Position numbers and translations under genes: made by a program
Assembly (NCBI GenBank): GCA_964453225.1
Contig: CAYVNS010000003.1
Coordinates: forward strand, 29,218-93,217
DNA length: 64,000 nucleotides
Direction of reading: 5' to 3'
Source: an uncultured Rhodospirillaceae bacterium
GTDB taxonomy: Bacteria; Pseudomonadota; Alphaproteobacteria; UBA9219
The notes under the pieces: model-generated
What the model saw: only the letters and a program-made list of their open reading frames with translations
Told to the model about the DNA's origin: nothing
Database searches by the model: none
Shown: one piece after another, positions 1 to 64,000 of the stretch
Numbering within the stretch: position 1 is the first letter of the stretch
Layout: each line of letters begins with the position of its first letter

Positions 1-919
1 CAGGAAAGGCGCCTTTGAAAACCTGTTCGATTTCGCCGAACGGGTCGATCCGCATATCATCAATCGCAAGCAGCTGGAGAATCTTGCGTCCGCCGGGGCT
101 TTTGACAGCTTGAACAAGCATCGCGCGCAGGTCGTGGCCGCCATCGATGTCATGCTTCGCTACGGGCAGGAAAAGCAGGCCGAGAGGATCAGCGGCCAGG
201 GCAGCATGTTTGCCGCCGAGACGGCGGAGGCGCGGCCCGCGTTGCCGAAGGTCAAGAGCTGGGATGATTTAACGCGCTTGCAGCACGAGTTTTCGGCGCT
301 GGGCTTTTACCTGTCCGCGCATCCTTTGGACAATTATCGCGGCGTCCTTGAAAAAATGGGCGTGGAAGCCGTTCATAAGATCGGCGCGAAAATGCGCGGC
401 GCGGCAACGGCGCGTTTCAAGATCGCCGGGGTCGTCGTTTCGAAGCAGGAGCGCACGTCAAAACAGGGCAACAAGTTCGCTTTTGTTTCGATGTCGGACG
501 GCAGCGGCGCCTTCGAGGTGACCGTATTTTCGGAATTGCTGGCGGCAAGGCGCGATCTTCTTGAAGCCGGGCAAGCGGTTTTGCTGGACGTCGAGGCGCA
601 AGCCAATGCGCAAAATCGGACCAATGACGGGGTCGCCTCCGATTTGCGCTTTATCGCGCGCAGCATCGAACCCTTGGCGGAAGCCGCCGCCAAGGCCGCG
701 CGGGGCATTCGGATAAGGCTTTACGAGCCTTCGCCTGTGGCGGAGATTCAGAAACTTTTAGCCGCAGCGCCTAAGGGCCGCGCGCAAGTTGTTCTGGCGC
801 TCTCGCTGGACGACGGCGAAGAAGCGGAAGTCGAGTTGCCGGGCCACTGGGCGCTGTCCGAGGGGACGAAATCGGCCTTGCGCCAGATCGGCGTCGGGCT
901 GGAGGTGGAGGAGTATTAG
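1..919 (+). CDS. dnaE: DNA polymerase III alpha subunit, C-terminal part (5' end lies outside the window)
   Basis: The frame is open from position 2 and reads ...FDFAERVDPHIINRKQLENLASAGAFDSL..., the typical DnaE C-terminal OB-fold/tau-binding region. The ORF track lists only the internal M at 110. Confidence 0.8.
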   Translation, partial: RKGAFENLFDFAERVDPHIINRKQLENLASAGAFDSLNKHRAQVVAAIDVMLRYGQEKQAERISGQGSMFAAETAEARPALPKVKSWDDLTRLQHEFSALGFYLSAHPLDNYRGVLEKMGVEAVHKIGAKMRGAATARFKIAGVVVSKQERTSKQGNKFAFVSMSDGSGAFEVTVFSELLAARRDLLEAGQAVLLDVEAQANAQNRTNDGVASDLRFIARSIEPLAEAAAKAARGIRIRLYEPSPVAEIQKLLAAAPKGRAQVVLALSLDDGEEAEVELPGHWALSEGTKSALRQIGVGLEVEEY

Positions 920-1026
920 GGGGGGATTTTTTGACATTGAATCATGGATTATGAAATATCCCGCTCTAGCCATTTATAAAGACAGCGATTCACGTTTCGC
1001 GGTCAAAAATGGCATTAAACAATGAA

Positions 1027-1740
1027 CTACCTGCACAGTGACCGGACACGCTTCTCGCCTTGTTCTATCGATGCTGGAATATCACTCTTTGTTACCGCTT
1101 CTAAAGCTCCCAAGGCTGAAGCTAAACTCCAACCAGATTCAGTAGGACGCATACTTTTGGCCAGCGCAAGCTCTTCATAAGTATAAAGATGATTTTCCCA
1201 CTTTGCTCCACAGCATGGGAGAGGGTTTCCGCTTAGAATCGTGTTTAGCATTTCGTTCAAAAGGCCAAGAGAATGAATGGCGGCCCTATGCCTAAGGCTT
1301 TCTACAGTTTCTTCAGGCCAGATGGGAAAAGTTTTAGTGGTAATGATTGGGCCGTCGTCGATGCGTTCATTCATGTGGTGACACGTCACCCCGAAAACGT
1401 CGTCGCCGTTATGAAGGGCCCACCAATAACCGCCGACGCCCCGATATTTAGTCGGACTGGGATGAAAATTGATGGCACCATTTTTCGCACGTCTCAGCAG
1501 GGCGCGCGAAAGAATGAGATCGGATTTGAATGAGATGATCCAATCGCCATGCCAATCACTGAGATCCGGTTTGGGCATGCCTGGGGACCAGTATATAGGT
1601 AGAACAGAAGAAAAAGCGGTCGCGACCGTTTCATAACCGAGCTTTCCCCAAGGCGAGTATTCACTGACATAGAGAACCTTGGAAGCAACGGCTTTGCACT
1701 TAGTGCTCAATGGGGGGGCTGGGTCGAGAGCATAGCTCAT
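1027..1740 (-). CDS. Formyltransferase-family protein (Fmt/PurN-like N-terminal catalytic domain), ~237 aa
   Basis: Formyl_trans_N signature NFHPSPTKYRGVGGYWWALHNGDDVFGVTCHHMNERIDDGPII carries the catalytic His-x-Ser and Asp. The MSYAL start at 1740 overlaps the stop of the upstream XRE gene as ATGA. An alternative start lies at 1785. Confidence 0.6.
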   Translation of the reverse strand: MSYALDPAPPLSTKCKAVASKVLYVSEYSPWGKLGYETVATAFSSVLPIYWSPGMPKPDLSDWHGDWIISFKSDLILSRALLRRAKNGAINFHPSPTKYRGVGGYWWALHNGDDVFGVTCHHMNERIDDGPIITTKTFPIWPEETVESLRHRAAIHSLGLLNEMLNTILSGNPLPCCGAKWENHLYTYEELALAKSMRPTESGWSLASALGALEAVTKSDIPASIEQGEKRVRSLCR

Positions 1741-2417
1741 GCTTTGCCCCCTTTTTTTGATGACGGGGCATAAGCCATTTTCCAAAAGGTCTGGAATTGC
1801 TTGCGATAGGCATTCGTTACTGCGCGAGACCTGAACAACATAATTGTGGGTCCGGGCGTGGTGTCGAAATCCATGATCGCGAGAGTGTCGCCATAAATGT
1901 AGAACGGAACAGCCTGGAATACATCCTTCGATATCCAGCGGTACTCGTTATAGGCGGATGCGCAGAAATTCGTATCGCCTTCGCAGATAATGGCAAGAAC
2001 TTCGAGATCGCCGCGCGCATGAAAAACATCGGTCATGCGTTTGAGATAATACTGCGAAAATTCGTTACCAATAGTCGCTATGAAGGTAGTCTCATCGATT
2101 CCGAACATCATAATCGTGCCGCCATTTTTGCTGGCATATTCATGAACACCGTTAAAGAACTGCTGCAAGCCTTCGCGGCCAGTAAGAATATCGACAGTCG
2201 CCGGCCTGAGGCGGACGCCCTGACTATCGGTAAATTCGATTCCGCGTGTTTCCAAAATATTGCGGATCTTCCGCATTGTTTCATCGCGGTACACCGCCGT
2301 CTGATTAATAATCTTGTTCAGCGTATTGCGCCCGATCCCGGCTTCTGTTGCTAAGCTTTCTTGGGTTAGGCCCGAGAGAGCTATAGCTGCGGCGATTTGT
2401 GGGCCAGTGAGTCTCAT
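1737..2417 (-). CDS. XRE-family helix-turn-helix transcriptional regulator with an uncharacterised ~170-aa C-terminal domain
   Basis: N-terminal LTQESLATEAGIGRNTLNKIINQ is a classic XRE HTH. The MRLTGPQ start at 2417 is preferred over the track's 2453. Its stop is coupled to the downstream formyltransferase start. Confidence 0.6.
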   Translation of the reverse strand: MRLTGPQIAAAIALSGLTQESLATEAGIGRNTLNKIINQTAVYRDETMRKIRNILETRGIEFTDSQGVRLRPATVDILTGREGLQQFFNGVHEYASKNGGTIMMFGIDETTFIATIGNEFSQYYLKRMTDVFHARGDLEVLAIICEGDTNFCASAYNEYRWISKDVFQAVPFYIYGDTLAIMDFDTTPGPTIMLFRSRAVTNAYRKQFQTFWKMAYAPSSKKGGKA

Positions 2418-2656
2418 GGTAAAAGATTCCTTACTGAAATGCCGTTGTACCATACAATACTTTATGCACCGTTAAAAGGTACAAAATGATCAATTATGTT
2501 ATTCAGGCTTTTCAATAGGTTGTATCCGAAGTGTGCAGGATGCACCGCCAGAAGGTGCATATTGTATTGCTTTCATGGCAAAAATACGTACACTATCAAT
2601 ATAGGCGATGAAGAATATTTGGTTTTGTTGATATTACAAAGAGTTAGGGGATTTCG

Positions 2657-2833
2657 ATGCCGACATTCAATTTTGAGCAATTAGTTTCACGATATGGCGA
2701 TGTTTTGGCCTGGGAGTATTTGGCTGAAATTGAAAGGGCCGCATCGCTTCCTCCGCAGCAGCACATCGATGATCCTGAAATCCGCCTTGCTTATGCTCTT
2801 CAAGTTCAAGACCAATTTGCCCAAGCAGCTTAG
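2657..2833 (+). CDS. Small hypothetical protein (58 aa), paralogous to the N-terminus of the next ORF
   Basis: Read by hand (MPTFNFEQLVSRYGDVLAWEYLAEIERAAS...). AGGGG lies 7 nt upstream of the ATG. It is below the 60-aa cut-off of the ORF track. The region is AT-rich. Confidence 0.35.
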   Translation: MPTFNFEQLVSRYGDVLAWEYLAEIERAASLPPQQHIDDPEIRLAYALQVQDQFAQAA

Positions 2834-2842
2834 GGGCGCGCG

Positions 2843-3265
2843 ATGCAAAGGAATATCACCTACAGGGAACTGGTCGAGCGTTATGGGGATAAAATGGCCT
2901 ACGGCCTTCTGTTGACGCTGGAAAAGTCGGCCCAAATCCGGAACAATGTTGTTTATTTCGATGAAGAAATTCGCCTTGCCCGCATACTGGATGAAATGAA
3001 CAAGCCTTTGACACGGCACATGCGCGCGGCAAAGAACATGAACACGATGAGAAGAGACCTTCCCCCTGACGAATTAGACAGCTCCGACTTGATTTCCGTA
3101 CGCGCGCTTATTTCTTATGTGGCGCACACCAAAGGGCTTGACGAGGATGACGTTCGTTCGCTTGTTGAAAACTATTTTGGAACAAACGACATTAAGAACA
3201 TTCATCAGGCGGAATACAACAAAGCCGTTGCCTATCTTGTGGATATCGAAACGCGCGAAGCGTAA
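2843..3265 (+). CDS. Hypothetical protein (140 aa)
   Basis: Its N-terminus ([25 protein letters not shown]) parallels the preceding small ORF. AGGGG lies upstream of the ATG. No family was recognised. Confidence 0.45.
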
Positions 3266-3598
3266 ATATCCCCTTCCGTAATACCGCAACTTCAGACCCA
3301 GCCATTTGCATTCGCATTGTTTCAGTATGACGTTGATGTGAAAAAGTAGACGTCATTTATTACAGCCAAGAAAAACAAATCGGATTCCGGATAAAAGCCT
3401 CGCTACGCTTGGATTTTTCCGGAATGACGTACTTTCTAATTGAGTCTGCTCCCTATACCTCTCCCGCGAGCGCCTGGCCGCGCTGGATATGAGAAAAATT
3501 TTTAGTCCCTATTCTAAAAGGCTTTGGGTGGACAAGCGGCGCGAATGTCGTAGGATAGCAAGCTGTCGCTTTCCCGCATTCCTTTCTGTTGGCTGTTC

Positions 3599-4717
3599 AT
3601 GCTTGCTTATTTCATCCGGCGCCTTTTGCTGATCATCCCGACCTTGGTGGGCATCATGGCGCTGAATTTTTTGATCGTGCAGGCCGCGCCGGGCGGGCCG
3701 ATCGAACAGATTGTCGCGAAGTTGCACGGCACCGATGTGGCCGCGACCGCGCGCATCGGCGGATCGACCGGGGGGGATGTTTCGATGCCGCTTTCGCAAG
3801 CGACGAAAGGCAACGAGGCGTCGGACGTGACGGCGCGTTATCCCGGCGCGCAGGGGATCGACCCCGAACTGATTAAGGAGCTGGAAAAGCAATTCGGCTT
3901 CGACCAGCCTTTGCACAAGCGCTTTTTGACGATGATGGGGCGCTACCTGCAATTCGACTTCGGCAAATCCTATTTCCGGGATGAAAGCGTCGTTCAGCTG
4001 GTGCTGAACAAGATGCCAGTCTCGGTCTCGCTGGGGCTTTGGACGACGCTGATCGTTTACCTGATTTCCATTCCTCTTGGCATTCGCAAAGCCGTGAAAG
4101 ACGGCACCGCTTTCGATATGTGGAGCAGCGCCGCCATCATTGCGGGCTATGCCATTCCGAGCTTTTTGTTTGCCGTCTTGCTGATTGTCGTCTTTGCGGG
4201 CGGGCGTTATCTGGATTGGTTTCCCTTGCGCGGCCTGACCTCCGATAACTGGGGCGATATGGACTGGCCGCATCGCGTTCTTGATTACTTCTGGCATATC
4301 GCGCTGCCGGTGACGGCGCTTGTGATCGGCGGCTTTGCAAGCCTGACCATGCTGACCAAAAATTCTTTTTTAGACGAGATCAACAAGCAATATGTCTTAA
4401 CGGCGCGCGCGAAGGGATTGACCGAAAACCGCGTTCTTTACGGCCATGTTTTTCGCAACGCGATGCTGATCGTCATTGCCGGGTTTCCGACCGCGTTTCT
4501 TTCCGTTTTGTTTACCGGGTCTTTGTTGATCGAGGTGATTTTTTCGCTGGACGGGATGGGCCTTTTGGGGTTCGAGTCCGCCATTAACCGCGATTATCCT
4601 GTCATGTTCGGGACACTGTATTTCTTTACCCTATTGGGACTGATAATGAATGTTCTGGGCGATATGGCGTACGTGCTGACCGATCCCAGGATCGATTTCG
4701 AAACGCGCGAGGGCTAA
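3599..4717 (+). CDS. yejB: ABC transporter permease, YejB/OppB-like (peptide/microcin C-type importer inner membrane subunit)
   Basis: Near-full-length match in character to YejB ([34 protein letters not shown]...[10 protein letters not shown]...). It has the binding-protein-dependent transport signature. No yejA/E/F lie adjacent. Confidence 0.8.
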
Positions 4718-4960
4718 AAGGATTGTAATTTAATATTACTTTTTCCATATGAGCGGGTCGAAAAATAAACCATGTTTCTTTGCCCCATCGCCAAATCCGG
4801 CTCTTTTCAGAGCTTAAATCCATGCTTAACTTTCTGAAATTGTTATATTTAATACAGTTATCCCGCCTGGTGTGCTTTTTGTTAATAAATCCTACCATTT
4901 GTTAAAATTTGTGCTAAAGTATGCTTAACGAAGTACCCTTAAACACATGGGGCACCGATT

Positions 4961-5677
4961 ATGCGCGTTCTGCTTGTCGAAGACGATACCTCCGTTGCAA
5001 AAAGCATCGAATTGATGCTGCAGGCCGATGGTTTCATCGTTGATACGACCGATTTGGGCGAAGATGGCCTCGAGATCGGTAAGATTTATGATTATGATAT
5101 CATCATTCTGGATTTGATGTTGCCCGATATTGACGGCTACGAAGTCTTGCGCCGACTGCGCGCCGCGCGCGTGACGACGCCTATTCTGATCCTTTCGGGC
5201 CTTTCCGAGCTTGATAACAAAATCAAGGGCCTTGGGTTTGGCGCGGACGATTATTTAACCAAGCCTTTCGATCGCCGCGAACTTGTGGCGCGCATCCACG
5301 CGATCATTCGCCGCAGCAAAGGCCATTCGGACAGCGTCATTCGCACCGGCAAGCTGGTTGTCAATCTTGACACGCGCACCGTCGAAGTGGATGGATCGCC
5401 CTTGCATCTGACGGGCAAGGAATACGGCATTCTGGAACTCTTGTCGTTGCGCAAAGGCACGACCTTGACGAAGGAAATGTTCCTGAACCATCTGTATGGC
5501 GGCATGGATGAGCCGGAGCTGAAGATTATCGACGTCTTCGTTTGTAAGCTCCGCAAGAAGCTTGCGACGGCAGCCGGCGGCGAAAATTACATCGAAACCG
5601 TGTGGGGCCGCGGGTATGTTTTGCGCGATCCGCCGGGAACCGAAGCCGCACGCGCATCGGCGGCGAAGATGGCCTGA
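4961..5677 (+). CDS. ctrA: Cell-cycle response regulator CtrA (OmpR-family)
   Basis: MRVLLVEDD...[25 protein letters not shown]...[32 protein letters not shown] is almost invariant CtrA sequence. Confidence 0.92.
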
Positions 5678-5694
5678 AGGGCGCGTTATCTTTT

Positions 5695-5728
5695 AAAAAA
5701 GCCGATGCAAACGCATCGGCTTTTTTTG
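5695..5728 (+). terminator. Rho-independent terminator downstream of ctrA
   Basis: Perfect 8-bp stem gccgatgc/gcatcggc with a 4-nt loop, followed by T7. Confidence 0.7.
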
Positions 5729-5873
5729 TTGTCCAAAGTATCTTTAATCGTAACTGATTTTTATTTTGGCGCGGCCATCTGGATTCCGGGCTCTCAGCAG
5801 TGCGTCGCATTGCTTTCGCCCCGGAATGACATGCTTCCCTGAATGCTGAATCCCGAATCCTGAATGCTTATTT

Positions 5874-6488
5874 TCAGGCGACTTCTTGGATTTCTTCTTG
5901 CGTCGCCGCCAAATTCTGGGCGACGTCCTTCATGGACGGCTGGGGTTGCGCCATCGTCGGCATGGCGGGTTGGCCCTGCGGCGCATCGGTGCGTGCACGC
6001 GCGATGTGCGGCATGATGTCCTGCAATTCGATGAAATTGTCGGCCTGGCGGCGGAGTTCGTCCGCAACCATCGGCGGCGACGAGCGCATCGTGCTGACAA
6101 CGCTGACGCGTACGCCCTTGCGCTGCACGGCTTCGACCAAGCGGCGGAAATCGCCGTCGCCCGAGAAGATGATGATATGCTCGACATGATCGCACATTTC
6201 CATGACGTCGATCGCGAGCTCGATATCCATATTGCCCTTGATTTTGCGGCGGCCAAAGGCGTCCGTGAATTCCTTGGTCGGCTTGGTCACCATCGAATAG
6301 CCGTTGTAGTCGAGCCAGTCGACAAGCGGGCGAATCGGCGAATATTCTTCGTTTTCAATCAGCGCGGTATAATAAAAAGCGCGCACAAGACGCCCGCGGC
6401 CCGCAAACACTTCCAGCAGCTTCTTGTAATCGATATCAAACCCAAGTCCGCGAGCGGCGGCATAAAGATTGGCTCCATCGATAAACAT
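5874..6488 (-). CDS. NYN-domain (LabA/DUF88-like) protein
   Basis: MFIDGANLY...FYYTALIENEEYSPIRPLVDWLDYNGYS...IIIFSGDGDF is the NYN ribonuclease-like fold. The start at MFIDG (6488) is preferred. It is commonly found next to rpoZ in alphaproteobacteria. Confidence 0.7.
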   Translation of the reverse strand: MFIDGANLYAAARGLGFDIDYKKLLEVFAGRGRLVRAFYYTALIENEEYSPIRPLVDWLDYNGYSMVTKPTKEFTDAFGRRKIKGNMDIELAIDVMEMCDHVEHIIIFSGDGDFRRLVEAVQRKGVRVSVVSTMRSSPPMVADELRRQADNFIELQDIMPHIARARTDAPQGQPAMPTMAQPQPSMKDVAQNLAATQEEIQEVA

Positions 6489-6834
6489 TGCCGAACGCTC
6501 TTCTTTGTAAAAAATCATTCTTTCCTCTTATGCTGAACTTGTCATAAATGCGCCCGCCCTAAGGCTGGTTCTATAACATTACCCAAAAAAGGCAATGGCT
6601 TAGAATATTTTTCCGAGACCTTAAGGCATGCTTGTTCGGGAATCAATCGGCTTTAATATATCTTAATTTGATAGAGTTAACAAGCATGACATTCATTTGT
6701 ATGATCTCATCATAAACATGATGCTTTACAAAGGATTGCAGAAAATTGTAGGTTCCCGCTCTGGCGTATGTTTTGTGATCCTTTCGGTTTCGTAAGGTTT
6801 CATTGATTTTGTTCGCGTTAAAATTGAGGTTTTC

Positions 6835-7263
6835 ATGGCCCGTATTACCGTTGAAGATTGTGTTCTTGCCGTTCCTAACCGTTTCGAGCTTGTGATGCTC
6901 GCGGCGCATCGCGCCCGCAGCCTGAGCTCCGGCGCGGAACTGAAGGTGAGCCGCGATCGCGATAAAAACCCCGTTGTCGCCTTGCGCGAGATTGCCGAGG
7001 CGAAAGTCGATCTTTCGGGCCTTGAAGGCGCGCTGATCAAGAGCCTTCAAAAGCGCATCGAGCCGGATCAGCCCGAAGAAGAAGTGGCCGAGCTTTTGGC
7101 GAGCGAACAGCAACCCTGGATCAACGACATCGGCGCGGCCGAGGGCGACGATGCCGACGAGGCGCTGGACGAAGAAAGCGACGATTTAGCGGAAGAAGGC
7201 GCCAATGAGGCGGAACTCGGCGGCTCGTTTGAGGACGCCGGCGCCGACGAAATTAAGGACTAG
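6835..7263 (+). CDS. rpoZ: DNA-directed RNA polymerase omega subunit
   Basis: [30 protein letters not shown] is the canonical RpoZ N-terminus, followed by an acidic tail. Confidence 0.88.
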
Positions 7264-7428
7264 TTAGAACTTTTTTACAAAGGGCGTTCTTTCGCCGAAA
7301 GGCGCCGCTTTTACGTGAGTTTTAGGCGACGCGCACACGACCTGCGCGTCGCTCAATCTTCGGTTAAAGCGCCTTTGTCGGGCAAATAACTGCCTTTTGT
7401 AAACAAGTTCTTAGGAGGAAGCTGCTAT

Positions 7429-9678
7429 GTGTTTCCTTCGAAGGAACGCCGAATGCAGACCCCCGATCTTCCCGTCAAAGAGCCAGACGCCACAGCCGCG
7501 CCCGAAAAAAAAGCGCGCGGGCAACTGATGCGGCAATATGACCTTGTGGAGCGCGTGCGCGCTTACGATCCCAATTTAAACGAAGACTTGCTGAATCGCG
7601 CCTATGTCTTTTCCATGCAGGCGCACGGCAAACAGGTCCGCGCTTCCGGCGATCCTTATTTTTCGCATCCCCTTGAGGTTGCGGGCATCCTGACGAACAT
7701 GAAGATGGACTGCACGACGATCGCAGCCGCTTTGCTGCACGACGCGGTCGAGGATACGCTGGCGTCTTTGGACGATATTCAAAAACAGTTCGGGCCGAAC
7801 GTGGCGCGCCTTGTGGACGGAGTCACCAAGCTGTCGCGCATCGAGCTGCAAACCGACCAAGCCAAGCAGGCCGAAAATTTCCGCAAGCTGGTCGTCGCCA
7901 TGTCGGAAGACATCCGCGTGCTTCTGATAAAGCTGGCCGACCGTCTGCATAACATGCGAACCCTGCATTACCTGAAAGATGCCAACAAGCGCCGCCGCAT
8001 TGCGCGCGAGACGATCGAGATTTACGCGCCTCTGGCGCAGCGCATCGGCATCGAGAAGATGGAAGACGAGCTGGAGGACCTGGCGTTCGGCGAACTGAAC
8101 GCCGACGCGCGAGGCAGCGTTATCGCCCGCCTCAACTTCCTGCGCCGCGAGGGCGGAACCATTGCCCAGCGCGTGTTAAAGGAATTGCGGACGGTCTTGA
8201 CCGAGGGCGGGATCAAGGGCGCCACCGTGGAAGGCCGCGAAAAGACGCCCTATTCCATCTGGCGCAAGATGAAGCGCAAAAATGTGGGCTTCGAACAGCT
8301 TTCCGACATCATGGCCTTTCGCATCCGTGTCGATTCCGTAGACCATTGCTATCAGGCACTGGGCATCATTCACAGCCATTACCATGTCATTCCCGGGCGG
8401 TTTAAGGATTACATCTCGACGCCGAAGCCGAACCAGTATCAAAGCCTGCACACCGGCATTTTGGGGCCGGAGCAACAGCGCATCGAAATTCAGATACGCA
8501 CAAACGATATGCATGAAGTGGCCGAGCTGGGCGTTGCCGCGCACTGGGCCTACAAAGAAGGCGGCGCCGCCCCGCGCACGGACGGGTTGCAATACCGGTG
8601 GCTGCGCGAGCTTTTGGATATTGTGGAGCATGCGCAAAAGCCCGAAGAGTTCCTGGAAAACACGAAGCTGGAATTGTTTCAGGAGCAGGTTTTTTGTTTC
8701 ACGCCCAAAGGCGATTTGATCGCTTTGCCCCGCGGCTCTTCGCCCGTTGATTTCGCCTATGCCATTCATAGCCGCGTCGGCGACGCCTGCGTCGGCGCGA
8801 AAGTCAACGGACGCATGGTGCCTTTGAGAACGGCGTTGCATAACGGCGACCAGGTCGAAGTCGTGACGCAAAAAGGCAGCACGCCCTCGCCCGCGTGGGA
8901 ACGCTTTGTCGTTAGCGGCAAGGCGAAATCGTGCATCCGGCGTTTCGTGCGCTTGCAACAGCGGGCGGAATACATTCTTCTGGGCAAATCGATTCTGGAG
9001 AAACTTTGCAAGCAGGAGACGGTGGCGTACTCGGAAAAGGCTTTCGAGGCGGTCGCCAAAAACTTCCAGAGCGCGACGATTGACGATCTTTTGGCTAACG
9101 TGGGCGCGTCGTTGCAGCCCGCACGCGAAGTTTTTAACGCCGCCTATCCTTCCCATCGGCTGAAAACGCCCGACAAGGGCGAAAAACCGGCTGCGCCGAG
9201 AAAAATCGCCAAAGGAACGGTTCCTCTGACCTTGAAGGGCTTGATCCCCGGCATGGCGGTGCATTACGCGCGCTGTTGCCATCCGTTGCCCGGCGATTCC
9301 ATCGTGGGGATCGTGACGACCGGCAAGGGCGTGACCATTCATACGACCGATTGCGAAACGCTGGAAAGCTTTACGCGCGCGCCGGAGCGGTGGATCGACG
9401 TGGGATGGAGCGGCGAGAAGGAAAGAGCCGCCGATCCTATGGTGGGTCGCTTGAGTTTGGTTTTGACCAATCAGCCGAACAGCTTTGCCGCCGTGACGAC
9501 CGCCATCGGCAAAAACAGCGGCAATATTTTCAACATGAAGATCACGAACCGCACGCCGGACTTTTTCGATATTCTGATCGACGTGGAAGTCAAGGACGTC
9601 AACCATCTGACGACGATCATCGCCGCCCTGCGGGCCATCTCGGCCGTGAATTCCGTGGAGCGCACCAAGGGCAGATAA
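7429..9678 (+). CDS. spoT: Bifunctional (p)ppGpp synthetase/hydrolase Rsh (RelA/SpoT homologue)
   Basis: HD domain (FSHPLEVAGIL...LLHDAVEDT), synthetase domain (RIKTPYSIWRKM), TGS and ACT regions. GTG start at 7429, 10 nt after AGGAGG. An ATG alternative lies at 7453. Confidence 0.9.
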   Translation: MFPSKERRMQTPDLPVKEPDATAAPEKKARGQLMRQYDLVERVRAYDPNLNEDLLNRAYVFSMQAHGKQVRASGDPYFSHPLEVAGILTNMKMDCTTIAAALLHDAVEDTLASLDDIQKQFGPNVARLVDGVTKLSRIELQTDQAKQAENFRKLVVAMSEDIRVLLIKLADRLHNMRTLHYLKDANKRRRIARETIEIYAPLAQRIGIEKMEDELEDLAFGELNADARGSVIARLNFLRREGGTIAQRVLKELRTVLTEGGIKGATVEGREKTPYSIWRKMKRKNVGFEQLSDIMAFRIRVDSVDHCYQALGIIHSHYHVIPGRFKDYISTPKPNQYQSLHTGILGPEQQRIEIQIRTNDMHEVAELGVAAHWAYKEGGAAPRTDGLQYRWLRELLDIVEHAQKPEEFLENTKLELFQEQVFCFTPKGDLIALPRGSSPVDFAYAIHSRVGDACVGAKVNGRMVPLRTALHNGDQVEVVTQKGSTPSPAWERFVVSGKAKSCIRRFVRLQQRAEYILLGKSILEKLCKQETVAYSEKAFEAVAKNFQSATIDDLLANVGASLQPAREVFNAAYPSHRLKTPDKGEKPAAPRKIAKGTVPLTLKGLIPGMAVHYARCCHPLPGDSIVGIVTTGKGVTIHTTDCETLESFTRAPERWIDVGWSGEKERAADPMVGRLSLVLTNQPNSFAAVTTAIGKNSGNIFNMKITNRTPDFFDILIDVEVKDVNHLTTIIAALRAISAVNSVERTKGR

Positions 9679-9726
9679 CTTTGTAGGCCTAAATATTTTT
9701 TTAATATGGCGGTCGGCGCGGTGGTA

Positions 9727-9921
9727 TTACCCTATTTTGCGCGCCTCTTCGACGAGCATGATGGGGATGCCTTCGCGGATCGGGTACGCAAGGCCCGCTT
9801 TGTCGCTGATGAGCTCTTGGGCCGCCGCATCGTAGCGCAGCGGCGCTTTGGTGAGCGGGCACACGAGAATTTCAAGCAGTTTCGGATCGGCTTTGCGCGG
9901 GGAAGGGAGCGAGTCAGTCAT
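9727..9921 (-). CDS. Trm112/UPF0434 family small protein
   Basis: [17 protein letters not shown]...[10 protein letters not shown] matches the Trm112-like zinc-ribbon family. Confidence 0.6.
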
Positions 9922-10070
9922 AAAACCCATCCATGATAAAGGTGAAGAAAACTCAATGGGATGCCCGCCTTCCGCCTACGCCATGGCTACGGCGGACTTG
10001 GTTACTAGACCACCGAAGCTTTAGCGTAGGTGGTCGCGGGCATGACGATTTTACGAAACCGAATCCATAT

Positions 10071-11378
10071 CTACGCTGCCGTGCAGCATTTTTGGGGGGT
10101 CGCGTCGATGCCGGGCACGGGAAAGCGTTGGCAGAGATGGCGGACCTCGACATGCAATTTGTCCAAAAGCGCCTCGTCACCCGGAGCGCGCAAGACCTGA
10201 AGCATGACATTGGCCAGTTGTTCCATCTCATGCTCCTTCATGCCGCGCGACGTCGCGGCCGGCGTGCCGAAGCGGATGCCGCTGGGCTTCATCGGCGGAT
10301 TGGGATCGTCGGGAATGACGTTCTTGTTCAGCGTAATGCCCACGCGATCAAGCGCGCGTTCGGCGATATCGCCCGTGATCCCGAAGCCAGTAGCCGTGTT
10401 AATGACGATCAGGTGGTTTTCGGTGCCCCCCGTGACAAGATGCGCGCCGCCCTTCAAAAGGGCTCCGGCGAACGCTTGCGCATTGGCAAGGATTTGCCTG
10501 GCATACGCTTTGTAAGCGTCGGTCTGGACAAGCTTAAGCGTGGAGGCAAGAGCCGCGATCTGGTGCATGTGCGGGCCGCCTTGCATGCCCGGAAACACGG
10601 CTTTATCAACCGCGGCCGCGTATTGTTTTTTACACAGGATCATGCCGCCCCGCGGGCCGCGCAGGGATTTGTGCGTCGTCGTCGTCACGACATCGAAGCC
10701 GTAATCAAGCGGATTCTTGAGCGCGCCGCCCGCGATGATGCCGCCCAAGTGGCTGACGTCCGCCATGAGAAGGCATCCCGCTTCGTCCGCAATCTTTCTG
10801 AAGCCTTCGTAATCGTATTCGCGCGGATAGGAGGAATGGCCGCAAATGATGAGCTTGGGCTTTTCCTCCAGCGCGAGCTGGCGCACTTTTGCAAGATCGA
10901 TGACACCGTTTTCGGGTTCGGTCTGATAGCGGACGAATTTGAAAATCTTGGCCATGTTCGTTACGGGATGGCCATGCGAGAGATGGCCGCCATGCGTCAG
11001 CGCCATGCCCATGATTTTATCGCCGGGCTGAAGCAGCGCGAAATACACCGCTTCGTTCATCGGGCAGCCCGATAGCGGCTGGACGTTCGCGTGCTCGGCG
11101 CGAAAAACCGCTTTGGCGCGTTCGCGCGCCAGTGTTTCGATTTTATCGGTATTTTCTTGCCCGCCGTAATAGCGGCGGCCAGGATAGCCTTCGGAATATT
11201 TATTGTTAAAGACTGAGCCGAGCAGCATGTAGACTTCGGGGAAGCAGTAATTTTCGGAAGGAATCAGTTCGATGCCGTCGCTTTGGCGCACCTCTTCCTG
11301 CATCAGGGCGTTATAAACCTCGTTGTCGGATTTTTGCAGGCGATCAAGGGCCGCCGCCGAATAGGTAAAATTGGTCAT
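10071..11378 (-). CDS. glyA: Serine hydroxymethyltransferase
   Basis: LIPSENY..., PLP-lysine region [21 protein letters not shown]. Start at MTNFTYS (11378). Confidence 0.92.
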
Positions 11379-11537
11379 GCTTTCCCCTATATATTCCATA
11401 AAGTTATTGCTGCATTGCGGGATTGTAACGCGCTTTTCGGCTTTCAATCAAGGGTCGCCAAAAGGCGCGAATCTCGCGGATTGATCGCCACGATATGTTT
11501 GTCTATAGTGAGTCGAACTTATCCACAGGATTTCACC

Positions 11538-11999
11538 ATGCGCTGCCCCTTTTGCGGAGCCGACGATACGCAAGTCAAAGACAGCCGCCCCACAGAGGAC
11601 AACGCGGCGATCCGGCGTCGCCGTTTTTGCGTGAAATGCGATGCGCGCTTTACCACGTTCGAGCGCGTTCAGTTGCGCGAGATGATGGTGCTTAAACGCA
11701 ACGGCGAAAAAGAACTTTTCGACCGCGACAAGCTTTTGCGTTCGCTGAAGATCGCCTTGCGCAAGCGCCCCGTTGACGACGAACGCATCGAGCAGGCGAC
11801 AAACAGCGTCGTGCGGCAACTGGAATCTTTGGGCGAAGGCGAGGTTAGCGCCGCCCGGATCGGCGAAGCCATCATGGAGGCTTTACGAAAGCTGGATCAT
11901 GTGGCTTATGTGCGCTACGCCTCGGTGTACAAGGACTTCCGCTCGCCGGGCGATTTCGAGGAATTTGTGGATACGCTGAAAAAAGAAACCATCTTCTGA
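11538..11999 (+). CDS. nrdR: Transcriptional repressor NrdR
   Basis: MRCPFCG...zinc ribbon plus ATP-cone (VIKRDG-like [16 protein letters not shown]). The ATG lies at 11538 inside the longer track ORF. Confidence 0.9.
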
Positions 12000-12059
12000 T
12001 TCCCGCCTGCACGCCGCGTGCGTTGCAAAGCCGGAAGAGACGACAAGAAAAGGACGTTG

Positions 12060-12653
12060 ATGTTTACGGGCATTGTTCAGGACATGGGAACCATCGTCGA
12101 TATCGCCAAGGACGGCGATTGGCTGATTAAGATCAAGACGGAAAAGCTTTCCCTTCTTCGCACGCCCATCGGCGCGTCAATCGCCTGCGCGGGCATTTGC
12201 CTGACGGTGATTTCCAAGACCTATAATACTTTCCAGGTACAGGTTTCGCCCGAAACCATGAGCAAAACCACCGTCATGAAGTGGACGCCCGGCACGCGCG
12301 TTAATCTGGAGCCGGCTTTGCGCGTCGGCGACGAGCTTGGCGGGCATTTTGTGACGGGGCATGTGGACGGCATTGCCTTTGTGACGGCAAAGACGCGCGA
12401 GAATAATTGCCTGCGCCTGCAAATCGGCGCTCCCGCGGAACTGGCCCGCTTTCTGGCGCCCAAGGGATCGGCCACGATTGACGGCGTGGCGCTGACGGTG
12501 AACGAGATCGATCATGCGTTTTTTAACGTGACGCTGATTCCCCATACGCAGGATGTCACGACGCTGGGAGGCCTTGCCGTCGACGATGCCGTGAATTTCG
12601 AGGCGGACATGATTGCGCGGTATGCGGAGCGGCTGCTTCATCCGCAGCAATGA
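12060..12653 (+). CDS. ribE: Riboflavin synthase (alpha chain)
   Basis: MFTGIVQDMGTIV...two lumazine-binding repeats (GASIACAGICLTV / GSATIDGVALTV). The gene symbol is ambiguous between ribC and ribE nomenclature. Confidence 0.85.
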   Translation: MFTGIVQDMGTIVDIAKDGDWLIKIKTEKLSLLRTPIGASIACAGICLTVISKTYNTFQVQVSPETMSKTTVMKWTPGTRVNLEPALRVGDELGGHFVTGHVDGIAFVTAKTRENNCLRLQIGAPAELARFLAPKGSATIDGVALTVNEIDHAFFNVTLIPHTQDVTTLGGLAVDDAVNFEADMIARYAERLLHPQQ

Positions 12654-13792
12654 TTTCCCTCTATATCCACTGGCCTTTTTGCGTTTCGAAATGCCCGTAC
12701 TGCGACTTTAATTCGTATAGAGCGGGAACCCTCGATCAGGAATTATGGCGGCAGGCTTACCGGCGCGAGATGGAGCGCTATGCCGCGCTTTTGCCGCAGC
12801 GGCGCGTGCGCTCGATTTACTTCGGCGGCGGCACGCCGTCCTTAATGGAGGCGCGCACAGTCGAGTCCGTTCTAACGGACATTTCGAGGCTTTGGGCGAT
12901 TGAAGAAAACGTCGAAATCACCCTTGAGGCCAATCCGTCGTCGGCGGAGGCCGGAAAATTCGCCGCTTTTAGGGACGCGGGGGTCAATCGGCTTTCGCTG
13001 GGGGTGCAATCGCTGCGCGACGAGGTACTGAAATTCCTTGGGCGGGCGCATGACGCAAAAGAAGCGCGGAAAGCTTTGGCTTTGGCGGCACGCTATTTCC
13101 CGCGGTATTCCTTCGATCTTATTTATGCCTACCGAGGGCATACCTTGGAACAGTGGCGGCAAGAATTGGATGAGGCTTTAGCTTTAGCGGCGGGACATCT
13201 TTCGCTTTATCAGCTGACCGTGGAGCCCAAGACCGCGTTTGGCGCGAAGGCGCGGCGCGGCGAAGCATTAGCGGCTACCGATGATGAAGCGGCGGGTTTG
13301 TTCGAAGCGACGCAAGAGAGAACCGCCGCCGCGGGATTGCCGGCGTACGAAATTTCAAATCATGCGCGCAAGGGCCAGGAGAGCCGGCATAATCTGGCCT
13401 ATTGGCATTACGATGATTATATCGGCATCGGCCCCGGCGCGCATGGGCGCTACCGAGCGGGGAGCGCGCGGCATGCCGTTGAAAATACCGCAAAGCCCGA
13501 TGCGTGGCTTTCCCGCGTAAAAGAAAAAGGAACCGGCGTTCAGGGCGACCTTGTCCTTTGCCAGGAAGAGGCCATGCGCGAGGCGTTGTTGATGGGGCTG
13601 CGGCTGGCGCAAGGAATCGACTTTGACGCCTGGCGCGAAAAATTCGCTGTTCCCTTAATACCGTTCATCCCTGCCCTGCGGATCGAAAAGCTGGAGAAAG
13701 AAGGCTTGATGGCACGCGACGGGAAAAGCCTGCGTGCCACGAAAGCGGGATTGCAGAGATTGAACGCGGTTCTAAATTTTTTGCTTCTTTAA
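12650..13792 (+). CDS. hemW: Radical-SAM heme chaperone HemW (HemN-like)
   Basis: The CxxxCxxC motif CVSKCPYCDF lies near the N-terminus. A 4-nt ATGA overlap joins it to ribE. Confidence 0.8.
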   Translation: MISLYIHWPFCVSKCPYCDFNSYRAGTLDQELWRQAYRREMERYAALLPQRRVRSIYFGGGTPSLMEARTVESVLTDISRLWAIEENVEITLEANPSSAEAGKFAAFRDAGVNRLSLGVQSLRDEVLKFLGRAHDAKEARKALALAARYFPRYSFDLIYAYRGHTLEQWRQELDEALALAAGHLSLYQLTVEPKTAFGAKARRGEALAATDDEAAGLFEATQERTAAAGLPAYEISNHARKGQESRHNLAYWHYDDYIGIGPGAHGRYRAGSARHAVENTAKPDAWLSRVKEKGTGVQGDLVLCQEEAMREALLMGLRLAQGIDFDAWREKFAVPLIPFIPALRIEKLEKEGLMARDGKSLRATKAGLQRLNAVLNFLLL

Positions 13793-14487
13793 TAGGCTTT
13801 GGGTTTCGGGCGGAACAGGCCGACGACCGGCTCGAATAGCGCGCCTTCCCATCTCATATACGCCTTCGCCAATCCCGACATGCCCGCCATTTTTTGAACC
13901 GGGCCCGCGGGAGTCATTTGCGAGCCTGTTTGAATGGCTTTATCGGCCATTTTTTTGAGCACCGGCTGCGGGAGATTCTGGGAATTCAGATTCACGGCGC
14001 GTGTTTGGTCTTTTCGCTCGGCTATTTTTTTGAAGCTTTCACGAACCTTTTTCAGTTGCCGGATGTGCCCTTGAAGAGGGCCTTTTGTCATCGTGAAGGA
14101 ATCGCCAGAGGGAAAGGGAGCGGCCGTGGACGCCATTTCCATGCGGTAAGGGCGGTGCAAACCGGACGACTTGCGGGCAAACTTATCAAACGAACAAGCG
14201 TAGCGGTCATCGACATCGCTGTGCTTGCTGTTGGACGAAGCGATAATCCCTTCGGGGCGCGCGCTTGCGGACGAGGCGGGCTTGGAGGGCAGCCCGAGGC
14301 GCTTTTCCGTTCGTTTCAGGTCTTCCTCATTGAGCTTGTAGGAAACCGAGGCCGTTCCTTCGCCGTTGACGCTTGCGTTGCCGTCGGCGACATAGCTAAT
14401 CCCATGGCCTGCCAAGTTTCCGTCGACAGAAAGAGTTTGTTTGTCGCCGAGAATTTGTCTGAGATCGTCGGACGATAAATCGGACAT
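13789..14487 (-). CDS. Hypothetical protein (232 aa, low complexity)
   Basis: Long ORF with no recognisable domain. Coding potential is plausible but no family was assigned. Confidence 0.4.
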   Translation of the reverse strand: MSDLSSDDLRQILGDKQTLSVDGNLAGHGISYVADGNASVNGEGTASVSYKLNEEDLKRTEKRLGLPSKPASSASARPEGIIASSNSKHSDVDDRYACSFDKFARKSSGLHRPYRMEMASTAAPFPSGDSFTMTKGPLQGHIRQLKKVRESFKKIAERKDQTRAVNLNSQNLPQPVLKKMADKAIQTGSQMTPAGPVQKMAGMSGLAKAYMRWEGALFEPVVGLFRPKPKAY

Positions 14488-14724
14488 TTCAATATTCCTG
14501 CACGAAATACACCTATTCTAACCCATACAGCGTTAATGCCGGATAAATTTCAGAACACGGGCGCGAAATATTAACAAAACCAGTTGGTTATACCAACGGC
14601 CTTAAATTCTGACACCTAGAGTCCGTTGGTATCCGAGGCGACTGCCGAGGCGGCGGCTTATGCCGCCGAAGGCCCTAAATTTTCTTCAAAAACGATTATG
14701 TGTCAAAATTTAGGGCCACTGGTA

Positions 14725-15942
14725 TTATTGATAAGCATTTATAAAGCTGGTCGGCGAGGGATCTACGGCTATTGTGCCCGCCGCCGTTATTTCAAGAACC
14801 GCCATGGCGCGTTCGACAGCGCCCGACGCGCGCAAGCGGAAAATGCCGTCGAGGCCCGCAAAGCCGTTTGGATTCGTGAGCGCCGCCTCGTCGTAACGAA
14901 GCCCGCGCTTGGCGAGAATGGCCGCAAGCGCTGTCGCGTCATAAGCAAGCGTGGCAAGGCGAGGCGGTTCCGCGCCGTAGGCCGCCTGATAGCCCGCGAT
15001 GAAAGTGCGTCGCTGGGCCGGATCGGGGGCTGCGTACCAGCCGCCGATGAGAAACGGGACTTGGCGGCCAAGGGCGGGCGTGTCCCATAAACCTGTGCCG
15101 AGCAAGCGCGTGCGGGACGAATTGAAGCCTGCGGCGGCAAGCTGATCGGCAACCTTTTTAAGATCGTTGCCGCTTGCCGGCAAAAAGAGAGCGTCGATCA
15201 TGTTCTGCTGCAAGGCGAGGGCTTGGACTTTTTCGGCTAGGTCGGCGCCTTTCGGATCGTAGGTTTGCACGTCGATCAGCGTTTGGCCTTGCTCGCCCAG
15301 CGTGCGGCGGAAGACATCGTCCACCAGCGTTCCGTAAGGCGTTGCGGGAATAAGGGCTGCGAAACGATGCGCCCCGCGCGATGCCGCATAGGCAACGACG
15401 CGCTGGACCTGCGCGGCCGGCGCGAGGCCCATCACGAAAACGCCGCGTTCGGCAAGCGACGTGTCGGTGGATAGGGGAAGCACCAGAAGGCCGTTGGCTT
15501 GCGCCGTGCGCTTGACGGGGGGGACATCGGCGGCGAATAGAGGGCCGATGATAAGGCTGGCGCCGTCGCCGATGGCTTTGCGCGCCGCCGTTTCCGCGCC
15601 TTCCGGCCCGGCCGTGTCGCGCGGTTGCAGCTCGAAATTATTGCCCGCCGAGTCAAAAACCGCTTGTTGCGCGGCGTTCAGCATCGCCTGCCCAAGGGCC
15701 GCGTTAGGCCCCGAGAGGGGCAGAAGGATAGCGGCCTTTTGCTTGAGGAGGGCTGCGGCCGGGGCCGGGGCAAGCGGCTTTGACGCGATGGCCGGCTGGG
15801 GCATAGCTTTCTCGGCAGGGGAACGATAAGCCGGATGGTCTGTTGCGGTTTTCTGGGGTAGGATGCCGGACTCGCGCAGCGTGCTTGTGCACCCGCTTAT
15901 CATTAAGAAGAAGGCGCATGCCAGGAAAAGATAAGTCTTCAT
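14725..15942 (-). CDS. lpoA: LpoA/LppC-like lipoprotein (putative penicillin-binding protein activator; periplasmic-binding-protein fold)
   Basis: Lipobox LMISGCT, a Pro/Ala-rich linker and then a type-I PBP-like domain. It is divergent from rsmI-yraN, as in the E. coli lpoA/rsmI locus. Confidence 0.6.
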   Translation of the reverse strand: MKTYLFLACAFFLMISGCTSTLRESGILPQKTATDHPAYRSPAEKAMPQPAIASKPLAPAPAAALLKQKAAILLPLSGPNAALGQAMLNAAQQAVFDSAGNNFELQPRDTAGPEGAETAARKAIGDGASLIIGPLFAADVPPVKRTAQANGLLVLPLSTDTSLAERGVFVMGLAPAAQVQRVVAYAASRGAHRFAALIPATPYGTLVDDVFRRTLGEQGQTLIDVQTYDPKGADLAEKVQALALQQNMIDALFLPASGNDLKKVADQLAAAGFNSSRTRLLGTGLWDTPALGRQVPFLIGGWYAAPDPAQRRTFIAGYQAAYGAEPPRLATLAYDATALAAILAKRGLRYDEAALTNPNGFAGLDGIFRLRASGAVERAMAVLEITAAGTIAVDPSPTSFINAYQ

Positions 15943-15968
15943 CGCTTGATTATCCCTCGTTGGGCCGA

Positions 15969-16838
15969 ATGCTGGTTGAGGCTAGCGGGAACGGCGCTTT
16001 ATGTAAACCTCCCGCCGGGCTTTATTTGGTCGCGACGCCCATCGGGCATTTGGGGGATATGACGTTGCGCGCGCTGGTGACTTTGGCCTCGGCGGATATC
16101 ATCGCGTGCGAGGATACGCGCAAGAGCGGGCTTATGCTGCGCGCTTTCGGCATAAAAAGTCCTACGCTGTCGTATCACGATCACAATGCGGACAACAGAA
16201 GGCCTGACATTTTAAAGCGGCTTGGCCGCGGCGAGGTTGTGGCGCTGATCTCGGACGCGGGCATGCCGGCTATCGCCGATCCGGGTTTCAAGCTGGTGCG
16301 CGCCTGCCGCGACGCCGGTTTCCTGGTAACCGTTCTTCCGGGCGCCAATGCGGCTTTGGCGGCGCTGGCTTCTTCGAGCTTGCCGACGGATCAGTTTCTC
16401 TTTGGCGGTTTTTTACCTCCCAAAAGCGCGGCGCGAAAGAAAACCGCTGCCATTTACAAAGCGCTTGCCGCGACCTTGGTTTTTTATGAATCCCCCGCGC
16501 GCCTTGCGGAAAGCCTTGGCGATTTGGCCGATGTTTTCGGGGCGATGAGACCGGCGGCCGTGGCGCGTGAACTTACAAAAATTTATGAAGAAGTGCGCAA
16601 GGGTACTTTGGGCGAATTGGCTGCCTATTATAGTGAGCATGAGGCTAGAGGAGAGATTGTGATTCTCGTCGGCAAGGACGCGCGCGAGGGATCCGACGTC
16701 CTGGATATCGACTCGCTGTTGGCGGAGCGGCTAAAAATTCTGAGCGTGCGCGATGCGACGGCGGAAGTGGCCGAAATGACAGGCCTGCCGAAGAAAGATG
16801 TTTATCTGCGCGCGCTTTCGCTAAAGGCGGCCAAATGA
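15969..16838 (+). CDS. rsmI: 16S rRNA (cytidine1402-2'-O)-methyltransferase
   Basis: LYLVATPIGHLGDMTLRAL...IIACEDTRKSG is the tetrapyrrole-methylase fold. Start at the MLVEAS ATG, 15969. Confidence 0.85.
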   Translation: MLVEASGNGALCKPPAGLYLVATPIGHLGDMTLRALVTLASADIIACEDTRKSGLMLRAFGIKSPTLSYHDHNADNRRPDILKRLGRGEVVALISDAGMPAIADPGFKLVRACRDAGFLVTVLPGANAALAALASSSLPTDQFLFGGFLPPKSAARKKTAAIYKALAATLVFYESPARLAESLGDLADVFGAMRPAAVARELTKIYEEVRKGTLGELAAYYSEHEARGEIVILVGKDAREGSDVLDIDSLLAERLKILSVRDATAEVAEMTGLPKKDVYLRALSLKAAK

Positions 16839-17185
16839 CGCGCACGTCGTATCAAACGGGGATTCTGGCCGAAAAATTGTGCTGTTTGGCCTTGCGCTTG
16901 AAATTATACCGTATCTTAGCGGTGCGTTACAAAACCGCTTTCGGGGAGATTGACGTTATCGCCGCGCGCGGCCAAACCGTTGCCGCGGTGGAAGTGAAGG
17001 CGCGCGCGACAAAGGAAGCCGCGCTTGAAGCCATTTCCTTGAAACAGCGGACACGCATTGCCCGCGCTTTGCAAAATTTCGTACTGCGCGAGCCGCGGTA
17101 TGCCGGCGCCGATCTGCGTTTCGATGTGATGCTGGCCGTCCCGCGAAAATGGCCGGTGCATATAAAGAACGCGTGGCGCATCTAG
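16835..17185 (+). CDS. yraN: YraN/UPF0102 family endonuclease-like protein
   Basis: GEIDVIAARGQTVAAVEVKAR is the conserved YraN core. A 4-nt overlap joins it to rsmI. Confidence 0.75.
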   Translation: MTRTSYQTGILAEKLCCLALRLKLYRILAVRYKTAFGEIDVIAARGQTVAAVEVKARATKEAALEAISLKQRTRIARALQNFVLREPRYAGADLRFDVMLAVPRKWPVHIKNAWRI

Positions 17186-17315
17186 ACCGCGATCCGTCCA
17201 GATGGAAAGCATCTCTTGCTTCCATCTGGACGGTGAATCGCCGGTCTTATATAATATATAGGTAGAGCCTTTTCCGCCCTTCAGAAACAATTCCATGAAT
17301 TCGGAAAAGGCTCTA
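17183..17315. repeat. Two-hairpin intergenic repeat element, copy A (RIME/REP-like)
   Basis: SL1 at 17194-17233 is a 14-bp stem (ccgtccagatggaa/ttccatctggacgg). SL2 at 17263-17315 is a 14-bp stem (tagagccttttccg/cggaaaaggctcta). A near-identical copy lies at 26905-27031. Confidence 0.65.
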
Positions 17316-17376
17316 AAAAACGGCGGCAGGGGCGCGTTTGCCCTTGCCGCCGCCGTTCGATATCAATGCCTTAGGC

Positions 17377-17955
17377 TTAGCCCTTGGCGCCAAGCGGCAG
17401 AACCGCTTTGCCATACGTCTCGTTCAGGACTTGAGCAACCGCCGTGTAAATCGCCGACAAGCCGCAGACGATGCCTTCGACGCCCGCGAGGTGCGTGATC
17501 CTTTCGGATTGCGTCCAGTCACCGATCGCAAGCAGAAAGAACAGTACCGCGAGCGAGCCGAAGACGAATTGCAGCGCCTTGCTTGCGCGCAAGGTGCCGA
17601 TGAACATGAAAAGCGTAAAGACGCCCCACAAGGCAAGGAAAGTGCCCATCGTCGCTTTTTCCGGCCCGACGACGCCAAGCGACGTTTTCGGAAGGATGAT
17701 CAGCCCGACCAGCGTGAGCCAGAAGATGCCGTAGCTTGTGAAAGCTGTGGTGCCGAAGGTGTTGCCTTTTTTCCATTCCATGATGCCGGCGATGATCTGC
17801 GCCAAACCGCCGTAAAAAAAGCCCATCGCCAGGATCATCGAGTCCATCGGGTAGTAGCCTGCGTTATGGAAATTAAGCAAGACGGTCGTCATGCCAAACC
17901 CCAGTAGCCCAAGCGGCGCTGGATTTGCCGTCATATCATTTGTGTGTGCGGTCAT
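17377..17955 (-). CDS. satP: GPR1/FUN34/YaaH family succinate-acetate/proton symporter
   Basis: [23 protein letters not shown] and six TM segments are diagnostic. Confidence 0.8.
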
Positions 17956-18194
17956 CGATCACTCCTGTTCAAAGTTAATCAGTTCATGCGACCGTTCCGG
18001 TAATAAACTTCCGAAACTTTCCTAAGGAGAAGATCAAAATATGATTAATAATTATGAACAAATAGTTATGGGAGTGTGTGGCATACATAAATATGTGGAA
18101 AATGCCTATTAAAGCGAAAATCATCGCCCTCCCTGCCTTTTTCCGTCAAAAGGAAAAGCAGGAAGGGGAATGGAAGCGGATCTAACGCTTTGGT

Positions 18195-21100
18195 TTAGCT
18201 TATTTTCTTGGCGCCGGCGGTTGCCTGTGCTTCGAGCGTGCGGCTGACGGCGTCCGTTAAGCCATCCCCTGTCGCTTCGAGCTGCATCAGGATTTGGCCC
18301 AAGCTTCGCATCAGGTCTTCGCCTTGCGTTTTTAAGGCCGTTCTCATGCGGTCCGTGCGCTGCTGCATTTCATCGATGCTTTTGTTCATGCCGACGACCT
18401 GGTTGTGCGCGTCGCTGACGCCCTTGTTCAACGCGGTCGTTTGATCGTTGTAGATCTGGCCGATGCCGCGCATGATGCCCGCCGCCGTGTTGGCGCCGGC
18501 CGCCATGTTGCTCATTTGCGACTGAACGGCGGTGACGACTTCATCCAGCTTTTCGATGGCATGGACGCTGAGGTCGCCCGACAGGGCGCGCGTGTTTTCA
18601 ACCTTTTCGGCGATGGTGGACAGATGCGACAGGAGCTGTTGCAGATGTTCGAGCGCGCTGCCTTCTTGCGATTTGATGTCGGCGCCGGCCTGAGCCATGT
18701 GGTCGATCATTTGGTCGAACTTGCCGCTGAACGACGCCAGCAAGCGGCTGACCTCTTCCATCGACTGGCGCATTCTGTTCGTGCCCGCATCGACTTGCGC
18801 GACCGCCGTTGCGCCCGTTTCCTCAAACCGCTTGCTAACGCGTTCGACATCGGAGACCGCGCCGACCGTCGTGGAGCGCAGGCTTGTGCTTGTGCGTTCC
18901 AGTTGCGCCGTGATTTTCATCAGGCCGTTGCTGATTTCGTCGATCTGGCCTTGCAGCGCGCCACGGATGCTTTCCATGTGGTCGCGCAACGTATCGCCCG
19001 TCGTGACGATGCGGTTTTCGGCCCGCGTCGTCGCTTCGGAAATCGCCTCGATCTGCTTGACGATGCCTTCGCCGGCCTGCGCCAGGCGTCCGCCTGTCGT
19101 CGCCGCGCGCTGGTCGAGCTGGTCGAAATCGCGGACGAGGCGTTCCGCCGTCACCGTGGCTTCGTTTCTTAGGGTCAACAGGCGCTGGCCCGCTTCGGCA
19201 AGCGAATCGACGCCGACGCTGGCCTTTTCGATCAGATCGCGCTGTTCGCCCGAAAGCTTGGCCGTGCTTTGCTGCATGGCGGCCACTTGCTCGGCCAACA
19301 GCTGGTTGAAGCCGTTGAGGATGCGCCCGGCGTCTTCCGCAACGCCGCCGACGCGTTTCATCTCTTCGACCATATTGCTTCGCGTCGACGCGGTGACGGA
19401 GATGAAGCGATCCGCCGTGTCGATCATCGCCTTGTTGGCGTCCATCGACTGGGCTTTCAGCGCTCGCGCGGCCGTTTCAATATCGATGAGGCCTTCCTTC
19501 AACGTGGCGGGCAACTGCTTCGCCTCGTTCTTCAGGCTTTCCGAAACCTTCGCAAAGGCTTGTTCGGACTTGGCCAGGTTCGTGCGCAAGGTATCGTTCT
19601 GCATCGCCAGCGCCTTGGACGCGCCCAGCACATGCTCGGCCGCCTTATGCGACAGATCGGAGAGATGTTGCAGCTGGCCTTGCATCGCGCCTTTGACTTC
19701 TTCGATGCGCGACGCGGCCCGTTCGACGACTTCGTGGCCCGCTTTTTCCGTGGCGGTGATCGTATCGCGCAAGACAGCCAGGCGCGTTGTGGCGTATTCC
19801 GCCGCGTTGGCCAAGGCTTCCGTCTGCGTTTCGGCCTTGTCGCCCATCTCCCCCACCACGCGCAGGTGGGCGTGCATTTTTTCGCCGATGCTTGTCAGGC
19901 GGCCTTCGGATTGATCCAGCGTTTGCGACAAGGCTTCGGTTTGGCTGCGAATAAGCTCGGCGCCGTCTTTCGTGACTTCGGTGAAGCGCTTGGTCGTTTG
20001 ATCGAGCGACTGCACGGAATCGCGCAAATGGACGGCTTGTTCCCCGATGCCGGAAGCAGCGGAGACAATGCCGCGCAATTGTTGCTCGGCCTTCTGGCCT
20101 TCGTGATTCAGGGCCACCGCCTGCTGGGCGAAACCGCCGACCGACGCGGCGACATTGGCGAGCGTTTCCTGCGCCTTCGTTCCGATGGCGTCCATGCTGT
20201 GGGTGATGCTCGTCGCGCTTTCTTGCAGGCGCTCGGCCGTACGTTCCGCCGTGGCCGCCGTTTCGTTTTGCACGCCCATAAAGCGCGTGATGAGCCCGCC
20301 GATGGTATCGCGCTGCGAGTCCAACGCGATGGCAAGCGTTTTCTGCCGGTCGTCGATTTGCTGCAAGGCCTTGGCCAAAAGCCCCGCCTTTTCGCCGATG
20401 GATTGCTGAACCGAGGACAGCGTTTTTTCGGCCGAATATCCCGCTTCGTGCATATCATGCGCGCCGGCGGAGAGGCGGCCCAAAAGCGCGTCCAGGGTTT
20501 CGTTGGTTCGCTCGCCGTCGGCTTGCATGGACAGGCGCAGATCGTAGATCTGGCCGTGCAGGCTTGTCGTCGTCGAGAAGATGGTCTGCGCCTGTTCTTC
20601 GATGCGCTTGGCTTCGATATCGATGGCTTCGGCTTCCTTGGCGAAGGATTCCGTGGCCGTGCGGACGCTGCTAAGCGCGCTTTGCGCCCGCGTGTCGATA
20701 ACGTCGGCGCTGATGGCGATTTTCTGCGCGTCTTGCGTCAGGCGCGTGGTGAGGCGATCCGACGATTGGATCGTTTCCGCCTGCGCGTCGGCAAGCCGTT
20801 CGAACAGGGACTTGATGATCTCGCGCTGGGAATCGAGCGAGGTGCCGAGCTGTTGCTGGCGATCGTTGATCTGCTGAACCAGGGCGGCGAGCGCGGCGCA
20901 TTGCTGCGTCGCGTTGTTGCCGAGAGTCATCAGGGACATTTCCGTCGAGGAGCTGATGTCCCGCAGTTCAGCCGAACCCGCCGTAATCTTGCTGAGCAGC
21001 GAGCCGTAGACCGAGTTCGTGAGATCGCCCTCTTCGCGCAGCGTGGCGCACAACGCGCCCAGCTTTTCGTTGGCGCCGGAGGCGGACGTGACAATGACGC

Positions 21101-24100
21101 GCGCATCCTCTTCCGTTTGGCGCGCTTTCTTTTCGATGGATTCGGCCTCATAGGCGAACCCGGCCGTGGCTTTTTGCAGGCTGTTGAGGGCGTCGTGCGC
21201 GCGCCTGTCGATGGTGCCGACGCTGGTCGTGATTTGCGTCACGCTTTCGGTTAGACGATTGGCGGCGCGTTCGGCTACCGACGCCGTTTCCTCCTGAACG
21301 CCGGTAAGGCGCGACATCAAGCCGTCGATCACGTCGCGCTGGGCGTTAAGCGCCGTCGTCAGCGTGCGCTGGCGGTCGCCGATCTGATTCATGGAGACGT
21401 TCAATTCGCCCGCCTGCTGTTCGAGCGCGTGATGCAGCGTGGTGAGCGCGGCGTTTGTGCTGGCGCCGATGTCGCGCACGTCGCCGCCGCCTTTTGTCAG
21501 GCGTTCGAGCAGCATTTGCAGGCTTTCGCCCGCGCGTTCGCTTTCGTTTTGCAGGCTGAGGCGCAACTGGTGCGCCTGTTCCTGCAAGGCCGAGGTCGCC
21601 GTAAGGACGGTGCGCGCCTGCTGTTCCGCCGCCTGCGCGTTTTGAAGAAGGAGCGAGGCCTGATCGGTAAAGCCCATGCTGGCGATCTTGACGTTGCCGA
21701 TGGCGGCCTGGGATTTGTCGCCGACGTCGCCGACCTGGCGCTCGATATCCTTCAGCGCGCTGGACAGATAGGCGATGGTGCGCTCGGCAATGCCGGACGC
21801 TTCCGCGTGCGCGGCGCTGAGTTTGTCGAACAATTCGAACATCTGGACGCGTTGTTTCTCGGTGGATTCCGCCAAGACGCGTTGCTGCTCGCCGATTTGA
21901 TCGCCCACGACGGCCAACGTCGCCGCCTGCTGCGTAACGTGCGCGCCGAGCGTGGAGAGCGTTTTTTCCGCCCGTTCGGCCATGGCGTGCAGTTCCTGCG
22001 TGGATTTGTCGATCGTCTTCGTGCTGCCGGAGGCCATATCGTTAAAGCGCTGCGTCGCCTGATCGGCCCCGCGCGTCGCCGTGTCGGCCACCTGGCGCAG
22101 CTTGCCTTCCGCCCCCGTAAGACGCGCGACGGAATCTTCCAGGTGCGACAAAAGCAGGCTGTTTTCCTGTTCCATATTGACGCGGATGGACGAGGCTTGA
22201 TCGGTAAGCGTGCCCGTGGCTTTCGACAGCTGGTCGAGCAGACCCGCGATCTCTTGCCCGCCGTCGACGAGCTTGACCGTATGCTCGCCGAAGGTGCCGG
22301 CCGCGCCGACAATCGCGTCCGCCGCGGTTTGCGCCGCGTGGGTCATCGTGTTCGTGCGATCCTGGAACGCCGTGATGGTGTCGTCGAGCTTGGAGAGAGC
22401 CTTCTGGCTGTACATGAGCGAGGTTTCATGCGCCGCCGCCATTTTGGCGTTGAGCGTTGAGAGCGTTTCCGCCGCACGGTCGCTGCTGACGGAAATTTTG
22501 CCCGCGTGCATTTCGATTTTGGCCGCATCGGTGGCGATTTGATCGGCCTCGCGCTGCAGGGCGCTGTGCAGCGTGTCGACCTTAATCTGCGCCGCGTTGA
22601 CCGTTTGATCCATCTTATCGGTAACCTCGCTGTAACGCGTCGCGGCGCGATCCAAAAGGACATGCGCGGCGGAGGCGCGTTCGCGCACAATCTCGCCGAG
22701 CATCGTGAATTTTTGTTCAGCGCCGGTAAGATCGCTCGAAATGGCTTCGGTCTGCTGGCGCAGGAGCGTTTCGATACGCGACGCTTCCGCCGTAAGGGAA
22801 GAGGCGACATCCTTGACATGCGTTGCGGACGTCTTGGCCTTTTCCAGCATCTGGTAAGACTCTTCGCCCACGCTGCGCGCGGCCTGCTGTAAGCATTCGA
22901 GCGCATGCGCGGCCTGCCCGTCGAGACCTTGGGTTTCGCGTTTCAGGCTGTCGGACAAATCCGTGAACTGCGCCAGGGTCTGGCGCGCGGCGTCTTCCTG
23001 CGTCGCGCGGGCGGCGCCAAATCTTTCCTCGAGCGTTTCCAGCGCGAGCACGGTATCGGCGGTCGCGCGGCTCATTTGATGGCTCATGCCCTGAACGCGG
23101 GAATGGAAATCCTGCAGGCGGCCAACCTGGGTTGACAGGCCTTCGCCGTAAACGCCCAGCGATTGCAGCCCCTGCTCGGCGCTGGCACCAATGGCGTCCA
23201 CCGCCTTTTGCACCGGCGTAACGGCCTGCGCGGCGAAGCTTTGCATCTTTTGATCCGTCGTCGCCAACTGATTCTGCGTTTCGGACAAAAGGGTCAACAG
23301 GCCCGCTGAATGATCGCGCAAATTCTTGCTGGCGACTTCCGCCTGCGCTTGCAGTTTCTGCACCGCTTCGAGCAGAATCGCTTCGCTGGCGCGGGTTTTG
23401 CCCGAGAGATCGCTTTGCTGGCGGCCAAAATTCTCGGTGGCGGCGGAAATGGCGCGCGTGCTGAGCTGGACGGTCTCGCCAAGGCGCTGAACCATCTTTT
23501 CGTTCTGGGCCATGGCGTCGTTGATATCCTTGGCCAGCTTCTCGCCGACGCTTTGGGTCGCATCGCGCACGGAGAGGACGCGTTCGAGCACTTGCTGAAG
23601 GTTTTGCAAAGCGACGCTGGCGCGGGTTTCGACTTCCTTGCCGGCCTTGTTGGACGCGACGTTCAGTTCTTCGAACTGCGCCACATGGCGCGCTATTTCA
23701 TCGGCCATATTCTTCATATGGTCGTTGCTGTCGCTGGACAGGGTGCGCAAGCGCGTGAGCGCTCCTTCGTACTTGCCCGTCGTTTCATCCAGATGGGCGG
23801 CGATGGCTTCGGCATTCGCGCGCGCATCGTCATTAACGGCGGAGAAGCGCGCCATGGTGCCGTCGGTGCGCATATTAAGATCCGAGACCGATTTCTCGAA
23901 GGAATTGATGAACTCCGAGGTCGTGGAACCGACGCGGTCGATCAGATGGTTCAAATCGCTTTGGCGGCGGTCGAGGCTGGCGTCCACGTCCACAAGACGG
24001 CCCATAAAGCGCTCCATAAGCGTTTGGAGCCCATCTGCCTGATGCGCGAGATGGTCGCTGAGCTTATTGGCTTGCTCGTGCGCAAGCTGTTCGCTGGCGT

Positions 24101-25208
24101 AAAGGCGGTCGGCCACGCCGCGAAGGATGGATTCGGCTTCGCCGACACGCACGGGAAGCGTCGTGCTGAGATCTTCCAGCGTGCGGGTTTGAGCGTCGAG
24201 CGCGTGGGTCATGCGTTCGGACTCTTCGCGGGCGGCCGAGGCACGCTCTAAAAAGCGCGCGACGCTAAGATCGATTTTGCTCGAGAGGCCGCTGAGCGTT
24301 TCGCTGGCGGCTTCGGCGGCCGTCGAAAGGCTGGATTCTTGTAAACGGGACGTATCGGCAAGCCTTTGGGTATCGAGTTGGGCGCGTTCCAGCGATTGCG
24401 AGATTTGAACCGTTGCCTGCTCGACTTCCTCCAGCATTTTGGAGACCTGCTCCCCGATGCCTTCGACTTGACGCGCAACGCCGTCGCCGTTTTTCTGCAA
24501 TTTCCCGTCGAGAACGCGCAGCATCGTGAATTTATCGTCCATCATCTGTTCGATCTGGAACATGCTGCGGCGCACGACGTCCTGGATTTCCTTGACTTGC
24601 TGCGCGCTGACGTTTTCGAAGCGCTCCAGATCCGCCCGGTGCTGCTGCACGCGGTCCATGATGGCTTCCAGATCTTCCTGGCTGACGGATTGCGCGCTGC
24701 GCAAAAGGTCGATCTGCTCACGGATCGCCTGATTAAAACGGCGGATGCGCGCATCGGCCGCGCCGGACTCGCCCGTAATAAGCGTGAGCTGGCGGCGCAA
24801 GGGGTCGGCGACGGATTCAACGTCGGACGCGCGCTGCAAGTAAGCCGTGATCATCCAGATCATGGCGACGGGAGAAACGGATGCGGAAATGCCAATGGCC
24901 CAGTCGACCAGAGAAACGCCGCCCAGGGTACGCTCGGGGCCGGACGTGCCGATGATCGCGATAACGCCGGACACCCACGCAAGAGAAATGCCCAAGCCAA
25001 TCCAGAAAGGCAAAGACGATGCCTTGGATATTTTCGGAATCGATATCTTTTTTCCGGTCGGCGGCTTGATTGCTAGTGGTGCGGGCGTATGAGCAGGAGA
25101 AGAAGTTAGGGGAGTCTTCTGCAGGGCCATTTTGATCCTCGACATTCCGGTATTAATCCCGCAAAAAGCACATACGTTTCCCCGCTCGTTTCGAGAAGGG
25201 AACGACAT
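18195..25208 (-). CDS. Giant membrane-anchored coiled-coil protein (2,337 aa), two N-terminal TM helices, internal tandem repeats
   Basis: Uninterrupted 7,014-nt ORF. ATG at 25208; an alternative start MALQK at 25130 is preceded by GAGG. TM1 is FWIGLGISLAWVSGVIAIIG and TM2 is WAIGISASVSPVAMIWMITAYL. The remainder is Ala/Gln/Glu/Leu/Thr-rich helical sequence. A candidate hairpin terminator lies at ~18130-18170. Confidence 0.75.
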   Translation of the reverse strand: MSFPSRNERGNVCAFCGINTGMSRIKMALQKTPLTSSPAHTPAPLAIKPPTGKKISIPKISKASSLPFWIGLGISLAWVSGVIAIIGTSGPERTLGGVSLVDWAIGISASVSPVAMIWMITAYLQRASDVESVADPLRRQLTLITGESGAADARIRRFNQAIREQIDLLRSAQSVSQEDLEAIMDRVQQHRADLERFENVSAQQVKEIQDVVRRSMFQIEQMMDDKFTMLRVLDGKLQKNGDGVARQVEGIGEQVSKMLEEVEQATVQISQSLERAQLDTQRLADTSRLQESSLSTAAEAASETLSGLSSKIDLSVARFLERASAAREESERMTHALDAQTRTLEDLSTTLPVRVGEAESILRGVADRLYASEQLAHEQANKLSDHLAHQADGLQTLMERFMGRLVDVDASLDRRQSDLNHLIDRVGSTTSEFINSFEKSVSDLNMRTDGTMARFSAVNDDARANAEAIAAHLDETTGKYEGALTRLRTLSSDSNDHMKNMADEIARHVAQFEELNVASNKAGKEVETRASVALQNLQQVLERVLSVRDATQSVGEKLAKDINDAMAQNEKMVQRLGETVQLSTRAISAATENFGRQQSDLSGKTRASEAILLEAVQKLQAQAEVASKNLRDHSAGLLTLLSETQNQLATTDQKMQSFAAQAVTPVQKAVDAIGASAEQGLQSLGVYGEGLSTQVGRLQDFHSRVQGMSHQMSRATADTVLALETLEERFGAARATQEDAARQTLAQFTDLSDSLKRETQGLDGQAAHALECLQQAARSVGEESYQMLEKAKTSATHVKDVASSLTAEASRIETLLRQQTEAISSDLTGAEQKFTMLGEIVRERASAAHVLLDRAATRYSEVTDKMDQTVNAAQIKVDTLHSALQREADQIATDAAKIEMHAGKISVSSDRAAETLSTLNAKMAAAHETSLMYSQKALSKLDDTITAFQDRTNTMTHAAQTAADAIVGAAGTFGEHTVKLVDGGQEIAGLLDQLSKATGTLTDQASSIRVNMEQENSLLLSHLEDSVARLTGAEGKLRQVADTATRGADQATQRFNDMASGSTKTIDKSTQELHAMAERAEKTLSTLGAHVTQQAATLAVVGDQIGEQQRVLAESTEKQRVQMFELFDKLSAAHAEASGIAERTIAYLSSALKDIERQVGDVGDKSQAAIGNVKIASMGFTDQASLLLQNAQAAEQQARTVLTATSALQEQAHQLRLSLQNESERAGESLQMLLERLTKGGGDVRDIGASTNAALTTLHHALEQQAGELNVSMNQIGDRQRTLTTALNAQRDVIDGLMSRLTGVQEETASVAERAANRLTESVTQITTSVGTIDRRAHDALNSLQKATAGFAYEAESIEKKARQTEEDARVIVTSASGANEKLGALCATLREEGDLTNSVYGSLLSKITAGSAELRDISSSTEMSLMTLGNNATQQCAALAALVQQINDRQQQLGTSLDSQREIIKSLFERLADAQAETIQSSDRLTTRLTQDAQKIAISADVIDTRAQSALSSVRTATESFAKEAEAIDIEAKRIEEQAQTIFSTTTSLHGQIYDLRLSMQADGERTNETLDALLGRLSAGAHDMHEAGYSAEKTLSSVQQSIGEKAGLLAKALQQIDDRQKTLAIALDSQRDTIGGLITRFMGVQNETAATAERTAERLQESATSITHSMDAIGTKAQETLANVAASVGGFAQQAVALNHEGQKAEQQLRGIVSAASGIGEQAVHLRDSVQSLDQTTKRFTEVTKDGAELIRSQTEALSQTLDQSEGRLTSIGEKMHAHLRVVGEMGDKAETQTEALANAAEYATTRLAVLRDTITATEKAGHEVVERAASRIEEVKGAMQGQLQHLSDLSHKAAEHVLGASKALAMQNDTLRTNLAKSEQAFAKVSESLKNEAKQLPATLKEGLIDIETAARALKAQSMDANKAMIDTADRFISVTASTRSNMVEEMKRVGGVAEDAGRILNGFNQLLAEQVAAMQQSTAKLSGEQRDLIEKASVGVDSLAEAGQRLLTLRNEATVTAERLVRDFDQLDQRAATTGGRLAQAGEGIVKQIEAISEATTRAENRIVTTGDTLRDHMESIRGALQGQIDEISNGLMKITAQLERTSTSLRSTTVGAVSDVERVSKRFEETGATAVAQVDAGTNRMRQSMEEVSRLLASFSGKFDQMIDHMAQAGADIKSQEGSALEHLQQLLSHLSTIAEKVENTRALSGDLSVHAIEKLDEVVTAVQSQMSNMAAGANTAAGIMRGIGQIYNDQTTALNKGVSDAHNQVVGMNKSIDEMQQRTDRMRTALKTQGEDLMRSLGQILMQLEATGDGLTDAVSRTLEAQATAGAKKIS

Positions 25209-25560
25209 TGCCTTTTAGGGGCTAGATACTAAGGTTTATAACATAACAGTTTTTTGGGTCAGAATGGAAGCGTTAACAGAGATTAAGTGAAAAAATCTGT
25301 TAGCAACTTCAAAGGCGATACCCCTCGCAGCATTGATACGAATCCGGAATAATTGTGCACTCTCACCAATTTTTTGTGCGCAGCAAAGGTGCAGCATTTT
25401 TTAAGCAGGGCACTAAGACTGGCTGTTGGGGGTGGGACGCGGCTGACAGACTAGGGATAGGGCTTGGCCTTTGTTTTCGACGACAGTTGCGCCGGCCATT
25501 CAGGCGGGTTAACATTTGCCCGTGGACACCTTGCCTCCCCCTTCACGCCGGTTGCCGCTC

Positions 25561-26871
25561 ATGCTGCGGTTCAAGCGTCTTTTGCCGCGCAGCCTGTTTG
25601 GCCGCATGCTTTTGATTTTCGTTTTGCCGACCTTTATCATGTTGGCGGCCGCGACCTATGTCTTTTTCGAAAGGCACTGGTACACCGTTACCAAGCGGAT
25701 GACCTATGCGCTGGCCGGCGATGTCGCCTTTATCGTCGAGCTTCTGGAAAACAGCAAAAACATGGATACTTTCGAAGGCGTGAAGACCCTTGCCTACGAA
25801 AAGATGAATCTGACGGTCACCTTCATGCCGGGACAGACCTTGCCGCCGCGCACGTCACGGTATTTGGGACCTATCGGCGTCATTCTGAAACATGCCTTAA
25901 ACGACAATCTGTCATACAGCTATGTCCTTGATATGTCTTATGCGCCGGAGACCATCAGCGTGAAAGTGGGGGTTCCCGAAGGCGTTTATTCGATCCTTTC
26001 GCCGGAGCGGCGCGTTTACACGCCAACCACGAAGGTATTCATTATCTGGTTGACGGGGAGCTCTTTGCTTCTTACGACCATCGCCTTGATCTTTATGCGA
26101 AATCAGATCCGCCCTGTACGAAGGCTGGCCGAGGCGGCCGAGGCCATCGGCAAGGGGCGCGAGGTGCCCTGGTTTAAGCTGGAGGGGTCTTCCGAAGTAA
26201 GACAGGCTGGCTCGGCCCTGATGGTTATGCGGGATCGGCTTAAACGGCAGATTACCCAGCGGACGGCCATGCTGGCGGGCGTTTCGCACGATTTGCGCAC
26301 CCCCCTGACGCGCATGCGCCTTCAGATCGAACTTATGGGCGCAACCCCCGATACGGGCGAGCTTTTGTCTGACGTGGCCGAGATGGAGGATATGCTGAAC
26401 GCCTATCTGGCTTTTGCGCGAAGCGAAGAAGCCGAAGTGGCCCAGCCCGTTGATTTGCAGGAATTTTTATCCGAAATGGTCGCAACCGCACGCCGGCAGA
26501 ATCCGCATATCTCTTTGGCGGCCCCGGAAGGCATTAAGGTGATCATGCGCCGCAATGCCATGAAGCGGTGTTTAGGGAATTTGATCAATAACGCGCTTCG
26601 TTACGGGGCGCATGCGGAAGTTAAGGCCTCTGTGGCGGATCAGATCGCCACGATTACGCTGGACGACGACGGGCCCGGCATCGAAGCCGCGCGGCGCGAG
26701 GAAATGTTCCGGCCCTTTACGCGCATCGAGGAATCGCGCAATCCGGCAACGGGTGGCGTTGGGCTTGGCCTGACGATCGCCCGCGACATTGCCCGCTTTC
26801 ACGGCGGGGATGTTATTTTAGAAGATAGTCCTTTGGGCGGACTAAGGGCCCGGGTTTGGATTCCCGTGTAG
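25561..26871 (+). CDS. EnvZ/CenK-like sensor histidine kinase (2 TM, periplasmic loop, HAMP, HisKA, HATPase)
   Basis: MLRFKRLLPRSLFGRMLLIFVL aligns with the EnvZ N-terminus. H-box GVSHDLRTPLTRMRL; G-boxes DDDGPGI and GGVGLGL. No adjacent response regulator. Confidence 0.8.
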   Translation: MLRFKRLLPRSLFGRMLLIFVLPTFIMLAAATYVFFERHWYTVTKRMTYALAGDVAFIVELLENSKNMDTFEGVKTLAYEKMNLTVTFMPGQTLPPRTSRYLGPIGVILKHALNDNLSYSYVLDMSYAPETISVKVGVPEGVYSILSPERRVYTPTTKVFIIWLTGSSLLLTTIALIFMRNQIRPVRRLAEAAEAIGKGREVPWFKLEGSSEVRQAGSALMVMRDRLKRQITQRTAMLAGVSHDLRTPLTRMRLQIELMGATPDTGELLSDVAEMEDMLNAYLAFARSEEAEVAQPVDLQEFLSEMVATARRQNPHISLAAPEGIKVIMRRNAMKRCLGNLINNALRYGAHAEVKASVADQIATITLDDDGPGIEAARREEMFRPFTRIEESRNPATGGVGLGLTIARDIARFHGGDVILEDSPLGGLRARVWIPV

Positions 26872-26904
26872 GAAAATTCATTAGGACATTAGTTTTGGGT
26901 CTAT

Positions 26905-27031
26905 TAGACCGCGATCCCTCCAGATGGAGGCATCTCTTGCTTCCATCTGGAGGGTGAATCGCTGGTCTTTTATATAGGTAGAGCATTTTCCGCCCTTCAG
27001 AACCGATTCCATGAATTCGGAAAATGCTCTA
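26905..27031. repeat. Two-hairpin intergenic repeat element, copy B
   Basis: Same architecture as copy A. SL1 is ccctccagatggag/ttccatctggaggg; SL2 is tagagcattttccg/cggaaaatgctcta. Both stems carry compensatory substitutions relative to copy A. Confidence 0.65.
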
Positions 27032-27102
27032 ATTCCGGTGGCAACGCAAAAAGCGCGCTACAAAGCGCAAATGCGTGGTTAATTGTTATTAGACAAAGCC
27101 TA

Positions 27103-29709
27103 TTAAAGCTGGCGCGCGATTTCCTCGATCTCGAAGCATTCGATCACGTCGCCGGGCTGAATGTTATCGTAATTCTCGAACGCCATGCCGCACTCGAAGC
27201 CTTCGCGGACTTCCTTAACTTCATCTTTCAGGCGCTTAAGCGTTTTGAGCGCGCCTTCGTGGATCACGACGTTATCGCGGAGCAGGCGCACCTTGGCGCC
27301 GCGGCGAACAACGCCTTCGGTGATTTTGCAGCCCGCCACCTTACCGACCTTCGTGATGTTGAAGACCTGAAGGATCTGGGCGTTGCCCAAAAAGTTTTCG
27401 CGCAAGGTCGGCGAGAGAAGGCCGGAAAGCGCTTGCTTCACGTCGTCGATCACATTGTAGATAATCGAGTAATAGCGCAGTTCGACCGCGTCGCGCTTGG
27501 CCATTTCGCGGGCTTGCGCGTTCGCGCGAACATTGAAGCCGATGATCATGGCTCCCGAGGCTTTCGCCAGCGTCACGTCGGATTCCGTGATCGGCCCGAC
27601 CGCCGAATCCAGCACGCGGACTTTGACTTCCGTGTTTTCGTCGGTCAGTTTCACGAGCGCGTTCTTGATCGCTTCGACGGAGCCGTGCACGTCGCCCTTG
27701 ATAAGGACGGCAAGTTCCTTGGCCGCGCCCGTTTTGATGTTTTGCATCATTTGCTCGAACGTGCCGCGCGGCGTTGAGGCCGCCGCCGCGATGGCGCGCT
27801 TGCGGCGCGCGCGGTATTCGGCAATTTCGCGCGCCTTGGCTTCGTCCGCCACGACAAGCAGCTCGTCCCCCGCCATCGGCGTGCTGTTAAGCCCCAGGAC
27901 TTCGACGGGCATCGCCGGAGTCGCTTCGGTGACGGTTTTGCCGCGGTCGTTGATAATCGCGCGCACTTTGCCCCATTCGCTGCCCGCAACAAATATGTCG
28001 CCGACGCGCAAGGTGCCGCGCCGTATGAGAATGGTCGCCACCGAGCCTCGGCCCTTTTCCATTTTAGCTTCGACAATTGCGCCTTCGGCGGCGCGGCTGG
28101 GGTTGGCCTTGAGATCGAGAATTTCGGCTTGCAGCAAAAGGGAATCCAGAAGCTTGTCGAGGCCCTTTTTGGTCTTGGCGGAAATTTCAACCGACAGGAC
28201 TTCGCCGCCCATATCTTCGACCTGAATGTCGTGCTGCAATAATTCCTGCTTCACCCGCGCGGGGTTGGCCGCCGGCAGATCGCACTTGTTAATGGCAACG
28301 ACGAGCGGCACCCCTGCCGCCTTCGCGTGGCGAATGGCCTCGATCGTTTGCGGCATGATGCCGTCATCCGCCGCGACGACCAGTACGACGATGTCGGTGA
28401 TTTGCGCGCCGCGCGAACGCATTTCCGTAAAGGCCGCGTGGCCCGGCGTGTCGATGAACGTGACGCGGTCGAACCCGTGCGTTCTCTGGGGCAGGACCAC
28501 TTGATAGGCGCCGATGTGCTGCGTGATGCCGCCCGCTTCGCCCGACACGACGTTTTCGTGGCGCAGGGCATCCAGAAGCGAGGTTTTGCCGTGGTCGACA
28601 TGGCCCATCACCGTGACAACCGGCGGGCGGGGCAACAGGTTTTCGGGGGCGTCTTCGCCGCCGCCGAGATCAGATTCGATATCGGCCTCGGTCACGCGCT
28701 TGATACGGTGGCCGAATTCCGTTGCGATCAATTCCGCCGTATCGGCATCGATGGTTTGCGTAATCGTCGCCATGACGCCCAGCTTCATTAGCGCCTTGAT
28801 GACGTCCACGCTGCGCTCGGCCATGCGGTTGGCGAGCTCCTGCACCGTGATGGCTTCGGGAAGCGTGACATCGCGCGTCACCTTGACTTGTTCCTGCGGC
28901 TGCACCATCGCTTCGCGGCGGTGGCGTTCCGCGCGACGGCGAATGGAGGCGATCGACCGGCGGCGGCCGCCGCTTTCTTCGTCGGAGAGAACCTGAACGA
29001 CGTTGACTTTGTGACCGGTGCGGCGTTCGTCGCCGATGCGGCGCGTGCCGGGGGTCGCGCGGCCCGGACGGCGGCGGCTGGTGTCTTCTTCTTCCTCTTT
29101 CCCGGTTGTGCGACGGGACATCGGGGGACGCCCCGAGAGGCTTTCGCCGGGACGCGCCAGCATGCTGCGCCCGCGGTCGTCAGCCGTGCCGGAGGCGCGG
29201 CGGGAGGCTTGCAGGTCGCGTTGGCGCACCTCGTCTTCCTGTTTCTTGCGCGCGCTCTCGGTTTTTTCCTGTTCCTGAATACGGCGCATTTCCTCCAGCT
29301 CGCGCTGCCTCAAGGCATCGCGGGTCAAGGGCGCGGCGGGGACTTCGGGTTCCGGCGGGCGAACGACTTCCGCCCTGAAATATTCCGGCTCCGTCCTGTC
29401 GGATTCCGTGGCGGCGCCGCGCAACGCGCGGGCGCGGGCTTCGCGCTCATCCGCCGTAAGGCTATGCAAAACGGCGCTGGTGGAGCGGCCGCTTTTGCTG
29501 ACCGTTGTTTTGCCGTCAGCCGCGCGCGCGCCCTTAACTTCGCTTTCGCCGCGCTTCGGCTTCTTGGCTTCGACGACAACGGCTTTCGAACGCCCATGTG
29601 AAAAACTTTGCCGCACGGTTTCGGCTCCGCCGGACGCCGGGGCTTTTTTCAGCTCCAGTTTCGGTCGCCCTCCAAGGCTTAGGACTTTCTTTTGCTTATC
29701 TTCCGTCAT
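27103..29709 (-). CDS. infB: Translation initiation factor IF-2
   Basis: G-domain [21 protein letters not shown]; C-terminal beta-barrels; Arg/Glu-rich N-terminal region. Confidence 0.95.
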
Positions 29710-29710
29710 C

Positions 29711-30361
29711 TTATCCTTCGTTCTTTCCGCTTATCATAGACTGAAGACGTCGAATCTCCATCTGCATTTTTTGCGTTAATCCATGGGGGAGCAAACCCGC
29801 ATGGACAATTTCATTCATGCCGAAAGCCGCGCCCAGCTCGTCGCGCGTAAAAAGTCCGCATCGGGGCGTTTCCGGCCTGTTTTCGAGAACATGCGCGGCG
29901 TCGCGCGCGTGCACGTAGAGCGCGAGTTTTCCGGCGTTCAGCGCTTCCCTTGTTTGCGTTTCGCCCAAAACGGCGATGCCCGCGCCTTTCGATAGGCCGA
30001 AAAGGTCGAGGCACCGTTTACGCAAGAGCTGCGTCACGTCGTCGGCCAAGGCGGCGGCCGGGTGCGCCGAAGACTTTGCCGCTTTGGCAAAAAGATTTTT
30101 GGCCGATGCCGCCCGGACGGACGGCTCGGTAGCCGTCACCCATAAGCCGCGGCCCGGCAGGTTTTCTTTCAAATCGGGAACGACGGCTTGTTCGGGCCCT
30201 ATGACAAAACGAATGAGATCCGCGCGCTTTTTAAGCTCGCCCGTTACCAAGCAGCGGCGCAAAGCATCGCTTGCTTTGCCAAGCTTGCGCGCAGCGCCAG
30301 ACGCAGGCCCCTGGCCTGTGCTTTCCGGTTTCGTGCGCGTTTTTTTGGTAACGGCTGTCAT
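29711..30361 (-). CDS. YlxR (DUF448)-like RNA-binding protein fused to an L7Ae-like domain
   Basis: RRCLVTGE...DLIRFV (YlxR motif), plus its position between nusA and infB. Confidence 0.7.
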
Positions 30362-30381
30362 GTTCCCTTTCGGCTCTCATT

Positions 30382-31872
30382 TTACGCTTGCGGATCGTCT
30401 TGGAACCAATGCGCGCGCGCGGCCATAACGATCTCGTTCGCTTTTGATTCCGTCAGTTCGTCGACGCCCACAATCTCACGCAGCTCGTCGCCCGCAAGAT
30501 CGGCCACGTCGTCGAGCGTTTTGACGCCCTTTTCGCCAAGCTTCACCGCCATATCGATGCTGAGGCCCGGCAGTTCGACCACGGCGTCTTCCACGCCGAA
30601 TTCCTTGCGCTTGGCCTGCATCTTGGCCTCGTTTTCGGCAAGCCAGTTTTTCGCGCGCTCCTGAAGTTCGGACGCGACTTCGAGATCGAAGCCTTCGATG
30701 TCGGCCAGCTCGTCGACCGGCGTGTCGGCGATCTGCTCGACCTTCACGAACCCTTCCGTAACGAGCAGATGGGCGATGACATCGTCAACGGCCAACGCTT
30801 CGGTAAAGAGCGCCGTGCGGCTTGTGACCTCGTGCTGGCGTCGTTCGGCTTCTTCCTTTTCGGTGAGAATATCGATGTCCCAGCCGGTCAGCATCGACGC
30901 GAGGCGCACATTCTGGCCGCGGCGCCCGATGGCGAGCGACAGCTGTTCGTCGGGCACCACGACGTCCATGCGATGGTTTTCCTCGTCCAAAACGACCTTG
31001 GCGATTTCGGCAGGCGCAAGCGCATTGACGACGAAGGTCGCGGGGTCGGGCGACCAGGGAATAATATCGATTTTTTCGCCCTGCAATTCGCCGACGACCG
31101 CCTGAACGCGGCTGCCGCGCATGCCGACGCACGCACCGACCGGATCGATGCCGCTGTCGTTCGAGACGACGGCGATTTTGGCGCGGCTTCCCGGATCGCG
31201 CGCGACGGACTTGATTTCGATCACGCCGTCATAAATTTCGGGAACTTCCTGTGTAAACAGCTTGGCCATGAAAAGGGGATGCGTGCGCGACAGGAAAATC
31301 TGGGGGCCGCGCTGTTCTTCGCGCACATCGTAGATGTAGGCGCGGACGCGGTCGCCGTTTTTGAAATGTTCGCGCGGCAAGCTTTCGTCGCGGCGAAGCA
31401 TCGCTTCGGTACGGCCGAGGTCGATCGTCACGTTGCCGTACTCCACGCGCTTGACGATGCCGCTGATCACATCGCCCACGCGATCCTTGTATTCCTCGAA
31501 CTGACGATGGCGTTCGGCCTCGCGGACTTTCTGGACAATGACCTGCTTGGCCGTTTGCGCCGCGATGCGGCCCATTTCGATGGGCGGCAGATCGTCGACG
31601 ATAAAATCGCCGACTTGCGCGTCGGCTTTGCTTTTCTTCGCGGCCTTGACGTTGATTTGCGTAAATTCGTTTTCAATGGGGTCGGCCACCTGAAGCCAGC
31701 GTTGCAGGCGGACTTCGCCCGTTTTACGGTCGATCTGGGCGCGAATGTCGTGCTCGTGGCCGTATTTCGCGCGGCCCGCTTTCTGGATGGCCTGCTCCAT
31801 CGCGATCAAAACTTCTTCACGTTCGATTCCCTTCTCGCGGGAGACCACTTCGGCTACCTGTAACAACTCCAT
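30382..31872 (-). CDS. nusA: Transcription termination/antitermination factor NusA
   Basis: Full match in character to NusA (N-terminal domain, S1, KH1/KH2 GxxG, acidic C-terminal repeats). Confidence 0.95.
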
Positions 31873-31873
31873 T

Positions 31874-32365
31874 TTACTTCTCCTGCTCCTTCTTTAACAA
31901 ATCATCCGTCAGCACCAGCTTGGCGCGGTCGATCGTCTCAAACGGCAGGCGAACCAGCCCCTTTTCCGTTTGAAGCGCGACAATGCCGTCCGCCATGCCC
32001 ATAAGCTTGCCCTGAAAGCGCTTTTGCCCGTCAACGGGGGCGCTCACCTCGATTTTTGCGTCGCGCCCCTGATAGCGATCGAAGTCCTTCGGCTTTACCA
32101 GCGGGCGGTCGATGCCCGGCGAACTCACTTCAAGCGCAAAGCGCGCGGCCAGATCTTGTTCGGCTTCAATCTTGCCGGAGACGATGCGGCTAAGCTTCGC
32201 ACAATCGCCCACCGCCATGCCGCCGCCCGTTTTAGGCTCCGCCATGACTTGAAGCGTTGAATATTTGCCGCCGCCCATGATTTGAACGCGCACAAGCTCG
32301 TAGCCGGCATCGTTAACGGCGCCTTCGACAAGCTGGGCAATTCTGTTTTCCACGGACTTCGACAT
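31874..32365 (-). CDS. rimP: Ribosome maturation factor RimP
   Basis: MSKSVENRIAQLVEGAVNDAGYELVRVQ is the RimP N-terminus. The track ORF extends to 32443 but the MSKS start is more plausible. It is immediately upstream of nusA. Confidence 0.8.
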   Translation of the reverse strand: MSKSVENRIAQLVEGAVNDAGYELVRVQIMGGGKYSTLQVMAEPKTGGGMAVGDCAKLSRIVSGKIEAEQDLAARFALEVSSPGIDRPLVKPKDFDRYQGRDAKIEVSAPVDGQKRFQGKLMGMADGIVALQTEKGLVRLPFETIDRAKLVLTDDLLKKEQEK

Positions 32366-32677
32366 CGTTCCGATAGCAAAATAGTGTGCGACAAAAGGTA
32401 ACAAAAAAGGCGGGCTTTCGGCCCACCTCCCTAATCCACCCATATGATGGTCTGGAAAAATAGCTATTTACGTTAAAAATGCAAGGGAAATCGTCGTCTG
32501 AGGAAAGCCTCTAAATGAAGCGACGGGCCTATTATTCCGCGGATTCGCAAGAGCTGCATCAAAAAAATTTCTTTAACTTCGTGCTTTTGGAGCCTTTTGA
32601 CTTTCCTGCATGCAAAAAAAGTGCCAAATTAACTATACGGTAGTGATTCGTTAAGATTTTCAGCTTATCCTCTTGTT

Positions 32678-34135
32678 ATGACCCTTTCCCAGCGCATTGA
32701 GCAAAGACAAGTCCAAACCCTTGTTATGACACCGCAATTGCAGCAGGCGATCCGTCTGTTGCAGATGTCTAACCTGGAGCTTGGGGATTATGTCGAACAG
32801 GAAATCGAGAAGAACCCCCTTCTGGAGCGCCTTGACGGAAATGCGGCCGACACTCGCCTCACGACCTCGAAAGGGGAAGATTTTGCCTCCTTTTCGGACA
32901 GCTCGTTTGAAAAGGTGGCGTCGCCTTCGGAAAACCTCGCCGGAAAAACAGAAGACCCGTGGATCAGCGATGGGTTCACGGCGCAGGACCGCTTTACCGG
33001 AACCGGCGGTTCTTTTGACGAAGACGATTACGCCGGCGCCCAAAATATCGCCGAAAAGCCAAGCTTGAGGAAGCATCTTCTTGAGCAAATCCATGTGGAT
33101 TTCGCCCAGCCGGGGGATCGGATCATTGCCGCCGCGCTTGTCGAGATGCTGGACGAGGCCGGGTATTTGCCCGCCGATCTGGACCTGATGCGCGCGCAGC
33201 TTGGCGTGGCGCCGGATCACTTCGAGGCCATTATCGCGCGCTTGCAACGCTTTGACCCATGCGGCATTTTTGCCCGCTCGCTGCATGAATGCCTTGCCCT
33301 GCAGCTGCATGAAAGGGATCGGCTTGACCCGGCCATGGGACTTTTACTGCAACATCTGGATTTGCTGGCCAAGCGCGAGCATGCCGCCTTGATGCGGATT
33401 TGCAACGTGGATGCGGAAGATCTGGCGGATATGATCGCCGAAATCCGGCAGCTGAATCCCAAACCATCGACGGCCTTCACGTCGGACGTCGCGCCGCCCA
33501 TCGTGCCCGACGTTATTTTGCGGCCCCAGCCCGGCGGCGGGTGGCATATCGAGCTGAACACGGACACCCTGCCCCGCGTTTTGGCGAACGAGCGCTATTA
33601 CACGCAGATAAAAATTTCCACCTCGCGAAAAGAGGACAAGGACTACATCGCGGATCATTGGCAGCAGGCGAATTGGCTGGTTAAGGCCCTGCACCAGCGC
33701 GCGACGACGATTTTAAAAGTGGCCTCGGAAATTGTGCGGCAGCAGGACGCCTTTTTCATAAACGGCGTGCATCACTTAAAGCCGCTGATTCTGAAGGATA
33801 TCGCGCTGGCCGTTGAGATGCACGAGTCCACCGTTAGCCGCGTTACGCAACACAAATACATCGCCACCCCGCGCGGCATGTTCGAGCTGAAATACTTCTT
33901 TACCACGGCTTTGGCCCGCAGCGACGGCGGCAACGACATGTCATCGGAAGCCGTTAGGGTGCGCATCCGCGCGCTGATCGACAAGGAGAAGCCGACCGCC
34001 ATTTTATCGGACGACCATCTCTCGATGATCTTGCGCGGCGAGGGTATCGATATTGCGCGGCGCACCGTTGCCAAGTATCGCGAAGCGCTGCGCATCCCCA
34101 CATCGGCGCAAAGACGCCGCGAGAAGCGAATTTAA
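32678..34135 (+). CDS. rpoN: RNA polymerase sigma-54 factor
   Basis: MTLSQRIEQRQVQTLVMTPQLQQAIRLLQMSNLEL is the sigma-54 activator-interacting domain. RpoN box ARRTVAKYRE near the C-terminus. Confidence 0.92.
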   Translation: MTLSQRIEQRQVQTLVMTPQLQQAIRLLQMSNLELGDYVEQEIEKNPLLERLDGNAADTRLTTSKGEDFASFSDSSFEKVASPSENLAGKTEDPWISDGFTAQDRFTGTGGSFDEDDYAGAQNIAEKPSLRKHLLEQIHVDFAQPGDRIIAAALVEMLDEAGYLPADLDLMRAQLGVAPDHFEAIIARLQRFDPCGIFARSLHECLALQLHERDRLDPAMGLLLQHLDLLAKREHAALMRICNVDAEDLADMIAEIRQLNPKPSTAFTSDVAPPIVPDVILRPQPGGGWHIELNTDTLPRVLANERYYTQIKISTSRKEDKDYIADHWQQANWLVKALHQRATTILKVASEIVRQQDAFFINGVHHLKPLILKDIALAVEMHESTVSRVTQHKYIATPRGMFELKYFFTTALARSDGGNDMSSEAVRVRIRALIDKEKPTAILSDDHLSMILRGEGIDIARRTVAKYREALRIPTSAQRRREKRI

Positions 34136-35379
34136 GAACGGCCATGCGCGATCGGTCGCTTGGCGCGCAGAAAACTTAAGATCATCAGAGCGGTTACCAC
34201 AAAGGGCGTTAACGGCGCGCCTTGCTCGCCTAGGCTTCGCGCAAACATGGGCAGGATCCAGAGCGCCCCATAAATGATTTTTTCACGCGTTTGAAAGCCT
34301 GCTTTGGAGGCCTCCCGCACCCAGAAGGCGATGGGAACCATGAGAATCGCCAAATCATAGTCATTAACATAAGGCGTCGTGAGCAAAAGAGCGGCGCCGA
34401 GCGCAGCAACGCGCACATCGAAAGCCGCTTTCTTTCGCCAAATCCATGTCGCGCAAACAAAAGCGGCAAGGCCGGCGACGGCTTGAAGGGCGTAGCCCTG
34501 TTCTTTGCTGCCGCCCCAAAGATGAACCATCGCGTTGACGCTTTGAATTTTATGCCACCCCGACCAGCCCTGATCGAGAACGACGAGCCGGGTTTTTTCG
34601 AAGCTGTCAAAAAAAGCGAGCCAGGTATCCGCCCCGAAAACGGCCAAGGATAACGCCGCGCTTGCGGCGGCAACCGCAAGGGAAATGAGCGCGACCTTTT
34701 TATGGCCGCCCAAAAAAAGGATAAAGGGAACGATCACGAAATACTGAGGCTTATAGGCCGTGAGGCCAAGCATCAGGCCTGCCCTCCAAGGCCGGCTTTC
34801 GAGAAAAAGCATGCCGGCGCCCAAAAGAGATGCCGTTAGAAAGCCGTTTTGTCCGTTGAGAATATTGATAAAAACACCCGGGAAAGCGACAAGCAGCCAA
34901 AAGCTTTCTTTTGTTCGCGGCAAAATGCAGCGCGTCACGATCCAATATAAAGAAAAGCCCACTGCCAGATAAAGCCCAAGAGCCCATTCATAAGGCGCAC
35001 GCGCAAAAAGCGAGGCAACAGCCAGAAACATGGGCGGATAATGCCAGGCAAAATAAGCGGTTCCGGCCCCCATGACGGCTTCTTCGGCCTGCCGGTGGAG
35101 TATGTAATCATAAACGGCCGCGGGAATGCCGTTGTTTGTAAGCACGCCCGCCGCATAGACGTTGAGAAAATCGGCCCCCAAGGGAATGCCTTCGTTCCGC
35201 AGAAACGCGCCGAAAGGAATGGATACCAGGCTGATGACGATAAACTCGGCCAAAAGCACTTGCGCAAGGACGATGAAAAGCGGCACTTCGATCTTTTTGA
35301 GGCTGTCGATAAAATTCCTGGCCTCTTTTGGGATCCTGTTTTGCAAGCTCATGGCGCCTCTTTTTTCTGGTTTCGCCAT
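34132..35379 (-). CDS. Polytopic integral membrane protein, DUF2029/GT87-like (putative lipid-linked glycosyltransferase)
   Basis: About 10 predicted TM helices. The overall pattern resembles DUF2029 mannosyltransferase-like proteins. The family call is tentative. Confidence 0.45.
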   Translation of the reverse strand: MAKPEKRGAMSLQNRIPKEARNFIDSLKKIEVPLFIVLAQVLLAEFIVISLVSIPFGAFLRNEGIPLGADFLNVYAAGVLTNNGIPAAVYDYILHRQAEEAVMGAGTAYFAWHYPPMFLAVASLFARAPYEWALGLYLAVGFSLYWIVTRCILPRTKESFWLLVAFPGVFINILNGQNGFLTASLLGAGMLFLESRPWRAGLMLGLTAYKPQYFVIVPFILFLGGHKKVALISLAVAAASAALSLAVFGADTWLAFFDSFEKTRLVVLDQGWSGWHKIQSVNAMVHLWGGSKEQGYALQAVAGLAAFVCATWIWRKKAAFDVRVAALGAALLLTTPYVNDYDLAILMVPIAFWVREASKAGFQTREKIIYGALWILPMFARSLGEQGAPLTPFVVTALMILSFLRAKRPIAHGRS

Positions 35380-35576
35380 TAGAAAAAGAGAGTCCTGAAG
35401 AAAGCCTTAAGACTTAACCCCAAACGACCAAGGGCCGTGCGGAGCAGCTAATCCCCTGTTATGCCTTACAAAACCCTTATTTCGGAGAAGATATATTCCG
35501 CGATTGACTTGCGCTTGCCGCTTGCCCTTTACTGCGGGCTTCGAATAGACGCGCCTCTCGCATTCAAAGGCATGAA

Positions 35577-36347
35577 ATGGATAAGAAAGACAAAACCACG
35601 AATTCTTCCGCCCAATCTTCCGCCGTTCAAAGCGGTCTTGAGACTTTTCGCACGATCTTTTACGCGCTTCTCATCGCGCTGGTCATTCGTACCTTTGCGT
35701 TTGAGCCCTTTAACATTCCGTCCAGCTCCATGGTGCCGAATTTGCTCGTGGGTGATTTTTTATTCGTTTCCAAATTCTCGTACGGCTACGGATCGCGTGG
35801 GACTTTTCTCGGCCTTCTCCCCTTTTCGGGACGCCTTTTCGGGGCTGAGCCGAAACGCGGCGATGTGATCGTTTTTAAACTGCCGACCGATCCTTCCGTG
35901 GATTACATCAAACGCCTGATCGGCCTGCCGGGCGATACGGTGCAGATGCGCCATGGGCAGCTTTACCTTAACGGCGTGCCGGTGGAGCGCGACCGCATGC
36001 CCGACATGGCCAACCGCGAGGCGACCAAACCGCCGTCGACGGCCACGGATTACATGGAGCACTTGCCGGGCGCGCCGTCCCATATCATCCGCAAGTACGG
36101 CGACGAGATGCCGCTGGATAACACGGATGTTTATACGGTGCCGCCGCAACATTATTTCTTCATGGGCGACAACCGCGACAATTCACAGGATAGCCGGACC
36201 AGGCTGGTTGGCTTCGTTCCCGAAGAAAACCTTGTTGGAAAAGCGCAAGTTTTGTTCTTTTCAATCGATGAGGACACGCATTTCTGGGAAATCTGGACAT
36301 GGCCGTGGACCGTTCGCTGGTCGCGGCTTTTCGAGAAGATCGTATAA
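35577..36347 (+). CDS. lepB: Signal peptidase I
   Basis: IPSSSMVPNLLVGDFLFVSKFSYGY (Ser box) and GDNRDNSQDSR (box E). Confidence 0.9.
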   Translation: MDKKDKTTNSSAQSSAVQSGLETFRTIFYALLIALVIRTFAFEPFNIPSSSMVPNLLVGDFLFVSKFSYGYGSRGTFLGLLPFSGRLFGAEPKRGDVIVFKLPTDPSVDYIKRLIGLPGDTVQMRHGQLYLNGVPVERDRMPDMANREATKPPSTATDYMEHLPGAPSHIIRKYGDEMPLDNTDVYTVPPQHYFFMGDNRDNSQDSRTRLVGFVPEENLVGKAQVLFFSIDEDTHFWEIWTWPWTVRWSRLFEKIV

Positions 36348-36350
36348 GCA

Positions 36351-37052
36351 ATGACGCATGCTCCCGCTTCAAAACCCGATTCCGCGGCGTTGGCCGAGAA
36401 ACTGGGCCACACGTTTAAACAGCCGAAGCTACTTGAAGGAGCTTTGACGCATCCGTCTTTATCCGGCGCAAAGCGCAAGAAAGAGTCGGCTTACGAACGT
36501 CTGGAATTTCTTGGCGACCGGGTTTTAGGGTTGGCCATCGCTGAGTGGCTTTATGAAACTTTTCCGAACGCCGATGAAGGCGAGATGGCCAAGCGGCACG
36601 CCGCGCTTGTCAACCGCCATGCCTTGCGCGCCATTGCCCAGACCATCGGCCTTGGCAAATTTGTTCGACTGGCGCACGGCGAAAACGCCGAAGCGGGAAG
36701 AAAAAATCTGGCGACGCTGCCCGATGCGATGGAGGCCGTGATCGGGGCTTTGTATCTGGACGGGGGCTTTGAGGCGTCGCGCCAATTTATTCGCCAGTAC
36801 TGGCAGCGCGACATTGCCGTTACCGAAGCGCCCGCCGACCCCAAGACGACCTTGCAGGAATGGGCGCAAGGGCAAGGCTTGCCCCTGCCCGTTTACCGCG
36901 TCGTGGAAAACTCGGGGCCCGCGCATGCGCCCAAATTCGTCGTCGAAGCAAGCGTCAAAGGCTTTGGCCCCGCGACCGCCGAGGGCAATTCCAAACGCGA
37001 CGCGCAAAAAGCTGCGGCCTCAAAGCTGCTTGAAGTGGTTGGAAAGAAATGA
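36351..37052 (+). CDS. rnc: Ribonuclease III
   Basis: ERLEFLGDRVLGLAIAEWLY is the RNase III signature. A dsRBD lies at the C-terminus. Confidence 0.92.
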   Translation: MTHAPASKPDSAALAEKLGHTFKQPKLLEGALTHPSLSGAKRKKESAYERLEFLGDRVLGLAIAEWLYETFPNADEGEMAKRHAALVNRHALRAIAQTIGLGKFVRLAHGENAEAGRKNLATLPDAMEAVIGALYLDGGFEASRQFIRQYWQRDIAVTEAPADPKTTLQEWAQGQGLPLPVYRVVENSGPAHAPKFVVEASVKGFGPATAEGNSKRDAQKAAASKLLEVVGKK

Positions 37053-37966
37053 CCGCAAACGCAAAAACGGGCCTGCATTCCGGATATGTCGCTCTCATCG
37101 GCGCGCCGAACGCCGGAAAATCCACGCTCATGAACCGGATGATCGGGCAAAAGGTCTCGATCGTCAGCCCCAAGGCGCAGACAACGCGCATACGCATGCT
37201 GGGCATTTTGACGGAAGGCGACACTCAAATTTGTTTTATCGACACGCCGGGCATTTTTGCGCCGAAAAGACGCCTTGACCGCGCCATGGTGGCCGCCGCG
37301 TGGGCCAGCGTTGGGGACGCCGACGCGGTCGTTGTGCTGGTCGACGCCGCCGATCGCAAAGAGAATGAGAAGATCGGCTTTATCATCGAGGCGCTAAAAC
37401 AGCGGTCGAAATCCGCGATCCTTGTTTTGAATAAGGTGGATGCCGTAACGCCCCTGAAGCTGTTGCCCTTAACCGAGACCTTGAACGCCGCGGGCGTTTT
37501 TTCGGATGTCTTTATGGTCTCGGCCTTAAAGGGCGACGGCGTCGACGATCTGAAAGCGGCTTTGAAAAAGAGGATGCCTGAAGGCCCGTGGTTTTTCGGA
37601 GAGGATCAGATTAGCGATCTGCCGACGCAAATTTTAGCCGCCGAAATGACGCGCGAGCAAATCTACCGCCAGTTGCAGCAGGAACTGCCCTATGCCGCCG
37701 CCGTCTTGCCCGAAAGCCTTGACGAGAAACGCGACGGCTCGGTGGTCATTCGGCAGATTATCGTCGTGGCCCGCGCCAATCATCGCGCGATCGTTCTGGG
37801 TAAGGGCGGCGCGCGCATCAAGTCCATCGGCGAAGCCGCCCGCAAAGACATGGCGCGTCTTTTGGATCGCGAGGTGCATCTTTTCCTGGACGTCAAGACG
37901 GATGAAAAGTGGCAGGATCGACCGGAATTTTACCGCACGTTCGGTTTGGATTTCGCCGCGAAGTAG
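37049..37966 (+). CDS. era: GTPase Era
   Basis: [19 protein letters not shown]-terminal KH domain. A 4-nt overlap joins it to rnc. Confidence 0.92.
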   Translation: MTANAKTGLHSGYVALIGAPNAGKSTLMNRMIGQKVSIVSPKAQTTRIRMLGILTEGDTQICFIDTPGIFAPKRRLDRAMVAAAWASVGDADAVVVLVDAADRKENEKIGFIIEALKQRSKSAILVLNKVDAVTPLKLLPLTETLNAAGVFSDVFMVSALKGDGVDDLKAALKKRMPEGPWFFGEDQISDLPTQILAAEMTREQIYRQLQQELPYAAAVLPESLDEKRDGSVVIRQIIVVARANHRAIVLGKGGARIKSIGEAARKDMARLLDREVHLFLDVKTDEKWQDRPEFYRTFGLDFAAK

Positions 37967-38032
37967 AGGACATTGCCTATCGTTCCGAATAAGGACAAAC
38001 TATTAAGCCGTTTCGCATTGCTTCTTGGGATT

Positions 38033-38560
38033 ATGACAAAAAACACTTTTTTCTTTTTTCTCTTTCTGTTGGCTTCCGGCGTTGCGTCAGCCTCTGAATT
38101 CTCCTCCCGACTTCAGTACTGGGCTTCGCCGCGCGACGTCGCCCCTTTGGTTTTTGAAGACGGCGACGGCGTTCAACACGCTTTGTCGGAATTCAGGGGA
38201 AGGTTCGTTCTTCTGAATGTCTGGGCGACATGGTGCCCGCCGTGCGTTTATGAAATGCCGTCGTTCGAAAAACTTCAGCAGCGGTTCGACCCTTCCGTGC
38301 TTTTCGTTTTACCCCTTTCCGAAGATTATGAGCCGGAGAAAGCCGAGGCTTTTTACAGATCGCACCGCCTGTCGCATTTACCTCTAGCCAGCGACAGCAC
38401 GGGGCGCGCCCTTTCCGTCTTTTCCTTAAAGGGCCTGCCGACGACGCTTCTCATTGACCCGCAGGGACGGGAGGTTGCGCGCCTGCACGGCATTTTTGAC
38501 TGGAACAGCGAGGAAGCCGTGTCGTTTTTGAGGAGCCACATCGACAGGTACAAACGGTAA
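38033..38560 (+). CDS. TlpA-like periplasmic thiol:disulfide oxidoreductase (thioredoxin fold)
   Basis: Signal peptide MTKNTFFFFLFLLASGVASA. Active site WATWCPPC. The track ORF starts at a TTG at 37973; the ATG at 38033 is preferred. Confidence 0.7.
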   Translation: MTKNTFFFFLFLLASGVASASEFSSRLQYWASPRDVAPLVFEDGDGVQHALSEFRGRFVLLNVWATWCPPCVYEMPSFEKLQQRFDPSVLFVLPLSEDYEPEKAEAFYRSHRLSHLPLASDSTGRALSVFSLKGLPTTLLIDPQGREVARLHGIFDWNSEEAVSFLRSHIDRYKR

Positions 38561-38669
38561 GCTTATCTTTCGGTTTTGAGCCGTATTTGCGGTAATTAAG
38601 CAAACCTTTAACCATTCGTCCTAGAATCGAGCCTGTATATAAGGGATTTGTATTTTAAGGCGCTGAAAT

Positions 38670-39194
38670 ATGGGCGTTTTTTTTCATAACGACTTTTTTG
38701 GTCTTTTACATTTTGCCCGCCAATCCTTTCACGTGGAAGAAAGGGATAGCCTTCCTGCGCGAAAGAGCCGCTTTGTTCTTGGCCCGGAAGCTGCGCCGAA
38801 AACGATTCTCCGCAACCGCGATTATCCGCCGGATTTTCATCTTTATACGTTCGCCGGCCCGATGATCGAGCAGGTGCGTTTCATGAACAATGATGCCCAA
38901 GAAGTGCGCTGTCCCGCGCTGGTAGCGCGCATGGTTCGGAAAAAGACATTCACGCAAGGCCTTATGATCGGCGCGGCGAGCATGGAAGAGATGACCTGCT
39001 CCTTAAGGGATTTGCGCACGTATAAAAACGACGACAAAGGAATCACCGGACATCCCCAGACGGAAAGCATCGCCCGTGAGTTAGAAGCGTACTATGAGAC
39101 CAAGGTCGCTTCCAGAAAGCGGGAAAGCAAAATTGCGGAAATCGACTTCATGCATTTGGCCGCCCCGCCGACGGGCGAGCACAAGCGGCATTAA
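38670..39194 (+). CDS. Hypothetical protein (174 aa)
   Basis: Reasonable RBS (AAGG, 9 nt upstream). No recognisable family. It is preceded by an AT-rich intergenic region. Confidence 0.4.
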   Translation: MGVFFHNDFFGLLHFARQSFHVEERDSLPARKSRFVLGPEAAPKTILRNRDYPPDFHLYTFAGPMIEQVRFMNNDAQEVRCPALVARMVRKKTFTQGLMIGAASMEEMTCSLRDLRTYKNDDKGITGHPQTESIARELEAYYETKVASRKRESKIAEIDFMHLAAPPTGEHKRH

Positions 39195-39219
39195 AGGCTT
39201 TGTTGCGCGCGCAGAGCCT

Positions 39220-40632
39220 TTATTTGCCCTTTTTGGCCTCATAGAGATGGACGCCGCGGATGAGATCCAGAGCGCGGGCGAGCTGGTAATCAAACGGCGG
39301 TTCGTCGGCCTTTGATTCCTTGGCCCCCTTGTTTTTGCCTTTTGATTTTTCGCTCTCCATGGGCGGCAAGGGCTCTTCCTCTTCGGCGGGCGCTGTGCTT
39401 TTCCCGTTCTTGTCCTTGGATTCGTTTTGCAAAGCGCCCTTCAGATCGGCTTCGTGCACGCCGGGGCCGGAGGCGACCTTTTCAAGCTTCGCTTGCTGCA
39501 CGATGATATCGGGCTCGATGCCCAAGGCCTGGATCGAGCGGCCCGACGGCGTATAGTAACGGGCCGTCGTCAAGCGCATCGCGCCGCCGCCCGCCACCGG
39601 GATGATGGTTTGAACCGAGCCTTTGCCGAAACTCTTTGTACCGACAAGAATGGCGCGCTTGTGATCTTGCAAGGCGCCGGCCACGATTTCGGACGCCGAC
39701 GCCGAACCGCCGTTGACCAGAACGGCGATGGGCTTGCCATGCGCTCTCTCGCCGCCTTTGGCGAACATTTTTTGCTCGTCCTCTTTGTGGCGACCGCGCG
39801 TGGCCACGACTTCCTTGCCCGATTCGAGGAACGTGCTGGAAACCGAGACCGCTTCGTCCAACAGCCCGCCGGGATTGTTTCGCAGATCGAGGACATAGCC
39901 GATAAGCTTGTCGCCGATCTTGTCGTCGATTTCCTTCAGGGCTTTATCGAGGCCCGTTTGCGTCTGCTCGTTAAACGCGCTGATGCGGATGTAAGCGATC
40001 TCGTCCTTCGGCTCCCATTTGACAGAGCGCACATGAATCACGGCGCGCGTGAGGGTGAGGTCAAAGGGCGTGCCCGACAAGCCGCCGCGGCGCAAGGTGA
40101 GAACGATCTTCGTTCCCGGAGTGCCGCGCATGTGATCGACCGCCTCGTTCAGGGTGTAATCCGTGACGGGCTTGGAATCGATATGCGTGATCAAATCGTT
40201 CGGCTGGATGCCCGCTTTGGCGGCGGGCGTATCGTCGATTGGGGATACGACTTTGACAATGCCGTTGTCCATCGTGACTTCGATGCCAAGGCCGCCGAAT
40301 TCGCCCTTGGTTTGCGTTTGCATATCGGAGAAGTTTTTCTTGTTCATATAACCCGAATGCGGGTCGAGCGCGGAGAGCATGCCGTTAAGGGCGTTTTCAA
40401 TCAGCTTGTCATCCGTCACCGGGTCGACATAATCGGCGCGCACACGCTCCAGCACATCGGAAAAAAGGGTGAGTTGCTTGAAAGTATCGGCGGCGCTGTC
40501 GGTCGGCTTGGGTTCGGCCGCGGGCGCAGGCGGCGTCGCCGGCGCGGGGGCGGTTTTCGCCCAAAGCGGCGCGGACACGAACCCAGCCAGAAGGAGAGAG
40601 AGAAGAAGAGACCGAAGCGGATTTTTAAGCAT
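39220..40632 (-). CDS. ctpA: Carboxy-terminal processing protease (S41 family, PDZ-containing)
   Basis: PDZ region [29 protein letters not shown]. Catalytic region [34 protein letters not shown]. Confidence 0.85.
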   Translation of the reverse strand: [470 protein letters not shown]

Positions 40633-40784
40633 AAGGGATCCTGAGAAAAGCGGGGGCCAAACAGGGCGCCAGTTTAGGGGGTGCCTTTCTGAATCACAAG
40701 AGGAAGATAGGACTTCAGCGTGGAATAGAAGTCAAACAGGCCTAAAGCGAAAAGAGCAATTTTCGACCCGCCCGTCCGCCTGAT

Positions 40785-41513
40785 TCAGCTTGCGGCGGCA
40801 ATGACGGACAGAAATTGCCCCAACCTGTCTGTTTGCGGGCTTTTCAGGATAGCGGCTTGCCCGCTTTCGACAATCTCGCCCTTTTCCATAAAATAGACAT
40901 GATCGGCCGCATGGCGCGCAAAGCCCAAAAGATGCGTGATAATGAAAATGCCGATGTCCTTGCCGCGCAAATTCTTCAGATAGGCGAGGATTTTGGCTAT
41001 CTGCTCGACATCGAGCGCCGACGTGATTTCGTCCAAAAGAAGATAGCGGGGCTCCAGCATCAAGGCACGCGCCAAAGCAACCCGTTGGCGCTGGCCCAGC
41101 GAGGCTTCGTTTGGATACTGCGTGATAAAACCGCCCATGTCGAAGGCCTCGATCAGCGCCTCCAACTCGGCTTGGTTCTTCGCTCTGTTACGGCGGCGAA
41201 CGGGGAGAAGGATATTTTCTTTTAAAGTCAGGTGCGGCCACAAAAACAGTTGCTGGAAAACAGCCGTTACGAACGGCCAGGGCGGACGAAAGGCTTTTTC
41301 CTGCGGCCATGGATATGTATAAATTTGATCGTCGATGCGTATTTCGCCGCTTTGCGGCGGCTCCAGCAGGGCAAGGCACCGCAGAAGGGTTGTTTTTCCG
41401 GCGCCGCTTGGCCCGATGAGAACCGTGATGCCGCCCATGTCGACCGTCAGGTTGACGTTTTTCAGGATCGGCCCGTTGGCGTAACCGAAGTTGAGATTGC
41501 GCGCCTCTAACAT
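40785..41513 (-). CDS. ABC transporter ATP-binding protein (polar amino acid-type)
   Basis: Walker A GPSGAGKTTL, signature region, Walker B LLLDE. Confidence 0.85.
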   Translation of the reverse strand: MLEARNLNFGYANGPILKNVNLTVDMGGITVLIGPSGAGKTTLLRCLALLEPPQSGEIRIDDQIYTYPWPQEKAFRPPWPFVTAVFQQLFLWPHLTLKENILLPVRRRNRAKNQAELEALIEAFDMGGFITQYPNEASLGQRQRVALARALMLEPRYLLLDEITSALDVEQIAKILAYLKNLRGKDIGIFIITHLLGFARHAADHVYFMEKGEIVESGQAAILKSPQTDRLGQFLSVIAAAS

Positions 41514-41514
41514 T

Positions 41515-42180
41515 TCACCGCTCCGACAGATCGCGCGTGTAGCGCTTTTTCAAGTAGGACGCCGCGACGTTCACCGGCAAGCAAATAACCAAAAAGAAAA
41601 AAGCCAGCGCCGTGTAGATTTCAACGGGCCGGTAGATCATGCTGTTGATGCGCTGGGAAACGCGGAAGATTTCCTCGACCGAAATAAGGCTGGCGAAAAG
41701 CGTCAGGTGCAGCATGATGACTTGCTGCGTCATTAGGCCCGGCAACAGCTGGCGGAAAAGGATCGGCAATTCGACGTAAAGCACCCTGTCGCGCCTTGAG
41801 AGCCCGCAAACCCGGCTGGCGGTGACATATTGCGCCGGAAAATTAGATACGGTTTCGCGCACCATTTCGCCAACGCCGAAGATATTCATAAGGGAAAGCG
41901 TCAGCGCGGCCGTGTAAAACGGATCGATCACGATATCGAACAAAGCCTGCGCCGGGTAATGCAGCCAGAACAAAACGACAAGCGAGGGAATGGCTGAAAA
42001 AGCGAACGCCATCGTGCGCGTGAACCAGCCCCAGCTTTCGGGGTAATGCGCGCCAACGACACCCAGCACAAGCCCAAGCACAACACCCGACGTCCATATG
42101 AGGAGGCAAAGCTGCATGGTCACGTAAAGGCCCTGAAGAAAGGCATCGTGATAAGTGATAAGGATTTCGAACGCGTTCAT
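41515..42180 (-). CDS. ABC transporter permease (HisM/GlnP-type)
   Basis: EAA-like loop. About 5 TM segments. MNAFEIL start at 42180. No binding-protein gene lies adjacent. Confidence 0.75.
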   Translation of the reverse strand: MNAFEILITYHDAFLQGLYVTMQLCLLIWTSGVVLGLVLGVVGAHYPESWGWFTRTMAFAFSAIPSLVVLFWLHYPAQALFDIVIDPFYTAALTLSLMNIFGVGEMVRETVSNFPAQYVTASRVCGLSRRDRVLYVELPILFRQLLPGLMTQQVIMLHLTLFASLISVEEIFRVSQRINSMIYRPVEIYTALAFFFLVICLPVNVAASYLKKRYTRDLSER

Positions 42181-42448
42181 TGGGTGGCGGGCATAGGGAG
42201 TCTCTCCATTCCGAGACGGCAATTTTTGCATAGAATGAAATGACGGTACAGGAAGAATATTTCCTGAAAAACGGGCGGGCGGGAGTGGGGTTTTAACCCT
42301 GAGGACTTTTGCTGAAAGAAACCAAATCGGACGCATAAATTCGCTAAAGCGAATTTTGCGGAATGACGGAATCTTATTGTGTTATGACTTACCCTTAATT
42401 GAGTTTGCGCCCGATGATTGAGGTTTAGGCATTTCTTTAGAAGACGGG

Positions 42449-43180
42449 CTACATATCAAAGGTATGATACACTCTTGGAGCGGCTGTGCTCGTGGCTTTA
42501 TTGGTTGTGGCCACGTTTGGTGTAGCCGAGTCGGGGCTCGCCGTGTTTGTATCCGCGCCCCCATCGCTTTCGGGAAGTGGGTCGATCGGATCGGCGGCGG
42601 GGGCTGTTGTAAGCGGCGTTGCGAGATCAGGCTCATCCTGTAGGAGGTCGTCTTCTGGCTTAGAATCCTTTTTCTCTGGCGTATCCTTTTCAGGCGTTTC
42701 ATTTTCCGTGCTCTCGGAGTCAGCGGCATCTGGTTTCGTCGCGCGGCGATCCTCATGATCATCCCCGTGATGAAGCTCTGTGTCGTGACTATCGCCATAA
42801 CGGCTGTCAATCGCTGGGGTTGGAGTATATTCAGAAAATTCAGCCCCCATGATTTTAAGCGCATTCCGGTCTGGAGAATGTGCGTCCGGAGGTAGGTCAA
42901 CGCCACTTATAATATTATTATACTCCTGATTGCTTAGACCTTTTAAATTTCCGCCCGCCCTTGTTTCCGCCCTCAACTCTAAACAGTTTGATATTAAATC
43001 AGGGCGATCTGTTCGACTAGTTATAGCATCTATTACAGACATATTCTCCGTGGAGAAACCATGGGCTATCCCTTCTGCTGTAGTTACGCTTTCCGTTAAG
43101 GTGGGTTCGCGTCCCGGTTCATAAATTTGCTGAGCCGATTTTGGATAAGCTTCTTGATGATCATCTAATACGCTCATCAT
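42449..43180 (-). CDS. Hypothetical acidic, low-complexity protein (243 aa) in an AT-rich islet
   Basis: Longest of three overlapping ORFs here. Asp/Glu/Thr/Pro-rich. No TM segments and no signal peptide. Confidence 0.35.
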   Translation of the reverse strand: MMSVLDDHQEAYPKSAQQIYEPGREPTLTESVTTAEGIAHGFSTENMSVIDAITSRTDRPDLISNCLELRAETRAGGNLKGLSNQEYNNIISGVDLPPDAHSPDRNALKIMGAEFSEYTPTPAIDSRYGDSHDTELHHGDDHEDRRATKPDAADSESTENETPEKDTPEKKDSKPEDDLLQDEPDLATPLTTAPAADPIDPLPESDGGADTNTASPDSATPNVATTNKATSTAAPRVYHTFDM

Positions 43181-43394
43181 TTCCTCAAAAGGGTAAATTC
43201 CTTTAAAAAACGCATTATTTTAACATGAGAAAGCCTAATGTTTTGATAATTCTACAAGTCTTTGTTTTCGCGCTTTCTTCCTTATCTTCATGCTCCTCTT
43301 AATTATTAATATTCCGTGAAAAACGTATCTGGCGTCGACTCGGATTGCCGTGTAAATCATTGGCGTCCCGCCACTTCAAACTTACGGCCTTTCC

Positions 43395-44978
43395 ATGACG
43401 CAGACTCACAAAATCGCCCGCGCTTTGATCTCGGTTTCCGACAAGACCGGCCTTGTCGACTTCGCCCGCAAGCTTGCGGATCACAACATAGAAATTCTTT
43501 CCACCGGCGGTTCGGCCTCCGCGTTGCGGGAGGCAGGGATCAACGTCGTCGAGGTGGGCGATTACACCGGCTTTCCCGAAATGCTGGGCGGGCGTGTTAA
43601 GACCCTGCATCCGCGCATTCACGGCGGCATTCTGCAACGCCGCGACTTGACCGCGCATCAGGAAGAAGCGACCAAGCACAACATTCCGCCGATCGACCTG
43701 GTCGTCGTCAATTTGTATCCCTTCCGCCAGACCGTCGCCAAGGGCGCGGATTTCGAAACGTGCATCGAGAATATCGATATCGGCGGGCCGGCCATGGTGC
43801 GCTCGGCCGCGAAGAACCATGCGTTCGTCGCCGTCGTAACGGACCCTGCGCAATACGAGGACATTGTTCTGGAATTGACGGAGCATGGCGGCGGCACGTC
43901 GCTTGATTTCCGCAAGAAGCTGGCCGCGGCGGCTTACGCGCATACGGCAAGCTATGACAGCGCCATCAGCGCGTGGTTCGCCGAGCAGCTTGGCGACGAG
44001 TATCCCGACACGTGGTCGATCGCGGCGCGCAAGCAACAGGCGTTGCGCTATGGCGAAAACCCTCATCAGACGGCTGGTTTCTATGTGTACGATTCCGACA
44101 GGCCCGGCGTTTCGAACGCTATTCAGGTGCAGGGTAAGGAGCTGAGCTATAACAACATAAACGATACCGATGCCGCGTTCGAACTGGTGAGCGAATTTAC
44201 CGAGACTCCCGCCATCGCCATCATCAAGCACGCCAATCCCTGCGGCGTGGCGACCGGCCCCGATTTGCTTTCGGCCTACAAACGCGCGTTTGCCTGCGAT
44301 ACCGTGAGCGCTTTCGGCGGGATTATCGCGTGCAACCGCTTGCTGGACGGGCCGACCGCCAAGGCGATTACGGAAATCTTCTCGGAAGTGATCATTGCGC
44401 CGGATATGGACAACGAGGCTAAGGAGACTATCGCGAAGAAAAAGAACCTGCGCGTGCTGTTGACCAAGACGATGGCCGATCCTCATGCCGCCGGCAAAAT
44501 ATTCAAGTCCGTTTCCGGCGGCGTTTTAGTCCAGACGCGCGACGCTATCGTGCTGGACAAGGCCAATTTGAAATGTGTCACGAAGCGCCAGCCGACCGAG
44601 CAGGAAATGAAAGATATGGTTTTCGCTTTCACGGTCGCCAAGCACGTGAAGTCGAATACGATCATTTACGCCAAGTACGGCGCCACCGTCGGCATCGGCG
44701 CGGGGCAAATGAGCCGCGTGGACAGCGCGCGCATTGCCGCCCGCAAGGCCGAAGATGCCGCGAAGGTCGAGGGCGTCAAAGACAGCCTGACGAAGGGCAG
44801 CGTTGCCGCGTCCGACGCTTTCTTCCCGTTTGCCGACGGGCTGTTGGCGCTCGTCGAGGCAGGCGTAACGGCGGTCATTCAGCCGGGCGGCTCGTTGCGA
44901 GACGAGGAAGTTATCGAAGCAGCCGACAAAGCGGGGCTGGCCATGGTGTTTACCGGCATCCGGCATTTCAGGCATTAG
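43395..44978 (+). CDS. purH: Bifunctional AICAR formyltransferase / IMP cyclohydrolase
   Basis: MGS-like N-terminal domain ([10 protein letters not shown]...ILSTGGSA) and the AICARFT domain. Full length, 527 aa. Confidence 0.95.
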
Positions 44979-45057
44979 TTAATTTAAACGGTCTTGGGCT
45001 GCAAAACGCTGTTTTCCAAAATTTTGATGCTCACGTACGCAGCTTGTTTAAATCAAT

Positions 45058-45546
45058 CTAAAGATCAACATGCGGCGTTTCCGAGCGGATGGCTTCAGTC
45101 CAGCGGCGTTCGAACTGGCGCAAGGTTTGGTGGGTGATTTCGATTTCCGAGCCTTCGTTTTTGATAAAGCTTTCGGCCATCTGGAGATTCAAGGCCGCCA
45201 GCATGTCGAGAATGGCCTTGCCCTTCGTCGTGGGCTTTAGTTTCGCGGAGCGCCGGTCGCGTTCGGATATCTGCCGTTCGACGTAGCCGCCATCCACCAT
45301 GTTTTTGAGATTATAGGAGGCGTTTGATCCGAGGTAATAGCCGCGTTCGATCAGGTCGCGCACCGTTATCTCGCCGCCGCCGCTGCCGATCGTTCCCAGC
45401 ATCACGGCCTGAACGGGGCTGATGTCGTAATAGCCGTGTTTCGCGAGCTCAAGGCGAACGACATCCAGATAACGCCTGTGCATGCGTTCGATCAGGCGCG
45501 GCAGTTCCTGCGCAAGCTGGCCCTTGGAGTCGTTTTTCCCTTCCAT
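45058..45546 (-). CDS. Winged-helix transcriptional regulator (MarR-like)
   Basis: ITVRDLIERGYYLGSNASYNLKNMVDGGYVERQISERDRRSAKLKPTTKG resembles a MarR-type HTH plus wing. Confidence 0.55.
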   Translation of the reverse strand: MEGKNDSKGQLAQELPRLIERMHRRYLDVVRLELAKHGYYDISPVQAVMLGTIGSGGGEITVRDLIERGYYLGSNASYNLKNMVDGGYVERQISERDRRSAKLKPTTKGKAILDMLAALNLQMAESFIKNEGSEIEITHQTLRQFERRWTEAIRSETPHVDL

Positions 45547-45650
45547 GCTTTAAGGATTCCCATAATAAAAATAATAATTGGTAAATGCCGCGTTTTGGCT
45601 CAGAATATGAGGCACCATTCTTCTTTTCCCGCTTTCCCTGAGGCCTTCCC

Positions 45651-46388
45651 ATGATCCGGCATTCCTTGACCCTTCTTTCCTTCCTTGCTCTTACCGCCTG
45701 CGCCTCCGCGCCTTCCTCCGAAGACGCGCAGATGGCCGATTCTTTGGCGACGCAGGGCAAGGCGCTTTTGGCCAAAGGCAAAATTGCCGAAGCCCGCGAT
45801 ATTTATCTGAGCGCCGCGTCGAGAAACGATCAGAGCCCCCGCGTGTGGAACGGGTTGGGCGTGGCCTATGAAATGCTGGGCAAGCGCGCACTTGCAAAGG
45901 ACGCCTACGAGAAGGCCCTGGAGCTGGCGCCGGAAGACAAAGCGGCATCGAACAATATGGCGCACCTTCTGCTAACGGAGGGCGAGGCCGATGAGGCCAT
46001 GCATATGCTAAAAACCCATAAGGACGACCATGCGGCGCCAAAAGCGTTGAAGCAAAATTTTGCCAAAGCCGTTAAGGAAGCAAAAACCGGCGAAGCGCCG
46101 GAAACCAAGGCGGTACAGCCGGCAAAGGCGACGGAGGCTTTGGAGGCCGAGGTGTATGCCGACCTTGGCGCCGCGCCTACGGAAAGCATGGCGAAAAACC
46201 GCATCAAGCAGATTAAATCGGCTTTGGGCCCTGGTTCAGCCCCCCTTTCTTTTCACATAGTGCCGGAAGTCAAAGTCTTTGGCGGAACGCCGGTCTTTAA
46301 TATCCGGGCCACGGGGGTTAATCCCGAATCCTTGTGCGAGGAATTAAACAGCCTGGCTTTTCCGTGCTTTGCGCACGAAGATAAATAG
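45651..46388 (+). CDS. TPR-repeat lipoprotein with a possible SPOR-like C-terminal domain
   Basis: Lipobox LALTACAS. TPR-like WNGLGVAYEMLGKRALAKDAYEKALELAP. C-terminal FHIVPEVKVFGGTPVFNIRATG. Confidence 0.55.
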   Translation: MIRHSLTLLSFLALTACASAPSSEDAQMADSLATQGKALLAKGKIAEARDIYLSAASRNDQSPRVWNGLGVAYEMLGKRALAKDAYEKALELAPEDKAASNNMAHLLLTEGEADEAMHMLKTHKDDHAAPKALKQNFAKAVKEAKTGEAPETKAVQPAKATEALEAEVYADLGAAPTESMAKNRIKQIKSALGPGSAPLSFHIVPEVKVFGGTPVFNIRATGVNPESLCEELNSLAFPCFAHEDK

Positions 46389-46399
46389 GACATAACGCG

Positions 46400-47317
46400 A
46401 TGCCGACTCCTTCCTTGCCGACCGGGCCGCAGGCCGTTGATTCCGTCGTCGATGTGACCTTGTCGTCGTTTAAAACCGACGTCGTTGAAGCGTCAAAAAA
46501 GGCTTTGGTTCTGATCTCGTTCTGGGCTTCCTGGGAAGCTTCGGGAAAGCAGATAAACGCAACGCTTGAGAAAATGGCGCGCACCACGGGCGCGTTCAAG
46601 CTTGCCAAGATCGACGTCGATAAAAATCGGCCTGTCGTTCAACAAATGGGCGTGCAGGAGATTCCTGCCGTCTATGCCATTCACAAGGGCCGGCCCATCG
46701 ACGCGTTTTCGGGCGCGCTGCCTGAGGCCCAAATAAAGGCGTGGATTGACCGCCTTTTAAAAGCGACCGGCACGGAAAGCGAAGAGAAAACGGCGCAAGA
46801 AAACGCGCTTAAAAAGGCGCAGGACTTGCTGGCCGCGGGAGAAAGCGCATCGGCTGCGGCGCTTTATTCGACCATTCTAGAAAACCTACCGGACAACGCG
46901 GCGGCGTGGGCGGGGCTTGCCGCTTGCGCTATGAAGGAAGGCCACATTGAAAAAGCACGGCAGGTGCTGGAGTCCGTGCCGCCCGAAATTGTGAAAGACA
47001 CGGTTTTTGATTCCGTTCGTACAAGCCTAGAACTGGCCGATCAGGCGAAAGACGCGCCGCAGACGGAAGAGCTTGAACAAAGACTGGCTAAAAATCCTTT
47101 GGATCATGCGGCGCGTTTTGATTTGGCGCTTGCCACCTATGCCCAAGGGCGCCGCGAGGAAGCGGTCGATCATTTGCTGGAGATCGTCCGGCGCGACCGC
47201 AAATGGAACGACGATGGCGCACGAAAGCAGCTCGTGAAATTTCTTGAAGCCTTTGGAGCCGATGATCCTTTGACCCTTTCGACCCGGCGCCGCCTCTCCT
47301 CTCTTTTGTTTTCATAA
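46400..47317 (+). CDS. Thioredoxin-fold / TPR co-chaperone (YbbN/CnoX-like)
   Basis: N-terminal thioredoxin-like domain without CxxC (FWASWEASGKQ), followed by TPR repeats. Confidence 0.65.
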   Translation: MPTPSLPTGPQAVDSVVDVTLSSFKTDVVEASKKALVLISFWASWEASGKQINATLEKMARTTGAFKLAKIDVDKNRPVVQQMGVQEIPAVYAIHKGRPIDAFSGALPEAQIKAWIDRLLKATGTESEEKTAQENALKKAQDLLAAGESASAAALYSTILENLPDNAAAWAGLAACAMKEGHIEKARQVLESVPPEIVKDTVFDSVRTSLELADQAKDAPQTEELEQRLAKNPLDHAARFDLALATYAQGRREEAVDHLLEIVRRDRKWNDDGARKQLVKFLEAFGADDPLTLSTRRRLSSLLFS

Positions 47318-47659
47318 AAGACAAACAACCAATGAACGCATCGACGGCGGGTGACATGCTGTCGCGTCTCGCCCGTCATTTCATACGCCGGTTGGTCTTA
47401 CCCCCTTAAAGAACGAAGCGGTCGTTTCTTTGCCGGAACAAACCAGAGGTTTTTCTGCAACTCTGGCGGGTAAATTTCCCGGCCTGCGTTGACCGCAATA
47501 TTATTGCGTGATATGCAACCCCCGGTAGTTTACCGGTAGGTATAATTGACAACAACGCCGCTTTGGGTGGTGGCTTTACCCGCCCTTATTGCCTGCTTCG
47601 TTCTTTAATACCTAAAGGCGCCAACTTTACAGCCAATACGTGCGGAACCACTTGGGATT

Positions 47660-48271
47660 ATGTTGATTCAACCGTTTACCAAAAAGAATTTGAGCAACAG
47701 GCTGGACAACATCAATGTCATGGTTGTCGACGGTCGATCTAAGACAGGAAACCTGATCAAGTGCATTTTAAATCGGCTTGGATTTAGAAATGTGTTTATC
47801 GCAAACGATGCCTCTTCGGGCGTGCAGATCATCCGCGACAAAAAAATCGGCTTAGTGTTTGCCAACTGGGATTTGTACGTCTTGTCCAAGCCGCCGGTCA
47901 ACGACGCCGGAACCAAGCGCGAACCCGAAGTGCTTCCGTTAAACGGCGCCAAGTTCGTCGAGCGTTTGCGCGCCGCCCCTTCGTCCCCCAATCCTTTTTT
48001 GCCGGTGGTTATGCTTTTGCCTTTGGACGGCAGTTCCGAGGAAGTGGGTTTGGCGCGCGACTCCGGCGTCAACGAGGTCCTTCTGAAGCCTTTCTCGGCC
48101 GAGGACCTTTGCAAGAAGATTGTAACGATTATCGACGAGCCCCGGATTTTCATCAACTCGGGCCCCTATAAAGGCCCATGCCGCCGCATCGCCAACATTC
48201 CGATCCCCAGCAAAATGGAGCGGCGCGTGCGCGAAATTCGCTTTCTGCAACCCCTTCCACCCAAACGCTGA
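47660..48271 (+). CDS. Atypical single-domain receiver protein (REC-like, divergent acidic pocket, loop insertion, C-terminal extension)
   Basis: VMVVDG (DG rather than DD). Putative phospho-Asp in VFANWDL. A ~25-aa insertion precedes alpha3. Conserved Lys in VLLKPF. Confidence 0.5.
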   Translation: MLIQPFTKKNLSNRLDNINVMVVDGRSKTGNLIKCILNRLGFRNVFIANDASSGVQIIRDKKIGLVFANWDLYVLSKPPVNDAGTKREPEVLPLNGAKFVERLRAAPSSPNPFLPVVMLLPLDGSSEEVGLARDSGVNEVLLKPFSAEDLCKKIVTIIDEPRIFINSGPYKGPCRRIANIPIPSKMERRVREIRFLQPLPPKR

Positions 48272-48348
48272 CGGAGGGCCTATTGGACACGAAACCCCCG
48301 CCCGACCCAGGCTATCAAACGGAAATCTCCAAGGAAACAAGCTACGTC

Positions 48349-48864
48349 ATGGCCTACAAGCCGGATTATTCACTGAAAAGAACCATCGGCGTCGAGGTTG
48401 CGCTGAACGATATTTTCACGCGCGAAAAAATTGACGCGAGCAACAAGATTTTGGAAATCGGCCGAAACTGCTTCTTTATGGACGCCGAGGAAGAAGTCAA
48501 TACCATCGCGGAATTGATCGCGAAGCCGGACGAATCGGGCAAGAGCCTGCAAACCGCCGCTTCGCTTGCCGCCGCGCTGAAAGGCGAAGCGGAGATGTAT
48601 GGTTTTTCGCACATTTATAAAGTGTGCGCTTTTCTGATGGACGCCTGCGAGAGCCGCGAAAAGCCCGACATCAGAACGCCGCTTATTCTCGATCTGGTGA
48701 ACGCCCTCACATCGTCCATAAAGAAGAAAATTTCCGACGACGGCGGCAAGGAAGAAAAAGCCATTATGGCCAATCTTGCCTGCCTTGAAGCGCTCGCGAA
48801 GCCCAAAAGCAAAGAACCATCCCCACCGAAAAGCGAAAGAACCGCCGTATGTACGAAAACGTAG
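48349..48864 (+). CDS. Hpt-like small protein lacking the conserved phospho-acceptor His (candidate pseudo-Hpt)
   Basis: LAAALKGEAEMYGF resembles the Hpt HxLKGsaxxxG motif but has Ala in the His position. The start at MAYKP is chosen over the 48178 ATG. A 16-nt overlap joins it to the downstream receiver. Confidence 0.4.
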   Translation: MAYKPDYSLKRTIGVEVALNDIFTREKIDASNKILEIGRNCFFMDAEEEVNTIAELIAKPDESGKSLQTAASLAAALKGEAEMYGFSHIYKVCAFLMDACESREKPDIRTPLILDLVNALTSSIKKKISDDGGKEEKAIMANLACLEALAKPKSKEPSPPKSERTAVCTKT

Positions 48865-49328
48865 CTCGCTTTTCCCACGCCTGCATACTGGTCGTTGACG
48901 ACAGCGTTTTCGAGCGCCGGCTTATTTCGACGGCCTTGAAGAAAGCGGGGTTCAACAAAATCGAGGGTGCAAACGACGGGGTGGAGGCCTTGAAGAAAAC
49001 GTACGAGCTTCGCCCGGATCTTGTTCTGCTTGACCTGTGCATGCCGAATCTGGACGGGTTCGGCTATTGCGAAAAAGTGCGCGCCGACCGGCAACTGCTT
49101 CAGATGCCGATCATTGTGCAAACCGCCCTTGAGGACAGGAATTCCCGCTTGCGCGCGCTTTCAAGCGGGGCGAACGATTTCCTTCTCAAGCCGCTCGATA
49201 TGGATGAAGTGTCTTTGCGAATCTGCGTTCATATCGAAAACTATTTTATGCTTCATCAGCTAAAGGCCTTGCGGGACTATCTTGATTTTATTCCACGCAA
49301 GGAATGCGATTTGTCGGGCCGAGGCTAA
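48849..49328 (+). CDS. CheY-like single-domain response regulator (canonical)
   Basis: ILVVDDS, phospho-Asp in LVLLDLCMP, and the T and K residues are all present. Confidence 0.75.
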   Translation: MYENVARFSHACILVVDDSVFERRLISTALKKAGFNKIEGANDGVEALKKTYELRPDLVLLDLCMPNLDGFGYCEKVRADRQLLQMPIIVQTALEDRNSRLRALSSGANDFLLKPLDMDEVSLRICVHIENYFMLHQLKALRDYLDFIPRKECDLSGRG

Positions 49329-49405
49329 GAGCCAATCCCACTGGCCGGCAAAAAAGCCCAAGGGTCACCCCTTGGGCTTTACTTTTTGCCGGAATGAAGC
49401 CGGTT

Positions 49406-50272
49406 TTACTGTTTTTGGGCCGGCGCCTTCGAGGGAGGCGGCAGAGGCGATCCGTCGATGTTAAACTTTTCGACCTTAGCCTTCGCTTCCAGGGCCTTGA
49501 CCTCATCGTTCGTCATTTCCTGGCCGAGCTGATTGGCGATTTGATCCTTCACTTCGGCCATCGGCGGCGGTGCGGATTTACGCTTGTCTTCAACCTTGAT
49601 GACATGAAAGCCGAATTCCGTCTTGACCGGCTTGTCGCTGACCTGGCCGGTCTTCATGGCGAAGGCGGCTTCGGAGAAAGGCTTGACCATGGCGTCACGA
49701 ACAAAATAGCCCAAATCGCCGCCCTGCTTGGCGGAACCCGTGTCCTTGGACTTTTCTTCGGCCAGCTTGGCAAAATCGGCGCCGCCCTTAAGCTGCTTGA
49801 TGACGTCATTGGCTTCCGCCTCGGTCTTGAGAAGGATATGACGCGCGCGCACTTCGTCCTGCGGCTTGAACTTGGACGAAAGCTGGTCATAGCGTTCCTT
49901 GATCTTGGCGTCGGTGATCTTCGGCTCCACCTGCTTGTGGACGTAGGCCTCGGCAATAACCTGCGCTTCGAGAGCCTTCATGCGCTTTTGGATTTCGGGG
50001 TCATTTTGCATGCCGGCGGCATAGGCCTTTTGCGCGACGACCTTGGTTGCGATCATTTTATGAAGAATCTGGGGATAAAGGGCTTGCGGCGGCAACTGCT
50101 GGAGCTGCGGGCCGGCCATTTGCAGTTCGCGCAGGACATCGGAGCGGCGAAGCTCTTCGCCATTGACACGCGCAACGACGGGGTCGGACTTGGCTGCATC
50201 GTCGGCGGCCCAGACTGGCATTGCCAAAGCCCCCAAAAGGGCAACTGTGGCGAGGAGGACTTTTTTGGACAT
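49406..50272 (-). CDS. Parvulin-type peptidyl-prolyl cis-trans isomerase (SurA/PpiC-like), periplasmic
   Basis: Signal peptide plus parvulin domain HILLKTEAEANDVIKQLKGGADFAKLAEEKS...GGDLGYF. Confidence 0.75.
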   Translation of the reverse strand: MSKKVLLATVALLGALAMPVWAADDAAKSDPVVARVNGEELRRSDVLRELQMAGPQLQQLPPQALYPQILHKMIATKVVAQKAYAAGMQNDPEIQKRMKALEAQVIAEAYVHKQVEPKITDAKIKERYDQLSSKFKPQDEVRARHILLKTEAEANDVIKQLKGGADFAKLAEEKSKDTGSAKQGGDLGYFVRDAMVKPFSEAAFAMKTGQVSDKPVKTEFGFHVIKVEDKRKSAPPPMAEVKDQIANQLGQEMTNDEVKALEAKAKVEKFNIDGSPLPPPSKAPAQKQ

Positions 50273-50529
50273 TTTGCGAATCCTTTTGGTTTTCAAAGAT
50301 CGTATAGTTAAGAGCTAACGCCTCTTACGTCAAAGATCAAGCCCTACAAATGGGGCGGGATTAGGGCGAGTCGTCGATCGTTCGCGGCCGTAGACAGCGT
50401 TCGGTTCGCGGGCTGTTTCAAGAGCGGCGACTCCCTGTCGGAAATGCCGCTCTCCTGATTCGTTAAAGCGATTTTAACCTATGCGTGCAAACTGTTCGTT
50501 GAGTCTCTTTTTCCTCGCGGATCCTCTTT

Positions 50530-51399
50530 ATGAATCTGATTATCGGCTTTTTTACCGTCGTCCTTTGTACGCTGGTCACGTATGCGCTCGAAGGCGGCAA
50601 CATGAAGGTGTTGGTGGAAGCCGCGCCCGCCGAAGTCGTGATCATGGGCGGCACCGCCCTTGGCGGCTTTATCATCTCGAACCCGGTTATCGTTATCCGG
50701 CGCGTGGGGCGCGCTTTCGGCATGATCCTGCGAAAGCCCAAATTCAACAAGGAATCCTATATCGAGCTTTTGTGCCTGCTTTACCAGGTGTTTAAGCTCG
50801 CCAAGACCAAGGGGCTGTTGGTGCTTGAGCAACACATCGAAAATCCGCAAGACAGCTCGCTCTTTCAAAAATTCCCCGGTTTTTTGCGCGAGCACCACGC
50901 CGTTAGCTTTCTTTGCGACTACCTTCGGCTTGTTACCTTAGGGTCGGACAAACCTTACGAGCTGGAAGCCCTCATGGAAGAGGAGCTGGACGTGCATCAC
51001 AACGAAGCGGGTGGCGCCGTTAAGGCCGTTACGAATATCGCCGACAGCATGCCGGCCATCGGCATCGTTGCTGCCGTGCTCGGCGTTATCAAAACCATGG
51101 GCGCCATTTCCGAACCGCCGGAAGTATTGGGCGCCATGATCGGCGGCGCCCTTGTCGGAACTTTCTTGGGCGTGTGGACCGCCTACGGCATGTTTGGGCC
51201 TTTTGCCAATTCAATGGAAACCTTTTTCGCCGCCGAGGCAAAATACCTTCAGTGCATCAAAGTCGGGCTTTTGGCCCACTTGCAGGGTTTTGCGCCGTCC
51301 ATCTCCGTTGAATATGCCCGCAAGACGCTTCTGAGCGAGATCCGGCCCACATTTATCGAACTTGAGGAAGCGACGTCGGCCTTGCCGCCGCCGGCTTAG
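50530..51399 (+). CDS. motA: Flagellar motor stator protein MotA
   Basis: Four TM segments, a cytoplasmic loop and the conserved C-terminal plug region. 289 aa. Confidence 0.85.
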   Translation: MNLIIGFFTVVLCTLVTYALEGGNMKVLVEAAPAEVVIMGGTALGGFIISNPVIVIRRVGRAFGMILRKPKFNKESYIELLCLLYQVFKLAKTKGLLVLEQHIENPQDSSLFQKFPGFLREHHAVSFLCDYLRLVTLGSDKPYELEALMEEELDVHHNEAGGAVKAVTNIADSMPAIGIVAAVLGVIKTMGAISEPPEVLGAMIGGALVGTFLGVWTAYGMFGPFANSMETFFAAEAKYLQCIKVGLLAHLQGFAPSISVEYARKTLLSEIRPTFIELEEATSALPPPA

Positions 51400-51413
51400 A
51401 GGGGGACGCGCCT

Positions 51414-52361
51414 ATGGCGGACCAGCCCGTCATCATCATCCGGAAAAAGAAGAAGGGGGGGCATCCTCCGCACCACGGCGGCGCTTGGAAAGTCGCCTAT
51501 GCCGACTTCGTAACGGCCATGATGTCGTTCTTCTTGCTTCTTTGGCTTTTGAACGTAACGACCAGCGAGCAGCGCAAAGGCATCGCCGATTATTTCTCGC
51601 CTGCCGGCATTTCGAAATCCGAATCCGGCGCGGGCGGCGTATTTGGAGGCCTTTCGATCACGACGACCCGCGGGGGCGAAATGGCGGACCGCTCGCCGCC
51701 GTCGGCACAGGAAGCGACTATTCCGACCGTCGGGCAAGGCGAGGAAGGCGATGAGGATATCAGCGGCACCGGCGACGGCAGGCCGGGCAAGCTGGAGGAA
51801 GTCCCGAAGGACGTCGCGACCGTGGCCGCCGCCATGAAGCAGGAGGAAGACGCTTTCAAGGCCATGGAAGTCAGCCTGAAGCAGGCCATCATGGAAAACC
51901 CCGAATTCGCCGCTTTTGCCAATCAGATTGTCGTGGACCGGACATCGGAAGGCTTGCGCATTCAAATTCTGGATCGTGACAAATTTTCGATGTTTCCTTC
52001 GGCCAGCTCTATTCCCTTTCTGCGCGCGCGTGACTTGCTTTTGATGATCGGACGCGTCATCGCTCAGCTGCCGAACAAGATTTCGATCACGGGGCACACG
52101 GACGGCTTGCCGTTCATGCCCGGATCCGGCCGCGACAACTGGACGCTTTCGACGGATCGGGCCAACACGACACGCGAGTATCTTGTGAGAGCCGGCGTCG
52201 GCGAAAAGAATATTGAGCGCGTTTCGGGCCGCGCGGATCGCGAGCCTTTTACCGACGATCCCAAAGATCCCCGCAACCGGCGCATCAGCATCGTTTTGCT
52301 GCGGCGCGCCCTGCCGCCGGCGGAGATGCAGACGCCCGGACAGGCGGAATCTCCAAAATAA
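51414..52361 (+). CDS. motB: Flagellar motor protein MotB (OmpA-like peptidoglycan-binding)
   Basis: WKVAYADFVTAMMSFFLLLWLL (TM with the conserved Asp). OmpA domain ISITGHTDGLPF...NRRISIVL. Confidence 0.85.
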   Translation: MADQPVIIIRKKKKGGHPPHHGGAWKVAYADFVTAMMSFFLLLWLLNVTTSEQRKGIADYFSPAGISKSESGAGGVFGGLSITTTRGGEMADRSPPSAQEATIPTVGQGEEGDEDISGTGDGRPGKLEEVPKDVATVAAAMKQEEDAFKAMEVSLKQAIMENPEFAAFANQIVVDRTSEGLRIQILDRDKFSMFPSASSIPFLRARDLLLMIGRVIAQLPNKISITGHTDGLPFMPGSGRDNWTLSTDRANTTREYLVRAGVGEKNIERVSGRADREPFTDDPKDPRNRRISIVLLRRALPPAEMQTPGQAESPK

Positions 52362-52363
52362 GG

Positions 52364-53191
52364 TTATAACCCAGGCTTGATTTGCCGTGTCGGGGGCTCG
52401 CTTGGCGTCCGAGAGGGCTTGATGTTCTTATGCAAAGCCTTTGAATAAAATCGACAGGCCATGGCTGTAAAAAGAACAATACTGACAGCGACGGCTTGCT
52501 CTTTTGGCAGCACCTGATAGAGGCCGTAACAGGAAGCGACCAAGCCCGGCGCACCAATGCTTTCGGCAAGCGCGTTGGGGTTGTTTTTCAAATACTCCTT
52601 GCGATAGTTGGCGTCCGCTTTGATGCGCGCCAGAAAAGGGGCGTCTTTATCGAGCACGGGTTTCTCGACCTCTTCGCCTTGTTTTATGGTGCCGCGGATA
52701 CATGCGGACGTAAAATATAAAGCCGAGGCAATGGCAAGAGGTATATTGTGAAGAGCAAGCCCGGCAATCAAATAGCTGATGGAGGCCACCGCATCTATGG
52801 CCGTGCCGCTTTTTATGATCGTATCCCTTTGGCGAATTTGTTTTTCTTCTTTTTCAGTATAGGCTTCTTTTGCGGGAACGGCATCGATCGGTATCGTATA
52901 GATAATTGAGGAAAGGAAAAACAGGGTTAGGGCCACCCCCATCGCCACTTCCCCCATCGTGGCCGTTCCGCTGGTAACGTGGTTTAACGTTTGCAGGATT
53001 GTCGATGCGGCAGCGCCCGAATTTCCAATAATCTTGAGAGCGCCGGACAGATAAAGACCTTTGCGGCCCAGCATGTCCTTTGCCTTCGACCGTCGTTGTG
53101 CAATTTCAAATTGAGCTAGCTTAAAAAGGCCTGAGACGAACGGTTCTTCAGAAAACCGGCTTTCGTCCAATGTTACTTCATTCGAAGGCAC
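52364..53191 (-). CDS. Hypothetical membrane protein (275 aa) in an AT-rich islet
   Basis: Several hydrophobic helices. No recognisable family. Markedly lower GC than the flanking genes. Confidence 0.4.
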   Translation of the reverse strand: MPSNEVTLDESRFSEEPFVSGLFKLAQFEIAQRRSKAKDMLGRKGLYLSGALKIIGNSGAAASTILQTLNHVTSGTATMGEVAMGVALTLFFLSSIIYTIPIDAVPAKEAYTEKEEKQIRQRDTIIKSGTAIDAVASISYLIAGLALHNIPLAIASALYFTSACIRGTIKQGEEVEKPVLDKDAPFLARIKADANYRKEYLKNNPNALAESIGAPGLVASCYGLYQVLPKEQAVAVSIVLFTAMACRFYSKALHKNIKPSRTPSEPPTRQIKPGL

Positions 53192-53472
53192 AGTAACTAT
53201 CCTAATATACTATAAACTGGCGGTTAATGAGACATCCTACCAAATGAGCTTTTAAATTGCGAAGTCATTTCAAGAGATTCTCCCCGTAATTGCTAATCTA
53301 TAGGCTTTCAAATGACCCAGCCGCCGATTGTATGCCAAATTACTCCTACCCCCCTTTATCCCCAAAAACTTCGGCTTAGTCCTTGCGCTGGTTAGATTCC
53401 TTTCCTATATAACCCAAAGACATGGCGCGTTCTTAAGAATGTAGCCCTTTGATTCGAAAGGAATATTATCCA

Positions 53473-55386
53473 ATGGCAAAAGTTATCGGCATCGACCTTG
53501 GCACCACGAACTCCTGCGTTGCGGTCATGGAAGGCTCGGGCACGACTGTTATTCATAATGCCGAAGGCGCGAATACGACCCCTTCCATCGTCGCCGTCAC
53601 AAACACGGGCGAACGCCTTGTCGGGCAAGCCGCCAAGCGCCAGGCTGTGACCAATCCTGCCAACACGCTTTACGCCATCAAACGCCTCATCGGACGCCGG
53701 TTCGACGATCCCATGGTGCAAAAAGACATCAATTTGATGCCCTACAAGATCGTGCGCAATTCAAACGGCGACGCTTGGGTCGAAGCGGCGGGCAAAGCCT
53801 ATAGCCCTTCCGAAATTTCGGCCTTTATTTTGGGCAAAATGAAGGAAACAGCCGAAGCTTACTTAGGCGAAAAAGTTACGCAGGCGGTCATCACCGTTCC
53901 CGCCTATTTCAACGACAGCCAGCGCCAAGCCACCAAAGACGCGGGGAAAATCGCTGGCCTTGAAGTCTTGCGCATCATCAATGAGCCGACGGCCGCCGCT
54001 CTGGCCTATGGCATGGAGAAGAAGAAATCCGGCACCGTGGTCGTTTATGATCTTGGCGGCGGCACGTTCGACGTTTCGGTTCTTGAGATCGGCGACGGCG
54101 TTTTCGAGGTGAAATCCACCAACGGCGACACGTTCCTTGGCGGCGAAGATTTCGACACGCGCATTATGGACTACCTGTGCGACGAATTCAAAAAAGAACA
54201 GGGTATCGACCTGCGCAACGACAAGCTGGCCTTGCAGCGCCTGAAAGAGGCGGCCGAAAAGGCCAAGATTGAGCTGTCGTCTTCGATACAGACGGAAGTG
54301 AACCTGCCGTTCATCACAGCCGATCAGACCGGCCCGAAGCATCTGTCGATCAAACTGACTCGTTCCAAGCTGGAATCCCTGGTCGACGATTTGCTTCAAA
54401 GAACCATCGAGCCTTGCCGCCTGGCATTGAAAGACGCCGGCATCAAGCCTGCCGATATCAACGAAGTCATTCTGGTCGGCGGCATGACGCGCATGCCGAA
54501 GGTCATCGACTTGGTGAAAGACTTTTTCGGGCGGGAACCGCATCGCGGGGTCAATCCTGACGAGGTGGTTGCCGTGGGCGCGGCTATTCAGGGCGGCGTC
54601 TTGAAGGGCGATGTGAAGGACGTTCTTTTGCTGGACGTAACGCCGTTGTCGCTGGGCATCGAGACGCTTGGCGGCGTTTTCACGCGCTTGATCGACCGCA
54701 ACACGACCATTCCAACCAAGAAGAGCCAGGTCTTTTCGACCGCCGAGGACAATCAAAACGCCGTGACAATCCGCGTGTTTCAGGGCGAACGCGAAATGGC
54801 GGCGGACAACAAGCTGCTTGGCCAGTTCGATCTGGTGGGCATTCCTCCCGCCCCGCGCGGCGTGCCGCAGATCGAGGTGACGTTCGACATCGACGCCAAC
54901 GGCATCGTCAGCGTCACGGCGAAAGACAAGGCGACGAACAAGGAACAGCAAATCCGCATTCAGGCTTCGGGCGGATTGTCCGAAGCGGATATCCAGCGTA
55001 TGGTTAAGGAAGCGGAATCCAATGCCGCGGACGACAAAAAGCGCCGCGAGGCCGTGGATGCCCGCAATCAGGCGGATGCGCTAATCCATCAAACCGAAAA
55101 GACCGTGGCCGAGCTAGGCGACAAGATCAGCCAAACGGACAAGACCGCGGTCGACAGCGCGGTTGCGGACCTAAAAGCCGTTCTGGATTCCGGCGACGCC
55201 GCCGCGATCAAGGCCAAGGCCGACGCCTTGACCCAAGTGGCGATGCGGATCGGCGAGCAGCTTTATAAGGCCAAGCAGGAAGGCGCAGCGCCAGGCGCGG
55301 CGCCCGAAGGCGCGCAAGCGCAGCCCGACGCCGGCGTGGTCGACGCCGAATTTAGCGAGGTCAAGGACGACAAGAAGAGCGCATAA
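53473..55386 (+). CDS. dnaK: Chaperone DnaK (Hsp70)
   Basis: [18 protein letters not shown]..., [25 protein letters not shown], and the C-terminal [10 protein letters not shown] lid tail. Confidence 0.95.
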
Positions 55387-55405
55387 AATCTTTAAGCGAA
55401 AATGA

Positions 55406-55440
55406 AAAAGGGGCTTTCCGACAAGGAAGGCCCTTTTTCT
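55406..55440 (+). terminator. Probable rho-independent terminator after dnaK
   Basis: aaggggctttcc..ggaaggccc hairpin followed by a TTTTT run. Confidence 0.5.
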
Positions 55441-55494
55441 TGTGCCCAAGCCAAGCTATAACGGAAGCGTTTCCCGTTAATTTTAGGGCCTTTC

Positions 55495-56712
55495 ATGCAG
55501 CGCATCGTCATTACCGGCCTAGGGGTCGTTTCGCCCATCGGCAAATCCGTACCCGAGTTCCGCTCGAACCTGTTCGAAGGTCGCGGAAGCATCGGCGCGC
55601 TTAAGCTTCTTTTCAGGAATCAGGAGATTTATTATCCGGCCGCAGACATCAAGGCTTTTAAGGCCGAGGATTATATCGATCCGAAGAAAGTTCCGATGCT
55701 GGATCGTTTTGCCCAGCTGGCCGTCGCGGCGGCGGTCGAGGCGTTTCGCGATTCCGGGCTTTCGCTGAACGATGAGATGGCGGAAAACATGGCCGTCATT
55801 ACGGGAACAGGCGCCGGGGGCCAAAATACGCTCGACGAATCCTATCACAAGCTTTTGTTCAACGGCGGGTCGGGACGTGTGCATCCGTTTACCGTTCCGC
55901 GCCTGATGGTGAACGCAGGATCGAGCCAGATCAGCATGGCCCTTGGCATCAAGGGGCCGGGATTCTCCGTCGCCAGCGCGTGCGCGTCGGCCATTCATGC
56001 AATGGGCATTACGCTTTCCATGATGCGTTCGGGATTAATCGATAGGGCTATTACCGGAGGGGCGGAATCCTGCCTTACGATTGGGACGCTCAAAGGCTGG
56101 GAGGCTCTGCGGGTCATGTCGCCGGATCTTTGCCGCCCGTTCTCCGCCGGGCGCCTTGGCATGGTTTTGGGCGAAGGCGCCGCCATGCTTGTTCTTGAAA
56201 CCGAGGAAAAAGCGAAACAGCGCGGCGCGAAGATATACGCGGAATTCGCGGGCTTCGGCATGAGCTCGGACGCCAAGGAACTGACCACGCCTGACGCGAG
56301 CGGCGCTTCGCGCGCCATCGTCAACTGCCTGCGCGACGCGCGCCTCGCGCCGCAGGATGTCGATTACATTAACGCGCACGGCACGGGCACGCGCGTTAAC
56401 GATACGACGGAGACCATCGCCACGAAAATCGCTTTAGGCGACCATGCGCGAAACATTTGCCTGTCTTCGAGCAAATCCCTTTTCGGTCATGCGCTGGGCG
56501 CGGCAGGGGCTTTGGAAATGATCGCCACGGTTCTGGCGTTGCGCGAAAACGTGGCCCCGCCCACGATCAATTATCAGGAGCCCGATCCCGAATGCGATTT
56601 GGATTACGTGCCGAATACCGCGCGGCCGACAAACATCGACGTGGCGCTTAACAACTCGTTCGCCTTCGGAGGGCTGAACGCCTCGGTCGCTGTGAAGAAA
56701 TACGCCGGTTAA
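55495..56712 (+). CDS. Beta-ketoacyl-ACP synthase (KAS II / FabF-like)
   Basis: Active-site Cys in SVASACAS. HGTGT, and His in GHALGAAG. Confidence 0.85.
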   Translation: MQRIVITGLGVVSPIGKSVPEFRSNLFEGRGSIGALKLLFRNQEIYYPAADIKAFKAEDYIDPKKVPMLDRFAQLAVAAAVEAFRDSGLSLNDEMAENMAVITGTGAGGQNTLDESYHKLLFNGGSGRVHPFTVPRLMVNAGSSQISMALGIKGPGFSVASACASAIHAMGITLSMMRSGLIDRAITGGAESCLTIGTLKGWEALRVMSPDLCRPFSAGRLGMVLGEGAAMLVLETEEKAKQRGAKIYAEFAGFGMSSDAKELTTPDASGASRAIVNCLRDARLAPQDVDYINAHGTGTRVNDTTETIATKIALGDHARNICLSSSKSLFGHALGAAGALEMIATVLALRENVAPPTINYQEPDPECDLDYVPNTARPTNIDVALNNSFAFGGLNASVAVKKYAG

Positions 56713-58100
56713 GCGCGAGCGCACGCCAAGATGTGGGCTTTGACGCTGTTAAAGCTGGCCGGAAGTTTCGTGGTGCGCTGGGGCTTTTTCATAAGGGCCG
56801 TAACGCTTGGAGGCACGTCAATATTCTCGACTTCCGCCAGAGCCATGGCCTCGGGAAACTTGGCATAATGCGCGGTAGCAAGGCATACCACGGGAGCCTG
56901 CAAATTGAGCGCCGGATCGCGCGCGACGTGGAAACCTACCGCTGTGTGGGGATCGATCGCATAGCCGTATTGCTTGTATACGCCGCTTATGGTGGACAGG
57001 GTTTCCGCATCGGTGGCGCGGCCCGCTGCGAAAAGCTTTTGCGCGCGCGCGAGTTCCGGCGCCGTGACTTTAAAACTGCCTTTTTCCCTTAAAGCCCCCA
57101 TAAGTTCACGTACGCGCGGCGAATCGCATTCGCAAATATGGTAAAGCAAGCGTTCAAAATTGCTGCTGATCTGGATGTCCATGCTGGGACTGAGAGTCGA
57201 GCGCACGCTGTCCGTTTTCATCTCGCCGGTAGCGAAAAAGCGAGGAAGAATGTCGTTGCTGTTGCTGGCGACAACAAGTTTACGCACCGGAAGCCCGCAC
57301 ATTGTCGCGGCATAGCCCGCAAAAACATCGCCAAAGTTCCCCGTCGGCACAACGAACGTCGGCACGCCTTCAAGCTTGCGCGCGGCGTCAAAGTAGTAGA
57401 CGATTTGCGCCATGATGCGGAGCCAGTTGATGGAATTCACGGTATTGAGGTTCTGGCTCTTACGAAACGGCTCGTCGGCAAAAAGCCCTTTGACGATGGC
57501 CTGGCAATCGTCGAAGCTGCCGTCAATCTCCAGCGCATGCACGTTATTATCGGGCACGCATGTCATCTGCCGGCGCTGGATCTCCGTCGGGCCTTTCGCC
57601 GGGTAAAGAATAAACACCTCGATATTTTTGCGTCCCGCCAACGCCGCGATGGCCGCCGAGCCCGTATCGCCGGAAGTGGCGCCGACGATGGTCATTCGCC
57701 CGCCGGAATCTTGCATAAAGGTTTCGAACGTGTGGCCAAAAGCCTGCAGGGCGACGTCCTTGAAAGCCAAGGTGGGGCCGTGGAAAAGTTCCAGGGAATA
57801 AAGGCCTTTTTTAACTTGTATAAGCGGAGTCACTTCCGGCGAATCGAAAACGCTATAGGCTTTTCCGATGATCCTTTGCAGTTGCTGATCCGACAGCGCA
57901 TCTGCCGTAAAGGGCCGCATGACGCTAAACGCGATGTCCTGATAGGACATATCGCGCATGGATGCGATATCTTCCGATGAGAACTGCGGCCAGCTTTCGG
58001 GCAGATAAAGGCCGCCATCGGGCGCGAGCCCCGTCAGCGCTGCGGTGCGAATATCGACTTGCGGCGACTGGCCGCGCGTGCTGCGAAAAGACAGAGCCAT
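56709..58100 (-). CDS. thrC: Threonine synthase
   Basis: PLP-lysine FHGPTLAFKD; GNFGDV. The start at MALSF overlaps the pepP stop as TAATG. Confidence 0.85.
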   Translation of the reverse strand: MALSFRSTRGQSPQVDIRTAALTGLAPDGGLYLPESWPQFSSEDIASMRDMSYQDIAFSVMRPFTADALSDQQLQRIIGKAYSVFDSPEVTPLIQVKKGLYSLELFHGPTLAFKDVALQAFGHTFETFMQDSGGRMTIVGATSGDTGSAAIAALAGRKNIEVFILYPAKGPTEIQRRQMTCVPDNNVHALEIDGSFDDCQAIVKGLFADEPFRKSQNLNTVNSINWLRIMAQIVYYFDAARKLEGVPTFVVPTGNFGDVFAGYAATMCGLPVRKLVVASNSNDILPRFFATGEMKTDSVRSTLSPSMDIQISSNFERLLYHICECDSPRVRELMGALREKGSFKVTAPELARAQKLFAAGRATDAETLSTISGVYKQYGYAIDPHTAVGFHVARDPALNLQAPVVCLATAHYAKFPEAMALAEVENIDVPPSVTALMKKPQRTTKLPASFNSVKAHILACARA

Positions 58101-59893
58101 TAATCGATCATCCTTGTGGCGTTTTCCAGCCATTGCGCTGTTTCACTATCTATATAGGGAGCGAGCTCATGCCTCACGCGTTTATGATAGGCGTTGAGCC
58201 AGGCTAATTCGCCGGCGACCATAAGGGATGTATCGACCAGATGCAAATCTATTGGGGCTAAGGTTAAGGTCTCGAAGCCGAGGAGCTTGCGCTTGCCTAT
58301 GACCATGCCCGGAACTTCGATGATCAACTGCAGGTTTTCAATGCGGATGCCGTAGGCGCCTTCTTCGTAATACCCCGGTTCGTTCGAGAGAACCATGCCT
58401 TCTTGCAGCGGCGTTTGGCTGCGCTTCGTGATGGACTGCGGGCCTTCGTGAACGCACAGATAAGTGCCGACGCCGTGGCCCGTGCCGTGATTGTAATCAC
58501 GCCCTACGGCCCACAAGTATTGGCGCGCCAGCGCATCGATCTCGCACCCCATGGTTCCTTGCGGAAAGCGGATGGATGCAAGCGCGATGTGCCCCTTAAG
58601 AACCCGGGTGAAGTTTTCGCGCATGGCGACCGAAGGTTCGCCAAGGGCAACGGTGCGCGTGACATCGGTTGTACCCTCATAATACTGCCCGCCGCTGTCG
58701 AGAAGGTAAAGCTGACCGCGCCTAAGGCGGGCGTTGCAGGCTGGCGAAGACGTATAGTGGATAAGGGCGCTGTTCTCCCCCGCCGCAGAAATGGTTTCGA
58801 AACTGGGGCCCCGATAATTTGGATTCGTTTTGCGGAAGCTTTCAAGCTTTTCCTGCGCATCTCGTTCGGATAAATTCTCTTTTTCCCAATGCGTATCGAG
58901 CCATGCCAGAAAAGCCGTTAGCGCGGCGCCGTCAAAGATATGCGCCTTGCGCATGCCCGCCTGCTCGGTCTTGTTTTTGACAGCGCGCGGCAGGGCACTG
59001 GGATCCTGCCCTTTTTCCAGCTTTGCCCCCGCCATTTCGAGGATATCCACGATTCGTCCGGGCGTATGAATCGGATCCACGAGAATTCTTTTCTCTTCAT
59101 ACGCAAGTTTTTCCAAAAATTTCGGAAAAGCGTCGGGCGGATGAAAAGAAATTTCCGGCCCGAGGCGCGCACGTAGATCGTCGTTTTCAAGGATCGGGTC
59201 GATAAACCAGTCGACCGACGCGTCGTCATGCAGAATCGCACGGCTGAAAACCACGGGGGCATAAGGCGCGTTGGCGCCGCGCACATTCATGAGCCAGGCG
59301 ATTGAGAATACGTCGGCAATAACGGCGGCATTGCACTTTTGTAGCTTCAACGAGGCTGCTATTTCATTTCTTTTCTCGGCGGAGCTTTTGCCTGCATATT
59401 TCATCTCGTAAACGCAGGCATGCGTTCGGGGCGTCGGCGGTCGATCCGGCCATACGGCATCCACAAGGTTTTGGTCGATGGGAACGGCAAAAGCGCTTTT
59501 TTCCGAAAGCGCTTTATGCAAATTTTCGGTTGCCGATGCCGTATGGAGCCACGGATCGTAAGCGAGGCGCAGGCCCGGCGACGTGTTTTCTTCCAGCCAG
59601 GCCAGAGCCGATTTGTCGGCAATATCAAAAAGGGCAAACACGTCTTTTGGCACTTGCCGCGCCGCCTGCAAGGTATAACGGCCATCAACAAAAAACAGGG
59701 CTTTGTCTTTCAACACGATAAGCGTCCCCGCCGAGCCGGTAAAACCCGTGAGGAATTCGATACGGCGCGACGAGGGCGCAACATAGTCGCTTTGATATTC
59801 GTCCCCGCTTGGCACGATATAGCCATCGCATCCGAAACGGGCGATTTCGGCGCGTAACCGGGCAAGGCGCTGTGAATACTCGGGTTTCGTCAT
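58100..59893 (-). CDS. pepP: Xaa-Pro aminopeptidase (M24B, PepP-like)
   Basis: N-terminal creatinase-like domains. Metal ligands in YNHGTGHGVG, EPGYY and GIRIEN. Confidence 0.8.
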   Translation of the reverse strand: MTKPEYSQRLARLRAEIARFGCDGYIVPSGDEYQSDYVAPSSRRIEFLTGFTGSAGTLIVLKDKALFFVDGRYTLQAARQVPKDVFALFDIADKSALAWLEENTSPGLRLAYDPWLHTASATENLHKALSEKSAFAVPIDQNLVDAVWPDRPPTPRTHACVYEMKYAGKSSAEKRNEIAASLKLQKCNAAVIADVFSIAWLMNVRGANAPYAPVVFSRAILHDDASVDWFIDPILENDDLRARLGPEISFHPPDAFPKFLEKLAYEEKRILVDPIHTPGRIVDILEMAGAKLEKGQDPSALPRAVKNKTEQAGMRKAHIFDGAALTAFLAWLDTHWEKENLSERDAQEKLESFRKTNPNYRGPSFETISAAGENSALIHYTSSPACNARLRRGQLYLLDSGGQYYEGTTDVTRTVALGEPSVAMRENFTRVLKGHIALASIRFPQGTMGCEIDALARQYLWAVGRDYNHGTGHGVGTYLCVHEGPQSITKRSQTPLQEGMVLSNEPGYYEEGAYGIRIENLQLIIEVPGMVIGKRKLLGFETLTLAPIDLHLVDTSLMVAGELAWLNAYHKRVRHELAPYIDSETAQWLENATRMID

Positions 59894-59921
59894 GAAGATG
59901 CCATAAGACTATTTTTACCTA

Positions 59922-60815
59922 TCATGCCCTCTTCGGGCGACGGAAGGCAAGCACCGTCCACTCGCCGATCTTCATGCGTTCGAAGAGAATCAGGCGCTGC
60001 TTTTTATGCGCGGCGATAACATCGGCCGCCTGCGTATTCAGCAAACCCGACAAAATGGCTATCCCGCCGGGCCGTAAATTTTTCTTTAAATCCTTCGCCA
60101 TCTCGCACAACGGCTTGGCGAAGATGTTGGACATGATGAGGTCAAAAGGGGCGTGCCCGGCAATAAGACGCGCCGCATAGCCGTTTCCATGCGCAAACCG
60201 AACCTTGGATGCGAGATCGTTAGCGCATGCGTTTTTCTTGGCAATGTGCGCGGACGCCTTGTCGAGATCGACGCCAAACGCCTTACATCCCGTTTTTTGC
60301 GCGCAGGCCATCGCAAGGATGCCCGATCCGCAGCCTATGTCGGCCATCGTTTCGGGAAGAAAACCGTTTTTTAAAATTCTGTGAAGCATAAGAAGGCATC
60401 CCCGCGTTGTCGGATGCTCGCCGGTTCCGAAAGCGCTTGTCGCGTCGATCTGAAGCGCGTTTTTGCGGTCGGGAACTTTTTTTCTGTGCGCGGCGCCATG
60501 AACGGTCCATGGGCCAATTTTTAGCGGCGGAAAATCTGCCGCCACCTTTTTAAGCCAATCGAGAAAAGGGGCGGGACATATTGATAACGTCGGCGGCTTC
60601 ATCCCCATCGCGGCCGAAAGAACGGCAAGTTTTGTTGCGACCAGCGCTTTATCGGGCTTGGAATCGGCAAGGATTTCGATACGCGCCTTCGCGCTTCGCG
60701 GCGGCGCAAGAACCGTAACGGCGACAGATTCTTTTTCAAAAGCAGCGCTTAAACGTTCGGCAAAGCGCGCGGAGACGGAAACTTTTATAAGCCAAAGGTT
60801 ACTGCGGCGACGCAT
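59922..60815 (-). CDS. prmA: Ribosomal protein L11 methyltransferase
   Basis: SAM-binding DIGCGSGILAMA and the TSAFGTGEHPTT motif. Confidence 0.8.
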   Translation of the reverse strand: MRRRSNLWLIKVSVSARFAERLSAAFEKESVAVTVLAPPRSAKARIEILADSKPDKALVATKLAVLSAAMGMKPPTLSICPAPFLDWLKKVAADFPPLKIGPWTVHGAAHRKKVPDRKNALQIDATSAFGTGEHPTTRGCLLMLHRILKNGFLPETMADIGCGSGILAMACAQKTGCKAFGVDLDKASAHIAKKNACANDLASKVRFAHGNGYAARLIAGHAPFDLIMSNIFAKPLCEMAKDLKKNLRPGGIAILSGLLNTQAADVIAAHKKQRLILFERMKIGEWTVLAFRRPKRA

Positions 60816-60816
60816 C

Positions 60817-62163
60817 TTATTTCTTTTTCTTCTTATCCTCGTAGGGGTTTTCGCTCTTTTTCAGTTGCCAGCGGATGGGCACGCCCTCCAGCTTGAATAG
60901 CTTTCGAAGGCCGTTGGTCAAAAAGCGCTGGTAGCTTTCCGGCAGGCGGACGTTATTGACCCACAAGGAGAACGTCGGCGGGCGGCTTTTGACCTGCGTG
61001 ATATAGCGAAGCTTTATGCGGCGTCCAGACGTGATCGGCGGCGGGTGATTGGCCTCCATATCCTCAAGCCACCGATTAAGCTTGGAGGTGGACACGCGCA
61101 TGTTCCAGATGTCGTAAAGGCGCATGGTCTCGCGCATAAGATCATCAAGCCCTTCGTTCTTCAAAGCACACATTGGCACAAGAGGAACGCCGCTGACCTG
61201 GGCGAGCGAGGCTTCCGCTTTTTCCCTTATTTGGCGCATGACGAGCTTTTTGTCTTTCACCAAATCCCACTTGTTGAGCGCAATAACCAGGGCGCGGCCT
61301 TCCTCGATGACATGATGCGCGATGACCAGATCCTGCTTGTCAAAAGGCTGCGTCGAATCCAGAACGAGGATAACCACCTGGGCCAGGCGAATAGTGCGCA
61401 AGGTTTCCGCCACGCTGAGTTTTTCAAGGCCTTCGGAAACGCGCGCGCGCCGCCTCATGCCGGCCGTGTCGACAAGACGTATGGGCTTGTCGTTATAAGT
61501 CCATGAGATGGGAATGGAATCGCGGGTCAGCCCGGGTTCGGGGCCGGTGAGCATGCGCTCCTCGCCCAGCAGGCGATTGACAAGCGTTGACTTCCCTGCG
61601 TTCGGCCTGCCGGTGACGGCGATAATGAGCTGCTTTTCCCCGTCCTCGGCCTTTTCTTTTTCCTTTACCGGCATCTGCTTTGAAAGGACCTCGTAAAGAT
61701 CCATCAAGCCTTCGCCATGCGTGGCGGAAATGGGCAAGGGATCCCCGAAGCCCAAGGAGGTTATGTCGGAAAGTTTTTCCGGCAAAAAGGTTCCTTCGCA
61801 TTTATTGGCGAGCAAAACGATGGGGCGACCGATTTTTCTTAATTCCCGCGCGATGGCGGCATCTTCGGATGTGATTCCCGCCCGCGCATCGACAACCAGC
61901 AAAATAATGTCGGTTTTTTGAAGGGCCTTTTTCGTTTGCTGGGACGCACGCGATTCGAGCCCGCCTTTGGCGCTCACAGCTTCAAGCCCCGCCGTATCCA
62001 GGATTCGAAACGTCAGATCGAAAAGATTCCCCTTGCCTTCCCGCCAGTCGCGTGTGACGCCCGGCGCATCGTGGACGATCGCCATCTGCTTGCCGACGAG
62101 GCGGTTAAAGAGCGTGGATTTGCCCACATTCGGGCGTCCGGCAATGGCGATGGTAATGGTCAT
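60817..62163 (-). CDS. der: Ribosome biogenesis GTPase Der (EngA), tandem G domains
   Basis: Two G domains ([10 protein letters not shown] / [14 protein letters not shown] x2, NKxD x2) plus a KH-like C-terminus. Confidence 0.92.
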
Positions 62164-62175
62164 ATAAATTTCCGC

Positions 62176-63498
62176 CTATCGCAACGCGACAAGACTACCC
62201 TGATCGGTGACGACATAGTAGGTCCGATCCATAACAATGGGCGCGATATACATGGGCTGCCCGACATCGACGCTGTCGTAAGGCACCCCGGTTTCGGGCG
62301 CAAAAGCCTGCATCAGGCCGAGCGAATTGACCATCCATAGTTTCCCGCCGGCGAGGATGGGGCCGGTCCAGACGATACGGGAGGATTCCTTGTCCTCGGG
62401 ATCTTCATGCTTCGCCAAAGGCTGGTCCCATAAAGCGCGCCCGTTTTCCCGCGACAAGGCAACAAGATTGCCCTCGTTGCCGTAAACGAAAACAGCTTCC
62501 CCTGCGACCACCGGCGTATTGACGCCGCCTATATCCGCCTCCCACAGCCGGTCGCCGGTTCTTTGATCGATGGCGGCCATGCGCCCGCTATTGCTGACGG
62601 CGTACACCCGGCCCCTGTCGATCACGGGCAACCCGCGAATATCGGCAATGGCCGGCATCGCCCCCATTTGAGCGACGGCCGAGAGCGAATAGCTCCATAA
62701 AACGCGGCCGTTTTGAACGCGAAGGCTATATAATTCGCCCGAATTATAAGCGGCGATAACCATATCGCCATCAACCGCCGGACTGGCGGCGCCCATCAGG
62801 GCCGCGTTTTCGGAAATGCCGGTTTGATGCCATAAAATCTCGCCCGTCGCGGCGCTGAGCGCGTGCAGTTCATTATCGATGCTGACAACATAAACACGGT
62901 CATCGGCGACGGTCGGCGCCGCGCGAAGAGGCTTGAGAAGGGCTTTTTTCCATTTAACAGCGCCGGTTTTTACATCGAGCGCATGCACTTCGCCAAAGCC
63001 TGTCGTCGCATACACCGTTGGCCCGTCGACGACGAGGCCTCCGCCAATAGACGGTTCATCGCTATCGGGCGGCGTTGTCTCGCTTTCCCAGAGCTTGTCG
63101 CCGGTCGCGGCCTCGAACGCGGCGACTTTTCCTTCGGCATCCATCGTAAAAAGAGTGCCGCGCGCGCCGACAGGACGGGCTAACAGCTTGAAATTGGAGC
63201 TTGATCCTTCGCCTATATCGCTTGTCCATATTATTTCCGGCTGCGACGACGCGTCGACATTCGGAATCGCATGCAAGGGATCGTAACCCGCATGCGGCCA
63301 AGAAAGATTGACGATTTTATCGGGCAAGGAAACGCTTGAGAATCCTTCCTTGTCGGCGCCAAGCGTTTTTCCCTGTTCCAGAATGGCGATACGCTGGCCT
63401 TTGATCGTGGAGCCGATTTCATTCCCGGATTCAGCGCACGCCGACAGCAGCGCCAAGGCTGAAAAGAGGAAAAGATACGTTGGCGCTGTTTTTTTCAT
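62176..63498 (-). CDS. bamB: Outer membrane protein assembly factor BamB (PQQ-repeat beta-propeller lipoprotein)
   Basis: Lipobox LLSACA. Repeated ...G.VYA/L...G.L.ALD..TG...W motifs. Its position between yfgM and der matches the enterobacterial hisS-yfgM-bamB-der order. Confidence 0.8.
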   Translation of the reverse strand: MKKTAPTYLFLFSALALLSACAESGNEIGSTIKGQRIAILEQGKTLGADKEGFSSVSLPDKIVNLSWPHAGYDPLHAIPNVDASSQPEIIWTSDIGEGSSSNFKLLARPVGARGTLFTMDAEGKVAAFEAATGDKLWESETTPPDSDEPSIGGGLVVDGPTVYATTGFGEVHALDVKTGAVKWKKALLKPLRAAPTVADDRVYVVSIDNELHALSAATGEILWHQTGISENAALMGAASPAVDGDMVIAAYNSGELYSLRVQNGRVLWSYSLSAVAQMGAMPAIADIRGLPVIDRGRVYAVSNSGRMAAIDQRTGDRLWEADIGGVNTPVVAGEAVFVYGNEGNLVALSRENGRALWDQPLAKHEDPEDKESSRIVWTGPILAGGKLWMVNSLGLMQAFAPETGVPYDSVDVGQPMYIAPIVMDRTYYVVTDQGSLVALR

Positions 63499-63507
63499 CG
63501 AAATTCC

Positions 63508-64000
63508 TTAGTCCAGGATGCGCAAAAGATCCGTAGCCCGGGCGGCGATGCTTTTCGGCGCGCGCTCGTCCTGCGCGAGGGCGGCGAACGTTTGCCTGGC
63601 CTTCGCTTTATCTCCCGATCGCAGGGCTAGAAGCCCGTCTTTTTCGAAAGCCGAATAACGCCAGGGGGCGCCTTCTGCGGTTAGCGGCTGCAAACGCTTG
63701 CGTAAAACGACCGCATCGCCAGTGTCGATCTGCAACTGAACGGAAAGCAGGTCGGCCAGTTGCCTGAAAACCGCGTCGGCCTTCGCGTCGGCCGCGACCG
63801 CGTCGAAGGTGGCAATGGCCTTCGCCTTGTCGCCTTTGTCGGCCGAAGAAGCCCCGGCGCGCAAAAGCGCCAAGGTTCCCAGATCGGCGCCCTTATGGGC
63901 GTCAGCGAACTTTTGCAAGGCTTCGAGGCTTTTCGAGGCCTCGGCCGACGAGGCGTCAAGAAAAGCCGCCGTTGTTTGCTGCGCGCGATCCGCGCGCCAT
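63508..64000 (-). CDS. YfgM-like TPR protein, C-terminal part (5' end outside the window)
   Basis: The frame stays open to the window edge. TPR-like helical repeats. Its position upstream of bamB is conserved. Confidence 0.5.
   Translation of the reverse strand, partial: WRADRAQQTTAAFLDASSAEASKSLEALQKFADAHKGADLGTLALLRAGASSADKGDKAKAIATFDAVAADAKADAVFRQLADLLSVQLQIDTGDAVVLRKRLQPLTAEGAPWRYSAFEKDGLLALRSGDKAKARQTFAALAQDERAPKSIAARATDLLRILD

Follow-up and report, generated by a model that had tools for sequence, protein, structure and literature searches.

Results

A two-hairpin element lies between a histidine kinase gene and infB

We analyzed a 64-kb stretch of DNA from an uncultured alphaproteobacterium, which we call the window throughout. 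Within it, a HAMP/HisKA/HATPase_c histidine kinase gene on the plus strand and infB (IF-2) on the minus strand converge on an intergenic region that contains a 127-nt element, copy B (Table 1). An earlier note on this DNA had placed the element between these two convergent genes, and the protein domains together with the stop codons at 26871 and 27103 agree with that placement. On the plus strand, copy B reads TAGACCGCGATCCCTCCAGATGGAGGCatctcttGCTTCCATCTGGAGGGtgaATCGCtGGTCT - ttttatatagg - TAGAGCATTTTCCG (25-nt loop) CGGAAAATGCTCTA, and its H1 side can be divided into TA-GACCGCGATCC CTCCAGATGGAGGC atctctt GCTTCCATCTGGAG GG tga ATCGC t GGTC-T. The two-stem layout that the note described was recovered when the RNA was folded. 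The plus strand gave two hairpins at -71.5 kcal/mol (z = -7.9) and the minus strand also gave two hairpins at -68.7 kcal/mol (z = -7.5), with none of 200 shuffles folding as well in either case. Copy B has no element-specific open reading frame.

Table 1. Coordinates of copy B, its parts, its neighbors and the other copies in the window.
Feature	Position	Strand	Remarks
Stop codon (TAG) of the HAMP/HisKA/HATPase_c histidine kinase gene	26869..26871	+	33 nt upstream of copy B
Copy B, whole element	26905..27031	+	127 nt, TA-GACC...GCTC-TA; covariance score 150 bits
Hairpin H1 of copy B	26906..26968	+	Basal stem, 3-nt TGA bulge, 16-bp apical stem, 7-nt loop
Conserved bulge motif TGAATC, H1 of copy B	26955..26960	+	Contains GAATC, a match to GANTC, the CcrM methylation motif
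TA-rich spacer from H1 to H2, copy B	26969..26978	+	5 nt shorter than that of copy A
Hairpin H2 of copy B	26979..27031	+	Perfect 14-bp arms TAGAGCATTTTCCG / CGGAAAATGCTCTA, 25-nt interior, GATTC at 27005
Terminator-like hairpin and T run of infB	27044..27069	-	Between the infB stop codon and copy B; outside the element
Stop codon of infB (IF-2)	27103..27105	-	Convergent with the kinase gene
Copy A	17183..17315	+	144 bits; opening TAG doubles as the UPF0102 (YraN) stop codon
Degenerate copy C	916..1006	-	23.6 bits, E about 0.001; H1 apical stem missing, H2 diverged
End sequence that a parent insertion sequence would carry			TAGAGCnTTTTCC

Like infB, the yaaH gene next to copy A has its own terminator-like hairpin with a T run, located between its stop codon and copy A. 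Because these hairpins precede the element, the element sits beyond the transcription units. Copy B occupies dead space between the kinase stop codon and the infB terminator, and probably confers no benefit on the host.

Copies in the window and in a metagenome

The note regarded copy B as a repeat of copy A, with the same orientation and layout. The two copies are indeed collinear and 89% identical over 134 aligned positions, and they lie 9.7 kb apart in unrelated intergenic regions. The edges of copy B are sharp: its likeness to copy A begins at TAGACC and stops at GCTCTA(A). The spacers differ essentially as the note had quoted them (ttttatatagg in copy B, ttatataatatatagg in copy A), and the variation amounts to a 5-nt TA-rich length change. 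A 126-aa open reading frame on the minus strand runs over copy A and is not conserved.

A metagenome scan with a strict pattern returned one locus, L117 (JGI metagenome), which has the same layout and adjoins an apparent tRNA gene. The H1 of L117 has the base and the TGA bulge of the window copies, and its apical stem is largely different yet fully complementary; its H2 interior has just GATTCCAT in common with the window copies. A covariance model built from copies A and B and L117 scored the copies at 150 (B), 144 (A), 135 (L117) and 23.6 bits (C), and detected nothing besides copies A, B and C over the 64-kb window. The comparison within this subfamily thus comprises three full copies (A, B and L117) and the degenerate copy C.

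Several other features of the window were recorded. A sigma-70-like site (TGGACG, 17 nt, TATAAT; 10/12 matches) at 17227-17255 is formed by the H1 3' arm of copy A together with its longer TA-rich spacer; copy B has none. A strong hairpin pair at 14575-14718, ATACCAACGG..CCGTTGGTAT and GGCCCTAAATTTT..AAAATTTAGGGCC (fold z = -5.6), occurs once in the window, downstream of the gene at 14725-15942, and the ortholog of this gene in the metagenome-assembled genome (MAG) JBFWLD01 (L008) has a two-hairpin element directly after it. Finally, a minus-strand open reading frame at 18195-25208 encodes 2337 residues with zero Pfam matches; it is conserved in L113 (2311 aa, likewise without a Pfam match) and has a counterpart of about 39% identity in L045.

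Stem pairing is maintained by compensatory changes

From the differing spacers, the note had suggested that the stems are the constrained part of the element and that the spacer is free to vary. Copies A and B are separated by nine substitution events and two length changes. Each hairpin has one double change that preserves a pair (H1, G-C to C-G; H2, C-G to A-T), a further change converts A-U to G-U, and zero substitutions break a pair; the other changes fall within a bulge, the H2 interior and the spacer. The alignment of all copies that the note had called for could be made with three full copies only. With L117 included, 98.3% of 120 cells are paired and six pairs show two-sided changes. 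When the 3' partners were slid by 1-3 columns as a control, two-sided changes were absent or numbered at most one. Helix 1 of H1 is paired in 96.7% of cells and helix 2 in 100%, with five compensated pairs in the latter. The same tendency is visible among 111 hairpins of the wider superfamily described below: the two free positions of the H2 stem are Watson-Crick pairs in 206/222 cases among the matches listed, with at least 10 dinucleotide types.

The division into constrained stems and a free spacer is nevertheless incomplete. Some unpaired parts are conserved: H1 keeps its TGA bulge with GAATC, and the H2 loop keeps GATTCCAT. Overall, that loop is as variable as the spacer. The segment GTGAATCGC is invariant in copies A, B and C and in L117, and GTGAATC is present also in the sister families of the MAGs JBFWLD01 and JAYRGC01. 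In the 21-copy sister family of JBFWLD01, stems, loops and spacer are alike 93-97% conserved. Such uniform conservation is the expected outcome of a recent burst of copying, so that conservation in that family reflects recency and not function. Together, these results support the suggestion in part. Upkeep of the palindromes could also come from the mechanism of mobilization or from template switching within a palindrome, with no advantage for the host.

Related hairpins are found in many alphaproteobacterial orders

H2 (TAGAGCnnTTTCCG...CGGAAAnnGCTCTA) is a member of a repeat superfamily. We scanned one genome per species with the pattern TAGAGCNNTTTCCG(15-40)CGGAAANNGCTCTA and recovered at least 112 loci in many alphaproteobacterial orders; by our own estimate, about 0.1 matches to the H2 pattern would be expected by chance in this collection. 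Among the loci listed are some from Bradyrhizobium, Xanthobacteraceae, Hyphomicrobium, Methylobacterium, Caulobacter, Phenylobacterium, Asticcacaulis, Sphingomonadales, Erythrobacter, Acetobacteraceae, Rhodospirillales, Kiloniellaceae and Roseibium. In many lineages, a second TAGAGC...GCTCTA hairpin adjoins the H2-type hairpin in the same layout. The modules of the superfamily end in TAGAGC...GCTCTA, and the window H1 instead has TAGACC...GGTCT.

Composites of two hairpins resemble the window element beyond the H2 arms. Those of JBFWLD01 and JAYRGC01 match the window-derived model at 45-63 bits, and their partner hairpins have the GATCG...GTGAATC base and bulge of the window H1. Composites from Caulobacterales, Acetobacteraceae, Bradyrhizobium and Hyphomicrobium match at 30-58 bits; among them, those of Caulobacterales MAGs score 58 (L098) and 43 bits (L034) and have GATTC or GAATC at the center of H2. 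The examined parts of the related MAG JBFWLD01 contain at least 21 copies, and modules are also duplicated in tandem in mosaic fashion. Rfam 15 gave zero matches at the gathering threshold for the window and for the elements in 15 related loci, and at a relaxed threshold the element gave spurious microRNA-hairpin matches alone, far below threshold.

The database labels of some of these sequences look wrong. JBFWLD01 is labeled Bdellovibrionales, yet it has protein segments up to 94% identical to the window and a similar G+C content, and it is probably a relative of the window organism. The CAZZVF01 contigs are labeled Buchnera, and like JBFWLD01 they are rich in elements of alphaproteobacterial type.

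A separate observation concerns the two hairpins of a composite. The 5' apical arm of H1 has a complement in the H2 interior in L080 (1332-1457), L004 and L018, as well as in the JBFWLD01 copies, and from copy to copy the two change together in a three-way covariation. Complementarity scores in the sister families were 16-22 versus 10 +/- 2 for shuffles, and L080 contains an exact complementary 11-mer (AAGGTTGATGG / CCATCAACCTT). In the window copies the score was 12 versus 9.7 +/- 2, which is not significant.

The flanks of the hairpins and comparison with relatives point to a probable insertion at TA

We next consider the boundaries of the elements. In the 21-copy JBFWLD01 family, identity is above 90% up to TAGAGC and GCTCTA and at background immediately beyond them. 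Copy B is flanked as T|TA...TA|A, and copy A and L117 as C|TA...TA|A. Among the matches listed, the base before the hairpin is C or T in 103/111 cases and the base after it is G or A in 102/111; both hold together in 95/111 hairpins (86%), and 47/111 have the flanks C|TA...TA|G. Oriented composites behave likewise, with a pyrimidine on the left in 19/21 and a purine on the right in 21/21. These flanks could be a mere extension of the stem, and we rejected this possibility: flanks of the reverse type (R...Y) would pair just as well but hardly occur, showing that YTAR reflects a site preference and not pairing. Duplication of 3 bp (TNA) or 4 bp (YTAR) was also rejected, given that the left and right flanks are not identical repeats.

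The ends were also examined for inverted repeats. H2 alone has perfect 14-bp inverted arms, and the outer ends of the composite have about 6-8 of 13 bases in common (8 of 13 for TAGACCGCGATCC vs TAGAGCATTTTCC), which makes them poor as classical terminal inverted repeats.

In the collinear relative L113, whose kinase is 84% identical in protein and 78% in DNA, both copies A and B are missing. The kinase-infB spacer is 31 bp in L113 versus 233 bp in the window, and the yraN-yaaH spacer is 85 bp versus 208 bp. At a kinase-thiolase site in Bradyrhizobium, two genomes are empty (10 bp; L122 and L123), two carry one module (L124 and L125) and two carry two modules (L064 and L121); the L121 copy is decaying. 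The window ortholog of the gene beside the JBFWLD01 copy L007 has a plain terminator alone downstream. In L007 itself, as we read the sequence, a complete composite appears to interrupt a remnant of an older H1; TA borders the insert on both sides, and the H1 consensus has one TA at that place. This nested arrangement would be consistent with one target TA having become TA on both sides. Because the relatives differ by 6-22% in flanking proteins, and the filled/empty comparisons include no strictly clean near-identical pair, we infer TA duplication rather than read it directly.

The presumed target motifs are scarce in the window. CTAG occurs 21 times versus 241 expected from base composition, a ten-fold depletion, and YTAR is present at about half its expectation.

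Hairpins often supply the stop codons of adjacent genes

The TAG at the start of copy A (17183-17185) is the stop codon of YraN; translation of the L113 ortholog stops at this same codon, which there reads TAA (...KNAWRI* in the window versus ...KNAWQM* in L113). If GACC...GCTCTA is taken out of the copy A site, ATC TAA is recovered and the yaaH terminator comes next. In copy C, the terminal CTA (917-919) is likewise the TAG stop codon of an OB-fold protein gene at 110-919. Across the superfamily, the hairpin supplies the stop codon in 38/113 sides that face a gene 3' end, among the matches listed, and just 13% of the non-coding YTAR sites in the window are stop codons. At four loci (L005, L011, L041 and L074), a single hairpin holds the stop codons of both convergent genes, one at each of its ends. 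In Caulobacter sp. DWR1-3-2b1 (L005, 5650-5696), for example, a 47-nt hairpin gives the stop codons of both genes. When this locus is set against L118 and L119, the junction coincides exactly with the TA of the kinase stop codon; here the hairpin stands in place of a whole DUF1304 gene that is kept in L118 and L119, and the event was not a simple insertion.

Spacers that bear a hairpin are convergent in 37% and divergent in 11% of cases, compared to 22% and 19% for other spacers (p = 0.009; from a crude ORF map). Composites beside co-directional genes lie in the two orientations about equally often (6 vs 5, a small sample), without bias. A preference for TA/YTAR, combined with selection against landings in promoters and coding sequence and helped by the first G of the element, can account for the stop-codon pattern.

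Discussion

Copy B is best explained as a mobile repeat

The best-supported account of copy B is insertion at a TTAA site between convergent genes, where it is tolerated. Most likely it is ordinary selfish DNA, neither a gene nor a regulator. It is 127 nt long and non-coding, it is present twice in full and once in degenerate form within 64 kb, and its sites are polymorphic among relatives. We therefore think it rather probable that copy B is a non-autonomous, MITE-like mobile repeat that inserted at TA, with an IS630/Tc1-mariner-like transposase as the best fit. According to this model, the unit GAsC...GCTC would be moved by a transposase supplied in trans and would insert into the TA of a YTAR site, with duplication of the TA. 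The mobilizing enzyme would be a DDE transposase of IS630/Tc1-mariner-like type, the best fit because that family targets CTAG/TA. As the element starts with G, landing on a TAA or TAG stop codon would rebuild TAG and leave the protein intact, and such rebuilding would account for the accumulation of copies at the 3' ends of genes and in convergent spacers.

A source of the transposase was sought among the sequences at hand. Neither a transposase nor a full-length parent insertion sequence with these ends was found in the window, in about 1 Mb of DNA from the loci examined or in a plasmid collection, and no full-length insertion sequence with TAGAGC..TTTCC ends 0.5-4 kb apart was present in all the DNA examined. 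The genes lying between paired hairpins in L020 and L056 were considered as candidate transposases and rejected, as judged by their translations they look ordinary (DnaN-like, small and secreted-looking, and ScpA/ScpB-like). The window element produced only chance matches in blastn searches against plasmids; a Bradyrhizobium-type composite is present on rhizobial plasmids, where the window element is not matched. A scan of viral contigs gave one match among 2.9 million, so the element is not phage-borne.

A broader and more tentative idea is that all TAGAGC...GCTCTA modules form a single superfamily, undescribed as such, that targets YTAR, lands preferentially on TAA/TAG stop codons and restores them with its own first base, allowing two convergent genes to end within one 47-nt hairpin, and that the covariation of the H1 apical arm with the H2 interior in some lineages hints at a pairing switch of single strands or RNA, or at a mode of mobilization different from classical recognition of terminal inverted repeats. 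We hold this to be doubtful as a whole. The kind of element is already known and of modest interest in itself; the flank and stop-codon pattern across the superfamily is the aspect worth following. Should complete genomes bear that pattern out, it would unite scattered repeat families (CIR, RIME and similar), point to the class of the mobilizing enzyme and reveal how a mobile element can colonize compact, GC-rich genomes at almost zero cost. Within the window, the element accounts for two convergent spacers of unusual length. Searches for sRNAs and terminators should mask it, and gene annotation should pass over it.

Alternative explanations

The compensated stems deserve attention at this point. 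A model in which a transposase binds double-stranded terminal inverted repeats does not require them, and they fit a single-stranded hairpin substrate or selection at the RNA level at least as well. Mobilization of single-strand hairpins by an HUH enzyme is a serious rival, although we regard it as unlikely. Copy B would then be REP/REPIN-like or derived from IS200/IS605, moved by a Y1 transposase such as RAYT, with H1 and H2 as left- and right-end hairpins and insertion 3' of a short YTA target without duplication. Several properties would suit this mechanism: the two hairpins lie on one strand in the same orientation, H1 has a conserved asymmetric 3-nt bulge, the stems covary so that structure is kept, modules form mosaics and tandems reminiscent of BIMEs, and the CTA at the right end resembles the YTA of the left flank, as in IS608-type cleavage sites. 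The flanks speak against it, because a one-sided target rule would give about 50% agreement and both flanks are constrained in 86% of hairpins. Moreover, the GTAG head that is the hallmark of REPs is not conserved, with C or T before TAGAGC in 93% of the family among the matches listed (GGTAGAGC is present in copies A and B). At 127 nt and with stems of 14-26 bp, the element is larger than typical REPs, and no Y1 transposase gene was found between or beside the hairpins examined.

The element could instead serve the host as a 3'-UTR RNA, acting as a bidirectional terminator, as an mRNA-stabilizing hairpin (as do some E. coli REPs) or as the source of a 3'-UTR-derived sRNA. The very stable hairpins with compensated stems and their enrichment at gene 3' ends and between convergent genes would be expected of such an RNA. 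The complementarity of the H2 interior and the H1 5' apical arm in sister families also resembles an alternative-pairing switch, but in the window copies it falls short of significance. Directly after H1, copy B has UCUUUUAUAU, as would suit a terminator. Copy A and L117 do not share a U-rich tail, however (after H1, copy B reads UCUUUUAU, copy A UCUUAUAU and L117 UCUUAUCA); H2 lacks such a tail on either strand, and a terminator scan called neither H1 nor H2. Because infB and yaaH keep their own terminator-like hairpins before the element, because both strands fold equally well and composites show no orientation bias, and because orthologous sites in relatives do without the element, we consider a host-functional RNA distinctly unlikely.

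Following an idea put forward for the Caulobacter CIR, the element might also be a chromosomal protein-binding site or a site linked to CcrM (GANTC) methylation. A GANTC site lies in the invariant GTGAATC bulge of copies A, B and C, L117 and two sister families, and copy B has a second one in its H2 loop (GAATC at 26956 in H1 and GATTC at 27005 in H2). The three window copies contain five sites in about 350 nt versus 2.7 per kb across the window, an enrichment of about five-fold, and many Rhizobiales and Caulobacterales copies have GAATC or GATTC at or beside the H2 center. This role is nonetheless very improbable. Only 21/111 H2 hairpins have GANTC within 8 nt among the matches listed, its position is not fixed from one lineage to the next, there is just one site in copy A, presence and absence between relatives argues against an essential site, and zero results indicated a binding protein.

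Chance inverted repeats or a local duplication without any family, for which one could cite the presence of just two full copies in the 64-kb window, are refuted by the fold (z about -8, 0/200 shuffles), by covariance between copies 9.7 kb apart in unrelated regions, by model matches that include a copy of the same layout from a third genome, and by H2 pattern counts far above the expected number.

Comparison with known systems

A literature search for the arm sequences gave unrelated primer matches only. Members of the IS630 family target CTAG/NTAN with duplication of TA, and IS870 of Agrobacterium needs CTAG. The C|TA...TA|G flanks of the superfamily match this target, and a link to IS630 is suggested by this target preference alone; in the DNA examined, there was no IS630-type transposase or insertion sequence with TAGAGC ends.

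The REP, BIME and REPIN sequences resemble the window element in being palindromic, extragenic, mosaic and enriched at gene 3' ends, with compensated stems. REPs differ in being 20-40 nt long, in having a GTAG head and in depending on Y1, whereas the window hairpins measure 53-63 nt and have YTAR at both flanks, and no RAYT gene was seen beside the hairpins examined.

The Correia elements (CREE/NEMIS) of Neisseria are non-coding MITEs of about 100-150 bp with TA ends that lie adjacent to genes (PMC10969869). They are like the window element in size, inverted-repeat hairpin structure, TA at both ends, many copies and lack of a transposase of their own. They are unrelated in sequence and host phylum; Correia elements have 26-bp terminal repeats, an IHF site and promoters, are documented to be cleaved by RNase III, and form one hairpin and not two separate ones.

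Counterparts exist within the Alphaproteobacteria as well. RIME, reportedly described by Osteras et al. in 1995, are said to be mosaic intergenic elements of large palindromes with dozens of copies. By description, RIME, Sm-repeats and AB-C elements are comparable to the window element as mosaic large palindromes with conserved sequence and structure and tandem modules. The window organism is an uncultured alphaproteobacterium and not a rhizobium, and its element is unmatched on rhizobial plasmids. Rhizobial RIMEs, Sm-repeats and palindromes are regarded as abundant intergenic sequences of unknown function (PMC2573895).

The CcrM-associated intergenic repeats of Caulobacter have been listed among MITEs (PMC10969869). 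Compared by description only, the window element is like CIR in that it exceeds 100 bp, is intergenic and multi-copy, has an inverted-repeat organization with GANTC inside and is alphaproteobacterial; it differs in its H1 (TAGACC...GGTCT with a TGA bulge) and in the interior of its H2, both of which are particular to the window subfamily. CIR, as Chen and Shapiro reportedly described them in 2003, are intergenic sequences of more than 100 bp with inverted repeats and GANTC inside one repeat. To our knowledge, TA/YTAR flanks and coincidence with stop codons are not part of that description. The window element is probably related to the CIR repeats of Caulobacter and the RIME repeats of rhizobia.

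Follow-up and report, generated by a model that had tools for sequence, protein, structure and literature searches.

A pseudo-receiver with a Cle-type arginine-rich tail and a pseudo-Hpt protein form a predicted phosphorylation-dead pair in an alphaproteobacterial operon

Pseudo-receivers and pseudo-Hpt proteins are each already known. In plants, AHP6 keeps the Hpt fold with its phospho-His replaced by Asn, and it inhibits an otherwise active relay by competing inside it. The closest bacterial counterparts on the receiver side are the Cle proteins, CheY-type single receivers for which high-affinity binding of c-di-GMP and c-di-GMP-dependent binding to FliM are characteristic. The c-di-GMP peptide of CleD is laid out as DRR, 11 residues and [R/K]RxxD, and Ala substitution at Tyr163, Gly165 or Asp154 raised the peptide Kd 10- to 43-fold (PMC7382256). 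At the acceptor position of its receiver, CleD carries Glu (E70; PMC5677366). On the Hpt side, Caulobacter HmrX (CC_1220) is described as a CheA-P1-like protein, with residues His81 and Ala152 reported, that affects motility and holdfast (PMC11481889). The literature searched contains no description of a co-inherited, sometimes fused pair that has lost both phospho-sites while its docking surfaces were kept, and the Cle literature searched makes no mention of pairing with an Hpt-like protein.

Here, a locus with such a pair was analyzed within a 64-kb stretch of DNA from an uncultured alphaproteobacterium, referred to as a whole as the window (Table 1). The three same-strand open reading frames of the original prediction were recovered with unchanged coordinates, as was the 16-nt overlap between g2 and g3. 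An 11-nt gap separates the g1 stop codon from the TTG start of g2 and contains GGAGG (48273-48277), 5 nt before the start. Because of this gap, the overlap and the terminator-like hairpin that follows, g1, g2 and g3 are predicted to be co-transcribed as one operon, which the hairpin would close. Upstream of g1, a short block is almost unchanged when aligned with the corresponding regions of two relatives (L003 and L001), with divergent flanks on both sides, and may serve the operon as promoter or operator; the block had no match in Rfam, and an Rfam scan of 47200-50600 returned nothing, including no riboswitch upstream of g1. Compared with a relative at 69-88% amino-acid identity, for which dS is saturated, dN/dS was 0.04-0.08 for the three genes (0.043 for g1 and 0.042 for g3), and all three are real genes under strong purifying selection.

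Table 1. Positions of the genes and sequence features of the operon within the window.
Feature	Position	Strand	Description
Candidate promoter/operator block	47488..47529	+	TTGACC and palindrome TTGC-N7-GCAA (47504-47518), upstream of g1
g1	47660..48271	+	CheY-like pseudo-receiver, 203 aa
g1 insertion	47882..47938	+	~19 aa, residues 75-93, LSKPPVNDAGTKREPEVLP; beta3-alpha3 loop, beside former active site
g1 arginine-rich (ARR-like) tail	48140..48235	+	P161-R162 ... Y170-K-G-P-C174-R175-R176, 11 aa, E187-R188-R189-V-R-E192
g2	48283..48864	+	Pseudo-Hpt, 193 aa, TTG start, five-helix CheA-P1-like bundle
Former phosphotransfer site of g2	48571..48606	+	A97-A-L-K-G-E-A-E-M-Y-G-F; Ala97 for His of HxxKG
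g3	48849..49328	+	Canonical single-domain receiver, 159 aa, ~35-aa C-terminal extension
Intrinsic-terminator-like hairpin	49353..49380	+	12-bp stem then T-run; between g3 and convergent ppiC-type gene

The g1 product was identified as a single CheY-type receiver, with a weak match to Pfam Response_reg (32.3 bits, cutoff 30.2) and CheY proteins as its best matches in both PDB and NCBIfam. Where CheY has the quintet D12, D13, D57, T87 and K109, g1 has D24, G25, N69, L120 and K143. It had been proposed from the sequence that g1 is receiver-like with DG replacing DD, which was upheld (motif 'VVDG'), and that it keeps both the phospho-Asp and the conserved Lys. The Lys is indeed retained (Lys143), as is Asp24, but the acceptor position is occupied by Asn69 in three independent alignments to CheY and in a multiple alignment ('faNWDl' versus 'vtDWNm'); the residue previously taken for the phospho-Asp is Asp71, which sits at the position of CheY Asn59. 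With Asp57, Asp13 and Thr87 replaced by Asn69, Gly25 and Leu120, g1 is therefore a pseudo-receiver, a member of the receiver fold family whose phosphorylation site has been lost. The predicted insertion and C-terminal tail are both present, at ~19 and ~45 aa rather than ~25 and ~50 aa. CheY, g3 and two canonical relatives (L004 and L009) lack the insertion, which was found with variable sequence in L003, L007, L012, L014, L017, L019 and P0033. In alpha4, Arg133 of the 'ARD' motif is invariant across all g1-type receivers in the multiple alignment and lies no more than one residue away from where the numbering of CleD would put its R113, a placement made by residue numbering.

The tail connects g1 to the Cle proteins. 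A profile built from nine such tails had the CleD peptide (6sft) as its sole match in PDB (E 8e-7), and the motif [YF]xGP[DEC][RK]R has a single occurrence in all six frames of the window, which is the g1 tail. In both g1 and Cle proteins, 'PR...[YF]xGP[D/C]RR...RRxx[D/E]' follows straight after alpha5 of a CheY-type single receiver, an alpha4 Arg appears to be conserved, and the family is essentially alphaproteobacterial. The layout of the CleD peptide is preserved in g1, with 11 residues again separating the two Arg pairs and with equivalents of R155, R156 and R169. Compared with the tandem [YF]xGP[DE][RK]R of Cle proteins, the first repeat reads YKGPCRR and the N-flanking Arg162 is present, whereas the second [YF]xGP repeat is gone, leaving ERR followed by Glu192. 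In an alignment to CleD numbering, Tyr163, Gly165 and Pro166 correspond to Pro, Lys and Met in g1, and Asp154 corresponds to Cys; the beta3-alpha3 insertion is a further difference from CleD. Judged by this comparison, the g1 tail is a homologue of the arginine-rich peptide with which Cle proteins bind c-di-GMP, and only one half of its motif is canonical. Since the second half is degenerate at positions relevant for affinity in CleD, g1 may bind c-di-GMP weakly or not at all, and 'ERRxRExR', which is conserved in the tail, may have another role. A c-di-GMP input to g1 would follow by analogy with the Cle proteins. CleD acts independently of phosphorylation, and g1 is predicted to do so as well, with Asn at the acceptor position where CleD has Glu.

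The g2 product has the four-/five-helix bundle fold of Hpt and CheA P1 domains and passes the Pfam Hpt model (PF01627) marginally, at 25.2-25.6 bits against a threshold of 24.6. Its motif, LAAALKGEAEMYGF, has Ala97 (codon 48571-48573) where HxxKG has the phospho-His; Ala97 stands opposite His45 of CheA P1 by alignment and opposite the invariant H81 of a sister family by profile-profile alignment. The Hpt-like fold and the exchange of His for Ala had both been anticipated and were confirmed. Another start or an upstream extension had been named as possible objections; the start was corrected to TTG 48283, and with it the His position is Ala97. This start was assigned because of the GGAGG 5 nt upstream and the N-terminal 'DTKxPxDPGY', which is conserved in relatives. 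Two other starts were considered and rejected, ATG 48178, which would overlap g1 in a different reading frame and is unconserved, and ATG 48349, whose codon is Val in relatives and is preceded by conserved peptide. Among 67 family representatives, the His column contains Phe (13), Ala (9), Tyr (8), His (6 of 67) and other residues, while positions +2 to +11 from this column keep the pattern I-K-G-Q-A-E-x-[LF]-G-[FY]. The closest relatives of g2 share no conserved His, and even among them the sole His of g2 (FSHIYK) is not kept. Overall, g2 is an Hpt-fold protein that is predicted to lack His-Asp phosphotransfer activity. It differs from the P1 domains of R. sphaeroides CheA3 (CheA3P1-CheY6, 3kyj) and T. 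maritima CheA (1tqg) in being a stand-alone protein without kinase domains or the His, and in having an additional conserved N-terminal segment, AYxPDxxLKxxIG. As with AHP6, a His-replaced Hpt fold presumably serves to bind partners rather than to relay phosphate; g2, however, belongs to an unrelated lineage, has Ala at the site, and has a receiver partner that is dead as well and is co-inherited or fused with it.

In support of the Hpt fold of g2, Pfam Hpt was matched by 27/67 family members and otherwise there was one weak match, to VEG (E 0.0095); NCBIfam holds no g2-specific model. A word-indexed protein search with g2 alone found three close relatives only, and a contig scan built on them led to one MAG. 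Searches of plasmids with g2 and P0077 (tblastn) gave zero matches, and metagenome contigs held no match to a degenerate DNA pattern for NIKGQAExFGF.

To describe the association between the two proteins, we defined the class "ARR-tailed receiver + P1-like Hpt" as a receiver with a 'PR...Y.GPCRR' tail that either directly precedes or is fused with a P1-like Hpt of 160-190 aa carrying N-terminal 'PxxxLKxxxG', and g1 and g2 belong to it. A g1-like receiver lies immediately upstream of the g2 relative at all loci with sufficient flank (L001-L003, L007, L012, L014, L017 and L019). Receiver-Hpt fusions occur in P0033, P0050 and four tandem paralogues in L020, the latter with Glu at the Asp57 position as in CleD, and the same degenerate architecture is found in about 70 clusters at 50% identity. 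g1 and g2 thus represent a conserved, sometimes fused pair. In contrast, g3 accompanies the pair solely in the window's own clade (L001-L003).

The His-less family aligned to a His-bearing Hpt family with 99.2% in hhalign (E 3.7e-19, 148 columns). In a census of 80 metagenomic loci of the His-bearing family, each of the 64 with enough flank (64/64) has a receiver 12-20 nt upstream; 56 of these receivers carry the tandem arginine-rich motif, and D12, D13, D57, T/S87 and K109 are present wherever they could be aligned. The comparison thereby reveals a strictly conserved operon of a Cle-type arginine-rich receiver and a P1-like Hpt. In this P0077/P0079 family, with an ARR-tailed receiver and a 160-aa His-bearing Hpt, gene order and the tight gap are shared with g1-g2, the Hpt is homologous to g2 over its full length, and the receiver has 'SPNPF.P', 'ARDAG.NE' and 'PR..V....Y.GPCRR' in common with g1. 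This operon keeps the invariant H81, the receiver quintet and the tandem motif, whereas the window pair has lost the phosphotransfer residues. By these sequence relationships, the g1-g2 pair descends from an operon that is abundant in alphaproteobacteria and has fully canonical sites. A strict rule of co-loss, under which His and receiver sites would always disappear together, did not hold: L019 has NS at the DD position of its receiver and a partner Hpt with His, and L017, with a DN receiver, likewise breaks it. The two kinds of loss are not strictly correlated, which speaks against the reading favoured below.

We lean, by a small measure of confidence, towards reading g1-g2 as a phosphorylation-dead derivative of this ancestral pair that works as a phosphorylation-independent complex of the receiver/Hpt type, with binding itself as the signal. 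The ancestor would have been a Cle-type, arginine-rich-tailed CheY-like receiver whose gene sat just before that of a CheA-P1-like Hpt. Purifying selection still acts on the receiver fold, Lys109, the Arg of alpha4, the tail and, in the Hpt, the surface surrounding the former His (xxLKGxAExxGF), and g1 and g2 would bind through the ancestral docking interface, so that binding and not phosphotransfer carries the signal and the old His-Asp docking interface survives purely as a protein-protein interface. Gene adjacency and fusion are the basis on which we infer a physical complex. The arginine-rich tail, which forms the linker in the natural fusions, would probably bind the ligand, which for Cle proteins is c-di-GMP, and could regulate the complex or how it reaches a target. 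Probably coupled to g2 in translation, g3 would probably receive phosphate from an unlinked kinase and dock on the same g2 surface, coupling a phospho-signal to the g1/g2 switch; this docking is speculative because other lineages have no counterpart of g3. Such a pair would show how an interface from two-component signalling can be reused solely for switching by binding. The original prediction had raised a function as adaptor or decoy, which is plausible for the module.

A broader reading is offered more tentatively, and we hold it to be possible but doubtful. It takes the operon as an undescribed and widespread one in which a Cle-type c-di-GMP receiver is the phosphotransfer partner of a stand-alone P1-like Hpt, possibly of the HmrX family, and supposes that in the window lineage it became a phosphorylation-independent switch, gated by c-di-GMP and competing with g3, that integrates c-di-GMP and phospho-signals for motility. 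The P0077/P0079 family is possibly that of Caulobacter HmrX, matched by description and by residue numbers, as P0077 has His81 and Ala152. If the Hpt family includes HmrX, the Hmr pathway of motility and holdfast would connect to the Cle effectors of the flagellar motor, and one small receiver would be the meeting point of c-di-GMP and phosphorylation. The variant in the window is itself rare and known from metagenomic relatives only.

The remaining gene, g3, encodes the canonical receiver that had been predicted, with the full quintet (D17, D18, D62, T92 and K114) and 92.7 bits against Pfam Response_reg. By its distribution, g3 is a clade-specific addition, and by its residues it is the only component of the module predicted to be phosphorylatable. 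The Cle-type tail of g1, the canonical descent of the g1-g2 pair and its fusions, and the restriction of g3 to one clade were not part of the original prediction. One alternative gives g3 a central place, with g2 modulating the lifetime of g3~P either as a helical phosphatase of the CheZ/Spo0E kind or as a shield that, like Ypd1, stabilises the phospho-receiver, and g1 acting as regulatory competitor. Hpt proteins are able to shield phospho-receivers, the 16-nt overlap suggests translational coupling of g2 and g3, and the surface that g2 would turn to a receiver is conserved, with Gln common at His+5 (33/67 representatives). We nevertheless regard this as unlikely: g3 is missing from all other lineages with a g1/g2 pair or fusion, and the conserved function of g2 therefore cannot depend on it, while the same Gln is found in the His-bearing and presumably phosphotransferring family (HD[IM]KGQ) and is therefore not a phosphatase signature.

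The absence of a linked kinase, correctly foreseen (the nearest HisKA/HATPase ORF lies at 25516-26871 of the window), also bears on the proposal of a non-canonical phosphorelay or phosphate sink, in which g1 would be phosphorylated, g2 would inhibit the relay as a pseudo-Hpt and g3 would drain phosphate. It fits this proposal, as do the likeness of His-less g2 to the plant inhibitor and the fully canonical g3, which could be a sink. However, with Asn, Gly and Leu at the positions of Asp57, Asp13 and Thr87, g1 lacks the acceptor, one Mg-binding Asp and the Thr and would be unable to join a relay, g2 has no conserved His, and the pairing and fusions of g1 and g2 point to a dedicated complex rather than a free inhibitor of another relay. 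A relay or sink through g1 and g2 thus went unsupported and seems improbable to us, and no evidence pointed to the suggested feed into CtrA. We give very little credence to phosphate transfer through non-canonical residues, for instance from or to g1 Asp71 and another residue of g2. Asp71 is only two residues off the canonical site, and Lys143 and Asp24 are kept, but relatives that retain Asp57 likewise have an acidic residue (Glu or Asp) where g1 has Asp71, which is therefore no displaced acceptor; moreover, Gly25 and Leu120 abolish Mg-binding and catalytic residues, and the lone His of g2 is unconserved. That g1 and g2 have no signalling function and are what is left of a duplicated two-component pair in decay, as loss of both catalytic sites and marginal Pfam scores might suggest, is scarcely credible given the low dN/dS (with dS saturated), the strong conservation of non-catalytic motifs, and the persistence of the degenerate architecture in many clusters, fusions and tandem paralogues.

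For the preferred binding-switch reading, the output probably concerns motility. The analogy with Cle proteins suggests this, as does the gene context, which hints weakly at a chemosensory or motor link. The majority of other g1/g2-type loci have surroundings without motility genes (luxRI, housekeeping genes). In the window, motA and motB lie 1.2 kb downstream of the module, a weak link given the convergent gene and the terminator in between; elsewhere, L007 adjoins a cheA-W-Y-B-R operon and L017 adjoins cheD.

The receiver-like g1, first of the three same-strand genes of the module, scored barely above the cutoff of Pfam Response_reg (32.3 bits, cutoff 30.2), and its closest solved structures are CheY proteins. 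Alignments to CheY structures, and a multiple alignment that included CheY, placed g1 'FANWDL' opposite CheY 'SDWNM', with Asn69 at the position of CheY Asp57, Gly25 at Asp13 and Leu120 at Thr87. CheY Lys109 is retained as Lys143, and Trp58 is also conserved. The original prediction was largely right, having recognized DG in place of the DD pair and the conserved Lys, but its claim that g1 keeps the acceptor Asp was wrong; the insertion that it placed before alpha3 was found in the beta3-alpha3 loop, although at ~19 rather than ~25 aa. Asp71, at the CheY Asn59 position, was ruled out as a shifted acceptor because an acidic residue (Glu or Asp) occupies that position even in relatives that retain Asp57. 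The third gene, g3, matched Response_reg with 92.7 bits and has D17, D18, D62, T92 and K114, as anticipated for a canonical receiver.

The middle gene, g2, matched Pfam Hpt marginally (25.2-25.6 bits, threshold 24.6), with Ala97 (codon 48571-48573) at the His position of HxxKG. An exhaustive profile search identified 73 representative members of the g2 family, with lengths of 155-180 aa in almost every case; across this family the His column is variable (F13, A9, Y8, H6, L6, others) and the I-K-G-Q-A-E-x-[LF]-G-[FY] stretch just after it is conserved. A conserved His was sought among the closest g2 relatives and none was found. Pfam Hpt was matched by 27 of 67 family members, the sole other match being a weak one to VEG (E 0.0095), and the structure prediction called for as a fold check (AF2, 67-sequence alignment) returned a helical bundle of five helices with a pLDDT of 86.3. 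Thus g2 is a pseudo-Hpt as first proposed, an Hpt fold without the phospho-His, and its evolutionary and functional setting is now clearer. With the acceptor Asp of g1 and the His of g2 both gone, the suggested phosphorelay or phosphate sink is unsupported.

The three genes are organised as one operon, followed by the hairpin with its T-run. The most likely start of g2 is a TTG 11 nt past the g1 stop and 5 nt past GGAGG, which gives the protein its 193 aa. A 'DTKxPxDPGY' peptide between this codon and ATG 48349 is conserved in the g2-related proteins P0001, P0002 and P0004. ATG 48349 is the first ATG, but all three proteins have Val at that codon and it was rejected as the start. Against L003, the orthologous locus in the MAG of an uncultured Rhodospirillaceae bacterium, pN was far below pS in all three genes and dN/dS was low (g1 0.043, g2 0.082, g3 0.042; dS saturated), so g1, g2 and g3 are all functional genes. 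The non-catalytic surfaces of g1 and g2 are under purifying selection.

Features of the module and other features of the window
Feature	Position	Strand	Remarks
g1	47660-48271	+	ORF, 203 aa
g2	48283-48864	+	ORF, TTG start most likely, 193 aa
g3	48849-49328	+	ORF, 159 aa; 16-nt overlap with g2
Hairpin	49353-49380		12-bp stem and T-run, 3' of g3
Near-invariant block	47488-47529		Upstream of g1; includes TTGACC and palindrome TTGC-N7-GCAA (47504-47518)
Thioredoxin-TPR gene	46400-47317		TPR_19/TPR_20
Orphan histidine kinase	25516-26871	+	HisKA/HATPase
Response regulator	4961-5677	+	OmpR-type
2337-aa ORF	18195-25208	-	No Pfam match at E<=1e-6
275-aa ORF	52364-53191	-	Directly after motB; no Pfam match

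Full-length homology (hhalign 99.2%, E 3.7e-19, 148 columns) links the His-less g2 family to an abundant sister family of 160-aa Hpt proteins in which His81 is invariant. Among 80 metagenomic loci of this His-bearing family, 64 extended upstream by 560 nt or more, and in 64/64 a receiver ends 12-20 nt before the Hpt gene. These receivers carry the arginine-rich motif in tandem (56) or singly (8) and, wherever aligned, D12, D13, D57, W58, T/S87, F106 and K109. Because a His81 family is thus preceded by tailed receivers bearing D57, the ancestral state appears to have been a competent Hpt-to-Asp pair whose receiver already had a Cle-type tail, from which g1/g2 would derive by loss of both phosphotransfer ends. 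We regard this phosphorylation-dead descent as on balance probable. The loss is imperfectly coupled across lineages, as L017 and L019 have the His and partly degenerate receivers.

Wherever a locus extended far enough, a g1-type receiver was encoded directly upstream of the g2 relative (L001-L003, L007/8, L012, L014/15, L017, L019), and these receivers have in common 'SSPNPF.PV', 'ARD[AS]G[VI].E' and the tail 'PR.F....Y.GPCRR...ERR.RE.R'. Both parts are fused in a single protein in P0033. Each of four tandem paralogous genes at L020 (2408-7071, 356-367 aa each) likewise joins a Cle-like receiver to a His-less Hpt-like domain through an arginine-rich peptide (Y.GP[DN]RRR); the receivers read 'SEW', with Glu at position 57 like CleD E70. 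A histidine-phosphatase-family gene and ppk/ppx adjoin these fusions. g3 follows g2 in the window's own clade only.

The g1 tail, EPRIFINSGPYKGPCRRIANIPIPSKMERRVRE, aligns with the peptide KPREWVEAVAYVGPDRRRFNSADYKGPRKRKAD by which Caulobacter CleD sequesters c-di-GMP (PMC7382256), and its motif was found once in six frames of the window. Searched against the whole PDB, a profile of nine g1-type receiver tails gave the CleD peptide (6sft, E 8e-7) as its one significant match. The tails are homologous: both carry an N-flanking Arg ahead of the first Y-x-G-P-x-R-R, then an 11-residue spacer, then R-R-x-x-E in g1 and K-R-x-x-D in CleD. In contrast, g1 lacks the second aromatic-x-G-P and has Cys for CleD Asp154. 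Ala substitutions at these positions cost the CleD peptide 10- to 43-fold in affinity (PMC7382256), so binding of a c-di-GMP-type ligand by g1 is plausible but uncertain.

Each step of a possible mechanism is less probable than the descent itself. g1 and g2 would bind through the ancestral receiver/Hpt interface, and the arginine-rich tail, an inter-domain linker in the fusions, would bind c-di-GMP or a related ligand and modulate the complex. As the sole phosphorylatable part, g3 might dock on g2 and convey the phospho-signal of an unlinked kinase; the module holds no kinase, as predicted, and the nearest HK ORF is 21 kb off. Outside the module, the two-component genes seen in the window were limited to the orphan kinase and the OmpR-type regulator, neither of which adjoins it. 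Motility is a conceivable output by analogy with Cle proteins, which bind c-di-GMP through the arginine-rich peptide and then FliM independently of phosphorylation (PMC5677366), and from motA/motB 1.2 kb downstream (beyond a convergent PpiC-type rotamase gene), L007 beside a che operon and L017 beside cheD. Other module contexts (luxRI, housekeeping genes) give it no support.

Among described proteins, the closest to g1 are the Cle family and to g2 CheA P1/Hpt, with plant AHP6 a functional analogue only. Caulobacter HmrX, a putative P1-like Hpt with His81 and an A152T suppressor, acts on swimming and holdfast (PMC11481889). His81 and Ala152 are present in P0077 of the His-bearing family, and these shared residue numbers are suggestive of a family that includes HmrX. 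The open-access literature yielded no description of an arginine-rich-tailed receiver/Hpt pairing or of a bacterial pseudo-Hpt/pseudo-receiver pair.

Between the window and L003/L001 the block upstream of g1 has hardly changed, with flanking intergenic DNA diverging, and it may be a candidate operator for some regulator. The thioredoxin-TPR gene adjoins the module in the window clade; in the distantly related L014 lineage, one also lies nearby on the other strand (L014 1-701). A luxR/luxI pair (autoinducer-binding regulator and synthase) lies just upstream of the module in two lineages (L013 3316-4792, L014 1133-2602); L013 also carries a CheB-CheR-PAS-HisKA-HATPase-receiver hybrid kinase. A convergent SLT-type lytic transglycosylase gene directly downstream of the Hpt gene (L004 6477-7304, L009 4239-5075, L012 5936-6862) occurs in the His-bearing family and one His-less member and may represent conserved synteny.

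The 2337-aa ORF is genuinely coding, as its GC3 is 0.765 (regional GC 0.59-0.63, + strand AT skew ~ -0.25). Its N-terminus looks hydrophobic, with membrane segments by eye, and the remainder is Ala/Leu/Ser/Thr/Gln/Glu-rich with a coiled-coil-like composition. The hydrophobic-looking 275-aa ORF suggests several membrane segments.
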